Shown piece after piece: positions 1-64,000 of a stretch of 64,000 nucleotides of DNA. The stretch's first letter is position 1. Each line of letters starts with the position of its first letter. The DNA is from Heliobacteriaceae bacterium (GTDB lineage Bacteria > Bacillota > Desulfitobacteriia > Heliobacteriales > Heliobacteriaceae), in NCBI GenBank assembly GCA_028707535.1, contig JAQWAU010000001.1:68514-132513 (forward strand). Direction: 5' to 3'. The notes beneath the pieces were generated by a model. The model ran no database searches. It worked only from the letters and a program-made list of their open reading frames with translations, and was not told the DNA's origin. The position numbers were made by a program, and so were the translations under genes.

Positions 1-270
1 ATGATAAAATGTTTTATCATGCCGGAACATAACATGCTCATCCCCCAGCTCGACCTCCTGGTCACCAGTCCCGATCTTGATCAACCGGATCGGTGGTGCC
101 GATGCGGAATCCAAGGTTTCCCGCGCCGCAGCCGAAACGTACGGACAGGAATCGAGGGTTGCTTTCCCGGAAGCCAGACTCATCGCAAACGCTAAACATG
201 TCGGTGGGCCACATTCGCCACAATTTTTTTTAGGCAATTGTTTGTAGATTTCGAGTCCCGTCAAAGCCAT
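1..270 (-). CDS. acsC: corrinoid iron-sulfur protein large subunit (AcsC/CdhE type), N-terminal 90 codons only; gene runs off the window edge
   Basis: Minus-strand ATG at 270 is preceded by AAGGAG. The translation MALTGLEIYKQLPKKNCGECGPPTCLAFAMSLASGKATLDSCPYVSAAARETLDSASAPPIRLIKIG... has the N-terminal Cys cluster and overall N-terminus typical of the CFeSP large subunit. It is absent from the ORF track because no stop lies in the window. Confidence 0.8.
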   Translation of the reverse strand, partial: MALTGLEIYKQLPKKNCGECGPPTCLAFAMSLASGKATLDSCPYVSAAARETLDSASAPPIRLIKIGTGDQEVELGDEHVMFRHDKTFYH

Positions 271-351
271 TCTTCTTTTTTTCTCCTTTCTGGTTGAGGT
301 ATCAGGAAATTAAATTGCTTTTACGTTAAAGGGGTAACGGTATAATCGCCC

Positions 352-1113
352 CTAAACCCCTACATAGGTAATCACTTGGGAATAAACTTCGTCTAAGGCA
401 GCTTCAATCTCCGGAACAGTGTCTCCACCTATTCCCATTGCTGCTTCCATGAGCCTTTCGTCAAAAGGGATGGTGCCTAAAACCTTGCCGGTAGGAAACA
501 AATGATGGATAAAGGCCTTTTCCCGATCATTCCGGATTTTGTTGGCCACAACCCCCAATCTTTGCACCCCCAGATCCTGAGCCAGTCCAATAACGGTCTG
601 CGCCGTGTTCACGCTTGCCCTAGTCGGTTCCGTTACGACAACAATTAAGTCTACCCCTTTAACCGTCCCCCGGGTCAAGTGTTCAATCCCGGCGCCCATA
701 TCCATTACCACCACATCTTTACTTTCCAAGAATAAATTGGCCACCAAGGCGTGCAAAAATGTGTTTTCCCGACAATAACAGGAAGAACCTCCTCGTTTAA
801 TCCCACCCATCCGGAAAAAATTAATCTTCCCATTGACCACGGTGTACCGTTCCAGAAAACTGTCGACCCGGGGATTCAAGCTGTAAAAAGCCCCGGTTCC
901 CCCAGTTTGCCGGGTAATCTCGTCGCGCATTTCAATTACCGGCTTTAACGCGGCTAGCTTGTCCTCAGCCAGATTCAAAGCTAACCCCAGACACGAATCC
1001 GGATCGGCATCAACCGCATATACAGTTGAATTTATCCCAGCAAAGCGTTTAATCAAGCCTGCGGCAACTGTCGTCTTCCCTACGCCACCTTTACCGGCCA
1101 CAGCTAGTTTCAT
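352..1113 (-). CDS. cooC: CooC/AcsF-family Ni-insertion ATPase (CO dehydrogenase/acetyl-CoA synthase maturation factor)
   Basis: MKLAVAGKGGVGKTT deviant Walker A of the MinD/ParA-like family, a CYCRE motif, length of 253 aa, and position directly upstream of acsC. Confidence 0.85.
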   Translation of the reverse strand: MKLAVAGKGGVGKTTVAAGLIKRFAGINSTVYAVDADPDSCLGLALNLAEDKLAALKPVIEMRDEITRQTGGTGAFYSLNPRVDSFLERYTVVNGKINFFRMGGIKRGGSSCYCRENTFLHALVANLFLESKDVVVMDMGAGIEHLTRGTVKGVDLIVVVTEPTRASVNTAQTVIGLAQDLGVQRLGVVANKIRNDREKAFIHHLFPTGKVLGTIPFDERLMEAAMGIGGDTVPEIEAALDEVYSQVITYVGV

Positions 1114-1223
1114 TCAGCACCATCCTTTAGTTTTATCATAAGCTTAAGGTTTCTACATCCTTAATTTTTTTTCCTGCTACCTTGTTTGAGAATTCCGAAA
1201 ATATTCTGAAATATCTGGCAAGG

Positions 1224-1261
1224 AAAAAAATAATAGCCCAGCAGTTATTTTACCTGCCGGG
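1224..1261 (-). terminator. intrinsic terminator after the alkaline-phosphatase-like gene
   Basis: On the minus strand, an 8-bp stem (cccggcag/ctgctggg, one G-U pair) is followed by a cuauuauuuuuuu tract. It starts 8 nt after the stop codon at 1269. Confidence 0.5.
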
Positions 1262-1268
1262 CCCAGGA

Positions 1269-2471
1269 TCAGTCAAACATTAAAAACCGTTTCCGGAGCA
1301 CAAAATATTCGACTAAGAAACCGATTACCGCAATAACGACAATTGCCCCAATCAGATAACGCTGCCACCGGACTTTTTGCTCCAGTGAGGCAATTGAGCG
1401 GTCCCGCTCTTCCGTTGTCGCCTGCATCAGGCTTTTTTGCTCCTGTAAATCAGCCACCCGGGCATCAATCGTTAATTTGTCTTCAGCCAAACGGTATGCG
1501 CCACGCGTCAACTCCAGGTTTTGCCGGCTCAAGTCTTTTACCCGCTTCTCATACAGTGTTTCTTGGTTTAAGTCCGGCCGGGGCAACAGGGCATTCCATA
1601 ACACATCCCCTTCCGCCTGGGCCGGCATTCGACAGCCACTTAAGTAAGCCAAAGTTGGGGATAGATCAATCATTCTGGCCGGTGGCAAAGTTATTCCGGC
1701 TTTTATTTTTGGCCCCCGCATAATGAATGGTAACAAAAGTTCCTTGTCTACAGTCCCTTCATCTTTTCCGTTAACAGCAATCCCATGTTCCGCGCTAACA
1801 ATCAGCAATGTGTCGTCATAAATGCCGGTCTCCTTAAGCAAGCCAACCCAACGGCTTACCTGCCGGTCGGTTTCGGTGATCGCTTTTAAGTAGGCCTGAC
1901 TGGCAGCCCCGTACATTTTAGCCGCCTGGGCAGGACCGGAAAAGACAACCAAAGTGGCGAAGGGCTTTAGGTTTTTCCATTGGGCCATTCCCTGGTCTGA
2001 CAGCCCTTGGTCAGTCGCATCGGCGACCAAGACTTTATGTTTAAAGCCGGCAAAAGCCGGAGTCAAGTTTTCAGCATCATTGGCCACTACCAGGGTACTT
2101 AAGCCTTGATTTGAAAATACCTGAAACACCGATTCACCTTGTGTTTTTTGGCTTTCCGGTGAACTGTACCGGCCAGGGGTGGCCCCCGTAACCAACGCGG
2201 CTAGAGCTTCCGGATTAACTGGGGGATAAACACCGACCAGCCGGTCTATTTTAACACTCTCTTTTGCCAGTTCGTTAAATGTCGGCGTGTAGGTCTGCCG
2301 CATTGCTTCCCAGCCAACCCCCGAATTTACCAAAACCAGGATATGTTTTACCGGGCGTAAAGCCTTATCCTCTTCCGGTAATCCCCCTTCCGGATTTGCT
2401 TGGGTCGGACCGGCCCAAAGCACAAAACTAAGGACAACTGCCACCAGCAAACTGAGTCGATACCTCTTCAT
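1269..2471 (-). CDS. exported alkaline-phosphatase/phosphodiesterase-superfamily protein with C-terminal coiled coil and TM anchor
   Basis: The start is taken at the internal ATG (MKRYRLSLLVAVVLSFVLWAG..., signal peptide) preceded by AGGAGG. The ...LLIVSAEHGI... block resembles the SDHG block of type I phosphodiesterases. The C-terminus has heptad-like LQEQKSL...LEQKV followed by the hydrophobic stretch IGAIVVIAVIGFLVEYFVL. Confidence 0.6.
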   Translation of the reverse strand: MKRYRLSLLVAVVLSFVLWAGPTQANPEGGLPEEDKALRPVKHILVLVNSGVGWEAMRQTYTPTFNELAKESVKIDRLVGVYPPVNPEALAALVTGATPGRYSSPESQKTQGESVFQVFSNQGLSTLVVANDAENLTPAFAGFKHKVLVADATDQGLSDQGMAQWKNLKPFATLVVFSGPAQAAKMYGAASQAYLKAITETDRQVSRWVGLLKETGIYDDTLLIVSAEHGIAVNGKDEGTVDKELLLPFIMRGPKIKAGITLPPARMIDLSPTLAYLSGCRMPAQAEGDVLWNALLPRPDLNQETLYEKRVKDLSRQNLELTRGAYRLAEDKLTIDARVADLQEQKSLMQATTEERDRSIASLEQKVRWQRYLIGAIVVIAVIGFLVEYFVLRKRFLMFD

Positions 2472-2553
2472 ACACCTTCCTCCTGCCCCTTGTCCAATTC
2501 CTCTGGTGCATATATATGGGTTGCAGGTCAGGCATATGAATGAAAAATACCGT

Positions 2554-3639
2554 TCAGCTGGCAAACTTCCCTGTAAAAAGCCCCGTCAGTTCAGCTAAAC
2601 ACCGGTAGACCGCTTCAGCAGTTTCTACCGGTAAGGTGCCGGTGCCACATGCCGGGGTAAAGACGGTTTGGCTTAGCAGCAAATCTACCGGTACGCCACG
2701 CTTACCAAGCTGTTGAACACCCGCTTCGTATCGTTTCAGCAAAGAAGCCCCCGACTCTTGAAATACGGCCTCCTGGGTAGGAACAATCCCCCAAGCCAAA
2801 AATCCACCCTGCCGCAAAAAAGCGGTAATCTCTGCCGGGTAAACAGCCAGGCTGGCAAAATAGCTATAGGCATCGAAATTAATTATCTCGGCGCGGGACT
2901 GTAACAGCACCCCCCAATCGGTACCGGCACATACGTGGACACCGGCGACGGCATTGTGCCGGTGCAAGGCGTCCACAACCTCATTGATATCAGCCACAAC
3001 TTCCGTCGGGTTTAAGGTGATGTGTGTTGACGATCCCAAAGCGTACATTCCGGGTTCATCGATAAAAATTATTACCGGATACCCCAGCCGGCCTAGATCC
3101 CGGGCCTGCCACGCTGCCTGTAAGGCGGCATTTTTCACCACCACATCTTTTAATTGGGGATCGTAATAAGCAGACCGGCGCCGCCGGTCACACAACTGGA
3201 GCCCGAGCGTAACCGGTCCGGTCAACTGCCCTTTGATATAGGCAGGCGTAACCGGCCATTGTCTATTTTCAAATGTGGCCACCAAAGCATAATAACCGGC
3301 AGCATTTTTGGCTGGGAAAGCGTACCCGGCCAAAGAGGCAGGATCTTCTTCGGCGGCTAGAAATTGTTCATAAAACCGGGCCAAAGCCTCAGGAAACTTT
3401 TCATCCGCCGGGTCGATGTAAGCGGAACGCCCTGGCTCCCGGTTTAATAATCCCGCTTGGTCCAAAGGAGCCAAGTACTGCTCAATCAACCCCTCGGTAG
3501 CATTATACCCCGGCATTTGCGGCCAATGGGGGATGGCCGGGCAATGTTTTGCAATCATCTGTAAGGCTTGCCCCACATCCCGGCCCGGCACACTGCCGAT
3601 ACCTGTCGCCAAGCCGTTAATCGGCAAATTTGGTCTCAT
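2554..3639 (-). CDS. MetE C-terminal-domain-like (cobalamin-independent methionine synthase family) Zn-dependent methyltransferase
   Basis: The blocks IFIDEPGM, GVHVCAG (H-x-C) and TPACGTG match the Zn-ligand and substrate blocks of the Meth_synt_2 family. The start is taken at ATG 3639 (MRPNLPING...), 1 nt after the stop of the zinc-ribbon gene. Confidence 0.6.
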   Translation of the reverse strand: MRPNLPINGLATGIGSVPGRDVGQALQMIAKHCPAIPHWPQMPGYNATEGLIEQYLAPLDQAGLLNREPGRSAYIDPADEKFPEALARFYEQFLAAEEDPASLAGYAFPAKNAAGYYALVATFENRQWPVTPAYIKGQLTGPVTLGLQLCDRRRRSAYYDPQLKDVVVKNAALQAAWQARDLGRLGYPVIIFIDEPGMYALGSSTHITLNPTEVVADINEVVDALHRHNAVAGVHVCAGTDWGVLLQSRAEIINFDAYSYFASLAVYPAEITAFLRQGGFLAWGIVPTQEAVFQESGASLLKRYEAGVQQLGKRGVPVDLLLSQTVFTPACGTGTLPVETAEAVYRCLAELTGLFTGKFAS

Positions 3640-3640
3640 T

Positions 3641-3877
3641 TTACCGGGCCCCCGGACAGCAAGCTGCTCCGGGACAACCGCAGCCTCCGGCACCCGAAAA
3701 CCCGCAACTACCAGAGCCACATTCAGGGGTAGAACGCCCGACAAAAAACCCCGAAATTAAAACTTTCGGCTTCACCTGGCCGCACTTAGGGCAAACTACC
3801 TCCTCACGACGCGCATAAGGAACCAGATCTGAAAACTGGTGACCACAATGGGTACATTCAAAGTCGAACGTAGGCAT
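3641..3877 (-). CDS. FmdB-family zinc-ribbon protein
   Basis: MPTFDFECTHCGHQFSDLV...VVCPKCG has the CxxC...CxxC zinc ribbon with the typical FmdB N-terminus, followed by a Gly/Cys-rich tail. Confidence 0.75.
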   Translation of the reverse strand: MPTFDFECTHCGHQFSDLVPYARREEVVCPKCGQVKPKVLISGFFVGRSTPECGSGSCGFSGAGGCGCPGAACCPGAR

Positions 3878-3895
3878 AGCCCGGCACCTTCTCCT

Positions 3896-4240
3896 TTACG
3901 ATGATTTTGTTAGTCCACGATCTTCTTCCACTACCAATGGTTGGTCTATACCCAGTATTTCTTCAATCGCGGCAATGCGGGCAGCCAAAGCTTCATATTC
4001 TTTACGGGTTACCACCCCAAACTCACCCCGAAATCGAGTGAATTCCACGTGGGCAGCATCAGCAATCGCTTCGCGTTGTTCCCGTCCTTTTTCCAAAAAT
4101 TCATCGACCATTTTTCCGGCGTCTTCTTTACTGACCTCCCCCTTTTTGGCCAGTTCATCCACCAATTGTTCCGCCTTTTCCTTCGTAAGGGTCAAAGCTC
4201 CTAAGCCAACCAGAAAAGTCTTCCGCAAGGTTTCCAACAT
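3896..4240 (-). CDS. phasin-like / polyhydroxyalkanoate-synthesis-regulator-like helical protein
   Basis: The N-terminus LRKTFLVGLGALTLTKEKAEQLVDELAKKGEVS and C-terminus ...VVTRKEYEALAARIAAIE fit the COG3937-type family pattern. Confidence 0.6.
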   Translation of the reverse strand: MLETLRKTFLVGLGALTLTKEKAEQLVDELAKKGEVSKEDAGKMVDEFLEKGREQREAIADAAHVEFTRFRGEFGVVTRKEYEALAARIAAIEEILGIDQPLVVEEDRGLTKSS

Positions 4241-4261
4241 GCTATTACCCTCCTCCCCATT

Positions 4262-5104
4262 TTAGAGCGGCGCGAATATTACCCCAATCGCTCCGGGACC
4301 GACATGAGTGGCAATCACCGGTCCCACAGCATGAACCGTAGGCTTTGCAGCAGGAACCATTGAGCTAAGTAACTCCCGCATCGCCAAGGCTTCTTCCCGG
4401 GCACCGATATGGGCAACCGCCACCCTTAAAGGACCGGCTTCCCCCCACTTTTGCCGAAAATACTCGGCGATCCGCAACATAGCCCGCTTCCGGGTCCGAA
4501 TTTTCTCGAACACCTCAACTTTTCCCGCATTTAAGTATAAGATCGGTTTGATCTGCAGAAAAGAACCAAATAAAGCTTGCGCCCCACCGATCCGCCCACC
4601 CTTGTAAAGGTGTTCTAAGGAATCAACCATGAAAAAAAGGGCATGTTGGTCCCGCACGCGGATGATTTCCTGTGTTATCTCCGCTTCGGTTCCACCCTGG
4701 TCAATTACTTGCCGGGCGGTTTCCAGTTGAAATAGAAGCCCTGGAATAGTAGAAAGTGAATCGATCACATGAATCCGTCGCCCGGGTAAAGTCCGTGCAG
4801 CCATTAAAGCGGCTTGATAAGTCCCGCTGAGAACAGATGACATGTGCAAGGAAAACACGGCCCCACCATTGGCCGTTAAGCGTTCATATTGGGTAACAAA
4901 TTCGGCAACCGGTGGTTGCGAGGTGGTTGGCAGTTGCCGAATTGTTCGAAGTAGCTGGGCGAATTCTTCCGGATCTTTTTCATTGTCCAGAAAAACGTCA
5001 TTACCGGCAATAACCCTTAACGGCACCACGGTACACCGTAATGTTTCCAATTCTCCGGCAGTTAAATATGCTGTACTATCGGTAACTAAATAAATATCCG
5101 TCAA
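4262..5104 (-). CDS. DegV family fatty-acid-binding protein
   Basis: IYLVTDSTAYL..., LPTTSQP, KGGRIG and other blocks characteristic of DegV; 280 aa. Confidence 0.85.
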   Translation of the reverse strand: MTDIYLVTDSTAYLTAGELETLRCTVVPLRVIAGNDVFLDNEKDPEEFAQLLRTIRQLPTTSQPPVAEFVTQYERLTANGGAVFSLHMSSVLSGTYQAALMAARTLPGRRIHVIDSLSTIPGLLFQLETARQVIDQGGTEAEITQEIIRVRDQHALFFMVDSLEHLYKGGRIGGAQALFGSFLQIKPILYLNAGKVEVFEKIRTRKRAMLRIAEYFRQKWGEAGPLRVAVAHIGAREEALAMRELLSSMVPAAKPTVHAVGPVIATHVGPGAIGVIFAPL

Positions 5105-5180
5105 GCTTTCACCAGACCTTCCCCGAAGATTCCCTCATCATTATATCAGTTACACCGGCGAAACAACCCACCTATGTACG

Positions 5181-5204
5181 AAAAACCGGGCTTAATAAGC
5201 CCGG
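5181..5204 (-). terminator. intrinsic terminator
   Basis: On the minus strand, ccgggcuuauuaagcccgg is followed by uuuuucg. It lies just downstream of the small ORF 5222..5347. Confidence 0.6.
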
Positions 5205-5221
5205 CCCCCTTGCTGTTTACC

Positions 5222-5347
5222 CTAAAAATAGCCGTGCCGTTTTCTTTTTAACAAGATCATCCCGGCATACATTGCCACCGGGATAGTCACAGCGTGCAAA
5301 GCAAACCAACCGGCTTGCCCGAACTCAAAACCGGTGTCGTGAACCAT
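5222..5347 (-). CDS. candidate 41-aa membrane peptide
   Basis: The ORF encodes MVHDTGFEFGQAGWFALHAVTIPVAMYAGMILLKRKRHGYF, one hydrophobic helix plus a basic tail. It is bracketed by two minus-strand terminators. The SD is weak (AGGA). It is below the ORF-track size cut-off. Confidence 0.3.
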   Translation of the reverse strand: MVHDTGFEFGQAGWFALHAVTIPVAMYAGMILLKRKRHGYF

Positions 5348-5450
5348 AGTTTTTTCCTGGCGTCCCCACACACGCGTTCCCTCCTTTCCATCCTTCTTTG
5401 TATTAGTTTGGATGGGGAAAACACAAATATCCCCGGAGAAGGATGGAAAG

Positions 5451-5474
5451 AAAAAAGACGGCCTTGTCGCCGTC
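5451..5474 (-). terminator. intrinsic terminator after tRNA-Leu
   Basis: On the minus strand, gacggcgacaaggccguc is followed by uuuuuucuuu. It starts 13 nt after the tRNA 3' end. Confidence 0.65.
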
Positions 5475-5486
5475 TGTCATTCACTA

Positions 5487-5573
5487 TGGTGCGGTCGAGA
5501 GGACTTGAACCTCCACAGCCTTGCGACCACTAGAACCTGAATCTAGCGCGTCTGCCAATTCCGCCACGACCGC
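5487..5573 (-). tRNA. tRNA-Leu (anticodon CAG), class II with long variable arm, CCA encoded
   Basis: The reverse complement gcggtcgtggcggaattggcagacgcgctagattCAGgttctagtggtcgcaaggctgtggaggttcaagtcctctcgaccgcacca folds as a cloverleaf, with anticodon loop ttCAGgt and T-loop ggttcaagtcc. Confidence 0.9.
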
Positions 5574-5608
5574 CCGGTAGTCCGGCACTTCTCGTGCGAA
5601 CATTTTGT

Positions 5609-5637
5609 ATTATAGCAATGTCCTCGCAAACAGTCAA
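5609..5637 (-). promoter_or_regulatory. sigmaA-type promoter for tRNA-Leu
   Basis: Minus strand reads TTGACT, 17 nt, TATAAT, about 35 nt upstream of the tRNA 5' end. Confidence 0.6.
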
Positions 5638-5657
5638 GAGGAGTAGCCGGCGAATTT

Positions 5658-6650
5658 TCACCCCCCATCAAACCCCATTGTCTTCAACACCTGTTCGTCA
5701 AGGATCCCATTTTCATCAAAACCATGTTCTTTCTGGAGAGCTCTGACCGCTTCTTCGGTCGACGGGCCGAAACGGCCATCCGCCAAACCCTGTAAATACC
5801 CCATTTCCTGTAGCCGATACTGCAGATAAACAATATCCTGCCCCATTTCTCCCCGCCGGTATTGCCGTTTGTGAAGCGAAACCAGGGCTGAATTAATCAC
5901 CTTTACCGTAGTGCCAAGCGGAACCCAGGAATACAATTCCTCAACATCTTTTTTGTGCATGCGAAAACAGCCATGACTTTGAGTTTTACCGACAGACCAG
6001 GGCTTGTTCGTCCCGTGGATCCCGTAAATCCCCCAAGGCACATTTAAACCAAACCAGCGACTCCCAAAACCACCACCCCAACCTTTTTGCTTATCGGCAA
6101 TCTTCCATTCCCCGACAGGAGACGGTGTTTTGGCCCGTCCGGTGGCTACCGGATACGTTTTATATAATTGACCATCGGCAAAAAGGGATAAGCTGTGTTT
6201 TTGCAGATCAATTAAAATTGAGAGCGCCGCTTTAGGATGTGGCGCTGATGTTTTTGCGTTCGTAAATTGCTCACCGACGACAATGCTATCCAATAATGGC
6301 CACATTTCTGCGGAAATGCAGCCATCAGCCGGCAACCCTTTAGCTATTTGCCACCTATTTACAGCCTCAACGACTTGCTGGCCGTAAATACCATCAACCG
6401 GGCCATCGTAAAATCCCAGTTCCTTTAAACGTTCCTGGAGGTCTTCTACATCCGGGCCCTTGACCGGTGGAATCGCCGGATACAATGGCCGTTCCTGGTC
6501 ACAGCAAAAGACGGTAAATGTTTCCACATCGCCAGCAACTTTGCCGGCATTCCCCAGCCACCAGATTGCCCAAACGAGGATACCGGCCATCACAAAGAAA
6601 ATGGTACCGGCAAGCCAGCGATATGGGCGAAGATTAAACGTCCAAAACAT
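5658..6650 (-). CDS. L,D-transpeptidase (YkuD domain) flanked by two peptidoglycan-binding (PG_binding_1) domains
   Basis: The YkuD catalytic block ...HGTN...SHGCFRM is present. PG-binding repeats LQERLKELGFYDGPVDGIYG and LQYRLQEMGYLQGLADGRFG are also present. The start is placed at ATG 6650 (GAAGGGGA SD), because the longest ORF would leave only 14 nt to the divergent neighbour. Confidence 0.8.
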   Translation of the reverse strand: MFWTFNLRPYRWLAGTIFFVMAGILVWAIWWLGNAGKVAGDVETFTVFCCDQERPLYPAIPPVKGPDVEDLQERLKELGFYDGPVDGIYGQQVVEAVNRWQIAKGLPADGCISAEMWPLLDSIVVGEQFTNAKTSAPHPKAALSILIDLQKHSLSLFADGQLYKTYPVATGRAKTPSPVGEWKIADKQKGWGGGFGSRWFGLNVPWGIYGIHGTNKPWSVGKTQSHGCFRMHKKDVEELYSWVPLGTTVKVINSALVSLHKRQYRRGEMGQDIVYLQYRLQEMGYLQGLADGRFGPSTEEAVRALQKEHGFDENGILDEQVLKTMGFDGG

Positions 6651-6745
6651 GCCCGTCCCCTTCCCCAGTTTAAAATTCACCTTATTCATACGCACCCTTT
6701 GGCAACCGTATGATCAAAAAGATGGATTGGGGGAGGGGAACGGTA

Positions 6746-7711
6746 GTGAACGGAAGGCTGTACCGGAAAATATTACTTGTTGGACTGCTTTTGCCTGTCC
6801 TGTTTCTACTGATGATTGGAAATTGGTATTATTTCCGGACCCAATTTAGCAATCTACAGTTTCTGCTGCAACTCGCCCAAAGGCCTAATTTAGATTCCAG
6901 CATCCCGGTACCGGACTACCAACCGTTGCAAGACCGGATTCAAGAACGTTTGCCGGCTTATGGGGGCGATTATGGCATTTATGTCGAAGATCTGCTAACC
7001 GGTTCCCGGTTTGGCATCCGGGACACCCAGCCCTTTCCTGCCGCCAGCATCGCAAAAGTACCCCTAGTGCTGTTTGTTTACGCCCTCGCTATTGACGGCC
7101 GGATTGACCTGGAAGAAAAGCTCACCCTCACCCGGTCCGATCTGGAACCCGGAGCAGGCGGTCTCAAAAATCAACCCCTAGGAAGCACTTATTCCCTGCG
7201 CCAATTAGCCAAATACTGCCTCGAAGACAGTGACAACACCGCAACCAAAATGTTAATGCGCCGGGTTGGTCGCACCAATTTTTACGTTTTCCTACGGATC
7301 ACCGGTGCCCAAGTGATTCCACTAGGGCCTGGTAAAGATAGTCTGACGTGCGCCCGGGATACCGGCCTTTATCTAAAAGGAATCTGGGTCTTGCAGCAAC
7401 TGCATCCGGATTACGGCCGAGAAATTATGCAAAACCTGATTAACAGTAAATATAACGACCGGATTCCCGCCGGCATCCCGGACGATATTAAGGTGGCAAA
7501 TAAAACCGGCTGGCAAACCGGCATAATCAACGATGCCGCCATTGTTTTACTAACCGGCCGGCCGTATATATTGGTGGTATTAAGCCACCATACCCAGGAG
7601 AAACAAGCAATCACCGCCATTAATTTCATCTCAAGAATCGTGTTTCAGTTTCAACAGTCCCACCGGATTAAACCCAACCCATTCATCAACTGGGCGGAGT
7701 TAACCACCTAA
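6746..7711 (+). CDS. class A beta-lactamase-like serine hydrolase (membrane-anchored)
   Basis: The translation carries AASIAKV (SxxK), SDN and KTG motifs in class-A order. The start is placed at GTG 6746 behind GGGAGGGGA; the ORF itself opens at 6710. Confidence 0.75.
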   Translation: MNGRLYRKILLVGLLLPVLFLLMIGNWYYFRTQFSNLQFLLQLAQRPNLDSSIPVPDYQPLQDRIQERLPAYGGDYGIYVEDLLTGSRFGIRDTQPFPAASIAKVPLVLFVYALAIDGRIDLEEKLTLTRSDLEPGAGGLKNQPLGSTYSLRQLAKYCLEDSDNTATKMLMRRVGRTNFYVFLRITGAQVIPLGPGKDSLTCARDTGLYLKGIWVLQQLHPDYGREIMQNLINSKYNDRIPAGIPDDIKVANKTGWQTGIINDAAIVLLTGRPYILVVLSHHTQEKQAITAINFISRIVFQFQQSHRIKPNPFINWAELTT

Positions 7712-7798
7712 TAGTAATTTATTGGCACCACTGCATTTTTTTCGCATACGATGTAATGAAAACGCTGCCACTACTTGATGGAAAGGAGTGCTCCTGCA

Positions 7799-7900
7799 AT
7801 GGGTCATGGGTTTGGTGGTCTTCGCAATGTAGCAGGCTTGGTAATCGCCTTAATTGTTATCGGCGCTTTCTTCCCCGAGCTTTTTGGGTGCTGTGACTAA
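7799..7900 (+). CDS. 33-aa tiny transmembrane peptide (YjcZ/tiny_TM-like)
   Basis: ATG is preceded by GGAAAGGAG. The peptide is MGHGFGGLRNVAGLVIALIVIGAFFPELFGCCD. It is below the ORF-track size cut-off. Confidence 0.5.
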   Translation: MGHGFGGLRNVAGLVIALIVIGAFFPELFGCCD

Positions 7901-7927
7901 ATAGTTTTTTTGGGAAGGAGGATTGCG

Positions 7928-8029
7928 ATGAGCAATAGAAACTACGGCATGTGCTCAAACGACATTATTGCCCTGGCGATCCTGATTATTATCATTGCCC
8001 TTCTAGGCACCGGGGTATCTTGCCGATAG
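7928..8029 (+). CDS. 33-aa tiny transmembrane peptide, tandem to the previous one
   Basis: ATG is preceded by GGGAAGGAGG. The peptide is MSNRNYGMCSNDIIALAILIIIIALLGTGVSCR. A stem-loop (gcggtggg...cccaccgc) follows at about 8076-8110. Confidence 0.5.
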   Translation: MSNRNYGMCSNDIIALAILIIIIALLGTGVSCR

Positions 8030-8145
8030 TTAGCACACCAATCTAACTGAACGGAGATAAGGCGACTTTAACCACCGGCGGTGGGTTGCTAGCTAGTGGT
8101 AGCCCACCGCTTTGAAAAAAAAGAGTCAAGGGACAGGCCCCTAAC

Positions 8146-8724
8146 TCATCTTGAAATCGAAACACCAATTTCTTTAAGTACTCTAACCGGTGTGCTATAA
8201 AAATCCCACAGCTTTCCTTCCACCCAGGCGATTATCCCCAAAAATTCGTTCATGTCTTGTTTCCAAAGGGTAACCAATTCTTCTTCCCAGGGCTCTAAAA
8301 CCACCTGAATTGGGTTCTCCCGAAAAACTTGCCACCACCGTCCGGCCATGGCCATGGCGCGGCGGTAACGGTATTCACAATCCCTGTCCTCAAATTGAAT
8401 TAAGATTAGATTGTCCGATTCTTTGGGATTGAAAGGCCAGGCTTGAAAACTTTGCCGCGTAATTTCCGGGAACCGAAAAGCGATCAAGGCATCACCTGAC
8501 TGGACCAAGGACACCATTCCCGGTTCGTTCCGGGGCGGGTGATCAACCGGCTGGGGCATACAAACCAAGGAACCCTGGTAGGAAACGTTATCATACCGGT
8601 TATTATGACCAATAAAAAAAACACTGACCTCCACAGGCATTTCTAAAAGACCCGTTTCTCGATTACAACCTTTCTGAAAATCCAGCGAAAGAGCCTGAAC
8701 GGAGATTACAGGACCAAGCCACAT
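8146..8724 (-). CDS. hypothetical Trp-rich protein, no family recognised
   Basis: The open frame runs 8146..8757. An internal ATG at 8724 (MWLGPVISV...) lies behind AAAGGAG. No recognisable motif was found. Confidence 0.45.
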   Translation of the reverse strand: MWLGPVISVQALSLDFQKGCNRETGLLEMPVEVSVFFIGHNNRYDNVSYQGSLVCMPQPVDHPPRNEPGMVSLVQSGDALIAFRFPEITRQSFQAWPFNPKESDNLILIQFEDRDCEYRYRRAMAMAGRWWQVFRENPIQVVLEPWEEELVTLWKQDMNEFLGIIAWVEGKLWDFYSTPVRVLKEIGVSISR

Positions 8725-8924
8725 AATTATCTCTTCACTCCTTTCCCCACCAAACACATTGAAACGTCAAGCTGTATACCCCTGTCCAAATTCTCTCACA
8801 AGATTCGACAACAAAACCCGAAAACCTTCAGCTTGTTTGAAATTATTGAAAGATTCAAGCTCTTTAACAGTAACGTTGATCAATTAATAAAAGTTTGCTA
8901 CGATGCAACTAGAGGTATATAAGT

Positions 8925-9308
8925 ATGGACATTAACGACTTATTATTTGAGATCCGGCCTAAGTACAAATGTCCCACCGATCTATTTCTCCTCGTTTGTT
9001 TCTACCGGGGCCAAGAAGTAGGTCACCTGGAGTTTTTACGGCCCGGATCCTTTGTTGATCCTCGCCTCCATATTATCGAATTATGGGTAAACCCCGAATT
9101 CCGGGGTCAAGGATTTGCGAACGCCTTACTTGCCAAAATAAAGGAGGTTGCACGGAACTTCTTTGGGAAAGCGCAAATTTATGCCTTGGTATCGCCTTTA
9201 GTCAGCGACATGAAACTTTCCCGGTTGATTGCTTTGTACGTTAATAATGGATTTACGGTTAACCAAACCTCTTTTTTTGAAGCCGATGCCTACTATAATT
9301 TTGAATAG
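8925..9308 (+). CDS. GNAT family N-acetyltransferase
   Basis: Acetyl-CoA-binding motif A ...LWVNPEFRGQGFANALLAKI...; 127 aa. Confidence 0.8.
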   Translation: MDINDLLFEIRPKYKCPTDLFLLVCFYRGQEVGHLEFLRPGSFVDPRLHIIELWVNPEFRGQGFANALLAKIKEVARNFFGKAQIYALVSPLVSDMKLSRLIALYVNNGFTVNQTSFFEADAYYNFE

Positions 9309-9367
9309 CCATAGGTAAACAACCGGCTGGCCAGGCCTTTTTACCAGCGCATTTGCCGGCTTTAGTA

Positions 9368-9396
9368 TTGACAAGTGGAGACTCTTTTGATATATT
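9368..9396 (+). promoter_or_regulatory. sigmaA-type promoter for tRNA-Thr
   Basis: TTGACA, 17 nt, TATATT, ending about 22 nt before the tRNA. Confidence 0.6.
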
Positions 9397-9417
9397 TCTT
9401 TTTGCCCATCCAATTGT

Positions 9418-9493
9418 GCCGGCGTAGCTCAATTGGCAGAGCAACTGATTTGTAATCAGTAGGTTGGGGGTTCAAGTCCTCTCGCCGGCTCCA
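9418..9493 (+). tRNA. tRNA-Thr (anticodon UGU), CCA encoded
   Basis: gccggcgtagctcaattggcagagcaactgattTGTaatcagtaggttgggggttcaagtcctctcgccggctcca folds as a canonical cloverleaf. Confidence 0.9.
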
Positions 9494-9501
9494 GTAAAAT
9501 C

Positions 9502-9535
9502 AAGGCTTCCGGGTTCTCGGAAGCCTTTTCTTTTT
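9502..9535 (+). terminator. intrinsic terminator after tRNA-Thr
   Basis: A 10-bp stem aaggcttccg/cggaagcctt is followed by ttttctttttgg. Confidence 0.8.
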
Positions 9536-9775
9536 GGCTTTTGATGACAAAGAGCGACAGCATAAACAAAAAAAGCGCTAGTTGTTCGAAAATTAGCGTA
9601 TCCTCCCGATTTTTAAGCACCAAGTCCTAACCGATAGAGACCCTAGTCCGATGATCCCGCAACCTTAATCTGATTATATTATTAATAGGTAAAAAGTTGG
9701 GTTCTCACTTTTGGCCCAGCCTTTTATCCCCAACCCAGCCTTCACATTAAAACAGGAGGTGAATCCACCGGTTTT

Positions 9776-9805
9776 CCCTGCCGTTAAACGTGGCAGGGTT
9801 TTTTT
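9776..9805 (+). terminator. plus-strand-oriented intrinsic terminator with no annotated plus-strand gene upstream
   Basis: The stem ccctgcc/ggcaggg is followed by seven T. On the minus strand the hairpin is followed by aaaacc, so it is poorly suited to terminate the FtsA-like gene whose stop codon it abuts. Confidence 0.5.
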
Positions 9806-12008
9806 ATTGCCAAGTTAACTCAACCCGGGCATCATTCGGAACCGGAGTGGTATATTCGGCAAATAAACCGTTTACCACGATTTCCAAACGATTCTTTCCT
9901 TCCGGGGGAACCGGCTGAAAGTTTATCTGATATAACAATTCGGAAACAATCAAATCTGCGGAATGGCCTGTTTGCACTTCAATCCGATCGCCCTGGCATA
10001 TCGGTTCTTCACCGGTAGCCTTTTCCCCATTCAAGCATAATACAGCCGGCTTGCCCGGTAGAGTCCAAACTTCACCATTTACGTCAACGGTAATTGATTC
10101 ACCCTGCCAACGGTTAATATCCACAATCTCATTAAGTTTAAGGCTTGGCTTGTCCGACAGCTGGAAAACGATTTGATCCCCAGCCTGGACCGAGCTGGCC
10201 AGGGAAACCTGTTCGCCGTTTAAGCATACAGCCGGGGTAGCCAACGGAACCGTTTTTTCTGTACCGTTCAAAAAATAAGAAAACCAATACGTATCCTTTA
10301 TCTTAGCCAGATCCCCGGTAGCGGCAAGCAACTGCTCGACCGTCTCAATTTCCCGATAACAGATGCGAGCTCCATCCACAAAAGGTGTATCCAAAGAAAC
10401 TAGTTTGCCGTTCATCGTTACCAGAGGTGCCGCAACGACTTCCCGGCCATTCACAACAACCGGCAAGAGCTTTAAAAAGGGCAAAATATCTTTGACCATT
10501 CCTGTGGCATTTTTCCCGGATTTGGCTGCGTGAAACCGGATCTCATCACCCGGCTTTACGGCCGAATCCAGTTTTGCCTCTATGCCGTTTATAATAATTG
10601 CCGCAGGTTCACCCAAGGTACCACGCAATATCTTTACTTGCCCGTTGACTTCCACTGTTTTCGCCAGCCCGGGAAGACCATGGATCTGCTTTAGGCTGAC
10701 CCTGGCGGCCACCAGGGCATCCCCCACCGTTCCTAATTGCCCGTTGAACAGCCGCACCGGTTGTCCGTTAACCGTTACTTCATAATAGCCCGGGGATTGG
10801 TTCTTTATGGCCGTCACAGCGATTCCTACCGGCGTTACAAATTCGGGTCCATTCATATCCGCCAAGTTACCAGTCAACCCGTGCAGACTTTCCCGCCCCT
10901 TAACCCCAACTCTTTCTTTGGGCAAGCCAAGCCGGTCGGCAATTTTTACCGGTAGTAGCGGGGTTAAAGAACCACCACCAACTAAAATTACGGCCTGAGG
11001 ACATTTGCCATTAAGGGAAAGAATCTTATCGGCAACCTGGCCGGCCAGCTGCTCAACGATCGGTGTTATCGTCGCCAGCAAAGTCGACACTAGGAGCTTT
11101 TGTTCCAAACCCAATATGTCACAGGCTACGATGTTCGCTTCGCTAAAATCATCATCAGCACCATCAGCGATCAGCTGCTGCAAAACACACTTGACCCGTT
11201 CCCCTTCTTCAAATTCTAAAAGAAACTGCTGGCAGATCTGATCGGTTACTTCATCCCCCGCCACCGGAACCATGGCATAAGCCTGGATCGTATTGCCGGC
11301 TGTAAGCGCAATATCGGAAGTACCGGCCCCGATATCCACCAAGGCCAAGTTCAACTGCCGCATATTCGGGGTAATCGCTACGTTGCTGGCAGCAATTGGT
11401 TCCAAGGTCAGGCTTTTCACCTTTAAGTTAACCCGGTTAAGGACTGAAAAAAGAGAATCAACCACGACCCGGGGTAAAAAAGTGGCAATTACTTCTACTT
11501 CCGCGGTCTTCGCCCGCTGGCCTACCAAGTTGCCGATCACTTGTCCGTCCAAATAAGCCCGGATCACACTGTAACCGACACAATGACATACACCGTTGCT
11601 CTCCTGGGTAGCGTCTATTTCTTCTTCCCGGTTGTTTAACTGCCTTTCGGCGTCTTGCACCGCCGCCAATTCGAAACCAAAAACATCCTCTGTGGTAAGC
11701 TCCCGGATCACGGGAAATTGGCGGGTCGCTTTGCCATTTAAGGTGATCAAGGCCCGCCCGGCTGCGGCTACAGCTACTTCCTGCAACGGAAACCCGATTT
11801 TGCTTTCAAACCGTTCCTTGATCCGGCTAACCACCCCGGCAACCTGTTCGACATCATGAATCTGGCCGTCCAGCATGGCCCGGTTATGATGTTCTTCGCT
11901 CGCCGTATGTACTATCTGCACATTTTCGCCTGTCACTTTCGCCAAAATACCCACGACACTGCGGGTTCCAATATCCAAGGCAAAAATTAGCTCCCGGTCG
12001 TTTTTCAT
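9804..12008 (-). CDS. FtsA-like actin-fold ATPase (about 405 aa) fused to about 330 aa of tandem beta-rich 'NG..NG..GDxI' repeats
   Basis: The N-terminal part has LIFALDIGTRSV (phosphate 1), LALVDIGAGTSDIAL (phosphate 2) and ILVGGGSL (adenosine) motifs in FtsA/PilM order. The start is taken at ATG 12008 behind GAGGGGGA. The C-terminal repeats are described in the findings. Confidence 0.75.
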   Translation of the reverse strand: MKNDRELIFALDIGTRSVVGILAKVTGENVQIVHTASEEHHNRAMLDGQIHDVEQVAGVVSRIKERFESKIGFPLQEVAVAAAGRALITLNGKATRQFPVIRELTTEDVFGFELAAVQDAERQLNNREEEIDATQESNGVCHCVGYSVIRAYLDGQVIGNLVGQRAKTAEVEVIATFLPRVVVDSLFSVLNRVNLKVKSLTLEPIAASNVAITPNMRQLNLALVDIGAGTSDIALTAGNTIQAYAMVPVAGDEVTDQICQQFLLEFEEGERVKCVLQQLIADGADDDFSEANIVACDILGLEQKLLVSTLLATITPIVEQLAGQVADKILSLNGKCPQAVILVGGGSLTPLLPVKIADRLGLPKERVGVKGRESLHGLTGNLADMNGPEFVTPVGIAVTAIKNQSPGYYEVTVNGQPVRLFNGQLGTVGDALVAARVSLKQIHGLPGLAKTVEVNGQVKILRGTLGEPAAIIINGIEAKLDSAVKPGDEIRFHAAKSGKNATGMVKDILPFLKLLPVVVNGREVVAAPLVTMNGKLVSLDTPFVDGARICYREIETVEQLLAATGDLAKIKDTYWFSYFLNGTEKTVPLATPAVCLNGEQVSLASSVQAGDQIVFQLSDKPSLKLNEIVDINRWQGESITVDVNGEVWTLPGKPAVLCLNGEKATGEEPICQGDRIEVQTGHSADLIVSELLYQINFQPVPPEGKNRLEIVVNGLFAEYTTPVPNDARVELTWQ

Positions 12009-12132
12009 TAAGGTCCCCCTCACCCGGATTATTCCGATCACCAATTTTGGTTCGCCTTGGCCCGCTTAATTTCCTGCCGGAAAAAAGAACCTGCCACACC
12101 TCCTACCCCTTTCCGTTTTAGCAGGTTAAAGC

Positions 12133-12378
12133 CTAGGCGGAGAGGAGATCGAGATACCTGTCTTTACTGAGGCCGGCTTGTTGCAAGATGCCCATTACCG
12201 TGCCCTTTTTCAGCTCCTTATGCTTTCCCGGAATCGTCACCCGGATCATCCGGTCAGGGCCATTTTTCACCAGTCGAACATGACTGCCCCGCTGGCGCAC
12301 ATGCGCAAACCCATCCCGGTGTAACAGTTCAATCAGCTTTCGGCCGGAGACCACGGTTAAGCGACGGGACATCCCCAA
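12133..12378 (-). CDS. hicA: HicA-family mRNA-interferase toxin (YcfA-like), no hicB partner seen
   Basis: ...VSGRKLIELLHRDGFAHVRQRGSHVRLVK...VTIPGKHKELKKGTVMGILQQAGL matches the HicA pattern, including the GSH catalytic His. The start is probably TTG 12378 (GGAGGTGA SD at 7 nt) or ATG 12372; the longest ORF extends to 12441. Confidence 0.7.
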   Translation of the reverse strand: MGMSRRLTVVSGRKLIELLHRDGFAHVRQRGSHVRLVKNGPDRMIRVTIPGKHKELKKGTVMGILQQAGLSKDRYLDLLSA

Positions 12379-12519
12379 AAAAACGTCACCTCCAGCATTG
12401 ACGGAGGTGCAGCAGGGTTCAACTTTAGCTTTTCCCGCCACCGGCAGTTTTAAATATCCACACCTTGTTTTTCCGTTTTTCCCTATACATAAGTAACGCG
12501 GTCAGGGAAAAACTAAAAT

Positions 12520-13131
12520 GTGTCTTGCCTAAAAACCTGGCCTAAGGAGTGGTGTGGTATTTTATCCCGGTGGTTGATGCTGCCGCTTATCGTTTTGTTG
12601 GTTGGCCAACCATTGATCTGTGATGCCGTCCCGGTGAATCCGGAAAACCTAAAGATTACGAAAGCAGGACCTTATCTTCCCAACACCTCACTGGCCTGGC
12701 TTACCCGCTACAAAACCAATGCCCCGGTGCCGGCGATCAACAAGTTAATTCAAGACGGGTACCGGCTTTCCGCCCCCCTGGAAGTTACGGCCACTGCTTA
12801 TGATGCCTGTATCCAGTGTTGTGGGAAAGACGATGGCATTACAAAAACAGGGGTTAAAGCAACTGCTTGGTACACCATCGCCGTTGATCCCACTGTTATT
12901 CCTTTGGGAACTAAGATTTTTATCCCAGCCTTGGGCAAAGTCTTTGAAGCCCAGGACACAGGCGGCAAAATTCGAGGCAGACGCGTGGATCTATTTCTAC
13001 CGGATCATCATATGGCCGTCGCGTTTGGCCGCCAAAAGCTAAAAATTTACCTCCTGGCTGAACCCGACCGGGAGCCTATTACAACTGCTGTCATCACCAA
13101 ACCCCATCAAACCGAACCCCCAAAAAAATGA
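12520..13131 (+). CDS. 3D-domain (MltA/RlpA-like fold) cell-wall protein
   Basis: VTATAYDAC...GITKTG...IAVDPTVIPLGTKIFIP...FEAQDTGGKIRGRRVDLFL is the 3D (Asp-Asp-Asp) domain signature. The N-terminus is hydrophobic. The start is uncertain: GTG 12520 or an internal codon. Confidence 0.75.
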   Translation: MSCLKTWPKEWCGILSRWLMLPLIVLLVGQPLICDAVPVNPENLKITKAGPYLPNTSLAWLTRYKTNAPVPAINKLIQDGYRLSAPLEVTATAYDACIQCCGKDDGITKTGVKATAWYTIAVDPTVIPLGTKIFIPALGKVFEAQDTGGKIRGRRVDLFLPDHHMAVAFGRQKLKIYLLAEPDREPITTAVITKPHQTEPPKK

Positions 13132-13196
13132 TCGAAGCTGGCCATAAAAAACCTTTTTTAAGGCCAGCCCTTTTTTCCCCCCAGCAATGGATGTTA

Positions 13197-13715
13197 TTAG
13201 ACTTTTCCCTGGTAGTGATGCCGCCATAAAGCAGCATAACGCTGGGCATTGCCGGTAAAACGCCCGGCTTCTTCAGGAGTAAAAGTTTTTACCAGCTTTG
13301 CAGGAGTGCCGATAATTAAGCTATACGGTGGAAATTCTTTACCGGCCGGCACTACCGTATTGGCCGCAACAACAGAATGTTCCCCAATGACGGTATTATC
13401 CAATATAACCGCCCCGATCCCAATCAGGCAATAATCGCCAATCCGGGCGCTGTGGATAATCGCCCCATGCCCGACTGTAACCCAGGCACCGATGCTGGTT
13501 GGATGAAGACTATCCGTATGCACCACCACATTATCCTGGATGTTACTGTTAGCGCCGATTGTAACCGGCCAACCGAGATCACCCCGCACCACGGTATTAA
13601 ACCACAAGCTGGCACCACCGGCGATCGTTACTTGACCGGCGACAACTGCTGTCGGAGCCAGGTACGCATCAGGATCGATTTCCGGAACCCATTCCCCAAT
13701 CGGGTAGACCGGCAT
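13197..13715 (-). CDS. gamma-carbonic-anhydrase-family / hexapeptide-repeat protein (YrdA/PaaY-like)
   Basis: The N-terminus ...EIDPDAYLAPTAVVAGQVTIAGGASLWFNTVVRGD and the left-handed beta-helix hexapeptide periodicity; 172 aa. Confidence 0.85.
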   Translation of the reverse strand: MPVYPIGEWVPEIDPDAYLAPTAVVAGQVTIAGGASLWFNTVVRGDLGWPVTIGANSNIQDNVVVHTDSLHPTSIGAWVTVGHGAIIHSARIGDYCLIGIGAVILDNTVIGEHSVVAANTVVPAGKEFPPYSLIIGTPAKLVKTFTPEEAGRFTGNAQRYAALWRHHYQGKV

Positions 13716-13736
13716 AATAATTCCTCCCCCAAATCA

Positions 13737-14615
13737 TCATGCTTTTTGATAAAAAAAAGTAGCAGCGGAATTTAAACCAAGTTCCCGGGCTTGAAAAATC
13801 TGTTCAGTGGAACCCGTGAACAGAATTCCACCTTTACATAAGGCTTGACAAAACCTTTGGTACAAAAGGGTTTTGGTTTCCTCCGTAAAATAGATGACGA
13901 CATTACGGCAAAGGATCAGGTCAAACCCGGTTTCAAAGCGATCTTTAAGCAAATTGTGGCTTTGGAACTTAACATGACGTTTAACCATTTCCTTAACCCG
14001 ATAATAGCCTCCCCCTTGGTCCTCAAAATACTTTTTGATTAAAGGAGCCGGAAAATTAGCCAAGGATTTAGCGGCATATAGGCCAATTTGAGCTTTCCGC
14101 AGCACCTCCCGGTCAAGATCCGTGGCCAAAACCTGATTCCCCAAATCACACCGGGATTCCAACAGCGTAATGACTAAACTATAGGGCTCCTCCCCGGTGG
14201 AACAACCGGCCGACCAGATTTTCAGGCGTTGATTGGTTTTTAAAAGCAACGGTAAAATTTTTTGACTTAAAACCTCCCATTGCCCAGGATTGCGTAAAAA
14301 CTCGGATACATTAATCGTAATATGGTCAATAAATTTCCGGTATTGATTGGCATCCCGTTCCAAAAGCTGAAAATAAGCCGTTAAATCATTAACCCCTTGG
14401 GAACGCATTAAGGTACGGATGCGTCTTTCCATCTGTGGCCGTTTGTAATTGGTCAAATCCAGGCCACTTTTAATATGTACTCTTTTTACAAATACATCAT
14501 AATCATCCACAAGACTCACCGTATACACCCCCTTGGCACCATCATACTGGACAATTACGTCCGAAACTACGGTTACCCCTGTAGAATACTGTTTATATTG
14601 CCAATTATTAATCAT
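13737..14615 (-). CDS. cheR: chemotaxis protein methyltransferase CheR (stand-alone, no other che genes in window)
   Basis: The CheR N-domain (...KSGLDLTNYKRPQMERRI...) and SAM-binding block IWSAGCSTGEEPYSL are present. The start is moved to ATG 14615 because the ppdK terminator hairpin (14667-14696) lies inside the longest ORF. Confidence 0.85.
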   Translation of the reverse strand: MINNWQYKQYSTGVTVVSDVIVQYDGAKGVYTVSLVDDYDVFVKRVHIKSGLDLTNYKRPQMERRIRTLMRSQGVNDLTAYFQLLERDANQYRKFIDHITINVSEFLRNPGQWEVLSQKILPLLLKTNQRLKIWSAGCSTGEEPYSLVITLLESRCDLGNQVLATDLDREVLRKAQIGLYAAKSLANFPAPLIKKYFEDQGGGYYRVKEMVKRHVKFQSHNLLKDRFETGFDLILCRNVVIYFTEETKTLLYQRFCQALCKGGILFTGSTEQIFQARELGLNSAATFFYQKA

Positions 14616-14666
14616 TCTACCACCAGCGTTAAAAATCCTGCCGGCAAAAGTTACCCGGCAAAAGAC

Positions 14667-14696
14667 AAAAAAAACCTTCAGCAAAGCGCTGAAGGT
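14667..14696 (-). terminator. intrinsic terminator downstream of ppdK
   Basis: On the minus strand, a 9-bp stem accuucagc/gcugaaggu is followed by uuuuuuuu. Confidence 0.7.
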
Positions 14697-14928
14697 TTAA
14701 CGCAGTGACTCCGCTGCCCCACCTGCGTTAAAGGTAAACACACTATATATTATGCGCAAAAGGGGGCAAAGCATCACCAGTAAAACGGTTTTTTCGCCCG
14801 ATATTTAATTTTTTTGAGGAAACCATGGGGGTAAATTCCCCCGGAATTTCCATTTGAAATGGGTCATCTTCATAAAACTCAATCATGCTAGCAGTTTTCC
14901 CTGACCCAGCCAAAGTTATCCTTAAGAA

Positions 14929-17613
14929 TTATTTGGCCCGCATTACCGCTTGGGCAGCAGCCAAGCGAGCAATCGGAACCCGGTATGGTGAACACGACAC
15001 GAAATCTAGCCCAATCAAATGGCAAAACTCGACCGATGAAGGCTCTCCACCATGTTCACCGCAAATACCTACCAACAGATCCGGCCTGGTGGCCCGTCCT
15101 TTGGTCACCGCAATCTTCATCAGTTCCCCAACCCCTTCCCGATCCAATACAATGAAGGGATCATCAGCTAATATTTTTTGTTCGGCATATTGCCCCAAAA
15201 ACTTGCCTTCAGCGTCATCCCGGGAAAAGCCAAAAGTGGTCTGGGTCAAATCATTGGTGCCAAAAGAGAAGAATTCCGCTTCTTGGGCTATCTGGTCGGC
15301 TGTTATAGCCGCCCGCGGGACCTCGATCATTGTCCCGACCAAATAACTAAAATTAACGCCGGTTTCCGCCATGACTGCCGTCGCCGTTTCCGTGACCATC
15401 CGGCGGAGATACCTAAATTCATTAACATGGGCCACCAGGGGGATTTCTACTTCCGGGTCCACCTGGTAACCTTCTTGGACCAATTGGACTACGGCTTGGA
15501 AGATTGCCCGCACCTGCATCCGGTAAATCTCCGGAAAAGTAATGCCTAACCGGCAACCCCGGTGCCCGAGCATCGGGTTGAATTCGTGTAAACTGCGAAC
15601 CTTTTTAAACAAGGTTTCTTTTTCCGCCAGCTTCTCCTGAACAGCTTCCAACTCCGAACCGGTTTTACCCTCTAAGCTACAGCGCAATTTGGTTATTTCG
15701 ACCAACAATTCCTCCGAGTTAGGTAAAAACTCGTGTAAAGGCGGATCTAATAACCGGATACAAACAGGGTAACCAGCCATCACCTTGAGAATACCGTAAA
15801 AGTCATCTTGTTGCATCGGCAATAATTTAGCCAGGGCAACTTCGCGTTCCTCCACTGTTTGCGCGAGAATCATGGCTTGAACAAGCGGCAAACGGTCCTG
15901 GGCCATGAACATATGTTCCGTCCGGGTCAGACCGATGCCGGCGGCCCCGAATTCCCGGGCTTTCGCTGCTTCTTCCGGTTTGTCGGCATTGGCCCGCACC
16001 CCTAGCCGGCGGTATTCATCCGCCCACGCGAGTAAGGTGCGGAATTCTGCTGTTAATTCCGGTTCCAACATTGGAACTACCCCATCAATGACCCGGCCGG
16101 TTGCCCCGTCAACGGAAATCAGATCGCCTTTTTGGAATACCCGGGTTTCCCCGGAAGCGGCCAAAGCGCTAAACTCTTCACGGGCATAATCGATCCGCAA
16201 GGCTTCACACCCACATACACACGGTTTCCCCATTTGCCGGGCTACTACCGCCGCGTGGGAGGTCATTCCCCCCCGGCTGGTCAAAATGCCTTGGGCCGGC
16301 ACGATCCCATGAATGTCGTCCGGAGTTGTTTCCGTCCGCACCAGGATCACTTTTTCCCCGGATTTACCCAACTTTTCCGCTTCGTTGGCATCAAACACCA
16401 CTGTTCCGGAAGCAGCCCCGGGGGAAGCCGGTAATCCAACGGCGATTATCGTTAATTTGGCCCCCGGATCGATCCGGCGGTGCAGCAGTTGATTCAAGTG
16501 TTCCGGTTCAACCCGCAACAACGCTTCCTCTCTCGTAATCAAACCCTCTGCTACCATGTCGACAGCGATCTTTACCGCCGCCGCTGCAGTGCGCTTGCCG
16601 TTCCGGGTCTGCAGCATCCAGAGCTTGCCTCGTTCAATGGTAAATTCAATGTCCTGCATGTTGCGGTAGTGGTTTTCCAGGTTGTGGCAAATCTGATTAA
16701 ATTGACTATAAATTTCCGGCATCTCTTTTTCAAGCCCGGCAATTGGTTGGGGGGTACGGATACCGGCAACAACATCTTCACCCTGGGCATTGATCAGGTA
16801 TTCACCATATAACACCTTTTCCCCGGTTGAAGGGTTACGGGTAAAAGCAACCCCGGTTGCACAGTCACTGCCCATGTTACCAAACACCATGGTCTGAACA
16901 TTAACGGCAGTACCCAAATTGTCGGGAATTTTGTTGATTTGCCGGTACACAATCGCCCGATCGTTATTCCAGGACGAGAAGACTGCCTGGACCGCCCCTT
17001 TTAACTGTTCAACCGGGTCTTGGGGAAATGCTTTGCCGGTCATCTTTTCCACCAAGTTCTTGTATTCGATAATCAGCCCCTGCAAAGATGCCGGTGAAAG
17101 TTCGTGATCAAAATGGACACCCTGATTGTTCCGGTAATTTTCCAGAATATGTTCAAAATAGTGGTGATGAACCTCTAGAACAACATCAGAATACATCTGA
17201 ATAAAACGCCGGTAACAGTCCAGGGCAAACCGTTCGTTTTGGGTCGCAGCAATCAAACCGGCTATGGTAGCATCATTCAAGCCTAAGTTTAGAATGGTAT
17301 CCATCATCCCCGGCATAGAAAAGACTGCTCCGGACCGAACCGAAACCAACAGCGGTTTTTCCGGATCACCCAACCCTTTGCCTAATTTGGCTTCAAGGGT
17401 CCGCAAAGCTTCGGCGACCTGTTCCGGCATGCCTTCAGGAAATATTTGTCCCCGGGCGTAGTACTCGTTACAGGCTTCAGTAGTAATCGTAAAACCAGGA
17501 GGTACCGGAAGGCCAATATTCGTCATCTCTGCCAAATTGGCACCTTTTCCCCCTAGCAGGGAACGCATCTCCGCTTTACCTTGTTCAAAAAGATATACCC
17601 ACTTTTTAGACAT
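14929..17613 (-). CDS. ppdK: pyruvate, phosphate dikinase
   Basis: 894 aa. The N-terminus is MSKKWVYLFEQGKAEMRSLLGGKGANLAEM. The phospho-His block GGMTSHAAVVAR and the PEP-utilizer C-terminal block ...SCSPYRVPIARLAAAQA are present. Confidence 0.95.
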   Translation of the reverse strand: MSKKWVYLFEQGKAEMRSLLGGKGANLAEMTNIGLPVPPGFTITTEACNEYYARGQIFPEGMPEQVAEALRTLEAKLGKGLGDPEKPLLVSVRSGAVFSMPGMMDTILNLGLNDATIAGLIAATQNERFALDCYRRFIQMYSDVVLEVHHHYFEHILENYRNNQGVHFDHELSPASLQGLIIEYKNLVEKMTGKAFPQDPVEQLKGAVQAVFSSWNNDRAIVYRQINKIPDNLGTAVNVQTMVFGNMGSDCATGVAFTRNPSTGEKVLYGEYLINAQGEDVVAGIRTPQPIAGLEKEMPEIYSQFNQICHNLENHYRNMQDIEFTIERGKLWMLQTRNGKRTAAAAVKIAVDMVAEGLITREEALLRVEPEHLNQLLHRRIDPGAKLTIIAVGLPASPGAASGTVVFDANEAEKLGKSGEKVILVRTETTPDDIHGIVPAQGILTSRGGMTSHAAVVARQMGKPCVCGCEALRIDYAREEFSALAASGETRVFQKGDLISVDGATGRVIDGVVPMLEPELTAEFRTLLAWADEYRRLGVRANADKPEEAAKAREFGAAGIGLTRTEHMFMAQDRLPLVQAMILAQTVEEREVALAKLLPMQQDDFYGILKVMAGYPVCIRLLDPPLHEFLPNSEELLVEITKLRCSLEGKTGSELEAVQEKLAEKETLFKKVRSLHEFNPMLGHRGCRLGITFPEIYRMQVRAIFQAVVQLVQEGYQVDPEVEIPLVAHVNEFRYLRRMVTETATAVMAETGVNFSYLVGTMIEVPRAAITADQIAQEAEFFSFGTNDLTQTTFGFSRDDAEGKFLGQYAEQKILADDPFIVLDREGVGELMKIAVTKGRATRPDLLVGICGEHGGEPSSVEFCHLIGLDFVSCSPYRVPIARLAAAQAVMRAK

Positions 17614-18325
17614 GGTATTCCCCCCTGTAATACACCTCTAATACCTTGGCTGCTGTTTCTTCAACAGCTTTGTTGGTCACATTAATTACCGGACATCCAA
17701 TCCGCTTCATGATTCCTTCCGCATAATCCAATTCCTCCAGGATCCGGTTCAAGCTGGCATAATCGGCATTCCCAGCTAACCCGAGAGCCATCAGCCTTTC
17801 GGTCCGGATGCCGTTTAGTAACCGCGGCGAAATCATTAAACCGATGACCTTGCGTTTCGGTAATAGAAAAAGCTCTTCAGGTGGCGCTACTTCCGGCACT
17901 AACGGAATATTTGCCGCCTTGATCTGTTTGTGCGCCAAGTACATACATACCGGCGTCTTAGACGTCCGGGAAACACCAATCAACACAACATCCGCCCGCA
18001 AAAGTCCCCGTGGATCTTTACCGTCATCACATTTCACCGCAAACTCAATTGCTTCCACTTTTCGGAAATACTGTTCATCCATCTGATGGATCAACCCCGG
18101 CTTGCCCACCGGGCTCTCGTTGGTAATCAGCTGAATACCATGCATCATCGGCCCCAACACGTCGACAGTGGGAATGTTTTTTTTCGCAGCCAGAGACTGT
18201 AAGGTCTCACGCAGTTCACTGACAACCAGTGTATAGGCGATTACCGCCCGCTCGGTTGCGGCTTCCTCTACGACATCCGCTAAATGCCGCCGTTCAGAGA
18301 TATAAGGAAACCTTCTGATTTCCAC
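17606..18325 (-). CDS. pyruvate,phosphate dikinase regulatory protein (DUF299 / YqfL-type bifunctional kinase-pyrophosphorylase); 5' end problematic
   Basis: The P-loop GVSRTSKTP and family-wide blocks are present. The coordinates are those of the first canonical start (GTG 18325), but clear family homology (KPVVYIVSDSIGETAELVARAAA) continues in frame upstream to about 18415 without a canonical start; see findings. Confidence 0.8.
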   Translation of the reverse strand: MEIRRFPYISERRHLADVVEEAATERAVIAYTLVVSELRETLQSLAAKKNIPTVDVLGPMMHGIQLITNESPVGKPGLIHQMDEQYFRKVEAIEFAVKCDDGKDPRGLLRADVVLIGVSRTSKTPVCMYLAHKQIKAANIPLVPEVAPPEELFLLPKRKVIGLMISPRLLNGIRTERLMALGLAGNADYASLNRILEELDYAEGIMKRIGCPVINVTNKAVEETAAKVLEVYYRGEYHV

Positions 18326-18493
18326 ACTGCCACCGTCGAATTGACTGGCGGCGGCACGGGCAACAAGCTCTGCCGTCTCACCAATGGAATCGGAAACAAT
18401 GTAGACGACAGGTTTTTCTCCATTGGCACTACAGATGTTCTTTCCCCCCCCAGGTCGCCGTTGTGTCAGGTGCGACCCCCACTTAGTAATGGG

Positions 18494-19147
18494 TTACCGC
18501 CGTTCATCGGCAAGATCAACAAATAACCGGGTAATATTGGTCTTGGTCAACCGGCCGACGACCTCCAGACGTTCGTCTCCGGCCGGATCCGTCACCGACC
18601 GGATCACGGGAAGCGCGTCTACCTCATGAATAATGAGCCGTTTTGCCGCCTTGTAAATTGGATCGTCAGGATTTACCGTAATGATGTTCGGCATTCGGGT
18701 CATAACCATTCCTACCGGCATTATGTGCGTGTCCCCCCCGCCAATAGCAATCTTCAGGAGGTCTTTACGGGTAACTACCCCAACCAGGTAGCCGGTAGCA
18801 TCAACAACAGCCAAGGTGCCAACATCTTCAGTAAACATGGTAACCACCGCATCGTATACACTGGCCCCATCCCGCACCACCACCGGCAAAGAATGTACAT
18901 CTTTAACTTTCAGCCGGCCTACCGCGCCGGCAAAAAGCAGACTTTTGGCCTGTCTGTTGTAATAATAGCCAACCCGGGGACGGGCTTCCAAAATGCCTGA
19001 CATGGTGAGAATAGCCAAGTCGGGTCGCAAAGTTGCCCGGGTCAAATGCAACTTTTCCGCAATCTGCTCCCCGGTGATCGGACCGTGCTCCTTCGCAATT
19101 TCCACGATCTTGGCTTGCCGTTCGGACAGCTCGATGGTTGTCACCAC
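18494..19147 (-). CDS. ccpN: CcpN-type transcriptional repressor (HTH plus two CBS domains)
   Basis: The N-terminal winged-HTH (LSERQAKIVEIAKEHGPITGEQIAEKLHLTRATLRPDLAIL) is followed by tandem CBS motifs. It sits immediately upstream of the DUF299 gene, as in Bacillus ccpN-yqfL. Confidence 0.8.
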   Translation of the reverse strand: MVTTIELSERQAKIVEIAKEHGPITGEQIAEKLHLTRATLRPDLAILTMSGILEARPRVGYYYNRQAKSLLFAGAVGRLKVKDVHSLPVVVRDGASVYDAVVTMFTEDVGTLAVVDATGYLVGVVTRKDLLKIAIGGGDTHIMPVGMVMTRMPNIITVNPDDPIYKAAKRLIIHEVDALPVIRSVTDPAGDERLEVVGRLTKTNITRLFVDLADERR

Positions 19148-19315
19148 CTTACCATAATTGGAAACTTTGTGGTCATAGTAAAGCCCACACGCATAATTAT
19201 GACATACAATATTAAATTATGACTCGAATACGCACTAATATTATATACTATATAGCTGCGTTTTTTCCTTCCAGCCTTGCCGGTGTTTTATTGTATACAT
19301 GCTTGGGAAATGCTT

Positions 19316-21394
19316 TTAATCCACAATTTTACTTAAATCGGCAATTCCCACCAGCAAACCGGCTACCAATTTTAACAGGGCCAATCTGTTTTCCCGGAGG
19401 GCCGTTTCTTCGGCCATGACCATAACCCCATCGAAAAAGGCATCAACAGCCGGTCCTATACCGGCGACCACCTGGAAGATCCGGCCATAATCCCGGCCGG
19501 CCGCCATAATTTCCTGACGGGCTTGCTGTAAAGCTACATATAATTCCCGTTCCACCACCAAGCCCAGCAATTCTTCCCGGACTACCACTTCTTCTCCAGC
19601 CTTTTTCGCCAGATTAGCTGCCCGGGTATACGCTTTGAACAAGGACTCAAAGGTGGGGGTATGCCGAAAAGCCACCAAAGCCTGGGTCCGCCGGTAAACA
19701 TCTGCCGGCTGATCAGCATCAGCCGCCAGGACGGCCTCAATTACATCGAAGGAAATTTCCTGTTCACCCAGTAAATACCGCAGTCGTTGGCGGAAAAACT
19801 CGGCCAGATCCGCCTGTACTTCAGCCAGGCTGCGGGTTAGTTTAACCGTAGACAAATACCCGTTATATGCAGCCTGAATCGCCTGGCTTAAGGACAAAGG
19901 CAAGTTGGCTTGGATCACAATTTGACAGATGCCTAAAGCCTGCCGGCGCAAAGCATAAGGATCTTGAGAGCCTGTAGGTACAATCCCGATCCCAAAACAA
20001 CCTACCAGGACATCTAACTTATCGGCCAGGGCTACCAGATTGCCTTCGGTGATTTCCGGAACGGCATCACCGGCAAAACGGGGCTGGTAATGTTCCCGAA
20101 TCGCCTGGGCAACAACCGGGTCTTCTCCGTTTAGCAGCGCATACTTCTCTCCCATAATTCCTTGCAGTTCAGGAAACTCATAAACCATCAGGGAAACCAG
20201 GTCGGTTTTCGCCAAAAGGGCTGCCCGGACACTCCGTTCTTTCACCGGCAGGGACACCTGAAGATGATCGGCCAGCCAGGCAGTAAGCCGTTGTTCCCGC
20301 TCCACCCGTTCGAAAACAGTACCCAGACTCTCCTGGAAAACAATCTTTTTAAGTTTTTCTGTCTGTTCAGCAAAAGGCGTTTTCTGGTCCTCGGCATAAA
20401 AGAAAGCGGCATCCGCCAACCGGGCCCGTAACACTTTTTCATTCCCGGCTTGGACAACTGCCAAGTGTTCCGCCGTACCATTCCGGACGGCAATGAACTT
20501 GGGTAATAATCTCCCTTGCCGGTCCTGTACCGGAAAGTACCGTTGATGTTCTTTCATCGGGGTAACCAACACGGGCTGCGGTAAGTGCATAAAACCGGCA
20601 TCAATCCGGCCACAAAGGGCAGTAGGGTATTCCACCAAATAGGTGATTTCCTCAAGCAGGTCGGCATCTGACACCGCCCCTCCCCCTTCGGTCACCGCCA
20701 GCTTGGTGACTTGTTCCCAAATACTTTTACGCCGCCGGTTCTGGTCAACGATAACATACGCCTGCTCCAGCTTGGCCAAATATTCCGCCGGTTCATTAAT
20801 CGTGATCGGCGCCCCGGCCAGAAACCGGTGGCCGTACGTTATCCTCCCGGTCACAACCCCGCCAACCTCGAAAGTTAAAACCGCATCACCGAATAAGGCC
20901 AATAGCCAGCGGATCGGACGGACAAACCGCATGGTGTTCCAGCCCCAGCGCATCGGTTTAGGAAAATTAAGACCGTTAACAAGACCTTGAAGCAAACCGG
21001 GCAAAACCGCGGTAGCCGCTTGGCCGCCTTCGGTCCGTACAGCAAAAACGTAAGCCACCTTACCGACTTCCCGCTGCTCCAATGCCGTTACCGCCACACG
21101 TTGAGAGCGGGCAAAACCCAGGGCAGCCTTAGTCGGCTGCCCATCAGAATCAAAAGCAGCTTTTAAAGCCGGTCCTTTGACCGCGACCTGTAAATCCTGC
21201 TGGACGACACCAACCCCTTCGGCCAGCAACACCAACCGGCGGGGCGTCCCATATGTCCGAACACCTTTGAACGTTAACCGGGCTGCCTGCAAGCATTTTT
21301 CGGCTAATTCCTGCAGTTGCTGTAACGCCATAGGCATAAACTTGGCCGGAATCTCTTCCATACCGATCTCAAACAACAAATCGCGGGTTTCCAC
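19316..21394 (-). CDS. glyS: glycine--tRNA ligase beta subunit
   Basis: ...RDLLFEIGMEEIPAKFMP... N-terminus and size fit GlyS. The start is placed at GTG 21394 (GGAGGG SD at 7 nt); the ORF opens at 21460 and would otherwise overlap glyQ. Confidence 0.9.
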   Translation of the reverse strand: METRDLLFEIGMEEIPAKFMPMALQQLQELAEKCLQAARLTFKGVRTYGTPRRLVLLAEGVGVVQQDLQVAVKGPALKAAFDSDGQPTKAALGFARSQRVAVTALEQREVGKVAYVFAVRTEGGQAATAVLPGLLQGLVNGLNFPKPMRWGWNTMRFVRPIRWLLALFGDAVLTFEVGGVVTGRITYGHRFLAGAPITINEPAEYLAKLEQAYVIVDQNRRRKSIWEQVTKLAVTEGGGAVSDADLLEEITYLVEYPTALCGRIDAGFMHLPQPVLVTPMKEHQRYFPVQDRQGRLLPKFIAVRNGTAEHLAVVQAGNEKVLRARLADAAFFYAEDQKTPFAEQTEKLKKIVFQESLGTVFERVEREQRLTAWLADHLQVSLPVKERSVRAALLAKTDLVSLMVYEFPELQGIMGEKYALLNGEDPVVAQAIREHYQPRFAGDAVPEITEGNLVALADKLDVLVGCFGIGIVPTGSQDPYALRRQALGICQIVIQANLPLSLSQAIQAAYNGYLSTVKLTRSLAEVQADLAEFFRQRLRYLLGEQEISFDVIEAVLAADADQPADVYRRTQALVAFRHTPTFESLFKAYTRAANLAKKAGEEVVVREELLGLVVERELYVALQQARQEIMAAGRDYGRIFQVVAGIGPAVDAFFDGVMVMAEETALRENRLALLKLVAGLLVGIADLSKIVD

Positions 21395-21419
21395 GAAATA
21401 TCCCTCCATTCCCTGTCGC

Positions 21420-22346
21420 TTACTCAGCCGCAACCGGTGCCACCGGTTGATCGAGCCCAAGCCTGGCCCTTAAGCCCGGTTCTTTAATCAACGGATACCC
21501 CAGCTTTTCCCGTTGTTGAACATAAGCCTGGGCACAAGTCCGGGCTAATTGCCGCACCCGGCCGATGTAGCCGGTTCTTTCCGTAACGGAAATTGCTCCC
21601 CGGGCATCCAACAGATTAAAAACATGGGAACATTTTAGTACATAATCGTAGGCTGGTTGGACAAGCTCTTTTTCTACGACCCGGAAGGCTTCCTCTTCAT
21701 ACAGGTCAAAAAGGGTAAACAAAGTATCCGTGTTGGCAACCTCAAAATTGTAGTGCGAATAATCAACCTCGGTTTGGTGGTGAACATCACCATACGAAAT
21801 CCCCTTTACCCATTCAATATCGTAAACAGAATCAACCTGTTGGATAAACATAGCAATCCGTTCGATCCCATAGGTAATCTCCGCACAAACCGGCCGGCAA
21901 TCAATGCCGCCACACTGTTGAAAATAAGTAAACTGGGTAATTTCCATCCCGTCAAGCCACACTTCCCAGCCCAGACCCCAGGCCCCTAGGGTCGGTGATT
22001 CCCAGTTATCCTCCACAAAACGGATATCGTGTTTGAGCGGGTCAATACCTAACCGCCGCAAACTATCCAGATACATTTCCAAAACATCATCCGGGGACGG
22101 CTTCAAGATTACCTGATACTGGTAGTAATGCTGCAACCGGTTAGGGTTTTCCCCGTACCGGCCATCGGTAGGCCGGCGGGATGGTTCTACATAAGCAACA
22201 TTCCACGGCTCTGGTCCCAAGGCCCGTAAAAAGGTAGCCGGGTTCATTGTGCCGGCGCCTTTTTCCACATCGTAAGGCTGGTGAATAATGCAGCCCTGTT
22301 CCCCCCAAAATTGGTTAAGAGCAATAATTATCTCCTGAAAGTTCAT
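21420..22346 (-). CDS. glyQ: glycine--tRNA ligase alpha subunit
   Basis: [76 protein letters not shown] is highly conserved GlyQ sequence. Confidence 0.95.
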
Positions 22347-22365
22347 CCTAATAAACCTCCTGCCT

Positions 22366-22645
22366 AAAAAAAATAAACCCCCCGCCCTGGCAAAGGCCAG
22401 GGACGAGAGGATTCTCCCGCGGTTCCACCCTGATTGGCCCGCAAAAATTGCGGCCCACCTCGGAAAAAAAGGGCTTTACTAACAAACCCGGATTGCCGAT
22501 CAGCAAAACAACGGATATGTGTTCCTCCCCGGGCTCCGGAACGCCTTCCCCTTGCCTGGCGTACCGGGCTTCCACCCTTCCCGGCTCGCTAAAACGCAGT
22601 TCAAGAGTACTCCTTTCCTTCACAGCCAGTTATAAATAACCGGGA
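22366..22645 (-). promoter_or_regulatory. T-box leader (tRNA-Gly responsive) controlling glyQS
   Basis: The minus strand contains the T-box sequence aatcaGGGTGGaACCGCGgga (plus-strand 22415-22435). A terminator hairpin ccctggc/gccaggg plus a U-tract follows at about 22366-22404. Stem I elements (agcgag...gggtggaag) are present, with a candidate GGC specifier in ggggaaGGCgttc. Confidence 0.8.
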
Positions 22646-22685
22646 GACGAACCAACACGACACTTCCCCCGGCAGATCCTTTTTT

Positions 22686-22714
22686 AGCTTAACAGCTGTC
22701 CTCCGGTGTGTCAA
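22686..22714 (-). promoter_or_regulatory. candidate sigmaA promoter for the glyQS leader
   Basis: Minus strand reads TTGACA, 17 nt, TAAGCT. Confidence 0.45.
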
Positions 22715-22720
22715 CAACAC

Positions 22721-23185
22721 TTACTCCCGTTCATGATCAATCACTACCCATTCCTTGCTTCCATCCTTACGTTCCACTTCCAGGCGACAACCAGCTGCCA
22801 CAGCGGTTACCGCCCCAAGTGCGCCAAGGACAGCCAAGTGCGTACTAAGCAAAGCCCCGGCTATTCCCAAAGCACCGACACTAACCGGAATATCCGCCAA
22901 GGTATCCTTTCCTTTCTTCACCCGGATCCTGGTAACATTCCCTTCTTTGACCCATTCTTTGATTTGCGCCCACCACTGGCGGCTGCTAACCGCCCACTTT
23001 TGGTCAAAAGGCCGGTTTTCCAGGTAAATTAAAGCCTCTACCACGTCACCTCCGGTCATTTCCAAGGCTGCCCGGGCTTCCTTGTACGAAACCCCAAGCC
23101 GGGTACGCAATAAATCGAGTTTTTCCAGGTTGATGCTATCGTCCACTTCAAAACTCCTCTCATCCGGAATTGCTAATCGCGTCAA
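22721..23185 (-). CDS. UBA/TS-N-like domain plus DUF4342-like protein
   Basis: INLEKLDLLRTRLGVSYKEARAALEMTGGDVVEALIYLE resembles the EF-Ts N-terminal/UBA-like motif. It is followed by a Gly/Ala-rich hydrophobic segment. The start is uncertain because the ORF overlaps the recO end by 26 nt; GTG 23146 is an alternative. Confidence 0.55.
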   Translation of the reverse strand: MTRLAIPDERSFEVDDSINLEKLDLLRTRLGVSYKEARAALEMTGGDVVEALIYLENRPFDQKWAVSSRQWWAQIKEWVKEGNVTRIRVKKGKDTLADIPVSVGALGIAGALLSTHLAVLGALGAVTAVAAGCRLEVERKDGSKEWVVIDHERE

Positions 23186-23921
23186 TAACGGCCCAAGAGC
23201 GAAAATTGCCCTCCAAACGGCACTTCAAGGTTTGACGCATCACACCGGTTGCCTGCTTCAATACCTTTTCCCCCACTACTAACCGGTCCACCTGCCGGGG
23301 ATCCATTACTAACAAGTGCCGCAGAAACGCCACCGTGTTTGTCGCCACAGGGATTATCCCCATTGTATGCCGTTCCCGGCAGCATGGCCCTACCAGACCA
23401 CCTAACCCGGGAGAAAAACCACACCGGCCTCCTAGCCCCGGCAAGGTTAATGGCCCACCACAAGCCACACAACTTTCCAATTCCGGACAATAACCGATTT
23501 TGGCTAATAACTTGAGCTCAAAATGGCAAGTGACCAGTTTGGCCGGGTAAATTACCATCAAATGCCAAGAAGTTAGCAGCAAGGCGAATAAATCCATCCC
23601 ACCATTGTCTAGCGTAAACCGATCCACCAGTTCCGCCAGATAAGCAGCATGGGCAAACCGTTCTACATCCCCATGTAAACCAGCAAAAGATTCGACCGGT
23701 TCAGCCTGGGTCACAGTTTTTAGGTTACGCCCGTCATGCAAAAGCAGCTGGCTGTGGGTAAGTGGCTGCACTCCTCCCCGCAATCGGCTCGCCGGCTTGC
23801 GGGCCCCTTTGGCAATCGCGCCGATTTTGCCTCTCTCCTGAGTAAGCAAGGTTAAAAGGCAATCCGCCTCGCCATACTTCCGGTTATGCAAAATGAGCGC
23901 CTGAGTACGGTAGACAGGCAT
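23160..23921 (-). CDS. recO: DNA repair protein RecO
   Basis: MPVYRTQALILHNRKYGEADCLLTLLTQERGKIGAIAKGARK is an OB-fold N-terminus, and a CxxC...C zinc motif (CVACGG) is present. ATG 23921 lies behind GGGAGGAAG. Confidence 0.85.
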   Translation of the reverse strand: MPVYRTQALILHNRKYGEADCLLTLLTQERGKIGAIAKGARKPASRLRGGVQPLTHSQLLLHDGRNLKTVTQAEPVESFAGLHGDVERFAHAAYLAELVDRFTLDNGGMDLFALLLTSWHLMVIYPAKLVTCHFELKLLAKIGYCPELESCVACGGPLTLPGLGGRCGFSPGLGGLVGPCCRERHTMGIIPVATNTVAFLRHLLVMDPRQVDRLVVGEKVLKQATGVMRQTLKCRLEGNFRSWAVIDAISNSG

Positions 23922-23975
23922 AAGCTTCCTCCCGGCCAGCACGTCGCTGTTAATTATTCGCTCCCTTACCACCAA

Positions 23976-24686
23976 TTATTCTTTACAGTCAATCTCCTCA
24001 AATCCGGCCAGAATGGCAAGCCCGGCACTGGTACCCAAGCGGTCAGCGCCGGCATTAAGCATTTGCACCGCCGTTTGGGCCGTCCGGATACCCCCGGCGG
24101 CTTTAACCTTGAGGCGCCCACCCCCGGTTCTGGCCATCAGCCCTACATGTTCCACCGTTGCCCCCCCGGCCCCAAAACCGGTAGCTGTTTTTACATAATC
24201 CGCCCCTGCAGCCATTGCCCGGCGACAGGCCTCGCTAATCTCGGAATGTGTAAGCAAACTGGTTTCCAGGATTACTTTGACCAGACTATCAGGTACTTTC
24301 CGGGCTGCTTGCACTACCCCGGAAATATCCGCTTCCACGGCAGACCAACTGCCTTCTTTGGCCCAGCCAATGTTCATCACCATATCCAACTCCACCGCCC
24401 CGGCCAGCAAGGCTTCCCCAGCCTCGAACGCTTTAACCCGGGGCAAAGTGGCCCCAAGAGGAAAGCCGATCACTGTGGCTACCTTAACTCCCGTGCCGGC
24501 CAACAGCCTGGTACAAGTAGCTACCCACACCGGGTGAACACATACCGTACCAAAGCCGTATTGTACCGCCTCCCGGCACAAATTTACCATCCGGCTCCCG
24601 GTAGCTGCCGGATCCAAAAGAGTATGGTCGATTTTCCCGGCAACCTGAGACCGGGTCCGGAATAACCCTGAACAGGTTTGATCCAT
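23976..24686 (-). CDS. deoC: deoxyribose-phosphate aldolase
   Basis: ...AGKIDHTLLDPAAT..., and VKTATGF and KAAGGIR containing the Schiff-base Lys context. Confidence 0.85.
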   Translation of the reverse strand: MDQTCSGLFRTRSQVAGKIDHTLLDPAATGSRMVNLCREAVQYGFGTVCVHPVWVATCTRLLAGTGVKVATVIGFPLGATLPRVKAFEAGEALLAGAVELDMVMNIGWAKEGSWSAVEADISGVVQAARKVPDSLVKVILETSLLTHSEISEACRRAMAAGADYVKTATGFGAGGATVEHVGLMARTGGGRLKVKAAGGIRTAQTAVQMLNAGADRLGTSAGLAILAGFEEIDCKE

Positions 24687-24700
24687 TAAGACACATCCCT

Positions 24701-25588
24701 TTAAAACCGCTCATCAAAACCAAAATTCCGCAAAACATCCGGGCGTTGACGCCAGTCTTTTTTCACTTTGACCCATAGCTCCAGAAAAATCTTTGCGCCC
24801 AACAAGGCTTCGATCTCTAAACGAGCCTGTTGGCCGATTGTTTTCAGCATCGCCCCACCTTTACCGATCAAAATCCCTTTTTGGGAATCCCTTTCCGTAT
24901 AGATTGTGGCGTGAACCGCCAACCCACCGGCAGGTTGTTTTTGCAGATGCTCAATAACGACAGCCACCGCGTGGGGTATCTCCTCCCGGGTGGCCAACAA
25001 CACTTTTTCCCGGATCAGCTCCGCCATTAAAACCTGCTCCGGCTGGTCGGTAATTAGCTCCGGCGGATAATAGGCCGGTCCCGACGGCATCCGGTCAAAG
25101 CTTAAATCTTTAAGTCGATCCAAGTTCTTGCCCGTCTTGGCAGAAACCGGGACTACCTCCTGCCAAGAGCAGAGCCGGCTATATCCATCGATTTGTTTAA
25201 AGGCAATTTCCTCGGCTACGGCATCCATTTTATTGATGATTAACAATATCGGGGTGGCTATTTCCCGCAGCAGTCCACTGACAAACTCTTCACCCCTGCC
25301 CGGTTCAGCGGTGGCATCAACAACATAGTAGATCAAATCTACCTCATTCAGCGTTTTCCGGGCGGTGTTAACCATGATTTCCCCTAGCTTATACCGGGGC
25401 TTGTGAATCCCAGGAGTATCTAAAAAAACGATTTGACCCCGTTCTTCATGTAGAATCCCCACGATCCGGTTCCGGGTCGTCTGGGGCTTATCGGAGATAA
25501 TCGCTACCTTTTGGCCGAGCATTTGGTTCATCAAGGTAGACTTGCCGACATTAGGCCGGCCGATAATGCTCACAAAACCGGATTTCAA
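24701..25588 (-). CDS. era: GTPase Era
   Basis: G1 GRPNVGKST, G3 DTPG, G4 NKMD, and a C-terminal KH domain. Confidence 0.95.
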   Translation of the reverse strand: MKSGFVSIIGRPNVGKSTLMNQMLGQKVAIISDKPQTTRNRIVGILHEERGQIVFLDTPGIHKPRYKLGEIMVNTARKTLNEVDLIYYVVDATAEPGRGEEFVSGLLREIATPILLIINKMDAVAEEIAFKQIDGYSRLCSWQEVVPVSAKTGKNLDRLKDLSFDRMPSGPAYYPPELITDQPEQVLMAELIREKVLLATREEIPHAVAVVIEHLQKQPAGGLAVHATIYTERDSQKGILIGKGGAMLKTIGQQARLEIEALLGAKIFLELWVKVKKDWRQRPDVLRNFGFDERF

Positions 25589-25595
25589 TAAACAC

Positions 25596-26036
25596 TCACC
25601 TCAAAATTCCCTTAAGTGTAAACACATCCGGCAGTAGCCGGTCCAAAGTCACTACCCGTTGCCGGTCGGCATCATTGGTCAAAACAATGGGCAACTGGGG
25701 GGCAAACTCAGCCAGCACTTGGCGGCAAGCACCACAAGGGGTAATCAAATCCGGACCATCTGCCGTCAATACCATTAATTGAAACTGGCGGCAACCGGCT
25801 GAAACCGCCTTAAACACCGCTGTCCGTTCCGCACAGTTGGTTAGCCCGTAAGTAGCGTTTTCTACATTACAGCCGGTATAAATGCCCCCATCTACACCAA
25901 GCAAGGCGGCACCGACCCGGAACCGGGAGTATGGTGCATAAGCCTGTTCCCGAACTTGCCGCGCCTGGTCGATCATTGCCGTTAAGACCGCCTGGTCGCA
26001 CGGAACCGGTGTCGTTGCTGAATTTTCCTTATCCAT
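25596..26036 (-). CDS. cdd: cytidine deaminase
   Basis: The CAER...PCGACRQ zinc motifs; 146 aa. Confidence 0.9.
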   Translation of the reverse strand: MDKENSATTPVPCDQAVLTAMIDQARQVREQAYAPYSRFRVGAALLGVDGGIYTGCNVENATYGLTNCAERTAVFKAVSAGCRQFQLMVLTADGPDLITPCGACRQVLAEFAPQLPIVLTNDADRQRVVTLDRLLPDVFTLKGILR

Positions 26037-26523
26037 CTGTACGCCTTAATCCACATTTCCCGAGAATTGTTTCGGCCGTTGCCTGCATCTGCTCACTATC
26101 AGCAAGCGCTTGATGATCATACCCCAGCAAATGTAACAACCCATGGACAAATAAATGGCCGAGTTCCCTTTCCAGGGAATGACCGTACTCCACCGCCTGA
26201 CGTTCGGCCGTTTCCACGGAAATTACCACGTCACCCAGCACGATTCCGGCTAACGGATCCTCATAACCAGGCTCCTCGGCCGTTTGATCCGCCTGGGAAA
26301 AAGATAAGACATCTGTCGAAGCATCGATATTCCGGTATTCCCGGTTTAAGCGCCGGATTTTTTCGTCATTAGTCAATACCAGGCTAATTTCCGGCTCAAC
26401 GGTAAGGTGCCCGGTCTCCTCCAGACAAGTGTACGCAAGCCGCTCAAACAACATTTGCCATTCTTCGGCCAATGCCGGGTCCCAACCACCGGTTTCCCGC
26501 TCATCCACTAAATATAGTTCCAT
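26029..26523 (-). CDS. ybeY: rRNA maturation RNase YbeY
   Basis: The HLFVHGLLHLLGYDH metal-binding motif is present. The start ATG 26523 overlaps the pgpH stop (TAATG); the longest ORF extends to 26610. Confidence 0.9.
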   Translation of the reverse strand: MELYLVDERETGGWDPALAEEWQMLFERLAYTCLEETGHLTVEPEISLVLTNDEKIRRLNREYRNIDASTDVLSFSQADQTAEEPGYEDPLAGIVLGDVVISVETAERQAVEYGHSLERELGHLFVHGLLHLLGYDHQALADSEQMQATAETILGKCGLRRTDG

Positions 26524-28739
26524 TAGGGGTTTTTTCTCCCTTCCAGGTCTTTTGGTGTTCCTTCGGGGTACTCCAATCGAGTATGGTAAGTGCCGTTCAG
26601 CACCCGGCAAAACGCTTGGGCCACCCGGTCTAAATCCTTGAACGTCAAATCTGATTCTTCCAGCTGACCATCATGTAATTTGTCTTTTATTAATTTCCGG
26701 ACCAAACCTTCTATTTTCCCCGGTGTTGTCGGTTGAGACAGGGAACGCACGGCAGCCTCCACCGTGTCAGCCAACATAACTAAAGCCGCTTCCTTGGTTT
26801 GGGGTTTGGGCCCTTCGTAACGAAAATCCTTTTCTTGGACAGACTCCGTCCGGTCCGCTTCCAAAGCCCGGTGATAAAAATAAGACGCCAGGGTTTGCCC
26901 GTGATGTTGCTCCACAATATCAATCACCTGGGCAGGCAAGCCGGCCCCCCGGCTCATTTCCACCCCATCTTTGACGTGGGCCGTAATAATTAAGGTGCTT
27001 AAAGTTGGGGCGATTTTATCGTGAGGATTCTGTCCCTGCGCCTGATTCTCGATGAAAAAGGCTGGGCGACGAATCTTCCCGACATCATGATAATAGGCAC
27101 CCACCCGAACCAGCAAGGGATCGGCACCAATCATTTCGGCCGCAGTCTCTCCCAGATTGCCGACCAGTAAACTATGGTGGTAAGTACCGGGTGCCTCTAA
27201 TAAGAGTTGGCGTAGTAACGGTTGGTTGGGATTGGCCAGTTCCAACAATTTAACCGAAGTCGTCAATTTAAACCCCGATTCTAGATACGGTAAGGAACCG
27301 ATCATGAAGACGGCCGACAAAATCCCGTTAACTAAACCCATCGGCAGCCCATAGGTCGCTACGGTACCGATATTTGTTCCTTGTACCAAGCCCAGGGCAA
27401 AAATGGCCAACATATTAGTGGCGGCTACATTGATCCCGGCACGGGCGAAATCCATTCTTTGACTGAAGCGAGACACACTGTAAATACCGGCCAGAGACCC
27501 CAGCAAAGTTACAATGGCATGGGGAATAGAGTAATCAGCAATAATCCCGACCATCAGGCTCACTATTATGGCGACAAAGATTGCCACCCGGCTGTCGAGC
27601 AAAATAGCTAACAGCATCGGGCCGGTCGCTGCCGGAATAACATACAATAATTCTACCATTACATCAGGTTGTTCGTGTAGCTGAATGGAAGCAATCACCC
27701 TGGCGGTAACCAGGCTTAAAGCCACGACCAGGCCAAGCAGCCAAAGCATCCGTTTGTCATAATAAAGGTCCCGGCGATAGATCCGTAAATACCACATCAA
27801 AACTAAAAGGTTAAGCAAAACAAGCAGACTCATCCCTAACGGCTTAAACCAACTGGCACCTGTCCGCAACACACCAAGTTGCGTAAGGATCCGGACATGG
27901 TCAGCCGTTACCACTTCTCCCTCACGGACGATAACTTCCCCTTGGCGTAAGGGGATCGTAAAAGGGGTGACACTTTGCCGCACTTCATTCTGCAACCGTT
28001 TCGTTGCTTCTTCATCCAAATTGGCATTCGGTTTCAAAAAAAAAGGGACAACAACCTGCAAGATTTCCTTGGCTTCCGGTGACAACTTCAGGCTGCCAAC
28101 CCGCTCCAACACAATGCCCCGGGCTTCTTTCAGGGAATAGGGCAAAACCCGCCCGGCCGCCCGGGTTTCCGCCATACCTTCGGGGAAATCCCTTAATTCC
28201 TCGGTCAAACCAGGCAGGCTCAAGATATCTGTAACCAGGTTATCGGTTTCCACCTGCAAAACAGCCAAGGTTTCCGGTCGCATAACCACCAATTTCTGCA
28301 AAGCCGCTTCCGGCACCGCCACCCCAACCTCAGCCTTTAACCTTTGCCACGGCTCACTATCTTTTCCAACCGCCCCGGAATCCGGGTACTCAATTTGGTA
28401 ATTTAAAATGACTTTATAAAAATAGGCATCCTCCCGTTTAACCCGTTCGATGACGTTAGGATCGTGCGTGTAAACCGGTGCCGTCGACCTTACTTTTTGT
28501 TCCCGGGCTAACCGCGTCTTTTCCTCATCAATGATATCTTTCGAAATAGGGGCTTTAATATTCTTCGGGCTTACCTGCCCAATTTCCAAGGTTTCCAGTG
28601 GGGATAAAAAATCAAGCGACAATACCAACGAAATGATCAGAAAGAAGACCACCCCGATAAATAACCGGCTAGTGGTCATAAAATGCCAACCTTTTTCCAG
28701 CCCCAGCCGAAGTATTTTCCCCAAACGGTGCAATGCCAC
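26523..28739 (-). CDS. pgpH: 7TM-receptor/HD-domain phosphohydrolase (YqfF/PgpH type, cyclic-di-AMP phosphodiesterase family)
   Basis: An extracellular N-domain, seven hydrophobic helices, then an HD domain (HHSLLVGNL...YYHDVGK); 738 aa. Confidence 0.85.
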   Translation of the reverse strand: MALHRLGKILRLGLEKGWHFMTTSRLFIGVVFFLIISLVLSLDFLSPLETLEIGQVSPKNIKAPISKDIIDEEKTRLAREQKVRSTAPVYTHDPNVIERVKREDAYFYKVILNYQIEYPDSGAVGKDSEPWQRLKAEVGVAVPEAALQKLVVMRPETLAVLQVETDNLVTDILSLPGLTEELRDFPEGMAETRAAGRVLPYSLKEARGIVLERVGSLKLSPEAKEILQVVVPFFLKPNANLDEEATKRLQNEVRQSVTPFTIPLRQGEVIVREGEVVTADHVRILTQLGVLRTGASWFKPLGMSLLVLLNLLVLMWYLRIYRRDLYYDKRMLWLLGLVVALSLVTARVIASIQLHEQPDVMVELLYVIPAATGPMLLAILLDSRVAIFVAIIVSLMVGIIADYSIPHAIVTLLGSLAGIYSVSRFSQRMDFARAGINVAATNMLAIFALGLVQGTNIGTVATYGLPMGLVNGILSAVFMIGSLPYLESGFKLTTSVKLLELANPNQPLLRQLLLEAPGTYHHSLLVGNLGETAAEMIGADPLLVRVGAYYHDVGKIRRPAFFIENQAQGQNPHDKIAPTLSTLIITAHVKDGVEMSRGAGLPAQVIDIVEQHHGQTLASYFYHRALEADRTESVQEKDFRYEGPKPQTKEAALVMLADTVEAAVRSLSQPTTPGKIEGLVRKLIKDKLHDGQLEESDLTFKDLDRVAQAFCRVLNGTYHTRLEYPEGTPKDLEGRKNP

Positions 28740-28754
28740 CCTTTGTCACCTCGT

Positions 28755-29633
28755 TTAATCTTCCAGCCGGTCCTGCCCTTCGAACACCTCATAAGCCCGG
28801 ATAATCCGACCGACAAGGGGGTTCCGAACCACATCGGCCGCCGTTAAAAACTGAAAACTGATCCCCTCAATATCTTGGAGAATCTTTTGCACAATAATCA
28901 GACCCGAACGCGAACCCCGCGGTAAATCAACCTGAGTTATATCACCGGTAACTACCGCTTGTGAACCATAGCCAATGCGCGTTAAAAACATCTTCATCTG
29001 CTCTGGCGTAGTATTTTGCGCCTCGTCGAGAATAATAAAAGCATCATCCAGGGTACGGCCACGCATATAGGCCAATGGGGCGATCTCGATCACACCCCGT
29101 TCCATATATTTTTGCGCCACTTCCACCCCCATGGTATCAAAAAGGGCATCATACAACGGGCGCAAATACGGATCAACCTTCTCTTGGAGATCTCCCGGTA
29201 AAAAGCCTAATTTCTCCCCCGCTTCAACTGCCGGCCGGGTCAAAATAATCCGGCTTACTTCTTTATTCTTGAGCGCTCTTACCGCCATTACTACCGCCAG
29301 ATAAGTTTTGCCGGTACCTGCCGGTCCAATACAGAATGCAATCGGATAATCACGGATCGCCATGATATATTGCCGCTGGCCCAAAGTTTTGGCCCGGATT
29401 TGTTTTCCCCGGACCGTAGTCATGATTACCTCGGAAAGAACATCGGCAATTAACTGGCGCCGGCCTTCCCGTACAAAGGAAATGGCATAATCAATTTCGG
29501 CAGGGCCCACCATTTCCCCGGCCCGCACCATGGCAATCAACTGTTCAAATAATTTGGCGGTACGGTCAACTTCGGCGTTTTCCCCGGAAATAAGGATATT
29601 GCCCCCCCGGGCCACAATCTTGGCTCCGCTCAA
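28755..29633 (-). CDS. phoH: PhoH-family ATPase; true start probably upstream of the first canonical start codon
   Basis: Walker A GPAGTGKT and ILDEAQN are present. The coordinates start at TTG 29633, but homology (INLEDNWDAARLFGHQDENLRYIER) continues in frame upstream; see findings. Confidence 0.9.
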   Translation of the reverse strand: MSGAKIVARGGNILISGENAEVDRTAKLFEQLIAMVRAGEMVGPAEIDYAISFVREGRRQLIADVLSEVIMTTVRGKQIRAKTLGQRQYIMAIRDYPIAFCIGPAGTGKTYLAVVMAVRALKNKEVSRIILTRPAVEAGEKLGFLPGDLQEKVDPYLRPLYDALFDTMGVEVAQKYMERGVIEIAPLAYMRGRTLDDAFIILDEAQNTTPEQMKMFLTRIGYGSQAVVTGDITQVDLPRGSRSGLIIVQKILQDIEGISFQFLTAADVVRNPLVGRIIRAYEVFEGQDRLED

Positions 29634-29741
29634 ACGCTCAATATACCGCAGGTTTTCGTCCTGGTGCCCGAAAAGCCGGGCCGCATCCCAATTGTCCTCA
29701 AGATTGATTCTGACCTCACGGCAAGATGCTACCAGCTTGGC

Positions 29742-31007
29742 TTACCTCCTGTATGTACGCCCTGTTTCCTTTTGCGGTTTAAAGACAGGTGCGGCCGGTT
29801 GGGGTGTGGCGATATCCTCGAGCACTTCTACTGCCACCTTGACCCGAACCATTCCCGGTGGGGCGTCTGGGGACTCAACCATTTCCCGAATTACCCGTCC
29901 TCCCGGGGCCAAACCGGCATTAATCTGTTGCCGGGCTTTTCCCCGGGCTCCTTCAACCGCCTCTTCCGGACTCCGTTCCTGACGATAGGGGCGTAACTCA
30001 TGGTACTCTGTTTTTATTATTTCGACAGGCATTTGGAGATTCCTCCACAAACCTGTGGTTCTTACATAAACCTCTTCCTTCGCTGCTGGAAACGGATTGA
30101 AACGGGGGCCTTTTAAGATGATTTCCTGTTTTCCCCATTTTATTCGCCACTGGTCCGCTACTTTCCCCGTCGGCAAACTACCTTCACGAATTACCGGTTC
30201 CTCCACAACCGCCGTATACCAGACTTTGGACCAGACCTCCCCTTTCGCCTGAACGTTTTCCACCAACTGTGCTTTACCATTGCCCGCCTTGTCCGGTTCC
30301 CCAGAGACCGGGGGACCATAGATTACCCCGGAAATCAAAACCTGTCCCTTAGTTACTTGATCGCCTTCTTTAACTTTTCCTTCCCCCACCAAAACTAAAA
30401 GGCGCTGCACCAGACCATCCTTACCGGCGACAATATTTACCGGCCCCGCTATAGGTAAACTCTTGGGTAAGACCTTTTCTTGCACCTCAATGGTTATCCG
30501 GGTCCCTTTAGCGTGGATCCCCACCCACTCAAGATCGGAAACCATTTGCATAATACCGCGTTCAGCAGCCCTAACGTCCAGCAACGGTTTCCAGGTACCT
30601 ACCCGCACCCCATGTTTTGCCGCCATCCCTAAGATGGTGGGCTTGTCCACGCGTTCGTTGCCAATTACTTCGACATCCCAGACCACCGTGGACAAAAGAC
30701 AGATAATCAGCACAAACATCAATGCCCCAAAACAAACAGACCGGTACCGTCTGACTGCCAGCCATAAAAAAGGAAACCCGGAGCGTTCCTCAATTTTTAC
30801 GTGACAATGGGTTTTACGGGCAACATGACGTAAAGACCGAAAACCATCTAATCGCACCTTGATACTCATATCTCCGGCTGATTCCCGGCGCAAATCAAAA
30901 AGCGGAATTCCTCTACCGACAGCAAGATTGATAAACTTTTCCAGCTGGGTTCCCGTCGCCCGCACCTTAACATAACCCAGCCAAAACAGCCACCAATTCC
31001 GGAGCAT
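29742..31007 (-). CDS. yqfD: sporulation protein YqfD
   Basis: ...LGYVKVRATGTQLEKFINLAVGRGIPLFDL... N-terminus, a single TM segment, size of 421 aa, and position after yqfC. Confidence 0.85.
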   Translation of the reverse strand: MLRNWWLFWLGYVKVRATGTQLEKFINLAVGRGIPLFDLRRESAGDMSIKVRLDGFRSLRHVARKTHCHVKIEERSGFPFLWLAVRRYRSVCFGALMFVLIICLLSTVVWDVEVIGNERVDKPTILGMAAKHGVRVGTWKPLLDVRAAERGIMQMVSDLEWVGIHAKGTRITIEVQEKVLPKSLPIAGPVNIVAGKDGLVQRLLVLVGEGKVKEGDQVTKGQVLISGVIYGPPVSGEPDKAGNGKAQLVENVQAKGEVWSKVWYTAVVEEPVIREGSLPTGKVADQWRIKWGKQEIILKGPRFNPFPAAKEEVYVRTTGLWRNLQMPVEIIKTEYHELRPYRQERSPEEAVEGARGKARQQINAGLAPGGRVIREMVESPDAPPGMVRVKVAVEVLEDIATPQPAAPVFKPQKETGRTYRR

Positions 31008-31054
31008 TGTCTCCCACCTCCCGAATTTTCCGCTTAGCTCAACTTAATCTTTGT

Positions 31055-31342
31055 TCAACCCGGCCGGTATTCCAGTTTTTTAATGTACCCTTCTAAGATT
31101 AATTCCTCCGGCAGAATCGTCCGGAGTACCAGCTTTTCCCCATTTATTACTAATTGGCCCCCGGTTACCAGAACCCTGACACACTCTTCATTGTATTCCA
31201 CAATCCCCCGGTGGTTTTCGAGGATCATTTGCACATTGCCGATCACGGTAATCTTGGGTAGATCAAGGAGAATGTCTTTAGGCATTTCCAAAAAGCCTGC
31301 CAGTATTTTCTGCAACCGCTGTTTTTTTGGTTCTAACTTCAT
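31055..31342 (-). CDS. yqfC: sporulation protein YqfC
   Basis: ...EMPKDILLDLPKITVIGNVQMILENHRGIVEYNEE...; 95 aa; conserved family and position. Confidence 0.85.
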   Translation of the reverse strand: MKLEPKKQRLQKILAGFLEMPKDILLDLPKITVIGNVQMILENHRGIVEYNEECVRVLVTGGQLVINGEKLVLRTILPEELILEGYIKKLEYRPG

Positions 31343-31429
31343 CGCCCCGCCTCCTTTTCATTCTCCTTGTCCCATGCATATGCAAGACAAAAACGGATCA
31401 TGCAGCCTGTCCGAAAACCGCTTGCCCAC

Positions 31430-31464
31430 AAAAAAACCCCGGTGATGTTTAACACCACCAGGGT
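31430..31464 (-). terminator. intrinsic terminator after rpsU
   Basis: On the minus strand, cccuggugguguuaaacaucaccgggg is followed by uuuuuuu. Confidence 0.75.
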
Positions 31465-31540
31465 CTTTAATTTCCTCCTTAAAATGTTGGGGGAGGTAAG
31501 CTACCTAAAAGCAGCTTGGAGCAACCGCTCGAACGGCCCT

Positions 31541-31717
31541 TTAATTGTACTTGCGTTTCCGTGCCGCCTCCGACTTCTTTTTCCTTTTCACGCTGGGCTT
31601 TAAATAATGCTCCCGTTTTCGGCACTCCGACAAAACGCCTGCCTTTTGGCAGGAACGCTTAAATCTCCTTAAGGCACTATCTAAACTCTCATTTTTGCCA
31701 ACCTTGACTTCGCTCAT
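31541..31717 (-). CDS. rpsU: 30S ribosomal protein S21
   Basis: Hand translation gives [58 protein letters not shown] (58 aa). The SD is GGGGAGGGAAG. The ORF track missed it because it is under 60 aa. Confidence 0.9.
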
Positions 31718-31818
31718 TTCCGCTTCCCTCCCCCCACTGGTATCTCCGGTGCCAAGTTGAAACTGTGTTTTTTGTCGCAGGAATTAGCTTTATAAAATCT
31801 TAGATAAACACATATTTC

Positions 31819-31847
31819 ATTATACTCCCAGGGGGCGGGAGCGTCAA
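31819..31847 (-). promoter_or_regulatory. sigmaA-type promoter for rpsU
   Basis: Minus strand reads TTGACG, 17 nt, TATAAT, about 100 nt upstream of the rpsU ATG. Confidence 0.6.
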
Positions 31848-31874
31848 CGGATCAGCTGGTGGTCAGCAATACCT

Positions 31875-32219
31875 TCAACCAGGAGGCCAACCCAACTGTC
31901 TACCCGCAAGCAGGTGAATATGCAGATGGAATACCGTCTGGCCGGCCTGGACCCCATTATTGAGCACCAACCGGTAACCATTTTCTTCACCACCTAAGTC
32001 CTGGGCTATCCGCCGGGCAACCAAAAGCAAGTGCCCAAGTAAAGCCTGTTGCGCATTCGTCACCGCGGCAATCCCGGAAATGTGTTCCCGGGGAATAATT
32101 AACACATGGATTGGGGCAACCGGGTTAACATCGCGAAAGGCAATACATTGGTCGTCTTCATAGACGATTTGCGCGGGAATTTCCCCTTGACTAATTTTGC
32201 AAAACAAGCAATCCTTCAC
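31875..32219 (-). CDS. histidine triad (HIT) nucleotide-binding protein
   Basis: CLFCKI..., and VFHLHIHLL containing the HxHxH motif; 114 aa. Confidence 0.9.
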   Translation of the reverse strand: MKDCLFCKISQGEIPAQIVYEDDQCIAFRDVNPVAPIHVLIIPREHISGIAAVTNAQQALLGHLLLVARRIAQDLGGEENGYRLVLNNGVQAGQTVFHLHIHLLAGRQLGWPPG

Positions 32220-33572
32220 CTAATTCACCCCCAAATCATCGTTCGCTAGCGTGCCCGTCAGATGACCACCGTAATGCCGCCCTATTAGGTTTACAGGCAA
32301 CAACCGGCCCCGTAAGGCCTCCTGATCAGGCAAACATTTCCCGGTCGGAACGACCCGGAAAATCACTTTCAAATAATTGGCGGTGTGACCGGCCCACCAA
32401 CCATCACCCAGTCCCTCTTCAACCAACACTTCTTTGGTCCGGCCAACAAACTTAGCCGCATAGCAGTTTGCTAATTCACCAGCTACCGCTCCCAGCCGGC
32501 GAACCCGCTCCGCTTTTACCCGGCTGGGTACTTGACCGCTAAAACTTGCTGCCGGTGTACCCCGGCGTGGTGAAAAGGGAAAAACATGAATACCGGCCAG
32601 CATCATCTCCTGGCAGAGGCTAACCGTCAAGGTGAAATCATGTTCCGTTTCACCCGGAAAACCGACAATCACGTCGGCTGCCACTGCGGCATCCGGGATC
32701 CTGGCAGTAATTTTCGCTACTACCTCGCGGAAATCCTGCCTTCGGTATTTTCGGCCCATCTGAGCCAAAATGCGATCAGCGCCGGATTGCAAAGGGATAT
32801 GAAAATGGGGGCAAACCTTATGGTGATCAATTGCCGTGAACAAAGCCGGTGAAAATTCCTGCGGTTCTACCGAACCGAGCCGCAACCGCCGCAAACCCGG
32901 CAGATCACGTAACCGGGTTACCAATTGGGCCAAATCAGTCTGAAGGTCAAGACCATAAACCCCCACGTGGATCCCGGTTAGGACGATCTCTTGAAACCCT
33001 GCGGCAACCAGACGTTCCGCTTCCCGCAGAACACTAGCCGGTGGCCGGCTGCGGCTTGGTCCCCGGGCATAAGGGATCACACAATAGGTACAATAGCGGT
33101 CACATCCGTCTTGAATCTTCAGTAAAGCCCGGACCCGGGAAATTTCTGCTGTTCCCGGCATTTCCTCGAACAATCCGTTTTCCCGGACATCTCCGACCGT
33201 ATTAATTGGTTTCCCGGCATCCCGGTATTTTTCGACCAGATCGACAACTTGGCTCCGTCCCTTGGTACCGACAACAATATCAACACCGGGGATCGCCTGG
33301 ACCTCGGCTGCCGCCAATTGAGCATAACACCCGCTAACCACCACCACTGCCTGCGGATTTAAGCGTTTGGCCCGCCGGATGGCCTGCCGCGATTTCCGGT
33401 CACTAACATGGGTGACCGAGCAGGTATTGATCACGTAGACATCGGCCGGGACATCAAAAGGAACAATCCGGTACCCCCGGGCCGTAAAAAGTCCGGCCAA
33501 AGCGGCCGATTCCCCTTGATTCACTTTACAACCCAAGGTATGAATCGCTACCGAAGCGATGCTCCGGTTCAT
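32220..33572 (-). CDS. mtaB: tRNA t6A37 methylthiotransferase MtaB (radical SAM)
   Basis: The N-terminal UPF0004 Cys triad (GCKVN...NTC...GC), the radical SAM motif CDRYCTYCVIP, and a TRAM-like C-terminus are present. ATG 33572 forms an ATGA overlap with the rsmE stop. Confidence 0.9.
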   Translation of the reverse strand: MNRSIASVAIHTLGCKVNQGESAALAGLFTARGYRIVPFDVPADVYVINTCSVTHVSDRKSRQAIRRAKRLNPQAVVVVSGCYAQLAAAEVQAIPGVDIVVGTKGRSQVVDLVEKYRDAGKPINTVGDVRENGLFEEMPGTAEISRVRALLKIQDGCDRYCTYCVIPYARGPSRSRPPASVLREAERLVAAGFQEIVLTGIHVGVYGLDLQTDLAQLVTRLRDLPGLRRLRLGSVEPQEFSPALFTAIDHHKVCPHFHIPLQSGADRILAQMGRKYRRQDFREVVAKITARIPDAAVAADVIVGFPGETEHDFTLTVSLCQEMMLAGIHVFPFSPRRGTPAASFSGQVPSRVKAERVRRLGAVAGELANCYAAKFVGRTKEVLVEEGLGDGWWAGHTANYLKVIFRVVPTGKCLPDQEALRGRLLPVNLIGRHYGGHLTGTLANDDLGVN

Positions 33573-34315
33573 CCCCAATCCCCCAGTTCATACATAATGG
33601 CGGTGATCGCGGCTAATCCCGCGGTTTCCGTACGAAGAATCCGGGGGCCCAGCCGTGCAACCCGGCCTCCCCGGGAAACCGCTCTACCCACTTCCTCGCT
33701 GGTAAATCCCCCTTCCGGCCCAATGGCCACCCCCAATCCCGGACAGTTCGCCGGCAATTGCTTAAGCACCGAACGCAAACCCCGGACCTGTTCTTCTTCC
33801 CAAGGGATTACCAGGGGCCTGGTCAGAGGCCATTCAGCCATTACCAGCGGCCAAGGTTGGGGTTGGGCCACCTGAGGCACAACCGTACGCCGGCTTTGTT
33901 TACAAGCTTCCCGGGCGATTTTTTGCCACCGTTTTTGCCGTTCTACCGCTTTTTGGGGTGCAAACTTAATTATTGTCCGTTCGGTAATCACCGGAACAAT
34001 CTCGGCAACCCCAAGTTCTGTCGCCTTTTGCACAATCCAATCCATTTTGTCGCCTTTAGCAATCCCTTGCAGCAAACAAAGCCTGAAGCAAGCTTCCCGG
34101 CTCTCCCCTGTGGAGACCAGGTTCCCTAAATGTACCACCCCCCTGGTCACTTCCACCACCCGGCCGGCAAATTCCCGCCCTTGACCATCGAAGGCCAATA
34201 CGGTTGCACCCGGTGGTTGCCGGATCACCTGGGTTAAATGATGGCTTTCCTCTTCGTCAAGCCAGATACTGCCGTCAACCAAAGCCTCCGGGGCGAAAAA
34301 AAAACGGTGCATCAC
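33569..34315 (-). CDS. rsmE: 16S rRNA (uracil1498-N3)-methyltransferase RsmE
   Basis: MHRFF... N-terminus and IGPEGGF...LGPRILRTETA C-terminal SPOUT-knot blocks. Confidence 0.9.
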   Translation of the reverse strand: MMHRFFFAPEALVDGSIWLDEEESHHLTQVIRQPPGATVLAFDGQGREFAGRVVEVTRGVVHLGNLVSTGESREACFRLCLLQGIAKGDKMDWIVQKATELGVAEIVPVITERTIIKFAPQKAVERQKRWQKIAREACKQSRRTVVPQVAQPQPWPLVMAEWPLTRPLVIPWEEEQVRGLRSVLKQLPANCPGLGVAIGPEGGFTSEEVGRAVSRGGRVARLGPRILRTETAGLAAITAIMYELGDWG

Positions 34316-34343
34316 CTTACGCTCCAGTCACTTACTTTCTTTT

Positions 34344-35276
34344 TTATTCCCGGCGAGCAACTACCGCCGCCCACTCACCATGGCTGCGTAACTCCAAGAG
34401 CGAAAAACCAGCGGCCTTGATTCCGGCTACAACATCCTCCAACCGGTGTTGAATAATCCCGGAGGCAATGAATATTTTGTCCCGGGGCAGTAAAGCCGCC
34501 GCCTGGGGAGCTAACCGCAAGATCACATCCGCAATAATATTAGCAACGATAATGTCCGCCCGCTCCGGAAGCCCGGTGACCAAATCATTGGCGGAGACTG
34601 TCACTAAACTGTTAACCCGGTTATTGGCGACATTTTCCTTAGCAACCTTAACCGCCACCGGATCATTGTCGACAGCCCAGACCCGGCCGGCACCCAACAA
34701 GGCGGCCACAACAGCCAAAACACCGGAACCGGTGCCGACATCAACCACCTTGTCCCCACTTTGCAGGTAGTCCTCCAAAGCCTGGATACACATCACCGTA
34801 GTGGGGTGGGTTCCCGTCCCGAACGCCATTCCGGGATCCAGGGTTACCACCAAGTCCTCTGGTTGTGCTTGGTACATTTCCCAGGAGGGACAAATCACTA
34901 CCCGGTGGCCAACTTTCTCCGGCTTAAAAAACCGCTTCCAGGCATGGGCCCAGTCTTCTTCCTGTAAATCGGTAAACTGACAGGTGTGAGGTAAGACTCC
35001 GGTTGCCCGCTCCCACCGGTCCAAGGTCTGCTGCAAACAGGAAAGCCGTTCTTCAATCCTTTGGTCAACCGGCAAATAAGCTTTTACATTAATCATACCG
35101 GGGGGCAGATCGGGGATTTCCACGGCATAATGGTCCCAAACCTTCCGTTTGATGTAGTCGGCAATCAGTTGGGGATCCTCTATAACCATGCCCAAAGCAC
35201 CAATCTGTTCAAAGATCTCCGCCATCGCGTCAGCATTCTCATGCCGAGTCACGATCGCAATCTCCCGCCATTTCAA
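34344..35276 (-). CDS. prmA: ribosomal protein L11 methyltransferase
   Basis: ...DPGMAFGTGTHPTT..., and VVDVGTGSGVLA containing the SAM motif. Confidence 0.9.
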   Translation of the reverse strand: MKWREIAIVTRHENADAMAEIFEQIGALGMVIEDPQLIADYIKRKVWDHYAVEIPDLPPGMINVKAYLPVDQRIEERLSCLQQTLDRWERATGVLPHTCQFTDLQEEDWAHAWKRFFKPEKVGHRVVICPSWEMYQAQPEDLVVTLDPGMAFGTGTHPTTVMCIQALEDYLQSGDKVVDVGTGSGVLAVVAALLGAGRVWAVDNDPVAVKVAKENVANNRVNSLVTVSANDLVTGLPERADIIVANIIADVILRLAPQAAALLPRDKIFIASGIIQHRLEDVVAGIKAAGFSLLELRSHGEWAAVVARRE

Positions 35277-35306
35277 ACCGGCAACACCTTTCCTATGGGG
35301 TTGTTT

Positions 35307-36446
35307 TTACATAAATGCATCTTTTACCCGTTCAAAAAACGACTTTTCCCGACTGGTGGCTAAATTTTCCGGGGTCAAAGTGCGGCCAAAATCACGCAGC
35401 AACTGTTTTTGCTTTTCATTCAGTTGCGTCGGAACCGTAACGTGAATCCGAACCCGCTGATCCCCCCGGCCGGTTCCCCGCAACCGTTTGAATCCTTTGC
35501 CGCGAACCCGCATTACTGCCCCATTTTGGGTTCCTTCCCGAACATTGAGCAAAACCTTACCATCCAAGGTCGGTACATCGATTTGTCCGCCCAGACAAGC
35601 CTGAACAACAGTGATCGGGATTTGGCACATTACGTCGTCACCATCCCGTTCAAAGAATTCATGCGGTTGTACCTCGATAAAAACGTAAAGATCGCCTGGC
35701 GGGCCACCCTTATGGCCACTTTCCCCCTCACCGGCAATCCGAATCCGGGTCCCGTTATCGACACCACCCGGTACATTTACCTGGATCCGTTGGCGCTTGC
35801 GGGTTTTGCCCTGACCGGCACAGTGTTTACACGGCTGACTGATGATTGTTCCTTCACCCCGACAAGTTGTACACGGCCGGACGGTTTGGACGTGTCCCAA
35901 AAGGGTCTGGGAAACCGTAGTAACCCGGCCGGAACCCTTACAGGTGGGGCAAGTCTTTGGATGGGTACCCGGTTCGGCACCACTACCCCCACAGACATCA
36001 CAGTTTTCCAGACGGGGAATCTCGACTTCTTTTTCTACCCCAAAAGCCGCCTCTTCAAACGCAATGAGCAGGTTGAAGCGTAAATCGGCTCCTTTTTGAG
36101 GTCCCCGGCTCTGCTGGGCGGCGCCGAATCCCGCCCCGAAAAACATATCGAAAATATCGCCAAAACCACCGCCGAAATCGGCCCCCTGGCCCCCAAACCC
36201 ACCAAAGCCACCGACCCCAGCGTTTGGGCCGAGGTGCCCGAACTGATCGTAGCGGACTTTTTTCTCGGGATCGGAGAGAACTTCATAGGCTTCGTTAATT
36301 TCCTTAATTTTCTCTTCCGCCTGCTTTTTGTCCGGATTGGCATCAGGATGGTATTTTTTTAGCAGGCGCCGGTAAGCCTTCTTGATTTCCACCTCGGTAG
36401 CTCCTTTGCTTACCCCCAGCACCTCATAATAGTCCCGTTTACTCAT
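35307..36446 (-). CDS. dnaJ: molecular chaperone DnaJ
   Basis: A J domain with HPD, a G/F-rich linker, four CxxCxGxG zinc-finger repeats, and the C-terminal domains. Confidence 0.95.
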   Translation of the reverse strand: MSKRDYYEVLGVSKGATEVEIKKAYRRLLKKYHPDANPDKKQAEEKIKEINEAYEVLSDPEKKVRYDQFGHLGPNAGVGGFGGFGGQGADFGGGFGDIFDMFFGAGFGAAQQSRGPQKGADLRFNLLIAFEEAAFGVEKEVEIPRLENCDVCGGSGAEPGTHPKTCPTCKGSGRVTTVSQTLLGHVQTVRPCTTCRGEGTIISQPCKHCAGQGKTRKRQRIQVNVPGGVDNGTRIRIAGEGESGHKGGPPGDLYVFIEVQPHEFFERDGDDVMCQIPITVVQACLGGQIDVPTLDGKVLLNVREGTQNGAVMRVRGKGFKRLRGTGRGDQRVRIHVTVPTQLNEKQKQLLRDFGRTLTPENLATSREKSFFERVKDAFM

Positions 36447-36475
36447 TCAGGTCCCCTCCCCTCCCGAACAAAAGA

Positions 36476-36811
36476 TCAGCCACGAGAATGCCCGCCAAGC
36501 CGGAAAAGCATCGCTAAAAACCGGGTTTTCGCCGCCATTACCCGGTCTGCATCCGGGCCAGGGCTGGCCCTCACCGCCCCGCCCGCAAATTCGTTTTGGT
36601 CGTAGCAGGCCCGCTTTTCCGGATCCGAAAGGCACGCATAGGCTGAATTAATTTCTTTTACTTTCTCCTCATACCGCCGCCCGTTACCGGGGATGTCCGG
36701 ATGGTACTCTTTCAACAACCGCCGGTAGGCCAGTTTAATCTCTTTTTCCGAAGCCGACAGGGGGCACAAGCCCCCCTCATGGTTGCTACGATTTTTGTTT
36801 GTCGTCGTCAA
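36476..36811 (-). CDS. J-domain fragment ORF (helices II-IV with HPD) filling the dnaK-dnaJ spacer; possibly a pseudogene remnant
   Basis: ...[54 protein letters not shown] parallels DnaJ residues ...ATEVEIKKAYRRLLKKYHPDANPDKKQAEEKIKEINEAYEVLSDPEKKVRYDQ. The only in-frame starts are TTG codons with poor SD spacing, and the ORF overlaps the dnaK end by 26 nt. Confidence 0.4.
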
Positions 36812-38627
36812 TCACCGTATAATCGGCATCTACGACGTCATTTTCGTTTTTATCCTCACCACCGGCACCGGCTTCCTGACCAGATGCCGGCCCAGATGCT
36901 TGCTGGTACATTTTAGATGATAGTTCGTACAATACGGTAGTCAACGCCTCCGTCTTCGTTTGGATCACCTGTAAATCATTACCCTCCAGGGCCTGCTTCA
37001 ACTCTTCTTTTGCCCCTTGGATCTTTTCGACATCCTCAGCCGGGGCCTTGCCTTCAAACTCCTTGAGGGTCTTATCAGTCTGATAAACCAGCGAATCCGC
37101 CCGATTGCGGGTTTCCACTTCCTCTTGCCGCTTCCGATCTTCCTCGGCATGCAATTCGGCATCTTTGACCATCCGGTCAATATCCTCCTTGGATAAACCG
37201 GTAGAAGCAGTAATCGTAATTTTTTGTTCATTACCGGTCGCCTTATCTTTAGCGGAAACGTTGACAATCCCGTTCACATCGATGTCAAAGGTGACCTCAA
37301 TCTGGGGAATACCCCGGGGAGCCGAGGGGATCCCGGTTAAGTGAAAACGGCCCAAAGTCTTGTTCTGAGCGGCAATTTTCCGTTCACCTTGCAACACATG
37401 CACCTCAACCGAGGTCTGGTTATCGCCCGCTGTGGTGAAAATTTCGCTTTTGGTCGTCGGAATGCGGGAGTTTCGATCAATCAGTACCGTGCAAACTCCG
37501 CCCAAGGTTTCGATCCCCAAGGACAATGGCGTTACATCCGCCAAGATGATCCCTTTAACTTCCCCACCGAGCACCCCTGCTTGAATGGCCGCCCCCATGG
37601 CGACCACCTCATCAGGGTTCATCCCTTTGAAGGGTTCTTTACCCAAGAACCGTTTAATCGCCTCTTGAACCGCTGGAATCCGGGAGGAACCACCCACCAG
37701 GATTACCTTGTCAATATCTTTGGGTTCGAGTCCGGCATCTGCCAAAGCCTGTCGGGTCGGCCCCATGGTCTTTTCGACCAGTTCAGCAGTCAATTCGTCA
37801 AATTTAGCCCGCGTTAACGTCATATCCAGATGCTGTGGACCTTCGGCCGTAGCTGTAATAAACGGCAAATTAATCGACGCCGTCATCACCCCGGATAGCT
37901 CAACCTTAGCTTTTTCCGCTGCTTCCTTTAAACGCTGCACAGCCATTTTGTCGTTACGCAAGTCAATCCCGGTACTCTTTTTAAACTCGGAAACCAACCA
38001 CTCCATGACGCGGTCATCAAAATCATCGCCACCCAGCCGGTTGTTGCCGGAGGTAGCCTTCACCTCAAAAATACCCTCTCCCAATTCCAGGATGGATACA
38101 TCGAAGGTTCCCCCACCCAAATCATAAACTAAGATGGTCTGGTCTTCTTCTTTGTCGATCCCGTAGGCCAGCGCCGCCGCAGTAGGCTCGTTGATGATGC
38201 GCAATACCTCCAGTCCGGCGATCCTTCCGGCATCTTTAGTTGCCTGGCGCTGGGAATCGGTAAAATACGCCGGTGTCGTAATTACTGCTTGCGAAACTGT
38301 TTCTCCCAAATAGGCTTCGGCTTCCGCTTTCATCCTCTGTAAAATCATCGCCGATATTTCTTGAGGTTTATAATTCTTGCCGTCAATATTGATTTTGTAA
38401 TCGGTACCCATCTGCCGTTTAATCGAGATAACCGTACGGTCCGGGTTAGTAATTGCCTGACGCTTGGCTACTTGCCCCACCAAACGCTCACCCGTTTTTG
38501 AAAAACCAACCACTGAAGGCGTAGTCCGCCCTCCTTCTTGGTTGGGGATTACTACCGGTTCGCCGCCTTCCATTACGGCAACACAAGAATTAGTCGTACC
38601 CAGGTCAATTCCGATTATTTTTCCCAT
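36786..38627 (-). CDS. dnaK: molecular chaperone DnaK (Hsp70)
   Basis: [18 protein letters not shown]..., DLGGGTFD and other Hsp70 signatures. The start is at ATG 38627. Confidence 0.97.
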
Positions 38628-38701
38628 TGTATCTAACCCCCACATTTAATTTGTTCTGACCTGCCGGCATAGGCTAAATTATGCAGCCATACCTTGCCCG
38701 G

Positions 38702-39388
38702 CTACTGACTTCCTTTAGCGACCCTCACTATTGCGTGCCGGATTACCTTGTCTTTTAAAAGATATCCTTTTTTTATCTCGGTCATCACAGTATCATCGGC
38801 AAACTCTGCTGTCGCTTCTCCATACGTAACGGCATCATGCAAGTTAGGGTCAAACTCCTGCCCCACGGAAACCATTGGTTGCAGCCCTTCCTGAGCCAAC
38901 ACCGCTAATAATTGGCGGTAAATCATTTCCACCCCGTCGTATAAACCGGCAATACCCTCGGTTTTCTCCACCGCCAATGCCCGTTCGAAGTTGTCCAGCA
39001 CGGGTAGCAAATTGCTAATTACACCTTCGGCAGCAAACCTCGCCAGTTCTTCTTTTTCCTGGCGGGTACGACGCTTGTAGTTGTCAAAATCCGCCTGTAA
39101 CCGGGCATACCGGTTTTCAAACGCCGCCAGTTCTTTTTTTGTTTCCTCTAAGGTTTCCCTGTCTTTGGCCACTTCTTCTAAAAACATCGCCAATTGCCGG
39201 GCCGCCGCCTGTTGTTCTTCCGGAGATATTCCTCCCATCTCCTCGCCCGGTTTGGCCGCCTCACCTTGAGATGGTTTCTCGACCGGTTGGTTCGCGGTTT
39301 CTTCATTTACTTGGGTTTCTTCCCGAGCCTGAGCAGCCGGTTCCAAATCCTCGGCAACCAATCGTTGCTTATCCCGCGGGTTTACCAA
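38702..39388 (-). CDS. grpE: nucleotide exchange factor GrpE
   Basis: The coiled-coil N-terminal region and the GrpE C-terminal block ...FDPNLHDAV...GYLLKDKVIRHAIV are present. The TTG start at 39388 lies behind GGGGAGGA and overlaps the chaperonin stop. Confidence 0.9.
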   Translation of the reverse strand: MVNPRDKQRLVAEDLEPAAQAREETQVNEETANQPVEKPSQGEAAKPGEEMGGISPEEQQAAARQLAMFLEEVAKDRETLEETKKELAAFENRYARLQADFDNYKRRTRQEKEELARFAAEGVISNLLPVLDNFERALAVEKTEGIAGLYDGVEMIYRQLLAVLAQEGLQPMVSVGQEFDPNLHDAVTYGEATAEFADDTVMTEIKKGYLLKDKVIRHAIVRVAKGSQ

Positions 39389-40956
39389 TTTTCCTCCCCA
39401 CTTTCAGTTTTTTGTTGATTGTGGTGTTCTTCGCGCTTTTTAATAATGGTATCGATCCGGAGAATCGCCTCAGCAACTTCTCCCGCCGCTTTTAACGCAT
39501 AAACCTTGACTAATACCGGATCAACAATCCCTCTTTCCCCCATATCGGCAACTGTGCCGGTATCACAGTCAATACCTACGGAATCACTGTTTTGTTCCAT
39601 CTGGGCAGCTACTACGTCCCCGAGTTTTTCCAGCGGATTAAAACCGGCGTTCGCCACAATCTGCGAAAACGGCCGTTTCAAAGCGGCTACCACACAGTCT
39701 AATCCGTAAGCCGACATCCCCCGGATTTCCTTTCGTAGTTCCTCGACCTCTCTAGCTACCGCCAATTCAATTGCCCCACCGCCCGGCACTAAGCCTCCTT
39801 TGATCGCCGCCTGTACTGCCGCCGCAGCATCCTTAGCAATCCGTTCCCTTTCGCCGACCACTTCTTCCGTAGCGGCGCCGACCAACACTGTGGCCACAGG
39901 CTTCCCGAGACCATTTAATACCCGGACATGTTCCAGCTTTTCATCAACAACGACCTTACCCGCTTTTCCCAAATAACGGACCAGGTCGGCAGGGTCGCGT
40001 TTCAAGCCGGTACGTTTCATTGCCCTGGCCCCCGTATGTTCAGTGGCTTTTTTCAACTCCCGGTTGGCCACCCGCTGAACCACTAAAATTCCCGCATCGG
40101 TTAACATTTCTTCTGCCAGGTCATCAACACCCCGATCGACCAAAACCAACTTTACCCCCAGGTCAGCGATCTTTCGGACATTTTCCACAAACTCTTGCTG
40201 CTTTTGGCGGTACCAGGTAAACCCCGCCTCAGTACCGAGCGCTTCATCATCCAATGTTTCCGGTTCTAAAGCATCATCCACAACCAATACCAAAGCATCG
40301 ACAAGTTCCTTCGGCATGGCTTCATTAACCGGTTTTTTGTTTATAATCACCCCGGAAAAAACTTGGTTTTCCGCCCCGTCTTGGGCACGGATGGCGTCAG
40401 AAAGTTTATAACCGGCTTCTTTTAGTTTCGCTTCCCCCGTTAAGCGGGCTGCTGCCACAACCAACTCCGCGATGTCGCCATGTTCCCGTCCGGCAACAAG
40501 GGCAACCTTTTCCAGTACAGGATCCGCAATCCCCTTTACCAGTCGGGCGTGTTCCTGAAAGACCGCCACGGCATTTTTGATCCCGGCTTTTAGGCCCTCA
40601 ATCACCCGAGATACCGGTACTCCTTTAGCAACATGGTTTACTCCTTCGGCAACAAGACTACCGGCCAATACCGTCGCCGTAGTGGTGCCGTCACCAATCT
40701 CTGCTTGCTGTGCTTTGGCGGTTTTAATCAACATCCGGGCCGCAGGATGGTTTACTTCCATCAACTGTAAAATTGTTACCCCGTCATTCGTAATCACTAC
40801 ATCGCCGAATTTATCCACCAGCATGGTGTCTAACCCTTTCGGCCCCAGGGTTCCCTCCACCGCGGAAGCAATCGCCCGGATCGCATTGGCATTGGTCATT
40901 AGTGCTGCCAGGCGTTCATCTACTTCGGCATTATTACTTACTTGTTTAACACTCAA
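39382..40956 (-). CDS. thermosome/CCT-type (group II-like, 'archaeal-like') chaperonin subunit
   Basis: LGPKGLDTMLVDKFGDVVITNDGVTILQLMEVNHPAARML, GDGTTTATVLAG and VPGGGAIE blocks match Cpn60/TCP-1 group II rather than GroEL. 524 aa; TTG start behind TAGGAGGA. Confidence 0.85.
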   Translation of the reverse strand: MSVKQVSNNAEVDERLAALMTNANAIRAIASAVEGTLGPKGLDTMLVDKFGDVVITNDGVTILQLMEVNHPAARMLIKTAKAQQAEIGDGTTTATVLAGSLVAEGVNHVAKGVPVSRVIEGLKAGIKNAVAVFQEHARLVKGIADPVLEKVALVAGREHGDIAELVVAAARLTGEAKLKEAGYKLSDAIRAQDGAENQVFSGVIINKKPVNEAMPKELVDALVLVVDDALEPETLDDEALGTEAGFTWYRQKQQEFVENVRKIADLGVKLVLVDRGVDDLAEEMLTDAGILVVQRVANRELKKATEHTGARAMKRTGLKRDPADLVRYLGKAGKVVVDEKLEHVRVLNGLGKPVATVLVGAATEEVVGERERIAKDAAAAVQAAIKGGLVPGGGAIELAVAREVEELRKEIRGMSAYGLDCVVAALKRPFSQIVANAGFNPLEKLGDVVAAQMEQNSDSVGIDCDTGTVADMGERGIVDPVLVKVYALKAAGEVAEAILRIDTIIKKREEHHNQQKTESGEENW

Positions 40957-41002
40957 AAAGATTCCTCCTACCCGTATGCTGGTTGCAAACTGCGTTGACG
41001 GC

Positions 41003-41046
41003 AGGTAAATAGGGACTTTTTGCCCCCAAAAAGTCCCTATTTACCT
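41003..41046. repeat. perfect 20-bp inverted repeat (hairpin, 4-nt loop) between hrcA and the chaperonin gene
   Basis: aggtaaatagggactttttg-cccc-caaaaagtccctatttacct. No U-tract follows on either strand. Confidence 0.9.
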
Positions 41047-41082
41047 TAAATACCGGCCGTTCCATCCAAAATATTACCAGGC

Positions 41083-42117
41083 TTACCGGTTGTAATGCTT
41101 GTTTAAGGTCTTTGACAAATTTTCGGTTAAATTTTCTACTACCGTTACCGCCTTGGAATACTCCATCCGGGTAGGACCTAAAATCCCGATTACCCCGACC
41201 ACTTCACCATCAATCTTGTAAGTCGCAGAAATCATACTGCAGTCCCGGATACCTTGATGCCGGTTCTCGGTGCCAATCTTAATGCATAACCCTTCCTCCG
41301 AAGTCTCATTAAGTAGGGTCCGAACGATTTGGTGTTCCTCTAGTATGCCCAGCAAAGTTCTAATTTTTTCCACATCCTTGAACTCCGGCTGGTTAAAAAT
41401 GTTCAACACCCCACCGAGATAGACTTTTTCATTGGCTTGAGCTTTCAATGCCCGGTCAATAAGCCCAACCGCCTGGTCAAAAAGCACTTTGCTTTCACCT
41501 AAGTTCTGAATCAACCGGATCACCGAACGCAACTGATACAAAGGCATCCCGTGCAGGTTATTGTTAATCAAATAAGCAACCCAGGCCAGATCATCCGAGG
41601 TTATGACTTCAGGGATGTTTAATAATTTACTCTCTACCGTCCCGACGGAAGTGATCACCACCGCAATGGCTTTATCCGTTTGGTAAGGAATTAATTGGAT
41701 CTGCTGAAACGTCGGGTTACCGATCCGAGGGCTCAACATAACAGCAGTATAATTCGTTAACCGGGACAATAAATCGGTAACTTGTTGAAAAAGTCCGTTA
41801 ACCTCCTCCAGGTTGTTAAACACATGATGGATTAACCCGGCCTCCTGTTCTCCCAGTTGCTCCCGCTCCATCAAACAGTCGACAAAATAACGGTAACCCC
41901 GGTCAGATGGAATCCGGCCGGCTGATGTGTAAGGCTGTTCAATAAACCCTAATTCCTCAAGGTCGGACATTTCATTCCGGATTGTAGCCGGGCTAACGCC
42001 AAAGTTATATTTTCGGGCAATGGTGCGAGAGCCAACTGGTTCAGCAGTCGAAACATAATCACGGATAATTGCACATAGGACCTTTTGCTTCCGCTCATCC
42101 ATTTGCATCTCGTTCAC
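41083..42117 (-). CDS. hrcA: heat-inducible transcription repressor HrcA
   Basis: ...[72 protein letters not shown] is a canonical HrcA N-terminus. Confidence 0.95.
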
Positions 42118-42127
42118 CCCTTCGTTG

Positions 42128-42154
42128 TTAGCACTCGTTAGAGACGAGTGCTAA
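42128..42154 (-). promoter_or_regulatory. CIRCE operator (HrcA binding site)
   Basis: TTAGCACTC-N9-GAGTGCTAA, a perfect match to the CIRCE consensus, 10 nt upstream of the hrcA ATG region. Confidence 0.92.
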
Positions 42155-42169
42155 CATTTCTTTAGATAA

Positions 42170-42198
42170 AAAATACCACTTGAAACCACTCTTGTCAA
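42170..42198 (-). promoter_or_regulatory. sigmaA-type promoter of the hrcA heat-shock operon
   Basis: Minus strand reads TTGACA, 17 nt, TATTTT, immediately upstream of CIRCE. Confidence 0.65.
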
Positions 42199-42207
42199 TA
42201 ATTCTGA

Positions 42208-43422
42208 TCAGACAAGATACTTCACCATGATTTCATTAGCCAGCAAGTAGGTGTGTGGAGCAAGCATGATCCGGTTACCCCGGTAATCAATCCAGCCTTG
42301 TAAGGCCAGTTCATGAGATATTCTTTCCCATTCGGCAAAAATTTTCGCCCCGATACCATATTCCCGGGTGACCTCCTTTAAATCTACTCCCTGAGTGCGG
42401 CGCAGACCTAAAATGAGCGCCTCGGTTGCTGCGACTTGGGGGGACAAAGTTTCCTCTTCCCCGATGGGAACCGGCCGGTTTGTGAGCAAGGAGGTTACAT
42501 AAGACCCACTATCGGCAATCCACATCCAACGCCACAAACCACATTGGGATGTGGCCCCACTGCCGAAACCCAAATAATCACCCCGCTGCCAGTAATTTAA
42601 ATTATGCCGGCATTCATACCCAGGGCGGGCAAAATTCGAAAGTTCATACTGGCAAAAACCTTTGGCCGCCAGGTACTCCCGCGCAAACTCGTACATAGCC
42701 ACCTCGTCGTCCTCCGGACAAGGCAAGGTTAGCCCTTTAGCCAACCAATCCCCCAAAAGTGTCCCGGTGGCCGGCGTTAGATTATAGAGCGACAGATGGG
42801 TGGGTTCCAAGGCCAAAGCCAACTGCAAGGAAAGCCGCCAATCATCCCGGGTCTGCCCGGGAATGCCGTAAAGTAAATCCAAGTTTAGGTTGTCAAAACC
42901 AACCTGCCGGGCAGCCTTAACCAGCCGGACGACATCGTTAAGCGACTGTTGACGCCCTAAAAATGCTAAGAGGCGGGGTTGAAAGGCCTGGACCCCGAGC
43001 GAAAGCCGGTTACAGCCTCCCGACCGCCATAGGCGGATATCGGCTTTTGTTATCGTACCGGGATTCGCTTCAACAGTAACCTCAGCAAAACAGGGCACCG
43101 CGAACCGAAGTCCCAGCCTTTCCAGCGTGGCCACCACTAAACTGGCGGGAAGTAATGAAGGTGTACCGCCACCAAAAAAAACCGTTTGGGGCTTAGGCCC
43201 CGGCCTCCCGACTTCGCCGGCTTCAGCGATATGTCTGTGTAAGGCTGCTACATATGTCGTCCGGTCCGCCGGTCCGGCCTGGTGCGAATAAAAATCGCAA
43301 TACGCACATTTACGCCGGCAAAATGGGATATGGACGTAGACTCCCCAATTATCCTTCAGCCGCGATCGGTCAGCCGAAAATAAGGCCCCCAGGGCCGTTT
43401 TCCGTGGGGGCCTTTTATTCAT
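42208..43422 (-). CDS. hemW: radical SAM heme chaperone HemW (HemN-like, oxygen-independent coproporphyrinogen oxidase family)
   Basis: [17 protein letters not shown] radical SAM motif and an HemN_C-like C-terminus. The start is taken at ATG 43422, overlapping the lepA stop by 8 nt. Confidence 0.85.
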
Positions 43423-45214
43423 CAATTTGCAGCACCGCCATGAACGCTTCCTGAGGAATCTCCACACTACCAACCTGTTTCATGCGCTTCTTGCCTTCTT
43501 TTTGCTTTTCGAGCAATTTGCGTTTCCGGCTAACATCACCACCATAGCACTTGGCTAGGACATTTTTCCGCATGGCACTGATCGTTTCCCGCGCGATAAC
43601 CTTATTCCCAACCGCAGCCTGGATCGGCACCTCGAACATCTGCCGGGGAATCAATCGCCGGAGACGTTCCACCAGAGTACGGCCCCGCTGATAAGCCCGG
43701 TCTTTATGGATAATGACGGAAAAGGCATCCACAAGGTCGTTATTAATCATGATATCCAACTTAACCAGGTCGGAAGCCCGGTAGCCAACTAGTTCATAAT
43801 CGAAAGAAGCATAGCCTTTGGTCCGTGACTTCAACTGGTCAAAAAAATCAAAAATGATCTCGGCCAAAGGTAACTCATAGACCAACATGACTCGCTGGTT
43901 AGCAATATAGTCCATATTAATAAAGCGGCCCCGTTTCTCTTGGCTCAACTCCATGATTACCCCAACGAATTCCGCCGGCACCATAATCGAAGCCCGGACA
44001 AAAGGCTCCTCAATTACCGCCACTTTTTGTTGCTCGGGTAGCTTGGTCGGATTTTCGACCGTTAACCTTTGCCCATCAGTTTTGGTTACCATGTAAACGA
44101 CGTTGGGGGCAGTAGTAACCAGCTCCAGGTCAAATTCCCGTTCCAAACGTTCCTGCACAATTTCTAAATGCAACAAACCTAAAAAACCGCACCGGAAGCC
44201 AAAGCCCAAAGCGGCTGAGGTCTCCGGTTCAAATACCAAGGCAGCATCATTTAGTTGCAGTTTTTCCAGGCCTTCCCGCAGGTCTTCATAATCAGCGGTA
44301 AGTACCGGATACAGCCCACAGTAGACCATCGGCGTGACCTGCCGGTAACCCGGTAAAGGTACCGCAACCGGGTTGTCGGCATCAGTAATGGTGTCACCAA
44401 CCCGGGTATCCTTGACGTTTTTTATTGCCGCGACAATAAATCCCACTTCTCCCGCGACCAATCCCGTTACCTGCCGGGGAGCCGGTGTAAACACCCCTAC
44501 CTCGGTTACCTCAAAAACCCCGCCGGTAGACATCATCTTAATCCTGGTCCCTTTTTGCACCCGGCCCTGGACCACCCGGACGTACGAAACAGCACCCTTG
44601 TAAGCATCATAAAACGAATCAAAAATCAGACACTGTAGGGGTGCTCCCGGATTACTCGGGGGCGGGGGTACCCGCCGAACCACTGCCTCCAGCACATCGC
44701 GGACACCGGTCCCCAACTTAGCCGACACCAATATGGCCTCCGCAGCATCCAGACCGATAACCTCTTCAATTTCCCGTTTCACCCGTTCCGGTTCAGCACC
44801 AGGCAGGTCGATCTTATTGATTACCGGAATGATTTCCAGATTATTTTCCAACGCAAGGTACACATTGGCCAGGGTTTGGGCTTCAATCCCCTGGGCTGCA
44901 TCCACGATTAAGATCGCCCCTTCGCAAGCAGCCAGCGACCGGGATACTTCATAAGTAAAGTCAACATGCCCCGGAGTGTCGATCAGGTTCAAGACGTAAA
45001 TATTGCCATCTTGCGCCGTATACTCCAACCGCACTGCCTTTAATTTGATCGTAATCCCGCGCTCACGCTCCAGATCCATGGAATCGAGCACCTGGCTCGC
45101 CATTTCCCGTTCGGACACGGCCTCAGTCAATTCCAAAATCCGGTCAGCAAGCGTGGACTTGCCGTGGTCAATATGCGCAATGATACAAAAATTACGGACC
45201 TTGACTTGTTCCAT
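43415..45214 (-). CDS. lepA: elongation factor 4 (LepA)
   Basis: [29 protein letters not shown] and the LepA-specific C-terminal domain; 599 aa. Confidence 0.97.
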
Positions 45215-45291
45215 CTATTTATACTGTCCTCCCAAAGTGACATATTTAATTATTATAACCTGGCCAACCTTACCGGGCAAGTTGGCTACCC

Positions 45292-46896
45292 CTACTTAGC
45301 CTTACTCTGGCCTGTGAAGCGGTTAAGCAATGTTTGCTTGACCAAATTTAACTCTTCCATGTTTAGCCTACTGGTCAACCAGGCGTAAAGCCCCACCCCG
45401 GCCAACACACAACCGGCTAATAGCCCCATCTGACCCAGCAGAGTAGTGGTATCCAATAATTCCGCCAGTAAATCGCGCAGACCAGCGACAACCAAGCCCA
45501 TCACACCGGCGGCTCCTGCCATTTTGGCGACCGAAACCGCTAACCGCCTCCCGTCAATCGAGTGCAAGACCTTTTTGACCAGCACAATATACAGGCTAAA
45601 AGCAATAATTGCGCTTAAGGAAAAAGCCAAGGCCAGCCCCTCGGCGCCTAAATACCGGATCAATAACAAGCTGGCGGCTGTGTTGACGAGTAAAACCAGC
45701 CCGCTAACCCGCACCGGGACATGTGGCCGCTGCAAAGCGTAAAACACCCGGGGCAGCAACTGATTAGCCCCTTGCGCAAATAAGCCGAACATAAAAAATA
45801 ATAAAACCGAAGCGGTTGCCAAGGTAGCAGTGTGGTCAAACTTGCCGTGTTCAAACAATACCTGAACAATCGGCACCCGTAAAACGGCCATCCCTACCGC
45901 CGCCGGCACCATAATAAAGAGCACGCTCCGCAAACCCAACGACAAACTTTGCCGGAATTCGGTCCACTCTTTGCGGGCTGCACATCTGGTCAATGTGGGA
46001 AACACGGCCACCGCAACGGCAATCGCAAATACTCCCAACGGCAGCTGCATCAACCGGTTGGCGAAGCGCAAGGCGGTTATTGACCCCGCGGCCAGACCTG
46101 ACGCCAGGTTCTGGTTGATGATTTCCTGGATCTGCCCCAATGACAAACCCAACAAAGCCGGAATCATGAGCGTGGCAATCCGGCGCACCCCCGGATGCGC
46201 TAGTTGCAAGGTAAATTGGTACTTAAATCCGCTCCTAAGCAGAACTGGTACTTGGACCAAGAAGTTCGCCAGAGCACCGAAAACAACCCCGATCGAAAAA
46301 GCGGCAATCCCCAACTGTTCGGGTAACAACAGACCACAGGCAATGATCACTATATTATAAAGAACCGACCCTACCGCCGGCATTAAAAAATGTTGGTAGG
46401 AATTTAAAATGCCCATTGACAACCCGGCCAACCCGGTAAACAACACCGAAGGAAACATGATACGCGTCAAATAAATAGCCTGAGCGAGGGTTTCTCCCTT
46501 AAAATCATAAGCAACCAAAGGCATCAGGTAAGGGGTAAATATCTCTCCTAACACGATCCCACACCCGAGCAAAAATAGCATGATGTTAACGAAAGTAGAA
46601 GCAACTACCCAGCCTTCTTCTTCCCGGTTGGTAGCCACAAATGAAGAAAAGACCGGGATAAAAGCTGCCGACAATGCCCCGCCAACCAGCAGAAAGTATA
46701 AGAAATCCGGTAGGGTAAAGGCGGCAATATAGGCATCGGTAATTTCGTTTTGACCAAACTTCGCACCAATTACCGCTTCACGGACAAAACCCAAAAGCCG
46801 GGAAATGAGCATAGCGAGCATGATTGAACCGGCTGCCCGGGCAATCCGTTCCCCATTTGACCCACCCGGTTTTTTTATCTGGGTACCGTTACTCAT
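45292..46896 (-). CDS. murJ: lipid II flippase MurJ (MviN family)
   Basis: ...SRLLGFVREAVIGAKFGQNEITDAYIAAFTLPDFLY... N-terminus and about 14 hydrophobic helices. Confidence 0.9.
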   Translation of the reverse strand: MSNGTQIKKPGGSNGERIARAAGSIMLAMLISRLLGFVREAVIGAKFGQNEITDAYIAAFTLPDFLYFLLVGGALSAAFIPVFSSFVATNREEEGWVVASTFVNIMLFLLGCGIVLGEIFTPYLMPLVAYDFKGETLAQAIYLTRIMFPSVLFTGLAGLSMGILNSYQHFLMPAVGSVLYNIVIIACGLLLPEQLGIAAFSIGVVFGALANFLVQVPVLLRSGFKYQFTLQLAHPGVRRIATLMIPALLGLSLGQIQEIINQNLASGLAAGSITALRFANRLMQLPLGVFAIAVAVAVFPTLTRCAARKEWTEFRQSLSLGLRSVLFIMVPAAVGMAVLRVPIVQVLFEHGKFDHTATLATASVLLFFMFGLFAQGANQLLPRVFYALQRPHVPVRVSGLVLLVNTAASLLLIRYLGAEGLALAFSLSAIIAFSLYIVLVKKVLHSIDGRRLAVSVAKMAGAAGVMGLVVAGLRDLLAELLDTTTLLGQMGLLAGCVLAGVGLYAWLTSRLNMEELNLVKQTLLNRFTGQSKAK

Positions 46897-46993
46897 CTCC
46901 TCATCTACCCTTCAAACAATACAAAGCCATTTTATCATAACCGACCGGGGAAAAAAGAAAAACCCCCGTCTGGCTTGACGAAGGTCTTCCCGC

Positions 46994-48100
46994 TTATAGC
47001 CGTTTATTCGGCTGGTTATCTCCCTGGAATTGTTTCAATACCTCCCCCACAGCATCGGCAAGCAAGTCAGCCGCCCCTAAAGCCTCCGTGGTCGAATTTC
47101 GGTCATTACCGATTTCAATTAATAACGCCTGTGGGTGCAGTTGTTGATGGTACCGTCCCTCCTTAGTTACTACACCTTTGCAAACTCCAGGATAAAGTTC
47201 CTCTAGTTTGGCCGCCAGGGTTTCCGCAAACTGCAGGTTTAGCCGCCAGTTCGGGTGGGATGCCCGGGTATTAGTACCGACAACAAACAAAATGCGCGCT
47301 ACTTTGCGTCCCCGGATGGTTACGGTTTCCCGGGCCGGTCCGGCATCCCGGTGCAGATCAAAAACCGCCAACACCCGGGGATAACGGCCAAGCATCGCTT
47401 GTACGGTTTTTTGGGAACGGCTGTAGGCATCATCATAGGTAGGAAAATCATGAATTGTATCCGCTTGCACCACTTGAACGGCGTGTTGTGAGATTAACCG
47501 TTCCCCAAAACACCGGCCGACGGTAAACACCCCACCGTTTTTACCCTCCAACCGCGAAGTTTTATCTGTTGCCGCATAAGTTTCAGCACTGTGGGTATGG
47601 TAAACTAACACTACCGGGTGCCCATCACTATCCCCGCCGGAAACCGGGGCTGGCGGCAAGATATCTTCTCGGGGATCCTCCCGCAGGATATCGATCTCGG
47701 GAAAATCGTCACCCTCCATTTCAACTGCCACCGGTAGTGTTTTACGATTATAAAGCTGCCCCAGGTCGCCGAAGACCGGTATTTGGTTCCCCAGCAGATA
47801 GTTAATGCTTTTAACCCCGATGTCGCCAAGCCAAACTCCCGGCAACTCAACTGCCGGAACGGCTGAACCATCCATCTCTGTTGGGGTTTGATTAACCGGT
47901 GTTTCTTCCGGTGGTTCGAACCAAAGTACCGGTAAGGCGGTTTTTAATACGTTTCCCGGTGGAAACCAGGTCCAAACGCCACCCGCAATTACTTGCCGGG
48001 TAATCAGTCCAACGGCTAGCAAAAATAATAAAACCCAAGGCCAATGATTAAACCGGCGGCTAGATTGCCGGCCCCAAGGGTTTGTCCTTCTGAATAGCAA
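46994..48100 (-). CDS. spoIIP: stage II sporulation protein P
   Basis: An N-terminal TM segment. ...VLVYHTHSAETY... and ...AVFDLHRD... blocks typical of the SpoIIP amidase family. Its position beside lepA is as in Bacillus. Confidence 0.8.
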   Translation of the reverse strand: MLFRRTNPWGRQSSRRFNHWPWVLLFLLAVGLITRQVIAGGVWTWFPPGNVLKTALPVLWFEPPEETPVNQTPTEMDGSAVPAVELPGVWLGDIGVKSINYLLGNQIPVFGDLGQLYNRKTLPVAVEMEGDDFPEIDILREDPREDILPPAPVSGGDSDGHPVVLVYHTHSAETYAATDKTSRLEGKNGGVFTVGRCFGERLISQHAVQVVQADTIHDFPTYDDAYSRSQKTVQAMLGRYPRVLAVFDLHRDAGPARETVTIRGRKVARILFVVGTNTRASHPNWRLNLQFAETLAAKLEELYPGVCKGVVTKEGRYHQQLHPQALLIEIGNDRNSTTEALGAADLLADAVGEVLKQFQGDNQPNKRL

Positions 48101-48180
48101 AAAACAACCCCCTTCCTCCCCATATCAATGGGTATGTCGGGGGTTGCCGGGCTATAACCTGGTTGTTGTTTTTTCGCCGT

Positions 48181-48540
48181 TTACTCTTTCCGGCCGCTTA
48201 AGGCCCGGGGAGTCAACGGGGTAGGCACAACGGCATCAACGATCCCAATAACTAATGCCGCCAGTAAAGCACCAACGACACCAACTCGAATCGCACCCGG
48301 AACCAACAACTGACTAAGCCAAATGACAGCGGCAGAAATCACGAATCCGATAATGCCCCGACGGGTTCCCGAGAGGTTGTAATCACCAAAAATAGCCTCC
48401 GCCGCATAACCAAGTAAAGCAATAACCAGGGCGGCAATAATGGCACCTGAAAAACCGTTGATCACGAAATCAGGAATTATCCAGCTGGCAACCAGCAAGA
48501 CCACAGCCGAAACAATAAAACGCACAATAAAGCTTACCAT
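48181..48540 (-). CDS. four-helix small membrane protein (DUF360 / phage-holin-4-like family)
   Basis: The start is taken at ATG 48540 behind AAAAGGAGGGAAAAAGG. MVSFIVRFIVSAVVLLVASWIIPDF...; four hydrophobic segments. Confidence 0.6.
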   Translation of the reverse strand: MVSFIVRFIVSAVVLLVASWIIPDFVINGFSGAIIAALVIALLGYAAEAIFGDYNLSGTRRGIIGFVISAAVIWLSQLLVPGAIRVGVVGALLAALVIGIVDAVVPTPLTPRALSGRKE

Positions 48541-48687
48541 CGATGTCCTTTTTCCCTCCTTTTTACAATTTTCATCTATAGCTTTGCCAACCGGATCGCA
48601 AAACATACGCAAATTAAAACTATTACCTTGCATCTGTTCCCGCATCGTGGTAAAATAGCCAATGTTAAACGGCAAGGAGGTGAGGGT

Positions 48688-48954
48688 GTGCCCAACATTA
48701 AGTCATCAATGAAACGAGTCAAGATTATTCGGGAGCGGACACTACGCAACGCCTCGGCGCGCTCGGCCTTACGAACCGCTGTCAAATGCTTTGAAACTGC
48801 CTTGGCTGCCGCCGACGTCGAAAAGATGAAGACGGCTTTAGTCAATGCTATCCAGGCTTTAGACAAAGCAGCCGGCAAAGGCTTAATTCATAAAAACATG
48901 GCTGCACGCAAAAAGTCGCGCCTGACTAAGAAATTCAATAATTTTTCGGCTTAA
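48688..48954 (+). CDS. rpsT: 30S ribosomal protein S20
   Basis: GTG start behind AAGGAGGTGAGG. (M)PNIKSSMKRVKIIRERTLRNASARSALRTAVK... is a canonical S20 sequence. Confidence 0.9.
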   Translation: MPNIKSSMKRVKIIRERTLRNASARSALRTAVKCFETALAAADVEKMKTALVNAIQALDKAAGKGLIHKNMAARKKSRLTKKFNNFSA

Positions 48955-48958
48955 ATCA

Positions 48959-48994
48959 AATGCCCTTCCAACTATGGAAGGGCATTATTCTTTT
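48959..48994. terminator. hairpin terminator shared by convergent rpsT and holA
   Basis: An 11-bp stem aatgcccttcc/ggaagggcatt is followed by a T-tract on the plus strand. It overlaps the holA stop codon. Confidence 0.75.
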
Positions 48995-50058
48995 GGTTCC
49001 GGTACCCCAGTTAAGAGACATAACTCCAAAGCCATTTTCGCCTCGGCAGTTCCGGTCTTAATTGCTTGGTCGGCTTCGGCCAGGCGGTGATACAAACGAC
49101 GAAGTTCAGTAGGGGGAAACCGACGGGCTTGACGGGTTAATTCCCGTACCACTCCCGGTGGTAAATTTCTACCCCCAATGCCCAAACGATTTAACTCGCT
49201 AGCCCAGGTGTTTTCCCGCAAGCCCTGGGCTTGAAAATCCTGAAGAGACAGCAGCAACCGGACTTGGCGTAAAAGTAAAAACAATAGCAATACAGGGTGT
49301 TCACCAGCCTGGAACAAATCACGAGCGATTCCGAGAGCATCGTTAACCCGCTGTTCACCCAATGCCTCACAAAGCTTGAAGATGTTTTCCTCCGGTTTTT
49401 CGGGTACCAAGCGTCTGACCCGCTCCACCGTAACCCGCCGCCGTGGCGAAGGCACACCGAGAAACGTGTACAGTTTCTCCAATTCAATCGCTATCCGGCC
49501 AGGATCATTACCAACCCGTTGCAACAATAATTCCATGGCCCCTGGATCAATGGGCAAACCCATTGCCCTAGCTTTTCGCCCTGCCCAGGTTCTCAGGGCC
49601 GACAGGGATAACCGTTTTATTTCTATGTGTGGCCCGGCTTTAACGATCGCCTTATAAAACCGTTTCCGCTTGTCCACACCAGCCGGCGAATAAAAAACCA
49701 AACAAGTTGTCGGGCAAGGAACTTGAAAATAGGCTAATAAAGCCGTCTCCGCCCCATCACTGCCCAAAGGGGTTTTGCCAGCCGATGCCCGGGATGAACG
49801 CAACCCGGCAAAGTCCCGCACCAGAACCAGCCGTTTTTCCCCTAACAATGGTGGTGTCTGTGCTAGATCCGCAATTATGTTGGGCGGGGTATCCCCCGCT
49901 AAGTTTTCTGTATTAAACAGCCCCCCCGGCGAGGCTTGAAAATACCGGGTCAAGTCGGAAACAAGTTCCTGCATCAAATAGGGTTCTTCACCAGTAATGA
50001 GGTATACCGCAGCCAACGAACCCTCGGTGATACTTGTTTTAATTTCAAAATAGTCCAT
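48985..50058 (-). CDS. holA: DNA polymerase III delta subunit
   Basis: ...AAVYLITGEEPYLMQE... N-terminus, size of 357 aa, and conserved position next to rpsT and comEC. Confidence 0.85.
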   Translation of the reverse strand: MDYFEIKTSITEGSLAAVYLITGEEPYLMQELVSDLTRYFQASPGGLFNTENLAGDTPPNIIADLAQTPPLLGEKRLVLVRDFAGLRSSRASAGKTPLGSDGAETALLAYFQVPCPTTCLVFYSPAGVDKRKRFYKAIVKAGPHIEIKRLSLSALRTWAGRKARAMGLPIDPGAMELLLQRVGNDPGRIAIELEKLYTFLGVPSPRRRVTVERVRRLVPEKPEENIFKLCEALGEQRVNDALGIARDLFQAGEHPVLLLFLLLRQVRLLLSLQDFQAQGLRENTWASELNRLGIGGRNLPPGVVRELTRQARRFPPTELRRLYHRLAEADQAIKTGTAEAKMALELCLLTGVPEPKE

Positions 50059-50134
50059 CTCGACCCCGCCTTTCCCCCGTAACCGGTGGACACAATCATC
50101 ATTATTATATATTACCTAGCCCCGGTGCTACCAG

Positions 50135-51319
50135 GTGGTGATTTTATTGACGGTTAGCTGGGAACAGCTTGCCGGGCTTTTATCCCGGGAATATGGTTTG
50201 CAGGTTTTTAGCATCCACCACTTAGCCCCCGTATACCGGGTAAAAACACCGGCTGGACCTTTATGCCTAAAATTTACCGATAAAAAGGAAAACCATTTGG
50301 CTTTTATGTGTTTAGCCATGGCCCGCTTGAATAAGCAAGGCTTTACCAAATCCCCTACGGTGCTTGCGACCCGCAATGGGAAACTATACACCCGATTTCA
50401 GAACCATTGGTGCTTTCTCACCAACTGGGCCGGCGACACCCCTTGCGATTTTCGCCGGCCCAGTCACCTTGACGCCGCCACCGCTACTTTGGCGGAGTTC
50501 CACCAGTACGCCCAAGGGCTGGAAGTACCGGTTTCCGTACGCCGGCGGCCATATTGGCTGCGTTGGCCGCAAGTAATTGCCCGGCGCATCCGGGATTTGG
50601 AAGCTTACAAACAACAGGTTGTCACCGGGTTTATTCCCGGCCTACCCGGGGACTTCCTGCACCTGTTAGCTGAACAAATCAATGCCGCCAAAAAGTCCTT
50701 GGCCATTTTAGAAAAATCACGATACAACCACCTGGCCCTTCAAGCATGCAATACAAAAACCTTTATCCACCGGGATGTCGCCGCCCGCAACTTTGTGCTT
50801 AATTATGCCGGCCAAGCCGGGCTAATCGACTTTGATTACTGCCGGTGGGATTTACCTCTGATTGACCTGACCCGTCTCTTAGACCGGACCTTGCGCCGAC
50901 ACCGCTGGTCCTTAGGGTTAGCCCAACACATTCTGTCCGTATATGATGCGGTAAACCCCCTTAACCCTGCCGAATATCCGGTGTTACTTGCCTTCCTCCA
51001 GTTCCCCCAGAAGTTCTGGCGGCTTTGCCAACGCTATTTCGCCAACCCGCAACCATTAGCCCCAGGGGTATTTATCCGATCGATCCGGGACTTAACGCGG
51101 GATCTACCGGCCCGGACCCGGTTCCTCCACAATTTGGCCACCGAGTATTGCTGGGGTTTTGTAAACCAGTTTAATTTTCCCACTCTGCCCGTTTCGCCGG
51201 CAACCACTTCCGTGCCTGCCCGTCTGGGCATACCATACCAGTTATCCCTCTACCACCAGACCTATCAAGAAATATTAACCAAGGATTGTTTTAGCTCTTC
51301 TCCCAAATTAAAGGATTAA
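50135..51319 (+). CDS. CotS/aminoglycoside-phosphotransferase-fold kinase-like protein
   Basis: A kinase-fold catalytic loop FIHRDVAARNFVL is followed by LIDFDYC, in an arrangement like the CotS family. The start is GTG. Confidence 0.7.
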   Translation: MVILLTVSWEQLAGLLSREYGLQVFSIHHLAPVYRVKTPAGPLCLKFTDKKENHLAFMCLAMARLNKQGFTKSPTVLATRNGKLYTRFQNHWCFLTNWAGDTPCDFRRPSHLDAATATLAEFHQYAQGLEVPVSVRRRPYWLRWPQVIARRIRDLEAYKQQVVTGFIPGLPGDFLHLLAEQINAAKKSLAILEKSRYNHLALQACNTKTFIHRDVAARNFVLNYAGQAGLIDFDYCRWDLPLIDLTRLLDRTLRRHRWSLGLAQHILSVYDAVNPLNPAEYPVLLAFLQFPQKFWRLCQRYFANPQPLAPGVFIRSIRDLTRDLPARTRFLHNLATEYCWGFVNQFNFPTLPVSPATTSVPARLGIPYQLSLYHQTYQEILTKDCFSSSPKLKD

Positions 51320-51356
51320 TTGGTAGCTGTGCCGAAAAAACCACCGGGGTGAGGTC

Positions 51357-53900
51357 ATGCAACGGCCGTTGGTGGTTTTTGTCTGTTTACTGGGCGCCGG
51401 AATCGCCGGAGGACTGTTCCACCGGGAAACGATCCGCTATCCTTTCCCTGGGGAAAACCTGACCCTGGGACTGGTTTTGTTAATAATTACCGTGCTTCTC
51501 TTTTGGCTTGGTGACCGGCGCCTGTTTGCCCTGGCTGCCAAGACCGCCGTACCGGGCACCCGGCCAAAACCATACCGTTGGTTATTATACACTGCGGTAT
51601 TCATCTGTGGCTGGTACTACGCTTTTGCCGTTTCCCAGCCCTACTCTTTTTTGTACCCCCAAAACGGTCAACAAGTAACCTTGGCGGGTAAGGCGGAACA
51701 GATATCGCGGGAGCCTAACCGTTTATTCCTGGACCTCTGCCTGGACAACAACGAAAAAATCCGGGTGAAGTATTACGGCCCCTACCTGGAAGCCTTGCCG
51801 CAACTACAGCAACGCGTACAAGTCACCGGCCAAGTACGCATCCCTAATCTTCGCCAAAACCCCGGGGAATTCGATTACCAGGGTTATTTATGGCGGCAAG
51901 GAATCGGCATTGAATTGTTTACCGACCGCCCCGAACAAATCCGTTTGCTTCCACCCCCTGCCGGAAACATGGCCTGGCTTGCTGCCATCACAAACACTGC
52001 CGCCGGTCTGCGGCACAAGATGGAAAACTTCATCGCCCAAACCCTACCTGCTTCCACGGCTGCGGTAATCAACGGCATTGTTTTCGGTGGCCAAACCAAC
52101 CTGACGGCTGAAGACCGGGAAACCTTCCGGATAACCGGAGTTGCGCACGCCTTTGCGGTTTCCGGGGCCAATGTCGGGATCATCGCTGCAAGTGTCTTGT
52201 TTCTGCTAAACGCCGGTAGGCGGCGCTCCCTAACTGGTTGGCCCGGCATCGCCCTCACCGTAAGCGTAGTTTTTTTCTATGGTTTGATGACCGGCTTTCC
52301 CCCGTCTGTCCAGCGGGCTGTCTTAATGACCACCGGCGGTCTTGTCGCCTTCGGCCTACAACGGCGGGTCGATCCACCTACCTTGTTGGCCGCCGCTGCC
52401 TTGCCGCTTTTGTTGGTGAATCCGCTGACCCTGGCTGATGCCGGATTCCAATTATCTTTTGGGGCCACCGGTGGGATTATTTATTTTCTACCCGCTTTTC
52501 AGCATTGGTGGCACCACCGGCCGTTCGCCCGGCAGGGCCGCAAGGAGCGCCTCATTTACCTGGCCGTTGGTACCCTCGCCGCCTCACTGGCTGCCCAGTT
52601 GGCTGTCGGGCCTTTAATTGCCCATTATTTTAACCTCGCCACCCCAGCCGGTTTGCTCGCCAACCTGGGTGGGGGAATCATGATCGGTGCGGTGACTATT
52701 CTTGGGTTTGCCGCTATTTTTCTGCTGCTCATCTGGTCGCCGGCAGCTACCGGCTTAATTTGGGCGGCCGGTTGGCTGGTAGAGCACTTGGTGGCTTTCC
52801 TGCACTTCTTGGCCGGTTTACCGGGAGCAGCTTTTACGGTAGCCACCCCTTCCCCTCTGTTGATTTTAACCACCTACATTGTCTACATTCTGTGGCGCGA
52901 ATCTGTCACCGGCCACCTCAGTCCCCGGTTCCGGGCGTATCTGGGCCACGCCGGCCTGGTATCGGGCAGCATCCTGTTCCTGATCTTCGTTGCCCGGCCT
53001 TTATTCATCCCACCCCCACTCCAGGTTACCTTTGTTAATGTCGGGCAGGGTGACTGCACATTGCTCCGCATGCCTAACGGACGACACGTCTTGATCGACG
53101 CTCCGGGGCCAGTTCTTTGGTCCGGCAATCAAAGCAAAACCTTGGGCCTGACCGGTACTTCCCCACCGGTAACCGGCTGGCAGGCCACCACCGTTCGTCC
53201 CCCTTTTGACCCCGGTGAAAAAATTGTCGGTCCCCTACTTAACCGCTTTGGCATCACCCACCTTGATGTCGTTGTCAACACCCATGCCGATCAGGACCAT
53301 ATCGGGGGCTTGCTTTACCTTTTGCAAACCTTCCCGGTTGATCAACTGGTCCTATCCCCACCACCGAAACCAACAAAGGTCTACCAACAATGCAAACAAT
53401 TGGCCACCTCCCGGCAAATCGCCATTCAGGAATCACCACCACTGAAAATGAACCTTAGTCCTGATCCCACGGTGTCTTTGGAAGTACTGCATCCGGACCC
53501 CAACCATCCGCTGCCGGCAATCAATGATACGTCGATCGTGCTCCGGCTACGTTACGGTTCGTTCACCGCGCTTTTTACCGGTGATATCGCCAACCCGGCC
53601 CAAGCCGCCCTGGTTGATCAGGCCGCCAAATCTCCGGGATACTTACGGGCAGATGTCGTAAAAGTCCCCCATCATGGTAGCCCTACTTCCTGTGATCCAG
53701 CCTTCCTCGCGGCGATAAACCACCCCACCTTGGCGGTAATTTCCGTTGGCCCGAATAGTTTCGGTCACCCTTCCCCCCGAGTAATCCAGGCTTGGACTAC
53801 CCTGGGGACCAAAGTATTACGTACCGACCGGTATGGCGCCGTAACGATTAAAACCAACGGCTATTCCCAGCAAGTTGAAACCGTCTGCCGTGACCCCTAG
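51357..53900 (+). CDS. comEC: DNA internalization competence protein ComEC/Rec2
   Basis: A multi-TM competence domain plus a C-terminal metallo-beta-lactamase domain (VNVGQGDCTLL...NTHADQDHIGG...VPHHGS). Confidence 0.9.
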   Translation: MQRPLVVFVCLLGAGIAGGLFHRETIRYPFPGENLTLGLVLLIITVLLFWLGDRRLFALAAKTAVPGTRPKPYRWLLYTAVFICGWYYAFAVSQPYSFLYPQNGQQVTLAGKAEQISREPNRLFLDLCLDNNEKIRVKYYGPYLEALPQLQQRVQVTGQVRIPNLRQNPGEFDYQGYLWRQGIGIELFTDRPEQIRLLPPPAGNMAWLAAITNTAAGLRHKMENFIAQTLPASTAAVINGIVFGGQTNLTAEDRETFRITGVAHAFAVSGANVGIIAASVLFLLNAGRRRSLTGWPGIALTVSVVFFYGLMTGFPPSVQRAVLMTTGGLVAFGLQRRVDPPTLLAAAALPLLLVNPLTLADAGFQLSFGATGGIIYFLPAFQHWWHHRPFARQGRKERLIYLAVGTLAASLAAQLAVGPLIAHYFNLATPAGLLANLGGGIMIGAVTILGFAAIFLLLIWSPAATGLIWAAGWLVEHLVAFLHFLAGLPGAAFTVATPSPLLILTTYIVYILWRESVTGHLSPRFRAYLGHAGLVSGSILFLIFVARPLFIPPPLQVTFVNVGQGDCTLLRMPNGRHVLIDAPGPVLWSGNQSKTLGLTGTSPPVTGWQATTVRPPFDPGEKIVGPLLNRFGITHLDVVVNTHADQDHIGGLLYLLQTFPVDQLVLSPPPKPTKVYQQCKQLATSRQIAIQESPPLKMNLSPDPTVSLEVLHPDPNHPLPAINDTSIVLRLRYGSFTALFTGDIANPAQAALVDQAAKSPGYLRADVVKVPHHGSPTSCDPAFLAAINHPTLAVISVGPNSFGHPSPRVIQAWTTLGTKVLRTDRYGAVTIKTNGYSQQVETVCRDP

Positions 53901-54664
53901 TTAACCACACAAATCTCCTCTTTTAAGGCCGCAAACTTTTTTTCCCCGATCCCGGAAACTTGTTGAATATCTTCAATCCGCTGAAACGGCTTTGTTGCCC
54001 GGTAATCAATAATTCGCTGCGCCAACGCCGGGCCGATCCCGGGCAAAGTATCCAGTTCGGCCACATCCGCCGTATTAATGTTTACCAACCCGGATTGCCC
54101 ACCCGGCGTTGAAGACCCTACTACCATCCCGGCAACAGGTTTGCTCCCTTGATAACGAGGCGGGCTAGCCCCCGTTATTGTCGGCATCGTCCAATCCGGG
54201 CTGTCACTGCCTTCCCTTCGGATTACCGGCACTACCAGTTTTTGACCGTCCACCAGTACCGCTGCCCGGTTTAACGCTTCACCATCCGCCTCAGCGGTGA
54301 TTTCCGCCCGGACCAACGCATCCTCCACCCGGCTACCGGTAACCAGCCGGTAAACCCCGGGTTTATTTACGGCCCCGGTAACATGAACTACAATCTCCGG
54401 CGCCGAAGCAGTTTCAGTTGCCCCATCCACCGGTCCGACCAGTTGCCCGGCAACCTGGCCGGCAGTATAATGCCGCACACCCTGGACAACCATGCTCAGC
54501 AAAACCACCAGCAACAGACCACCCAGGATGTAGTACGTGTGTCGGTTGTTTCTCAACTTTTTCCCCCCACAACAAAAGCATTTTTTGGCTATATTCGCCA
54601 TGTCCGGGGGTTTTCCTGCTGTTTCCTGTAAGTTAGTGCCACGGTTGCCCTGATTTTGGGACAA
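53897..54664 (-). CDS. comEA: competence protein ComEA (SLBB plus helix-hairpin-helix DNA receptor)
   Basis: The SLBB-like block VHVTGAVNKPGVYRL and the C-terminal tandem HhH INTADVAELDTLPGIGPALAQRII...VSGIGEKKF are present. The TTG start at 54664 lies behind ACGGAGGA. Confidence 0.85.
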   Translation of the reverse strand: MSQNQGNRGTNLQETAGKPPDMANIAKKCFCCGGKKLRNNRHTYYILGGLLLVVLLSMVVQGVRHYTAGQVAGQLVGPVDGATETASAPEIVVHVTGAVNKPGVYRLVTGSRVEDALVRAEITAEADGEALNRAAVLVDGQKLVVPVIRREGSDSPDWTMPTITGASPPRYQGSKPVAGMVVGSSTPGGQSGLVNINTADVAELDTLPGIGPALAQRIIDYRATKPFQRIEDIQQVSGIGEKKFAALKEEICVVN

Positions 54665-54721
54665 AAAAATGTCCTCCGTTTTAAACCTACCAGGCTAAAA
54701 GGGGGGACAGGTTATCTTTTA

Positions 54722-55051
54722 TTAACGGGTTTGGCGCAAATGCCCGGTGCGTTCGTCAAGCATAAGAATGTCCCGGAACGCAGCGGCAACCTCTGTACGC
54801 AATTCGACGATGTCTTTTCGGATCGCTCCTTGGCCTTTTTCTATTTTTGCTTGCCCGTTTTTGAGCACTTGTTGCCCGAGTTTAAGTCCTTCGATTTCGT
54901 GCCGGAGTTCACCTTGGCCTTGTTCCAAAGCCCTTTGGCCTTGTTCCAAGCGGTCCAAACGGCCGTTAACCTGCCGGAGTTCGTCACTAATCGGCTTGAC
55001 CGCATCCTGCACCACAGTTTGCAGCATTGCCCGTAATTCCCTGTTTGGCAT
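54722..55051 (-). CDS. small coiled-coil protein with about 8 consecutive Gly/Gln-containing heptads
   Basis: A strong SD (GGTGAGGAGGAA) precedes the start. The translation reads ...LDRLEQGQRALEQGQGELRHEIEGLKLGQQVLKNGQAKIEKGQGAIRKDIVELRTE.... A 21-nt tandem DNA duplication (54914-54928 and 54935-49) underlies two of the heptads. Confidence 0.55.
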   Translation of the reverse strand: MPNRELRAMLQTVVQDAVKPISDELRQVNGRLDRLEQGQRALEQGQGELRHEIEGLKLGQQVLKNGQAKIEKGQGAIRKDIVELRTEVAAAFRDILMLDERTGHLRQTR

Positions 55052-55145
55052 AATTCCGGATTCCTCCTCACCGGGGAATGGTTATACATATTCGCGGTTC
55101 GGCGGAAAGTACCTGCCGGAATTTTTGTGAGATGGAAATTTTCGT

Positions 55146-56288
55146 CTATTCGCTTCCAACTGATTTTTTCCGGGGCCCAAAAAACTGGTAATAAGTGCAT
55201 TCCAATCGCCCGTTGTACAGTTTGCGTCTTTTTTCCGCCCGTCGCCCGAAGTTTTTTTCGAATTGCGGATGGGCCGTTAATACATAAAACGACCAAGTCG
55301 GCAACCGGGTAAACACCTGCCCCATTTGCCGGTATAAAGCGGCAACCTCCCGGGCCTGACCCAAACGCTCCCCATAAGGGGGGTTGCAGACCAGCCAACC
55401 GTACTGATACCGGGATTGTAAATCAGCCAAGGCTTGCCGCTGAAAATGAATCTTTTCTCCCACTCCCGCTTGGCCGGCGTGAAAACGAGCAAGCCGCAAA
55501 ACCTCATCACTGATATCGGTACCGATGATCCGTAAATCTTGAGGTCGCACCAGGTCATGCGCTTCTTCCCGGGCCCTTTGCCACAATCCCGGCGGCAAGT
55601 TGGGCCAATGACAAGCCGCAAAATCCCGGTGTAAACCGGGAGCCTGGTTAAGACCGAATAAAGCTGCTTCCACCGGAATCGTCCCCGAGCCGCAAAACGG
55701 GTCGATAAACACCCGGTCCGGCTGCCAACGGCTTAGCAAAACCAAGGCCGCCGCCAAAGTTTCCTTCAAGGGTGCCGGCGCGTTCAAAGGCCGGTACCCC
55801 CTTTTATGCAGACCTACCCCGCTGGTATCAATGGTCAAAGTCGCAACATCCTTTAGGAGGGCGACTTGGATCCGGTAACAGGGCCCATCTTCTCCAAACC
55901 AGGAACGTTTGTATTTCTGTTTCAGGTTTTCCACGACCGCTTTCTTCACGATCGCTTGGCAATCCGGTACACTGAACAACCGGGAACGTACCGACTTGCC
56001 GGTGACCGGAAAGCAAGCATTTTCAGGCAGCCACTCCGCCCAAGGGAGGGCCTTGGTCTGTTCAAACAAACTTTCAAAGGTTAGGGCCGAAAATTTCCCC
56101 ATTTTAACTAACACCCGGTCAGCCGTTCGCAGCCACAAATTAGCCCGGCAGACCGCTGCCGGATCCGCCAGCAAAGTAACCCTGCCGTCTTCAACCGTCA
56201 AGTCCGCATAACCTAATTGCCGCAGTTCCCGGGCCACCACCGCCTCTAACCCAAAAGCGGCGGTGGCGATCAACTCAATATCCGCCAT
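55146..56288 (-). CDS. THUMP-domain class I SAM-dependent RNA methyltransferase (UPF0020 / RlmL-N-like)
   Basis: A THUMP-like N-terminal half, FIDPFCGSGTIPVEAA (SAM motif I) and LVCNPPYGERL (NPPY motif). Confidence 0.85.
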   Translation of the reverse strand: MADIELIATAAFGLEAVVARELRQLGYADLTVEDGRVTLLADPAAVCRANLWLRTADRVLVKMGKFSALTFESLFEQTKALPWAEWLPENACFPVTGKSVRSRLFSVPDCQAIVKKAVVENLKQKYKRSWFGEDGPCYRIQVALLKDVATLTIDTSGVGLHKRGYRPLNAPAPLKETLAAALVLLSRWQPDRVFIDPFCGSGTIPVEAALFGLNQAPGLHRDFAACHWPNLPPGLWQRAREEAHDLVRPQDLRIIGTDISDEVLRLARFHAGQAGVGEKIHFQRQALADLQSRYQYGWLVCNPPYGERLGQAREVAALYRQMGQVFTRLPTWSFYVLTAHPQFEKNFGRRAEKRRKLYNGRLECTYYQFFGPRKKSVGSE

Positions 56289-56313
56289 GCCGGCTCAACA
56301 CCCCATCCCGAAA

Positions 56314-57078
56314 CTATAATTTAACCGGAATACCCTTTCCAGCAAGATATTCTTTCATCTCCCGGATGGAATATTTGCCGAAATGGGCAATCGAGGCAAC
56401 CAAAACAGCGTCCGCATGTCCTTCGGTAATTGCTTGGTAAAGGTGTTCCAAAGTTCCGGCGCCACCGGAGGCAATGACCGGAATGTTGACCGCATCCGCA
56501 ATCGCCCTGGTCATGGCCAGGTCATACCCGGCCTGGGTGCCGTCCGCATCCATGCTGGTCGGCAACAGGCAGCCCACTCCCATCGCTTCAACTCTTTTGG
56601 CCCATTCGACAGCATCAAGCCCGGTCGGTGTTTGACCCCCGGCTACCATCACCTCAAACCCCGACGGGATCCGGGCGGAAGCCCGGGTATCAATCGCAAT
56701 GACAATGCCGGCCCCACCAAACTCTTTCACCGCCTCCGGGACAAAATCAGGACGGTGCACAGCCGCCGTGTTGATAGATACTTTTGTCACCCCGGCCGAC
56801 ATTAAGGCGTCAATGTCTTTAAGGCTGCCAATCCCCCCACCGACCGTAAGCGGCACGGTAAGACCGGCCACCGTCCGCTTTACGGCTGCCAACCGGGTGT
56901 TACGGTTTTCCAGGGTTGCCGTAATATCCAGGAATACAAGTTCATCAGCACCGGCACGGCAGTAAGCCTCCCCAACTAATGCCGGATCCCCGACATCCTG
57001 TAGGTTTTCGAAATTGATTCCCTTCACCAATCTTCCGTCTTTCACATCTAAACAAGGAATAATCCGCCGGTACGTCAT
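56314..57078 (-). CDS. hisF: imidazole glycerol phosphate synthase cyclase subunit HisF (no other his genes in window)
   Basis: [16 protein letters not shown]..., [11 protein letters not shown], and [11 protein letters not shown]...ASGGAG, giving canonical HisF (beta-alpha)8 blocks with both catalytic Asp contexts. Confidence 0.9.
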
Positions 57079-57107
57079 GAACCAAACTCCCTTCCTTTTC
57101 CCGCTGT

Positions 57108-57647
57108 TTACTTAACGATTTGAATTATTTCCTTGAACTGCGGGCCTTCCGCCACTTTCACCAGTTCGAACAAGGCCATTTCCACACTGGTCGGGACCGC
57201 CCCCGCCCTGTGCATCCGCTCAATACCGAGCCGCCTGTTCTCCGGGGTCCGCGACGATACGGCATCAGTTACCAGCTCCACATCATAACCTAAAGCCAAA
57301 AGATCCCGGACTGTTTGATAGACACAGACATGGGCTTCGATCCCGGCAACCAGTATTTGCCGCCGTCCAAGCGGTTGCAGCCGGGCTAGAAATTCCTTTT
57401 GACCGCAACAACTAAAACTGTACTTAGCAATGGGCTGATTATCCGCCAACAACCCGGCCACCTCGGGAATCGTTGGACCTAACCCGGCCGGGTTTTGCTC
57501 CACCCACAATACCGGGATCCCCAAAACCCGGGTGCCCCGGATAATCCTTTGAAGGTTGTCAAATAGAATCTGCTTGTTGTCCATCGTCTGGGCCAACCGG
57601 CCCTGGACATCGATAATCAGTAAAACCGTGTTCTCCTTGGCTAACAA
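57108..57647 (-). CDS. isochorismatase-family cysteine hydrolase
   Basis: LLIIDVQ..., and GIEAHVCVYQT containing the catalytic Cys context; 179 aa. Confidence 0.8.
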   Translation of the reverse strand: MLAKENTVLLIIDVQGRLAQTMDNKQILFDNLQRIIRGTRVLGIPVLWVEQNPAGLGPTIPEVAGLLADNQPIAKYSFSCCGQKEFLARLQPLGRRQILVAGIEAHVCVYQTVRDLLALGYDVELVTDAVSSRTPENRRLGIERMHRAGAVPTSVEMALFELVKVAEGPQFKEIIQIVK

Positions 57648-57759
57648 CTGGCGCTCACCTTTCTCTCCTATTTCCTACAGCCTTTACCCCCAGGAATAAA
57701 TCCGGTAAAATGAAACCACCAAATCCTTCAGCCAAAATTTTTTTAGGAATGGTAAAACC

Positions 57760-58359
57760 ATGAACAAATTGTCGGCACCCATTACCAGCCACCAAATCGA
57801 TAAAACTGTTTATGCCCTTGGGGATTCCCTCACTTGGGGTTTTCCTTTCGGCCCGGATGCTTCGTGGTTGGCGATTGTAAAAAATCAATTGGAAATCCGG
57901 GCCGTCAATCACGGCCTCAATGGTGATACCACCCACGGGATGAATAACCGGTTAGAGAAAATAATAAAACAAGTCTCCCCAGGGGCCATTGTAATTATCA
58001 CCGGCGGGGCCAATGACGCAATTGCCTGGGTCGCCCCGGACAGCGTTTTGGCCAATTACCGGCAAATGATTACCCGGGTAGCAGTTGCCCGATGCCTGCC
58101 GGTAGTTGGCTTGACTTGCCCGATTAGTGAAGAGCCCTTTTTATCCCGGTTACTGGAATACCGGCAGTTGCTGCAAGCTTTTACCCAAAAAGAAAAACTG
58201 CCGACAATTGATTTCTTCCCGGCTTTGGCTGGCTCAGATGGGTGCAGCCTGAACCCACGCTTTGCTGTCGATGACTGGCACCCCAATGAAGCAGGATACC
58301 GGCAAATGGCCCGGGTAGCCCTCCCGGTACTGCGTAGATTTATTATACCAAAGAGTTAA
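57760..58359 (+). CDS. SGNH/GDSL-family hydrolase
   Basis: Block I ALGDSLTWG, block III GGAND, and block V DDWHPN. Confidence 0.8.
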   Translation: MNKLSAPITSHQIDKTVYALGDSLTWGFPFGPDASWLAIVKNQLEIRAVNHGLNGDTTHGMNNRLEKIIKQVSPGAIVIITGGANDAIAWVAPDSVLANYRQMITRVAVARCLPVVGLTCPISEEPFLSRLLEYRQLLQAFTQKEKLPTIDFFPALAGSDGCSLNPRFAVDDWHPNEAGYRQMARVALPVLRRFIIPKS

Positions 58360-58383
58360 TAAACAAAAAAATAGGAGAGTGCC

Positions 58384-59778
58384 ATGAACCAAGCTGTTCC
58401 GCAAACCTCGACCGCAAAAATTCCGGTCTTAATCGTAGTAACCGCCGCGTCTTTTCTCACTCCGTTCATGGGCAGTGCCGTTAACCTGGCAATTCCCGCT
58501 ATCGGCCAGGAGTTTAACGGCAATGCCTTATTGCTCAGTTGGGTGGTAACCAGTTATATTTTGGCTTCAGCCGCCTTACTGTTACCCCTGGGCCGGTTGG
58601 CCGATATTGTCGGCCGGAAAAAGATTTTCATTTGGGGTGTCGCCCTGTTCACCCTTGCCGCCTTGTTTTGCGGCTTTGCGTGGTCCATCGCCGCCCTGAT
58701 CACCTTCCGGGTGGTGCAGGGAATCGGCAGTGCCATGATCTTCAGCACCGCCATGGCCATCTTGACCTCCGCCTTCCCCCCCCAGGAAAGAGGTAAGGTG
58801 CTGGGCATTAATGTGGCCACAGTGTATACCGGGTTATCTTTAGGTCCGGTCCTGGGTGGTTTTTTGAATCACCACCTTGGCTGGGCGTCAATTTTTTTCT
58901 TTAATGTACCGATTGGGATCGCTATTCTTTTGTTCGCCACCCTAAAATTAAAAGAAGAATGGGCTGGGGCCCAGGGTGAAAAATTTGATTTCCCCGGTGC
59001 CGGGCTTTACATCATTGGTTTACTGGCATTTATGTACGGCATGTCCTCTATCGCCACCCAACAAATAGCCGGCTATCTGTTGGTCCTTGGTGTAATCTTG
59101 CTGGCCTTGTTCATCCGGCACGAGCAGCAAGTTTCGCAACCAATTCTGCAGGTCAGCCTTTTCAGCCAAAATATTACTTTTGTTTTCTCCAACCTGGCGG
59201 CCTTAATTAACTACAGTGCCACCTTTGCCGTCGGGTTTCTCCTATCATTGCATTTGCAAGTGGTGATGGGTTATGATTCCCAGATTGCCGGCCTGATCCT
59301 GCTTTCCCAACCGGTAGTCATGGCCGCCTTATCTCCCTTTGCCGGCCGTCTTTCCGATCGGGTAGAACCACGGCTGGTGGCCTCGTGGGGTATGGGCCTG
59401 ACCACATTAGGCTTACTGTTGTTCGCCTTTTTAAGCAAAGCAACTCCCCTTTGGCTCATTATCGCCAACCTGATGCTTTTAGGCACCGGGTTTGCTTTAT
59501 TCTCCTCACCGAACAGCAATGCGGTGATGAGCTCGGTGGAAAAAAAATATTATGGTGTTGCGTCCTCGACCTTAGGCACCATGCGTTTGACCGGTCAAGC
59601 CGCCAGCATGGCCGTCGTCACCTTGATTATTGCCCTTTATGCCGGTAACGTCGCCCTTACTCCCGAAGCGGCAGATATGCTCATAAAAAGCGCCAAAACA
59701 GCCTTCACCGTGGGTGGCCTAACCTGTTTTGCCGGCATTTTCGCCTCCTTGGCCCGGGGAAACGTCAAAAGGCCATAG
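58384..59778 (+). CDS. MFS transporter, 14-TM DHA2/EmrB-like drug:H+ antiporter family
   Basis: The motif A-like LGRLADIVGRKK, the motif C-like region, and about 14 hydrophobic helices; 464 aa. Confidence 0.85.
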   Translation: MNQAVPQTSTAKIPVLIVVTAASFLTPFMGSAVNLAIPAIGQEFNGNALLLSWVVTSYILASAALLLPLGRLADIVGRKKIFIWGVALFTLAALFCGFAWSIAALITFRVVQGIGSAMIFSTAMAILTSAFPPQERGKVLGINVATVYTGLSLGPVLGGFLNHHLGWASIFFFNVPIGIAILLFATLKLKEEWAGAQGEKFDFPGAGLYIIGLLAFMYGMSSIATQQIAGYLLVLGVILLALFIRHEQQVSQPILQVSLFSQNITFVFSNLAALINYSATFAVGFLLSLHLQVVMGYDSQIAGLILLSQPVVMAALSPFAGRLSDRVEPRLVASWGMGLTTLGLLLFAFLSKATPLWLIIANLMLLGTGFALFSSPNSNAVMSSVEKKYYGVASSTLGTMRLTGQAASMAVVTLIIALYAGNVALTPEAADMLIKSAKTAFTVGGLTCFAGIFASLARGNVKRP

Positions 59779-60309
59779 TTAACCCGTTACCTCCCAGGCC
59801 AAAAGCTTTTCTTTTAATTGACTGGCCGGTTTTCCCGCAAACCCGCCCGGGCCATCCTTGGCAACCACCCGGTGACAAGGGATCAGCAAGGCAAAAGGAT
59901 TTGCCTTTAAGGCCCCACCCACCGCCCGGGCCGCCCGGGGATTACCAACTTGGCGGGCAACTGCACCGTAAGTACGGACCTGTCCCGGCGGTATCTTCCC
60001 AACAACGGACAAGACCTCCCGGTAAAATGGCGGGAAACCGGTCCAATTCAAGGGGATTGCCGGCTGTTCCCACCACCCGCCTTCCAGGTAAGCCTGCAGC
60101 CAAGCGTGTAATGCTTCCCCCAAGGCCACCCTGTCCACCGGGGTACAAGTTCTTGTCTCCCAAACCGGCTTCCGGGCACCGGCCGCCACCTCCAACGCTA
60201 ATTTTTCATTCGGTTGGGGCAAAGTCACTACCCAAAGCCCACCGGGGGACCAACGCCAGGCACAAACCCCCCAAGAACAACGGACTGTGTAGATATCGTG
60301 ATCCGGCAT
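59779..60309 (-). CDS. ogt: methylated-DNA--protein-cysteine methyltransferase (Ogt/MGMT family)
   Basis: The active-site block IPCHRVV, preceded by ...TYGAVARQVGNPRAARAVGGA. Confidence 0.8.
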   Translation of the reverse strand: MPDHDIYTVRCSWGVCAWRWSPGGLWVVTLPQPNEKLALEVAAGARKPVWETRTCTPVDRVALGEALHAWLQAYLEGGWWEQPAIPLNWTGFPPFYREVLSVVGKIPPGQVRTYGAVARQVGNPRAARAVGGALKANPFALLIPCHRVVAKDGPGGFAGKPASQLKEKLLAWEVTG

Positions 60310-60335
60310 ATTGTTTAAACCTCCGTTTTAAGGGA

Positions 60336-60372
60336 ACCAGGGCCTGCGGCTAACCGCAGGCCCTGGTTTTTA
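60336..60372. terminator. strong 14-bp GC-rich hairpin between leuS and ogt; the T-tract is on the plus strand only
   Basis: accagggcctgcgg-ctaa-ccgcaggccctggt is followed on the plus strand by ttttt. On the minus strand an A-tract precedes the hairpin and tccctt follows it. Confidence 0.65.
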
Positions 60373-62880
60373 CTTCACCACAATATTGACCAGTTTATTG
60401 GGCACACCAATCACCTTTACCACCTGTTTCCCCTTAATTAATTCGCACACCCGGGCACTCGCCAAGGCTTGGGTTTGCAGATCACTGACCGGCAGCCCAT
60501 TGGCTAAATGCAACTTTTCCCGCACCTTGCCGTTGATTTGCACAACAATCTCCACCTGTTCCTGGACCAGAGCAGCTTCCGTGTAGCCGGGCCAAGCCTG
60601 CCGGTAGACCGCACCGGTTCCCCCGAGCACCTGCCACAATTCGGTACACATATGGGGCGCAAAGGGGGAAAGAATCAGCACCAATTTGGCCAGGGCATCC
60701 TTAACCAAAGGCAGATTTTGCCGGGATGCCGGTACCCGGTCTTTATAAGCGTACATGAAATTGACCAGTTCCATGATCGCCGATACTGCCGTATTAAAAT
60801 TGAACCGTTGGTCAATGTCCTCGGTAACCTTCTTTACCGTATAATTTGCAATCCGGACCAATTCCCGGTCATCAGAATTGAGCCGGCTTAAATCTTCCGG
60901 CTCTGCCGACAAAGTTGATACCGGGGCTAGTAACTGGTGATAAGCGTGAACCAATCGCCATACCCGGTGCAGGAAACGGTGAGCTCCCTCTACTCCCCGG
61001 TCACTCCATTCGAGGTCCCGCTCCGGGGGTGCGGCAAACAGAATGAACAGCCGCGCGGTGTCTGCCCCGTATTTGGCGATGATTTCTTCAGGACTGACGG
61101 TGTTGCCCTTAGATTTGGACATCTTAAACCCGTGCATTAAGACCATACCCTGGGTAAGCAGATTTTGAAACGGTTCCTTCACCCCGGCGAGCTTTAAGTC
61201 ATACAACACCTTTGTAAAAAAGCGGGCATACATCAAGTGTAAAATGGCGTGCTCAACCCCGCCGATATACTGATCGACATTCATCCAGTAGTCTACCGCT
61301 TCCCGGCGGAAGGCCTGGTCACCCGCTTGCGCCGAACAAAACCGCAAAAAGTACCAGCTGGAACAAACAAAGGTATCCATAGTATCGGTTTCCCGCCGGG
61401 CCGGGCCGCCACAAACCGGACAAGAACACTGAACATACTCCGGCAAGGTGGTCAACGGTGATTCACCGGTTGCCCTGAACTCCACATCGGTAGGCAACAC
61501 GACCGGCAAATCCTTTTCCGGTACCGGCACTTCCCCGCACACCGGACAGTAAATTATCGGGATTGGTGCTCCCCAGTAACGTTGCCGCGAAATTAACCAA
61601 TCACGCAGCCGGTAGTTGACCTGCCGTTTTCCTTTGGCATCGGCAACCAACCGGTCGGCAATTGCCCCCAAAGCACCCGTATTGGTAATTCCGTTGAAAC
61701 CCCCGGAATTTACCAACCGGCCTTCTCCTTCATAGGCATGGTCCATGTCATCCACCGCCAAATCAGGAACCCCTTCCGGCTGAATAACCACCTTTACCGG
61801 CAAGTTATATTTCATGGCGAACTCAAAGTCACGTTGGTCATGAGCCGGCACCCCCATTACAGCACCCGTGCCGTATTCAACCAACACGTAATTTGCCAGC
61901 CAAATAGGTACCTTTTCCCCGGTCAGGGGGTTCAAACAGTAATGCCCGGTAAAGATCCCTTCTTTTTCCGTTTCGGTGGAAGTACGGTCAATCTCGCTCT
62001 GCCGCAAAACTTTTTTGATAAAAGCCTGAATCGTGGCTCCCGCGGGATTACCGGCCAGCAACTCCGGGACTAACGGATGTTCCGGGGCCAAGACCAGGTA
62101 AGAAACACCAAATACGGTATCCTGGCGGGTCGTATAGACCGTAATCCGGTCCCATTCCCCGTATTGCCGGGGCAGGGGAAAATCCATTTCCACCCCTTCG
62201 GAACGACCGATCCAGTTCTCTTGCATGGTTTTTACCTTCGCCGGCCAACCGGGCAGCTCCCGGAGATCGTCCAGCAACTGTTCGGCGTAAGCGGTAATCC
62301 GGAAAAACCACTGGGCCAAGGCCTTTTTCTCCACTGTTGCACTACAGCGCTCACACGCCCCGTCTACAACTTGTTCATTAGCCAACACCGTAGCACAAGA
62401 AGGACACCAGTTCACATTTGCCTTTTTCTTATAAGCCAAACCCGCCTTATATAACTGCAGAAATAGCCACTGGGTCCACTGGTAATAATCCGGAGAACTA
62501 GTCGTCAACTCCCTTTGCCAATCATAAGAAAGCCCCATTCCCTTCAACTGCTGCCGCATATTGGCAATATTCTCCGTCGTCCACCGCACCGGTGGCACCT
62601 TATGCTTAATCGCCGCGTTTTCCGCCGGTAACCCAAAAGAATCCCACCCCATTGGATGGAGGACATTATAACCACGCATGGTTTTAAACCGGGCGATCAC
62701 ATCACCAATGGAATAATTGCGCACATGCCCCATATGCAGGTTACCTGACGGGTAGGGAAACATCTCCAGACAGTAATACTTCGGTTTCCCGGGGTCTTCC
62801 GTTACCTGGTACAGGCCGGTTTCCTCCCAAACCTGTTGCCATTTCGCCTCAACCTTTTGAAAATCATACTTTTCTTGCAT
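60370..62880 (-). CDS. leuS: leucine--tRNA ligase
   Basis: [20 protein letters not shown]..., the HIGH-type motif ([14 protein letters not shown]), KMSKS, and the CP1 editing domain. Confidence 0.97.
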
Positions 62881-62899
62881 CACCAATGATTCCTCCTAC

Positions 62900-63148
62900 A
62901 AAAAGTAAAACCTTTTCGCCCCATGGGACGAAAAGGTTATTTCCGCGATACCACCCAATTTGCCGCCCAGCAGGGCGACCACTCGTCACAGGGATAACGG
63001 ACCTACCGGCAATGACGCCACCATTGCAACTCCCGGGCGAGTTCGGCCGTTTCCCTCCTGCCTCACACCAACCGGCAGGTCTCTGGAGATAAGGATGACG
63101 GTCTACTACTCCCGTTCTTCGCCGATTTCTATTATTCGCCAATCATAT
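62900..63148 (-). promoter_or_regulatory. T-box leader (tRNA-Leu responsive) controlling leuS
   Basis: The minus strand carries the T-box sequence aaattGGGTGGtAtCGCGgaa (plus-strand 62941-62961). A terminator aaccttttcgtcccatggggcgaaaaggtt plus ttactttttg follows. Stem I elements ccagagac...ttggtgtgag are present, with a candidate CUC specifier in cgaaCTCgcc. Confidence 0.8.
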
Positions 63149-63153
63149 CTAAC

Positions 63154-63181
63154 ATTATATTGATTCCCCGAAAAAATGCAA
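63154..63181 (-). promoter_or_regulatory. sigmaA-type promoter for the leuS leader
   Basis: Minus strand reads TTGCAT, 16 nt, TATAAT. Confidence 0.55.
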
Positions 63182-63203
63182 TTCCCCGGCGAAGCTTCTC
63201 ATT

Positions 63204-63836
63204 TTACTGATCATTTTTCGCGCTGCGGCGCCCAAACTTGTGCCATAGCCACCACAAGGCCGCCCCACCAATCACGGCCAAAATTACCACGTCCAGGTCA
63301 TGACCATACCGGCGAATAGACTGCCAATTCTCACCCAGCACGTAACCGATATAAGCCAACAGCAAACACCAAGGAAAAGAACCGGCCAGTGTGTATAAGG
63401 TAAATTTTTTGACGTCCATCCGGGCAATTCCCGCCGGCAGGGAAATAAACGTCCGGATCACCGGCAACATCCGGCTAATAAAAATTGCCGCTTCCCCCCT
63501 CCGGTCAAACCATTTTTGCGCGGTGGCAAATTCCCGGGGCGAAACGAGCCAGCCAAAATATTTTAGAACAAATTCTTCCCCCAAATAACGGCCCACCCCA
63601 TAAGCAACCAAAGAGCCGATTACATTACCAATTGTTCCCGCTAAGGCAACCCCCATTAAGGTCAAGGTTCCCCGGGAAGCCATAAAACCACCCAACGGCA
63701 TAATAATTTCGGATGGTAACGGGATACAGGCACTTTCGATCGCCATCCCCAGCACAATGCCCGGATAACCGAAAGAATTCAGGCAGGTAACAATCCCGGT
63801 TAAAAAGGTTTCAATCCACTTGATTAATTCACCCAA
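63204..63836 (-). CDS. DedA-family (VTT/SNARE-associated) membrane protein
   Basis: ...YPGIVLGMAIESACIPLPSEIIMPLGG... and ...RMLPVIRTFISLPAGIARM... are the hallmark DedA blocks. Confidence 0.85.
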   Translation of the reverse strand: MGELIKWIETFLTGIVTCLNSFGYPGIVLGMAIESACIPLPSEIIMPLGGFMASRGTLTLMGVALAGTIGNVIGSLVAYGVGRYLGEEFVLKYFGWLVSPREFATAQKWFDRRGEAAIFISRMLPVIRTFISLPAGIARMDVKKFTLYTLAGSFPWCLLLAYIGYVLGENWQSIRRYGHDLDVVILAVIGGAALWWLWHKFGRRSAKNDQ

Positions 63837-64000
63837 TGATTTCTCTCCTTACTCAGCTAAGACATTACCATATTAGCACAAATTTAGCCGGAAAGGCTAG
63901 GTACCATCGGCCTTGCTTACCCCATTTGCCTTGCTACCAGAAAATACCGTTCCGCCTGTGGTCCTGGTGGTTCCCATTTTAAGTCGGCGAACAAGCCGAG

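What the first reader, a model, noticed from the sequence alone, without database searches (positions are those of the whole stretch)
9804..12008. FtsA-like actin-fold ATPase fused to about 330 aa of tandem beta-rich 'NG...NG...GDxI' modules
The N-terminal 405 residues or so carry the actin/Hsp70-fold phosphate and adenosine motifs in FtsA/PilM order (DIGTRSV, VDIGAGTSDI, LVGGGS). The remaining 330 aa or so (nt about 9807-10796) form at least four repeats of a 35-40-aa unit:
- VEVNGQVKILRGTLGEPAAIIINGIEAKLDSAVKPGDEIRF
- VVVNGREVVAAPLVTMNGKLVSLDTPFVDGARICY
- YFLNGTEKTVPLATPAVCLNGEQVSLASSVQAGDQIVF
- VDVNGEVWTLPGKPAVLCLNGEKATGEEPICQGDRIEV
- a partial fifth unit, IVVNGLFAEY...ARVELTW

The xVNGxxxxL...GDxIxx pattern is reminiscent of ThiS/MoaD-type or SLBB-type beta-grasp domains. 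Canonical FtsA ends instead in a short amphipathic membrane helix. I do not recognise this architecture as characterised. It suggests a cytomotive or scaffolding ATPase with a multivalent beta-grasp array, and it sits in a sporulation-rich genome next to an orphan hicA.
Basis: partly seen in the sequence, partly recalled or inferred. Interest (0 to 1): 0.6.

Follow-up and report, generated by a model that had tools for sequence, protein, structure and literature searches.

The report
FtsA-like protein with ubiquitin-like tail
This gene encodes an unstudied relative of the cell-division actin FtsA in which five small ubiquitin-like domains replace the membrane anchor, and it was found almost only in flagellated, chemotactic Bacillota, often right after the chemotaxis gene cheR, so it is probably an unrecognised accessory of the motility or chemotaxis apparatus.

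Summary
Window 9807-12008 (-) encodes a 734-aa protein.

- **N-terminal domain.** Residues 1-402 form an FtsA-type actin fold with the 1C/SHS2 insert and intact nucleotide motifs (Foldseek versus FtsA: TM 0.84-0.87).
- **Tail.** Residues 405-734 are five homologous, contiguous beta-grasp (ThiS/ubiquitin-like) domains. AF2 pLDDT is 92, every fold hit is a beta-grasp protein, and hhalign between domains gives E 1e-12 to 1e-20.
- **Family.** It is vertically inherited, single-copy and has a fixed architecture. It occurs in at least 564 Bacillota species, carries only generic names, and I found no paper on it.
- **Not the divisome FtsA.** It scores below the FtsA cut-off, has no membrane helix and lies outside the dcw cluster. 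Its presence is independent of canonical FtsA, which this genome lacks.
- **Not sporulation-linked.** It tracks motility instead. In two samples, 75/77 and 62/62 carriers have FlhA, and only 2/29 and 0/37 FlhA-negative genomes carry it.
- **cheR link.** One CheR clade lies directly upstream in at least 8 families. Here cheR sits 1.7 kb upstream.

Best reading: a chemotaxis/motility-associated actin-like scaffold. The mechanism is inferred. This scan met the family before on other genomes and gave it a similar reading.

The parts
9804..12008 (-). Complete CDS of the FtsA-like/beta-grasp protein (734 aa plus stop codon 9804-9806).
   Evidence: ORF list and translation. Full-length homologues at 40-60% identity.
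12015..12024 (-). Shine-Dalgarno-like GGTGAGGGGG, ending 6 nt before ATG 12008.
   Evidence: Read directly from the sequence.
10803..12008 (-). FtsA-type actin-fold ATPase domain (residues 1-402).
   Evidence: Pfam FtsA scores 38.7 bits (cut-off 31.8) and TIGR01174 scores 96.6 bits over residues 8-396. The AF2 model matches FtsA structures 7q6f, 7q6i and 1e4g with TM 0.80-0.87 and E down to 1e-29.
11514..11759 (-). Approximate 1C (SHS2-type) insert of the actin fold (residues ~84-165).
   Evidence: DSSP shows beta-beta-alpha-beta-beta in the model. The full-length structural match to FtsA and PilM includes 1C. SHS2_FTSA gives a weak hit in homologue P0015.
11955..11975 (-). Phosphate-1 motif DIGTRSV (residues 12-18).
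   Evidence: D12, G14 and T15 are at least 90% conserved in alignment A1.
11310..11339 (-). Phosphate-2 motif VDIGAGTSDI (residues 224-233).
   Evidence: D225, G227, A228, G229, T230 and D232 are invariant in A1.
10968..10985 (-). Adenosine motif LVGGGS (residues 342-347).
   Evidence: G344, G345 and G346 are invariant in A1.
10620..10796 (-). Beta-grasp domain D1 (residues 405-463).
   Evidence: AF2 C-terminal model with pLDDT 92. hhalign D1 versus D3 and D4 gives probability 95-96%. D1 and D2 are the best-conserved part of the tail across the phylum.
10428..10619 (-). Beta-grasp domain D2 (residues 464-527).
   Evidence: hhalign D2 versus D3, D4 and D5 gives probability 98-99% and E 3e-14 to 8e-20. 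Weak Ub-Mut7C, ThiS-like and S4 motif hits fall at residues 468-493.
10239..10427 (-). Beta-grasp domain D3 (residues 528-590).
   Evidence: hhalign and the AF2 model.
10053..10238 (-). Beta-grasp domain D4 (residues 591-652).
   Evidence: hhalign and the AF2 model.
9807..10052 (-). Beta-grasp domain D5 (residues 653-734). It ends ...ELTWQ with a near-invariant Trp and has no Gly-Gly terminus.
   Evidence: hhalign. In homologue P0116 the equivalent region matches Pfam ThiS positions 13-69. W733 is at least 90% conserved.
9776..9798 (.). GC-rich hairpin 6 nt after the stop codon. The T-run lies on the + strand only. It is a possible two-way terminator shared with the convergent + strand transcript.
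   Evidence: Terminator scan and the sequence itself.
13737..14684 (-). cheR (chemotaxis methyltransferase), 1.7 kb upstream on the same strand. It belongs to the CheR clade that is syntenic with this gene family.
   Evidence: Pfam CheR 183.5 bits and CheR_N 58.3 bits. CheR tree. Same gene order in Heliobacterium mobile.

Best explanation
**Shown.** The gene encodes a soluble, ATP-binding, FtsA-derived actin-fold protein. The membrane-targeting helix of FtsA is replaced by five tandem ThiS/ubiquitin-like beta-grasp domains joined by linkers of only 1-3 residues. The protein belongs to an old, vertically inherited, single-copy family of Bacillota. The family was found almost only in genomes with flagellar and chemotaxis genes, and it forms a conserved gene pair with one clade of cheR.

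**Inferred.** The protein is an accessory scaffold of the chemotaxis/motility apparatus.
- The actin-fold head polymerises, or docks onto a short peptide of a partner. FtsA does this with the FtsZ tail and PilM with the PilN N-terminus.
- The beta-grasp tail acts as a multivalent protein-binding arm. It could hold CheR or other adaptation proteins at chemoreceptor arrays, or position arrays or flagella in the cell.

It is not the divisome FtsA. In this heliobacterial lineage three small genes have been inserted between cheR and the gene, so here it probably has its own promoter.
For: **Architecture**
- (FtsA fold, TM 0.84-0.87).
- five homologous beta-grasp domains. The fold hits are multi-ubiquitin protein 9cd2, ISG15, SAMP1, ThiS 3cwi (TM 0.60, rmsd 2.8 A) and TGS domains.
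- The architecture is fixed. In 292 clusters at 50% identity the array sits at about 385-720 of proteins of about 700 aa.

**Phyletic pattern, phylum sample of 151 genomes**
- 75 of 77 carriers have FlhA. Only 2 of 29 FlhA-negative genomes carry the gene.
- 76 of 77 carriers have CheR. Only 1 of 24 CheR-negative genomes carries the gene.
- Among SpoIVA-negative genomes, 6 of 7 with FlhA carry it and 0 of 17 without FlhA do.

**Phyletic pattern, Bacilli-class sample of 151 genomes**
- All 62 carriers have FlhA, and 0 of 37 FlhA-negative genomes carry the gene.

**Gene neighbourhood**
- cheR lies at most 2 kb upstream on the same strand in at least 13 of 77 carriers from 8 GTDB families.
- It is directly adjacent in L015 and L089, and within about 0.6-0.85 kb upstream in L012 and L024.
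- A whole che operon lies 1.2 kb away in L087.
- CheB and CheC flank the gene in L069.
- All 18 gene-linked CheRs form one clade (SH-aLRT 97), distinct from the second CheRs of the same genomes.

**Window.** cheR lies at 13737-14684 on the same strand.

**Literature.** A published table lists an 'FtsA' orthologous group depleted in gut Clostridia together with flagellar and che genes (PMC4945068). Whether that group is this family is not verified.
Against: - There is no direct functional evidence.
- About 40-45% of flagellated genomes lack the gene (47/122 and 52/114), so it is dispensable for motility as such.
- Most family members are monocistronic. In Bacillales the gene sits in a housekeeping synteny block (aroA | gene | ytxJ).
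- Other neighbours occur: minE and rodA in two loci, pfkA, tagA, and mreB-like genes in 7 loci.
- No SigD-type promoter was found upstream in any of 84 loci or in the window.
- Related genomes are not independent, and non-motile lineages often have reduced genomes, so the Fisher p-values overstate the link.
- In this window cheR is not adjacent: three genes intervene, one of them on the other strand.
Confidence: 0.5

Rival explanations
1. It is a division or cell-shape cytoskeletal protein: an FtsA paralogue that tethers or organises FtsZ or MreB. In lineages without canonical FtsA, such as this one, it would stand in for FtsA.
For: - The closest fold and profile match is FtsA.
- This genome has no canonical ftsA. 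The dcw cluster runs murG-murC-murB-murA-ftsQ-ftsZ-spoIIGA-sigE-sigG with nothing between ftsQ and ftsZ, and the only other actin-fold hits are MreB and Mbl.
- Four high-quality genomes of the same class likewise gave no hit above the FtsA cut-off.
- The gene lies between minE and rodA in L056 and L060, and mreB-like genes lie within 6 kb in 7 loci.
Against: - Presence is statistically independent of canonical FtsA: both 48, long form only 29, FtsA only 39, neither 35.
- 35 genomes have neither protein and still must divide.
- It was found in only 2 of 66 FlhA-negative genomes across the two samples.
- It has no membrane-targeting helix, scores 96.6 bits against the 175.85-bit FtsA cut-off, and was never found beside ftsZ.
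Confidence: 0.2
2. It is a sporulation-specific scaffold, which is the context the first reader stressed: an actin-like protein acting at the asymmetric septum or during engulfment.
For: - The genome encodes spoIVA, spoIIGA, sigE and sigG.
- 71 of 77 carriers have SpoIVA.
Against: - Within FlhA-positive genomes there is no dependence on SpoIVA (69/6 versus 46/1, p = 0.25).
- Six carriers lack SpoIVA, including two genomes of a family in which no genome searched has SpoIVA.
- 56 SpoIVA-positive genomes lack the gene.
- Members occur in Negativicutes labelled Selenomonadaceae and Veillonellaceae.
Confidence: 0.05
3. The beta-grasp array binds a nucleic acid or a small molecule (TGS/S4-like or SLBB-like). 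This would make the protein a sensor or regulator, for example of tRNA, (p)ppGpp or a second messenger, rather than a protein scaffold.
For: - Weak TGS, S4 and Ub-Mut7C motif matches.
- A profile of D5 hits the Hsp15, YabO and S4 motif at E 0.05-0.3.
- Foldseek lists the TGS domains of SpoT and RelA, and Wza.
Against: - All these sequence hits are insignificant and cover only the generic xNGxxAxxxxxxxGDxIxV hairpin.
- The conserved residues are turn-forming N/G/D, not a ligand pocket.
- The best fold hits are ubiquitin-like proteins.
Confidence: 0.08
4. It is part of a ubiquitin-like conjugation, sulfur-carrier or anti-phage (Bub/Bil-type multi-ubiquitin) system, or it is a PilM-type pilus platform protein.
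For: - The top fold hit of the tail is the E. coli multi-ubiquitin protein 9cd2 (E 3e-4).
- Pfam PilM_2 scores 36.2 bits.
Against: - No domain ends in Gly-Gly.
- No E1, E2, JAB, pilN or pilO neighbours appear in the loci whose genes were annotated (L004, L087-L089) or among the recurring neighbour clusters of the 80 loci that I annotated.
- PADLOC and PHROGs give nothing meaningful.
- The gene is single-copy, chromosomal and vertically inherited.
- FtsA ranks above PilM by both profile and fold.
Confidence: 0.05

Closest known systems
FtsA (divisome actin homologue; TIGR01174, PF14450; PDB 7q6f, 7q6d, 1e4g, 4a2a, 3wqt)
   Same: - Same four-subdomain actin fold with the 1C (SHS2) insert in place of 1B (TM 0.80-0.87).
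- Same order of phosphate-1, phosphate-2 and adenosine motifs.
- Best profile match of all NCBIfam models (96.6 bits).
   Different: - The score is far below the equivalog cut-off (175.85). Canonical FtsA of the same phylum scores 220-455 bits.
- It has no C-terminal amphipathic membrane helix and carries 330 aa of beta-grasp domains instead.
- It is not encoded beside ftsZ.
- Its presence is independent of FtsA, and it was found almost only in flagellated genomes.
PilM (type IV pilus platform protein; TIGR01175, PF11104; PDB 2ych, 5eou)
   Same: - FtsA-like actin fold with a 1C domain and no membrane helix of its own.
- PilM is recruited by binding a short peptide of a membrane partner (PilN), which is a plausible model for how this protein is recruited.
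   Different: - The profile and fold scores are lower than for FtsA.
- No pilN, pilO or other pilus genes were seen among the annotated neighbours.
- PilM has no beta-grasp tail.
ThiS/MoaD/SAMP/ubiquitin-type beta-grasp proteins (PF02597; PDB 3cwi, 3po0)
   Same: - Each tail domain has the beta-beta-alpha-beta-beta core and the 'xVNG...GDxI' hairpin signature.
- Pfam ThiS passes its cut-off in homologues.
- Foldseek aligns ThiS with TM 0.60 and rmsd 2.8 A.
   Different: - The domains are not stand-alone. Five are fused in tandem to an actin fold.
- None has a C-terminal Gly-Gly.
- No E1-like partner gene was seen.
- So they are not sulfur carriers or conjugated modifiers.
Bacterial multi-ubiquitin domain proteins of Bub-type operons (PF14452; PDB 9cd2, 9d5b) and eukaryotic ISG15
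   Same: Tandem beta-grasp domains in one chain. 9cd2 is the best overall fold hit of the tail (E 3e-4).
   Different: - Only about 9% identity.
- No conjugation or defence genes were seen nearby, and there is no PADLOC match.
- These proteins have no actin-fold head.
ParA-type positioning systems for chemoreceptor arrays (ParC/ParP of Vibrio, PpfA of Rhodobacter) and FlhF/FlhG. This is a functional analogy recalled from the literature, not tested here.
   Same: They are nucleotide-dependent cytoskeleton-like accessories that place or organise chemotaxis arrays or flagella. They are dispensable for the core signalling chemistry and patchily distributed among motile bacteria.
   Different: - The fold is unrelated (P-loop ATPase or GTPase versus actin fold).
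- No homology exists.
- The analogous role of the present protein is only inferred.

Membership tests
FtsA (TIGR01174 equivalog) | Score at or above the curated equivalog cut-off (175.85 bits). | tested here: not met
   96.6 bits. Canonical FtsA in the same phylum scores 222-455 bits, while the long form scores about 94-128 bits.
FtsA (TIGR01174 equivalog) | Actin fold with a 1C (SHS2) subdomain and nucleotide-binding motifs. | tested here: met
   The AF2 model compared with 7q6f, 7q6i and 1e4g gives TM 0.80-0.87. The motifs are invariant.
FtsA (TIGR01174 equivalog) | C-terminal amphipathic membrane-targeting helix. | tested here: not met
   Residues 405-734 are beta-rich domains. There is no terminal helix and the last element is a strand, 728-733.
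FtsA (TIGR01174 equivalog) | Encoded in the dcw cluster next to ftsZ. | tested here: not met
   ftsZ lies on another contig, and ftsQ-ftsZ are adjacent with no ftsA between them. None of the 84 family loci examined lies beside ftsZ.
FtsA (TIGR01174 equivalog) | Binds the FtsZ C-terminal peptide through subdomain 2B. | not testable with these tools
   This needs binding assays or complex prediction.
PilM (TIGR01175) | Score above the cut-off (133 bits) and pilN/pilO neighbours. | tested here: not met
   58.7 bits. No pil genes appear among the annotated neighbours.
ThiS/MoaD (PF02597) | Beta-grasp fold. | tested here: met
   The C-terminal model (pLDDT 92.1) hits only beta-grasp proteins. ThiS 3cwi matches with TM 0.60, and SAMP1 with probability 0.98.
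ThiS/MoaD (PF02597) | Pfam gathering score. | tested here: inconclusive
   This protein shows only sub-threshold ThiS-like and Ub-Mut7C hits. Homologues pass, for example P0015 at 60.3 bits against a 22.5-bit cut-off, summed over the repeats.
ThiS/MoaD (PF02597) | Free C-terminal Gly-Gly and an E1-like (ThiF/MoeB) partner. | tested here: not met
   The protein ends ...ELTWQ and the internal domains have no Gly-Gly ends. No E1-like neighbour was seen.
Multi-ubiquitin / Bub-type defence proteins (PF14452) | Profile match and neighbouring E1/E2/JAB genes. | tested here: not met
   There is no PF14452 hit for this protein and no meaningful PADLOC match. Resemblance is in fold only, at 9% identity.
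The family itself ('long FtsA-like with beta-grasp tail', unnamed) | FtsA-like head with motifs D[IV]GAGTSD[IV] and MVPxAGDE, plus 4-5 C-terminal beta-grasp domains ending in a conserved Trp. | tested here: met
   Full-length alignments at 40-60% identity with over 99% coverage.

The most novel reading that the evidence does not exclude
This would be the first actin-fold component of a bacterial chemotaxis system. It would be an FtsA-derived polymer or docking scaffold whose five-domain ubiquitin-like arm recruits CheR (or other adaptation proteins) to chemoreceptor arrays, or positions the arrays, in flagellated Bacillota.
Probability: 0.35. Interest if true: 0.8.

Novelty: new variant of a known kind. 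Interest (0 to 1): 0.62.

Why it matters
FtsA, PilM and MreB show that bacterial actin folds are reused as membrane-proximal organisers. A widespread fourth use, tied to chemotaxis or flagella rather than to division, pili or wall growth, would add a cytoskeletal player to one of the best-studied signalling systems.

It could also help explain how adaptation enzymes are held at receptor arrays in Bacillota. From memory, not tested here: receptors in this group mostly lack the pentapeptide tether used in E. coli.

On the practical side, the family (at least 564 species) is currently mislabelled 'cell division protein FtsA' or 'rod shape-determining protein'. That label gives a false impression that genomes such as this one possess FtsA. 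This genome and its class appear to divide without a canonical FtsA.

Tried and rejected
- **Interleaved or domain-swapped topology of the tail.** I considered a topology in which the hairpin of one unit packs with the strands of the next. I dropped it in favour of five contiguous beta-beta-alpha-beta-beta domains. That phase gives full-length hhalign matches between D2 and D5. It agrees with the Pfam ThiS coordinates in homologues. It also fits the multi-domain Foldseek alignments to 9cd2 and ISG15. I could not check it on coordinates.
- **SigD (flagellar sigma) promoter.** The pattern TAAA-N14-16-GCCGATAT with at most 1 mismatch was found upstream of 0 of 84 family genes and not in the window.
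- **Rosetta-stone fusions.** Longer members (781-871 aa) carry no extra Pfam domain.
- **Operon partners.** Most loci are monocistronic. The recurrent Bacillales neighbours (aroA, ccpA, ytxJ/H/G, murC, acuBC, motPS) are inherited synteny.
- **Sequence profile of D5 against the PDB.** Only insignificant S4/ThiS-motif hits, E at least 0.05.
- **Defence-system and phage libraries.** Nothing meaningful.
- **Rfam on 9000-15000.** Only tRNA-Thr.
- **Literature.** Eight full-text searches, and a look inside the 2007 beta-grasp survey (PMC1949818), found no description of this architecture.
- **The look-up of encoding contigs for the Heliomicrobium modesticaldum homologue.** No record returned.
Full report
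**1. The observation**

The window carries one long ORF at 9804..12044 on the minus strand.
- The TTG at 12044 is the first possible start.
- The ATG at 12008 is preceded by GGTGAGGGGG at the right distance.
- Homologues align from residue about 7 onward, so I take ATG 12008 as the start. This gives 734 aa (P0001).
- A GC-rich hairpin at 9776-9798 follows the stop codon.

They are invariant or nearly so in an alignment of 49 full-length homologues.

**2. The N-terminal half**

Profile matches:
- Pfam FtsA, 38.7 bits (cut-off 31.8), and PilM_2.
- NCBIfam TIGR01174 (ftsA), 96.6 bits over residues 8-396, well below the equivalog cut-off of 175.85.
- pilM, 58.7 bits.
- EutJ and MreB, lower still.

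An AlphaFold2 model of the whole protein, built with the 49-sequence alignment, has mean pLDDT 86.6. Foldseek against the PDB ranks the families in this order:
- FtsA structures first: 7q6i, 7q6d, 7q6f, 1e4g and 3wqt, E down to 1.6e-29, target-normalised TM 0.80-0.87.
- Then PilM.
- Then EutJ.
- Then MreB.

Residues 1-402 are therefore an FtsA-type actin fold that includes the 1C (SHS2) insert.

**3. The C-terminal half**

- The four full modules are homologous, with probability 98-99% and E 1e-13 to 4e-18.
- The 'partial fifth' module matches the second half of a module.

*Model and fold.* A second AF2 model of residues 403-734 has pLDDT 92.1. Its secondary structure is a regular series of beta-hairpins and short helices. 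Foldseek returns only beta-grasp proteins:
- the E. coli multi-ubiquitin protein 9cd2 (E 3e-4);
- ISG15;
- SAMP1 3po0 (probability 0.98);
- ThiS 3cwi (TM 0.60, rmsd 2.8 A);
- the TGS domains of SpoT and RelA;
- 2Fe-2S-ferredoxin-like domains and FERM F1.

*Pfam.* In homologues Pfam ThiS passes its gathering score (for example 60.3 bits in P0015). Some matches run from the helix into the next 'NG...GDxI' hairpin.

*Domain phase.* Combining these results, the best phase is five contiguous beta-beta-alpha-beta-beta domains: D1 405-463, D2 464-527, D3 528-590, D4 591-652 and D5 653-734. In this phase D2 to D5 align over their whole lengths (E 5e-13 to 8e-20), and D1 aligns to D3 and D4 at probability 95-96%.
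- Linkers are only 1-3 residues long, so the tail is probably fairly rigid. This is inference, because I could not inspect coordinates.

*Other points.*
- No domain ends in Gly-Gly. The protein ends ...ELTWQ with a near-invariant Trp.
- A sequence profile of D5 finds only insignificant hits in the PDB. They match the generic xNGxxA...GDxIxV hairpin shared by S4 and ThiS-type proteins. The fold assignment therefore rests on the models and on the Pfam hits in homologues.

**4. The family**

- Full-length relatives at 40-60% identity are abundant. They include heliobacteria (59-60%), Brevibacillus, Effusibacillus, Thermincola, Halonatronum and Calderihabitans. Their names are generic: 'cell division FtsA domain-containing protein', 'rod shape-determining protein' or 'ATPase'.
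The hits span Bacillaceae, Paenibacillaceae, Negativicutes, Halanaerobiales, Syntrophomonadaceae, Moorella and Desulfitobacteriaceae.
- Searching 1.84 billion representative proteins with the tail alone gave 292 clusters at E <= 1e-10. In the full-length hits the tail sits at about residue 385-720 of a protein of about 700 aa, and the shorter hits look like fragments. The architecture is therefore fixed and the tail was not seen on its own. Some members (about 610-680 aa) appear to have four domains.
- The gene is single-copy in every genome searched, and its tree follows taxonomy.
- Neither Pfam nor NCBIfam has a dedicated model.
- PADLOC and PHROGs give nothing meaningful.
- I found no paper describing the family.

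**5. It is not the divisome FtsA**

- In the window's own assembly (2.09 Mb, 87.6% complete) this gene is the only FtsA-like hit. The two other actin-fold hits are mreB (beside mreC and radC) and mbl.
- The dcw cluster reads murG-murC-murB-murA-ftsQ-ftsZ-spoIIGA-sigE-sigG, with nothing between ftsQ and ftsZ.
- Four genomes of the same family or class, each 99-100% complete, also gave no match above the FtsA cut-off.
- Across 151 genomes of the phylum the long form and canonical FtsA are independent: both 48, long form only 29, FtsA only 39, neither 35 (odds ratio 1.5, p = 0.25).

The long form is therefore neither a replacement for FtsA nor dependent on it.

**6. What it does track**

I tested that here.

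| Sample | Marker | Carriers with marker | Marker-negative genomes that carry the gene |
|---|---|---|---|
| Phylum, 151 genomes | FlhA | 75 of 77 | 2 of 29 |
| Phylum, 151 genomes | CheR | 76 of 77 | 1 of 24 |
| Class Bacilli, 151 genomes | FlhA | 62 of 62 | 0 of 37 |

- The sporulation marker SpoIVA is present in 71 of 77 carriers. The dependence disappears within FlhA-positive genomes.
- Among SpoIVA-negative genomes, 6 of 7 with FlhA carry the gene and 0 of 17 without FlhA do.
- Within two GTDB families that are mixed for FlhA (f29 and f14), the gene follows FlhA and CheR.

Caveats:
- Relatives are not independent, so the Fisher p-values (4e-8, 1.5e-7, 6e-11) overstate the case.
- Non-motile lineages often have reduced genomes.
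- 40-45% of flagellated genomes lack the gene.

**7. Neighbourhood**

*Bacillales.* The gene sits in a fixed synteny block, acuBC-motPS-ccpA-aroA | gene | ytxJ-ytxH-ytxG-murC. It is monocistronic there.

*Elsewhere, cheR recurs immediately upstream on the same strand.*
- It is directly adjacent in L015 and L089, and within about 0.6-0.85 kb upstream in L012 and L024.
- By coordinates it lies within 2 kb upstream in at least 13 of the 77 carriers of the phylum sample, from 8 GTDB families.
- A complete cheW-cheD-cheC-cheY-cheB-cheW-cheA operon plus cheR lies 1.2 kb from the gene in L087.
- CheB and CheC flank it in L069.

*CheR tree.* In a tree of 48 CheR proteins all 18 gene-linked CheRs fall in one clade of 20 (SH-aLRT 97). 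That clade lies inside the larger clade holding CheRs of fla/che clusters. The second CheRs of the same genomes, including the one on contig C22 of this genome, form a separate clade (support 100). The cheR-gene pair is therefore old and conserved, although the partner proteins are only 35-45% identical between lineages.

*Window.* The order on the minus strand is:
- ppdK;
- cheR (13737-14684);
- a hexapeptide-repeat protein (13197-13715);
- a 3D-domain gene on the opposite strand (12520-13131);
- hicA (12133-12372);
- the gene.

Heliobacterium mobile has the same order. In heliobacteria the pair has thus been pried apart by small insertions.

*Other neighbours.* minE and rodA in L056 and L060, pfkA, tagA, ctsR-clpC, and mreB-like genes in 7 loci. 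These are lineage-specific.

*Promoter.* No SigD-type promoter was found upstream in 0 of 84 loci or in the window.

*Literature.* A published comparison of gut and non-gut Clostridia lists an 'FtsA' orthologous group depleted in gut species (26% versus 83%), among the flagellar and chemotaxis genes (PMC4945068). This would fit, but I cannot verify that the group is this family.

**8. Mechanism**

*Shown:*
- the architecture;
- conservation of the nucleotide motifs;
- absence of a membrane helix;
- vertical inheritance;
- near-restriction to genomes with che and fla genes;
- the conserved cheR pairing.

*Inferred:* the protein is an accessory scaffold of the chemotaxis/motility apparatus.
- Its actin-fold head polymerises or docks on a partner peptide, as FtsA does with FtsZ and PilM with PilN.
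- Its five-domain ubiquitin-like arm binds proteins, with CheR the prime candidate.

I put this at about 0.5. The rivals, with their evidence, are given in their own section. In brief:

| Rival | Probability |
|---|---|
| Division or shape role | about 0.2 |
| Ligand or RNA sensor | about 0.08 |
| Sporulation role | about 0.05 |
| Ubl-conjugation, defence or pilus roles | about 0.05 |

**9. Comparison and novelty**

- The protein works from an FtsA-type fold but fails three of the four testable defining features of FtsA: the equivalog score, the membrane helix and the dcw location.
- Its tail domains are beta-grasp, but they are neither sulfur carriers nor conjugatable ubiquitin-like proteins.
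- The family exists in databases under misleading generic names and appears unstudied.
- I class it as a new variant of a known kind.
- This scan has met the family before on several other genomes. Follow-up agents there reached a similar reading: an FtsA-like head, a beta-grasp tail and a motility/chemotaxis link.
- My phyletic tests, the CheR tree and the FtsA-independence test were run here independently. The SigD-promoter detail from one of those notes did not generalise.

Noticed in passing
own genome, contig C48 (locus L006 1-11001): The dcw cluster reads murG-murC-murB-murA-ftsQ-ftsZ-spoIIGA-sigE-sigG with no ftsA between ftsQ and ftsZ. No canonical FtsA (TIGR01174 above its cut-off) was found in this assembly (87.6% complete) or in four genomes of the same family or class that are 99-100% complete. 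The lineage appears to divide without FtsA.
   Followed up: partly
window 13737-14684 (-), and own genome C22:48031-48597: The genome has two CheR genes from two deep CheR clades. The one in the window belongs to the clade that is syntenic with the FtsA-like family. The other lies on the contig that also carries flhA.
   Followed up: yes
window 12133-12372 (-), hairpin 12387-12409: There is a HicA toxin gene (Pfam 65 bits) with no obvious hicB partner. A terminator-like hairpin plus T-run sits just upstream of its start on the same strand. Heliobacterium mobile has a 104-aa ORF at the same place (L007 4468-4782).
   Followed up: partly
window 8149-8724 (-): A 192-aa Trp-rich ORF has no Pfam match at E <= 0.001. 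It sits in the lower-GC patch (0.44-0.45) between the beta-lactamase-like gene and tRNA-Thr.
   Followed up: no
L056 and L060 (Firmicutes UBA3567; Thermosediminibacterales MAG): In these two related genomes the family member lies between minE (about 50 nt upstream) and a rodA/ftsW-type gene (about 54 nt downstream), that is, inside a cell-shape/division cluster. This is the one neighbourhood that favours the division/shape rival.
   Followed up: partly
L004, L009-L086 (Bacillales loci): In Bacillales the gene occupies a fixed slot between aroA and ytxJ-ytxH-ytxG-murC, a few genes from ccpA-motP-motS and acuBC. From memory, not tested here, B. subtilis 168 has this block without the gene.
   Followed up: partly
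genomes G050, G031, G068, G108 of the phylum sample: Further short (430-470 aa) FtsA-like paralogues score 98-174 bits against TIGR01174, between the long form and canonical FtsA. This hints at more unclassified FtsA-like subfamilies in Bacillota.
   Followed up: no
window 9776-9798: A hairpin CCCTGCC-N9-GGCAGGG lies 6 nt after the stop codon. It has an A-run on one side and a T-run on the other. It could terminate both the FtsA-like gene and a convergent plus-strand transcript coming from the tRNA-Thr side.
   Followed up: no
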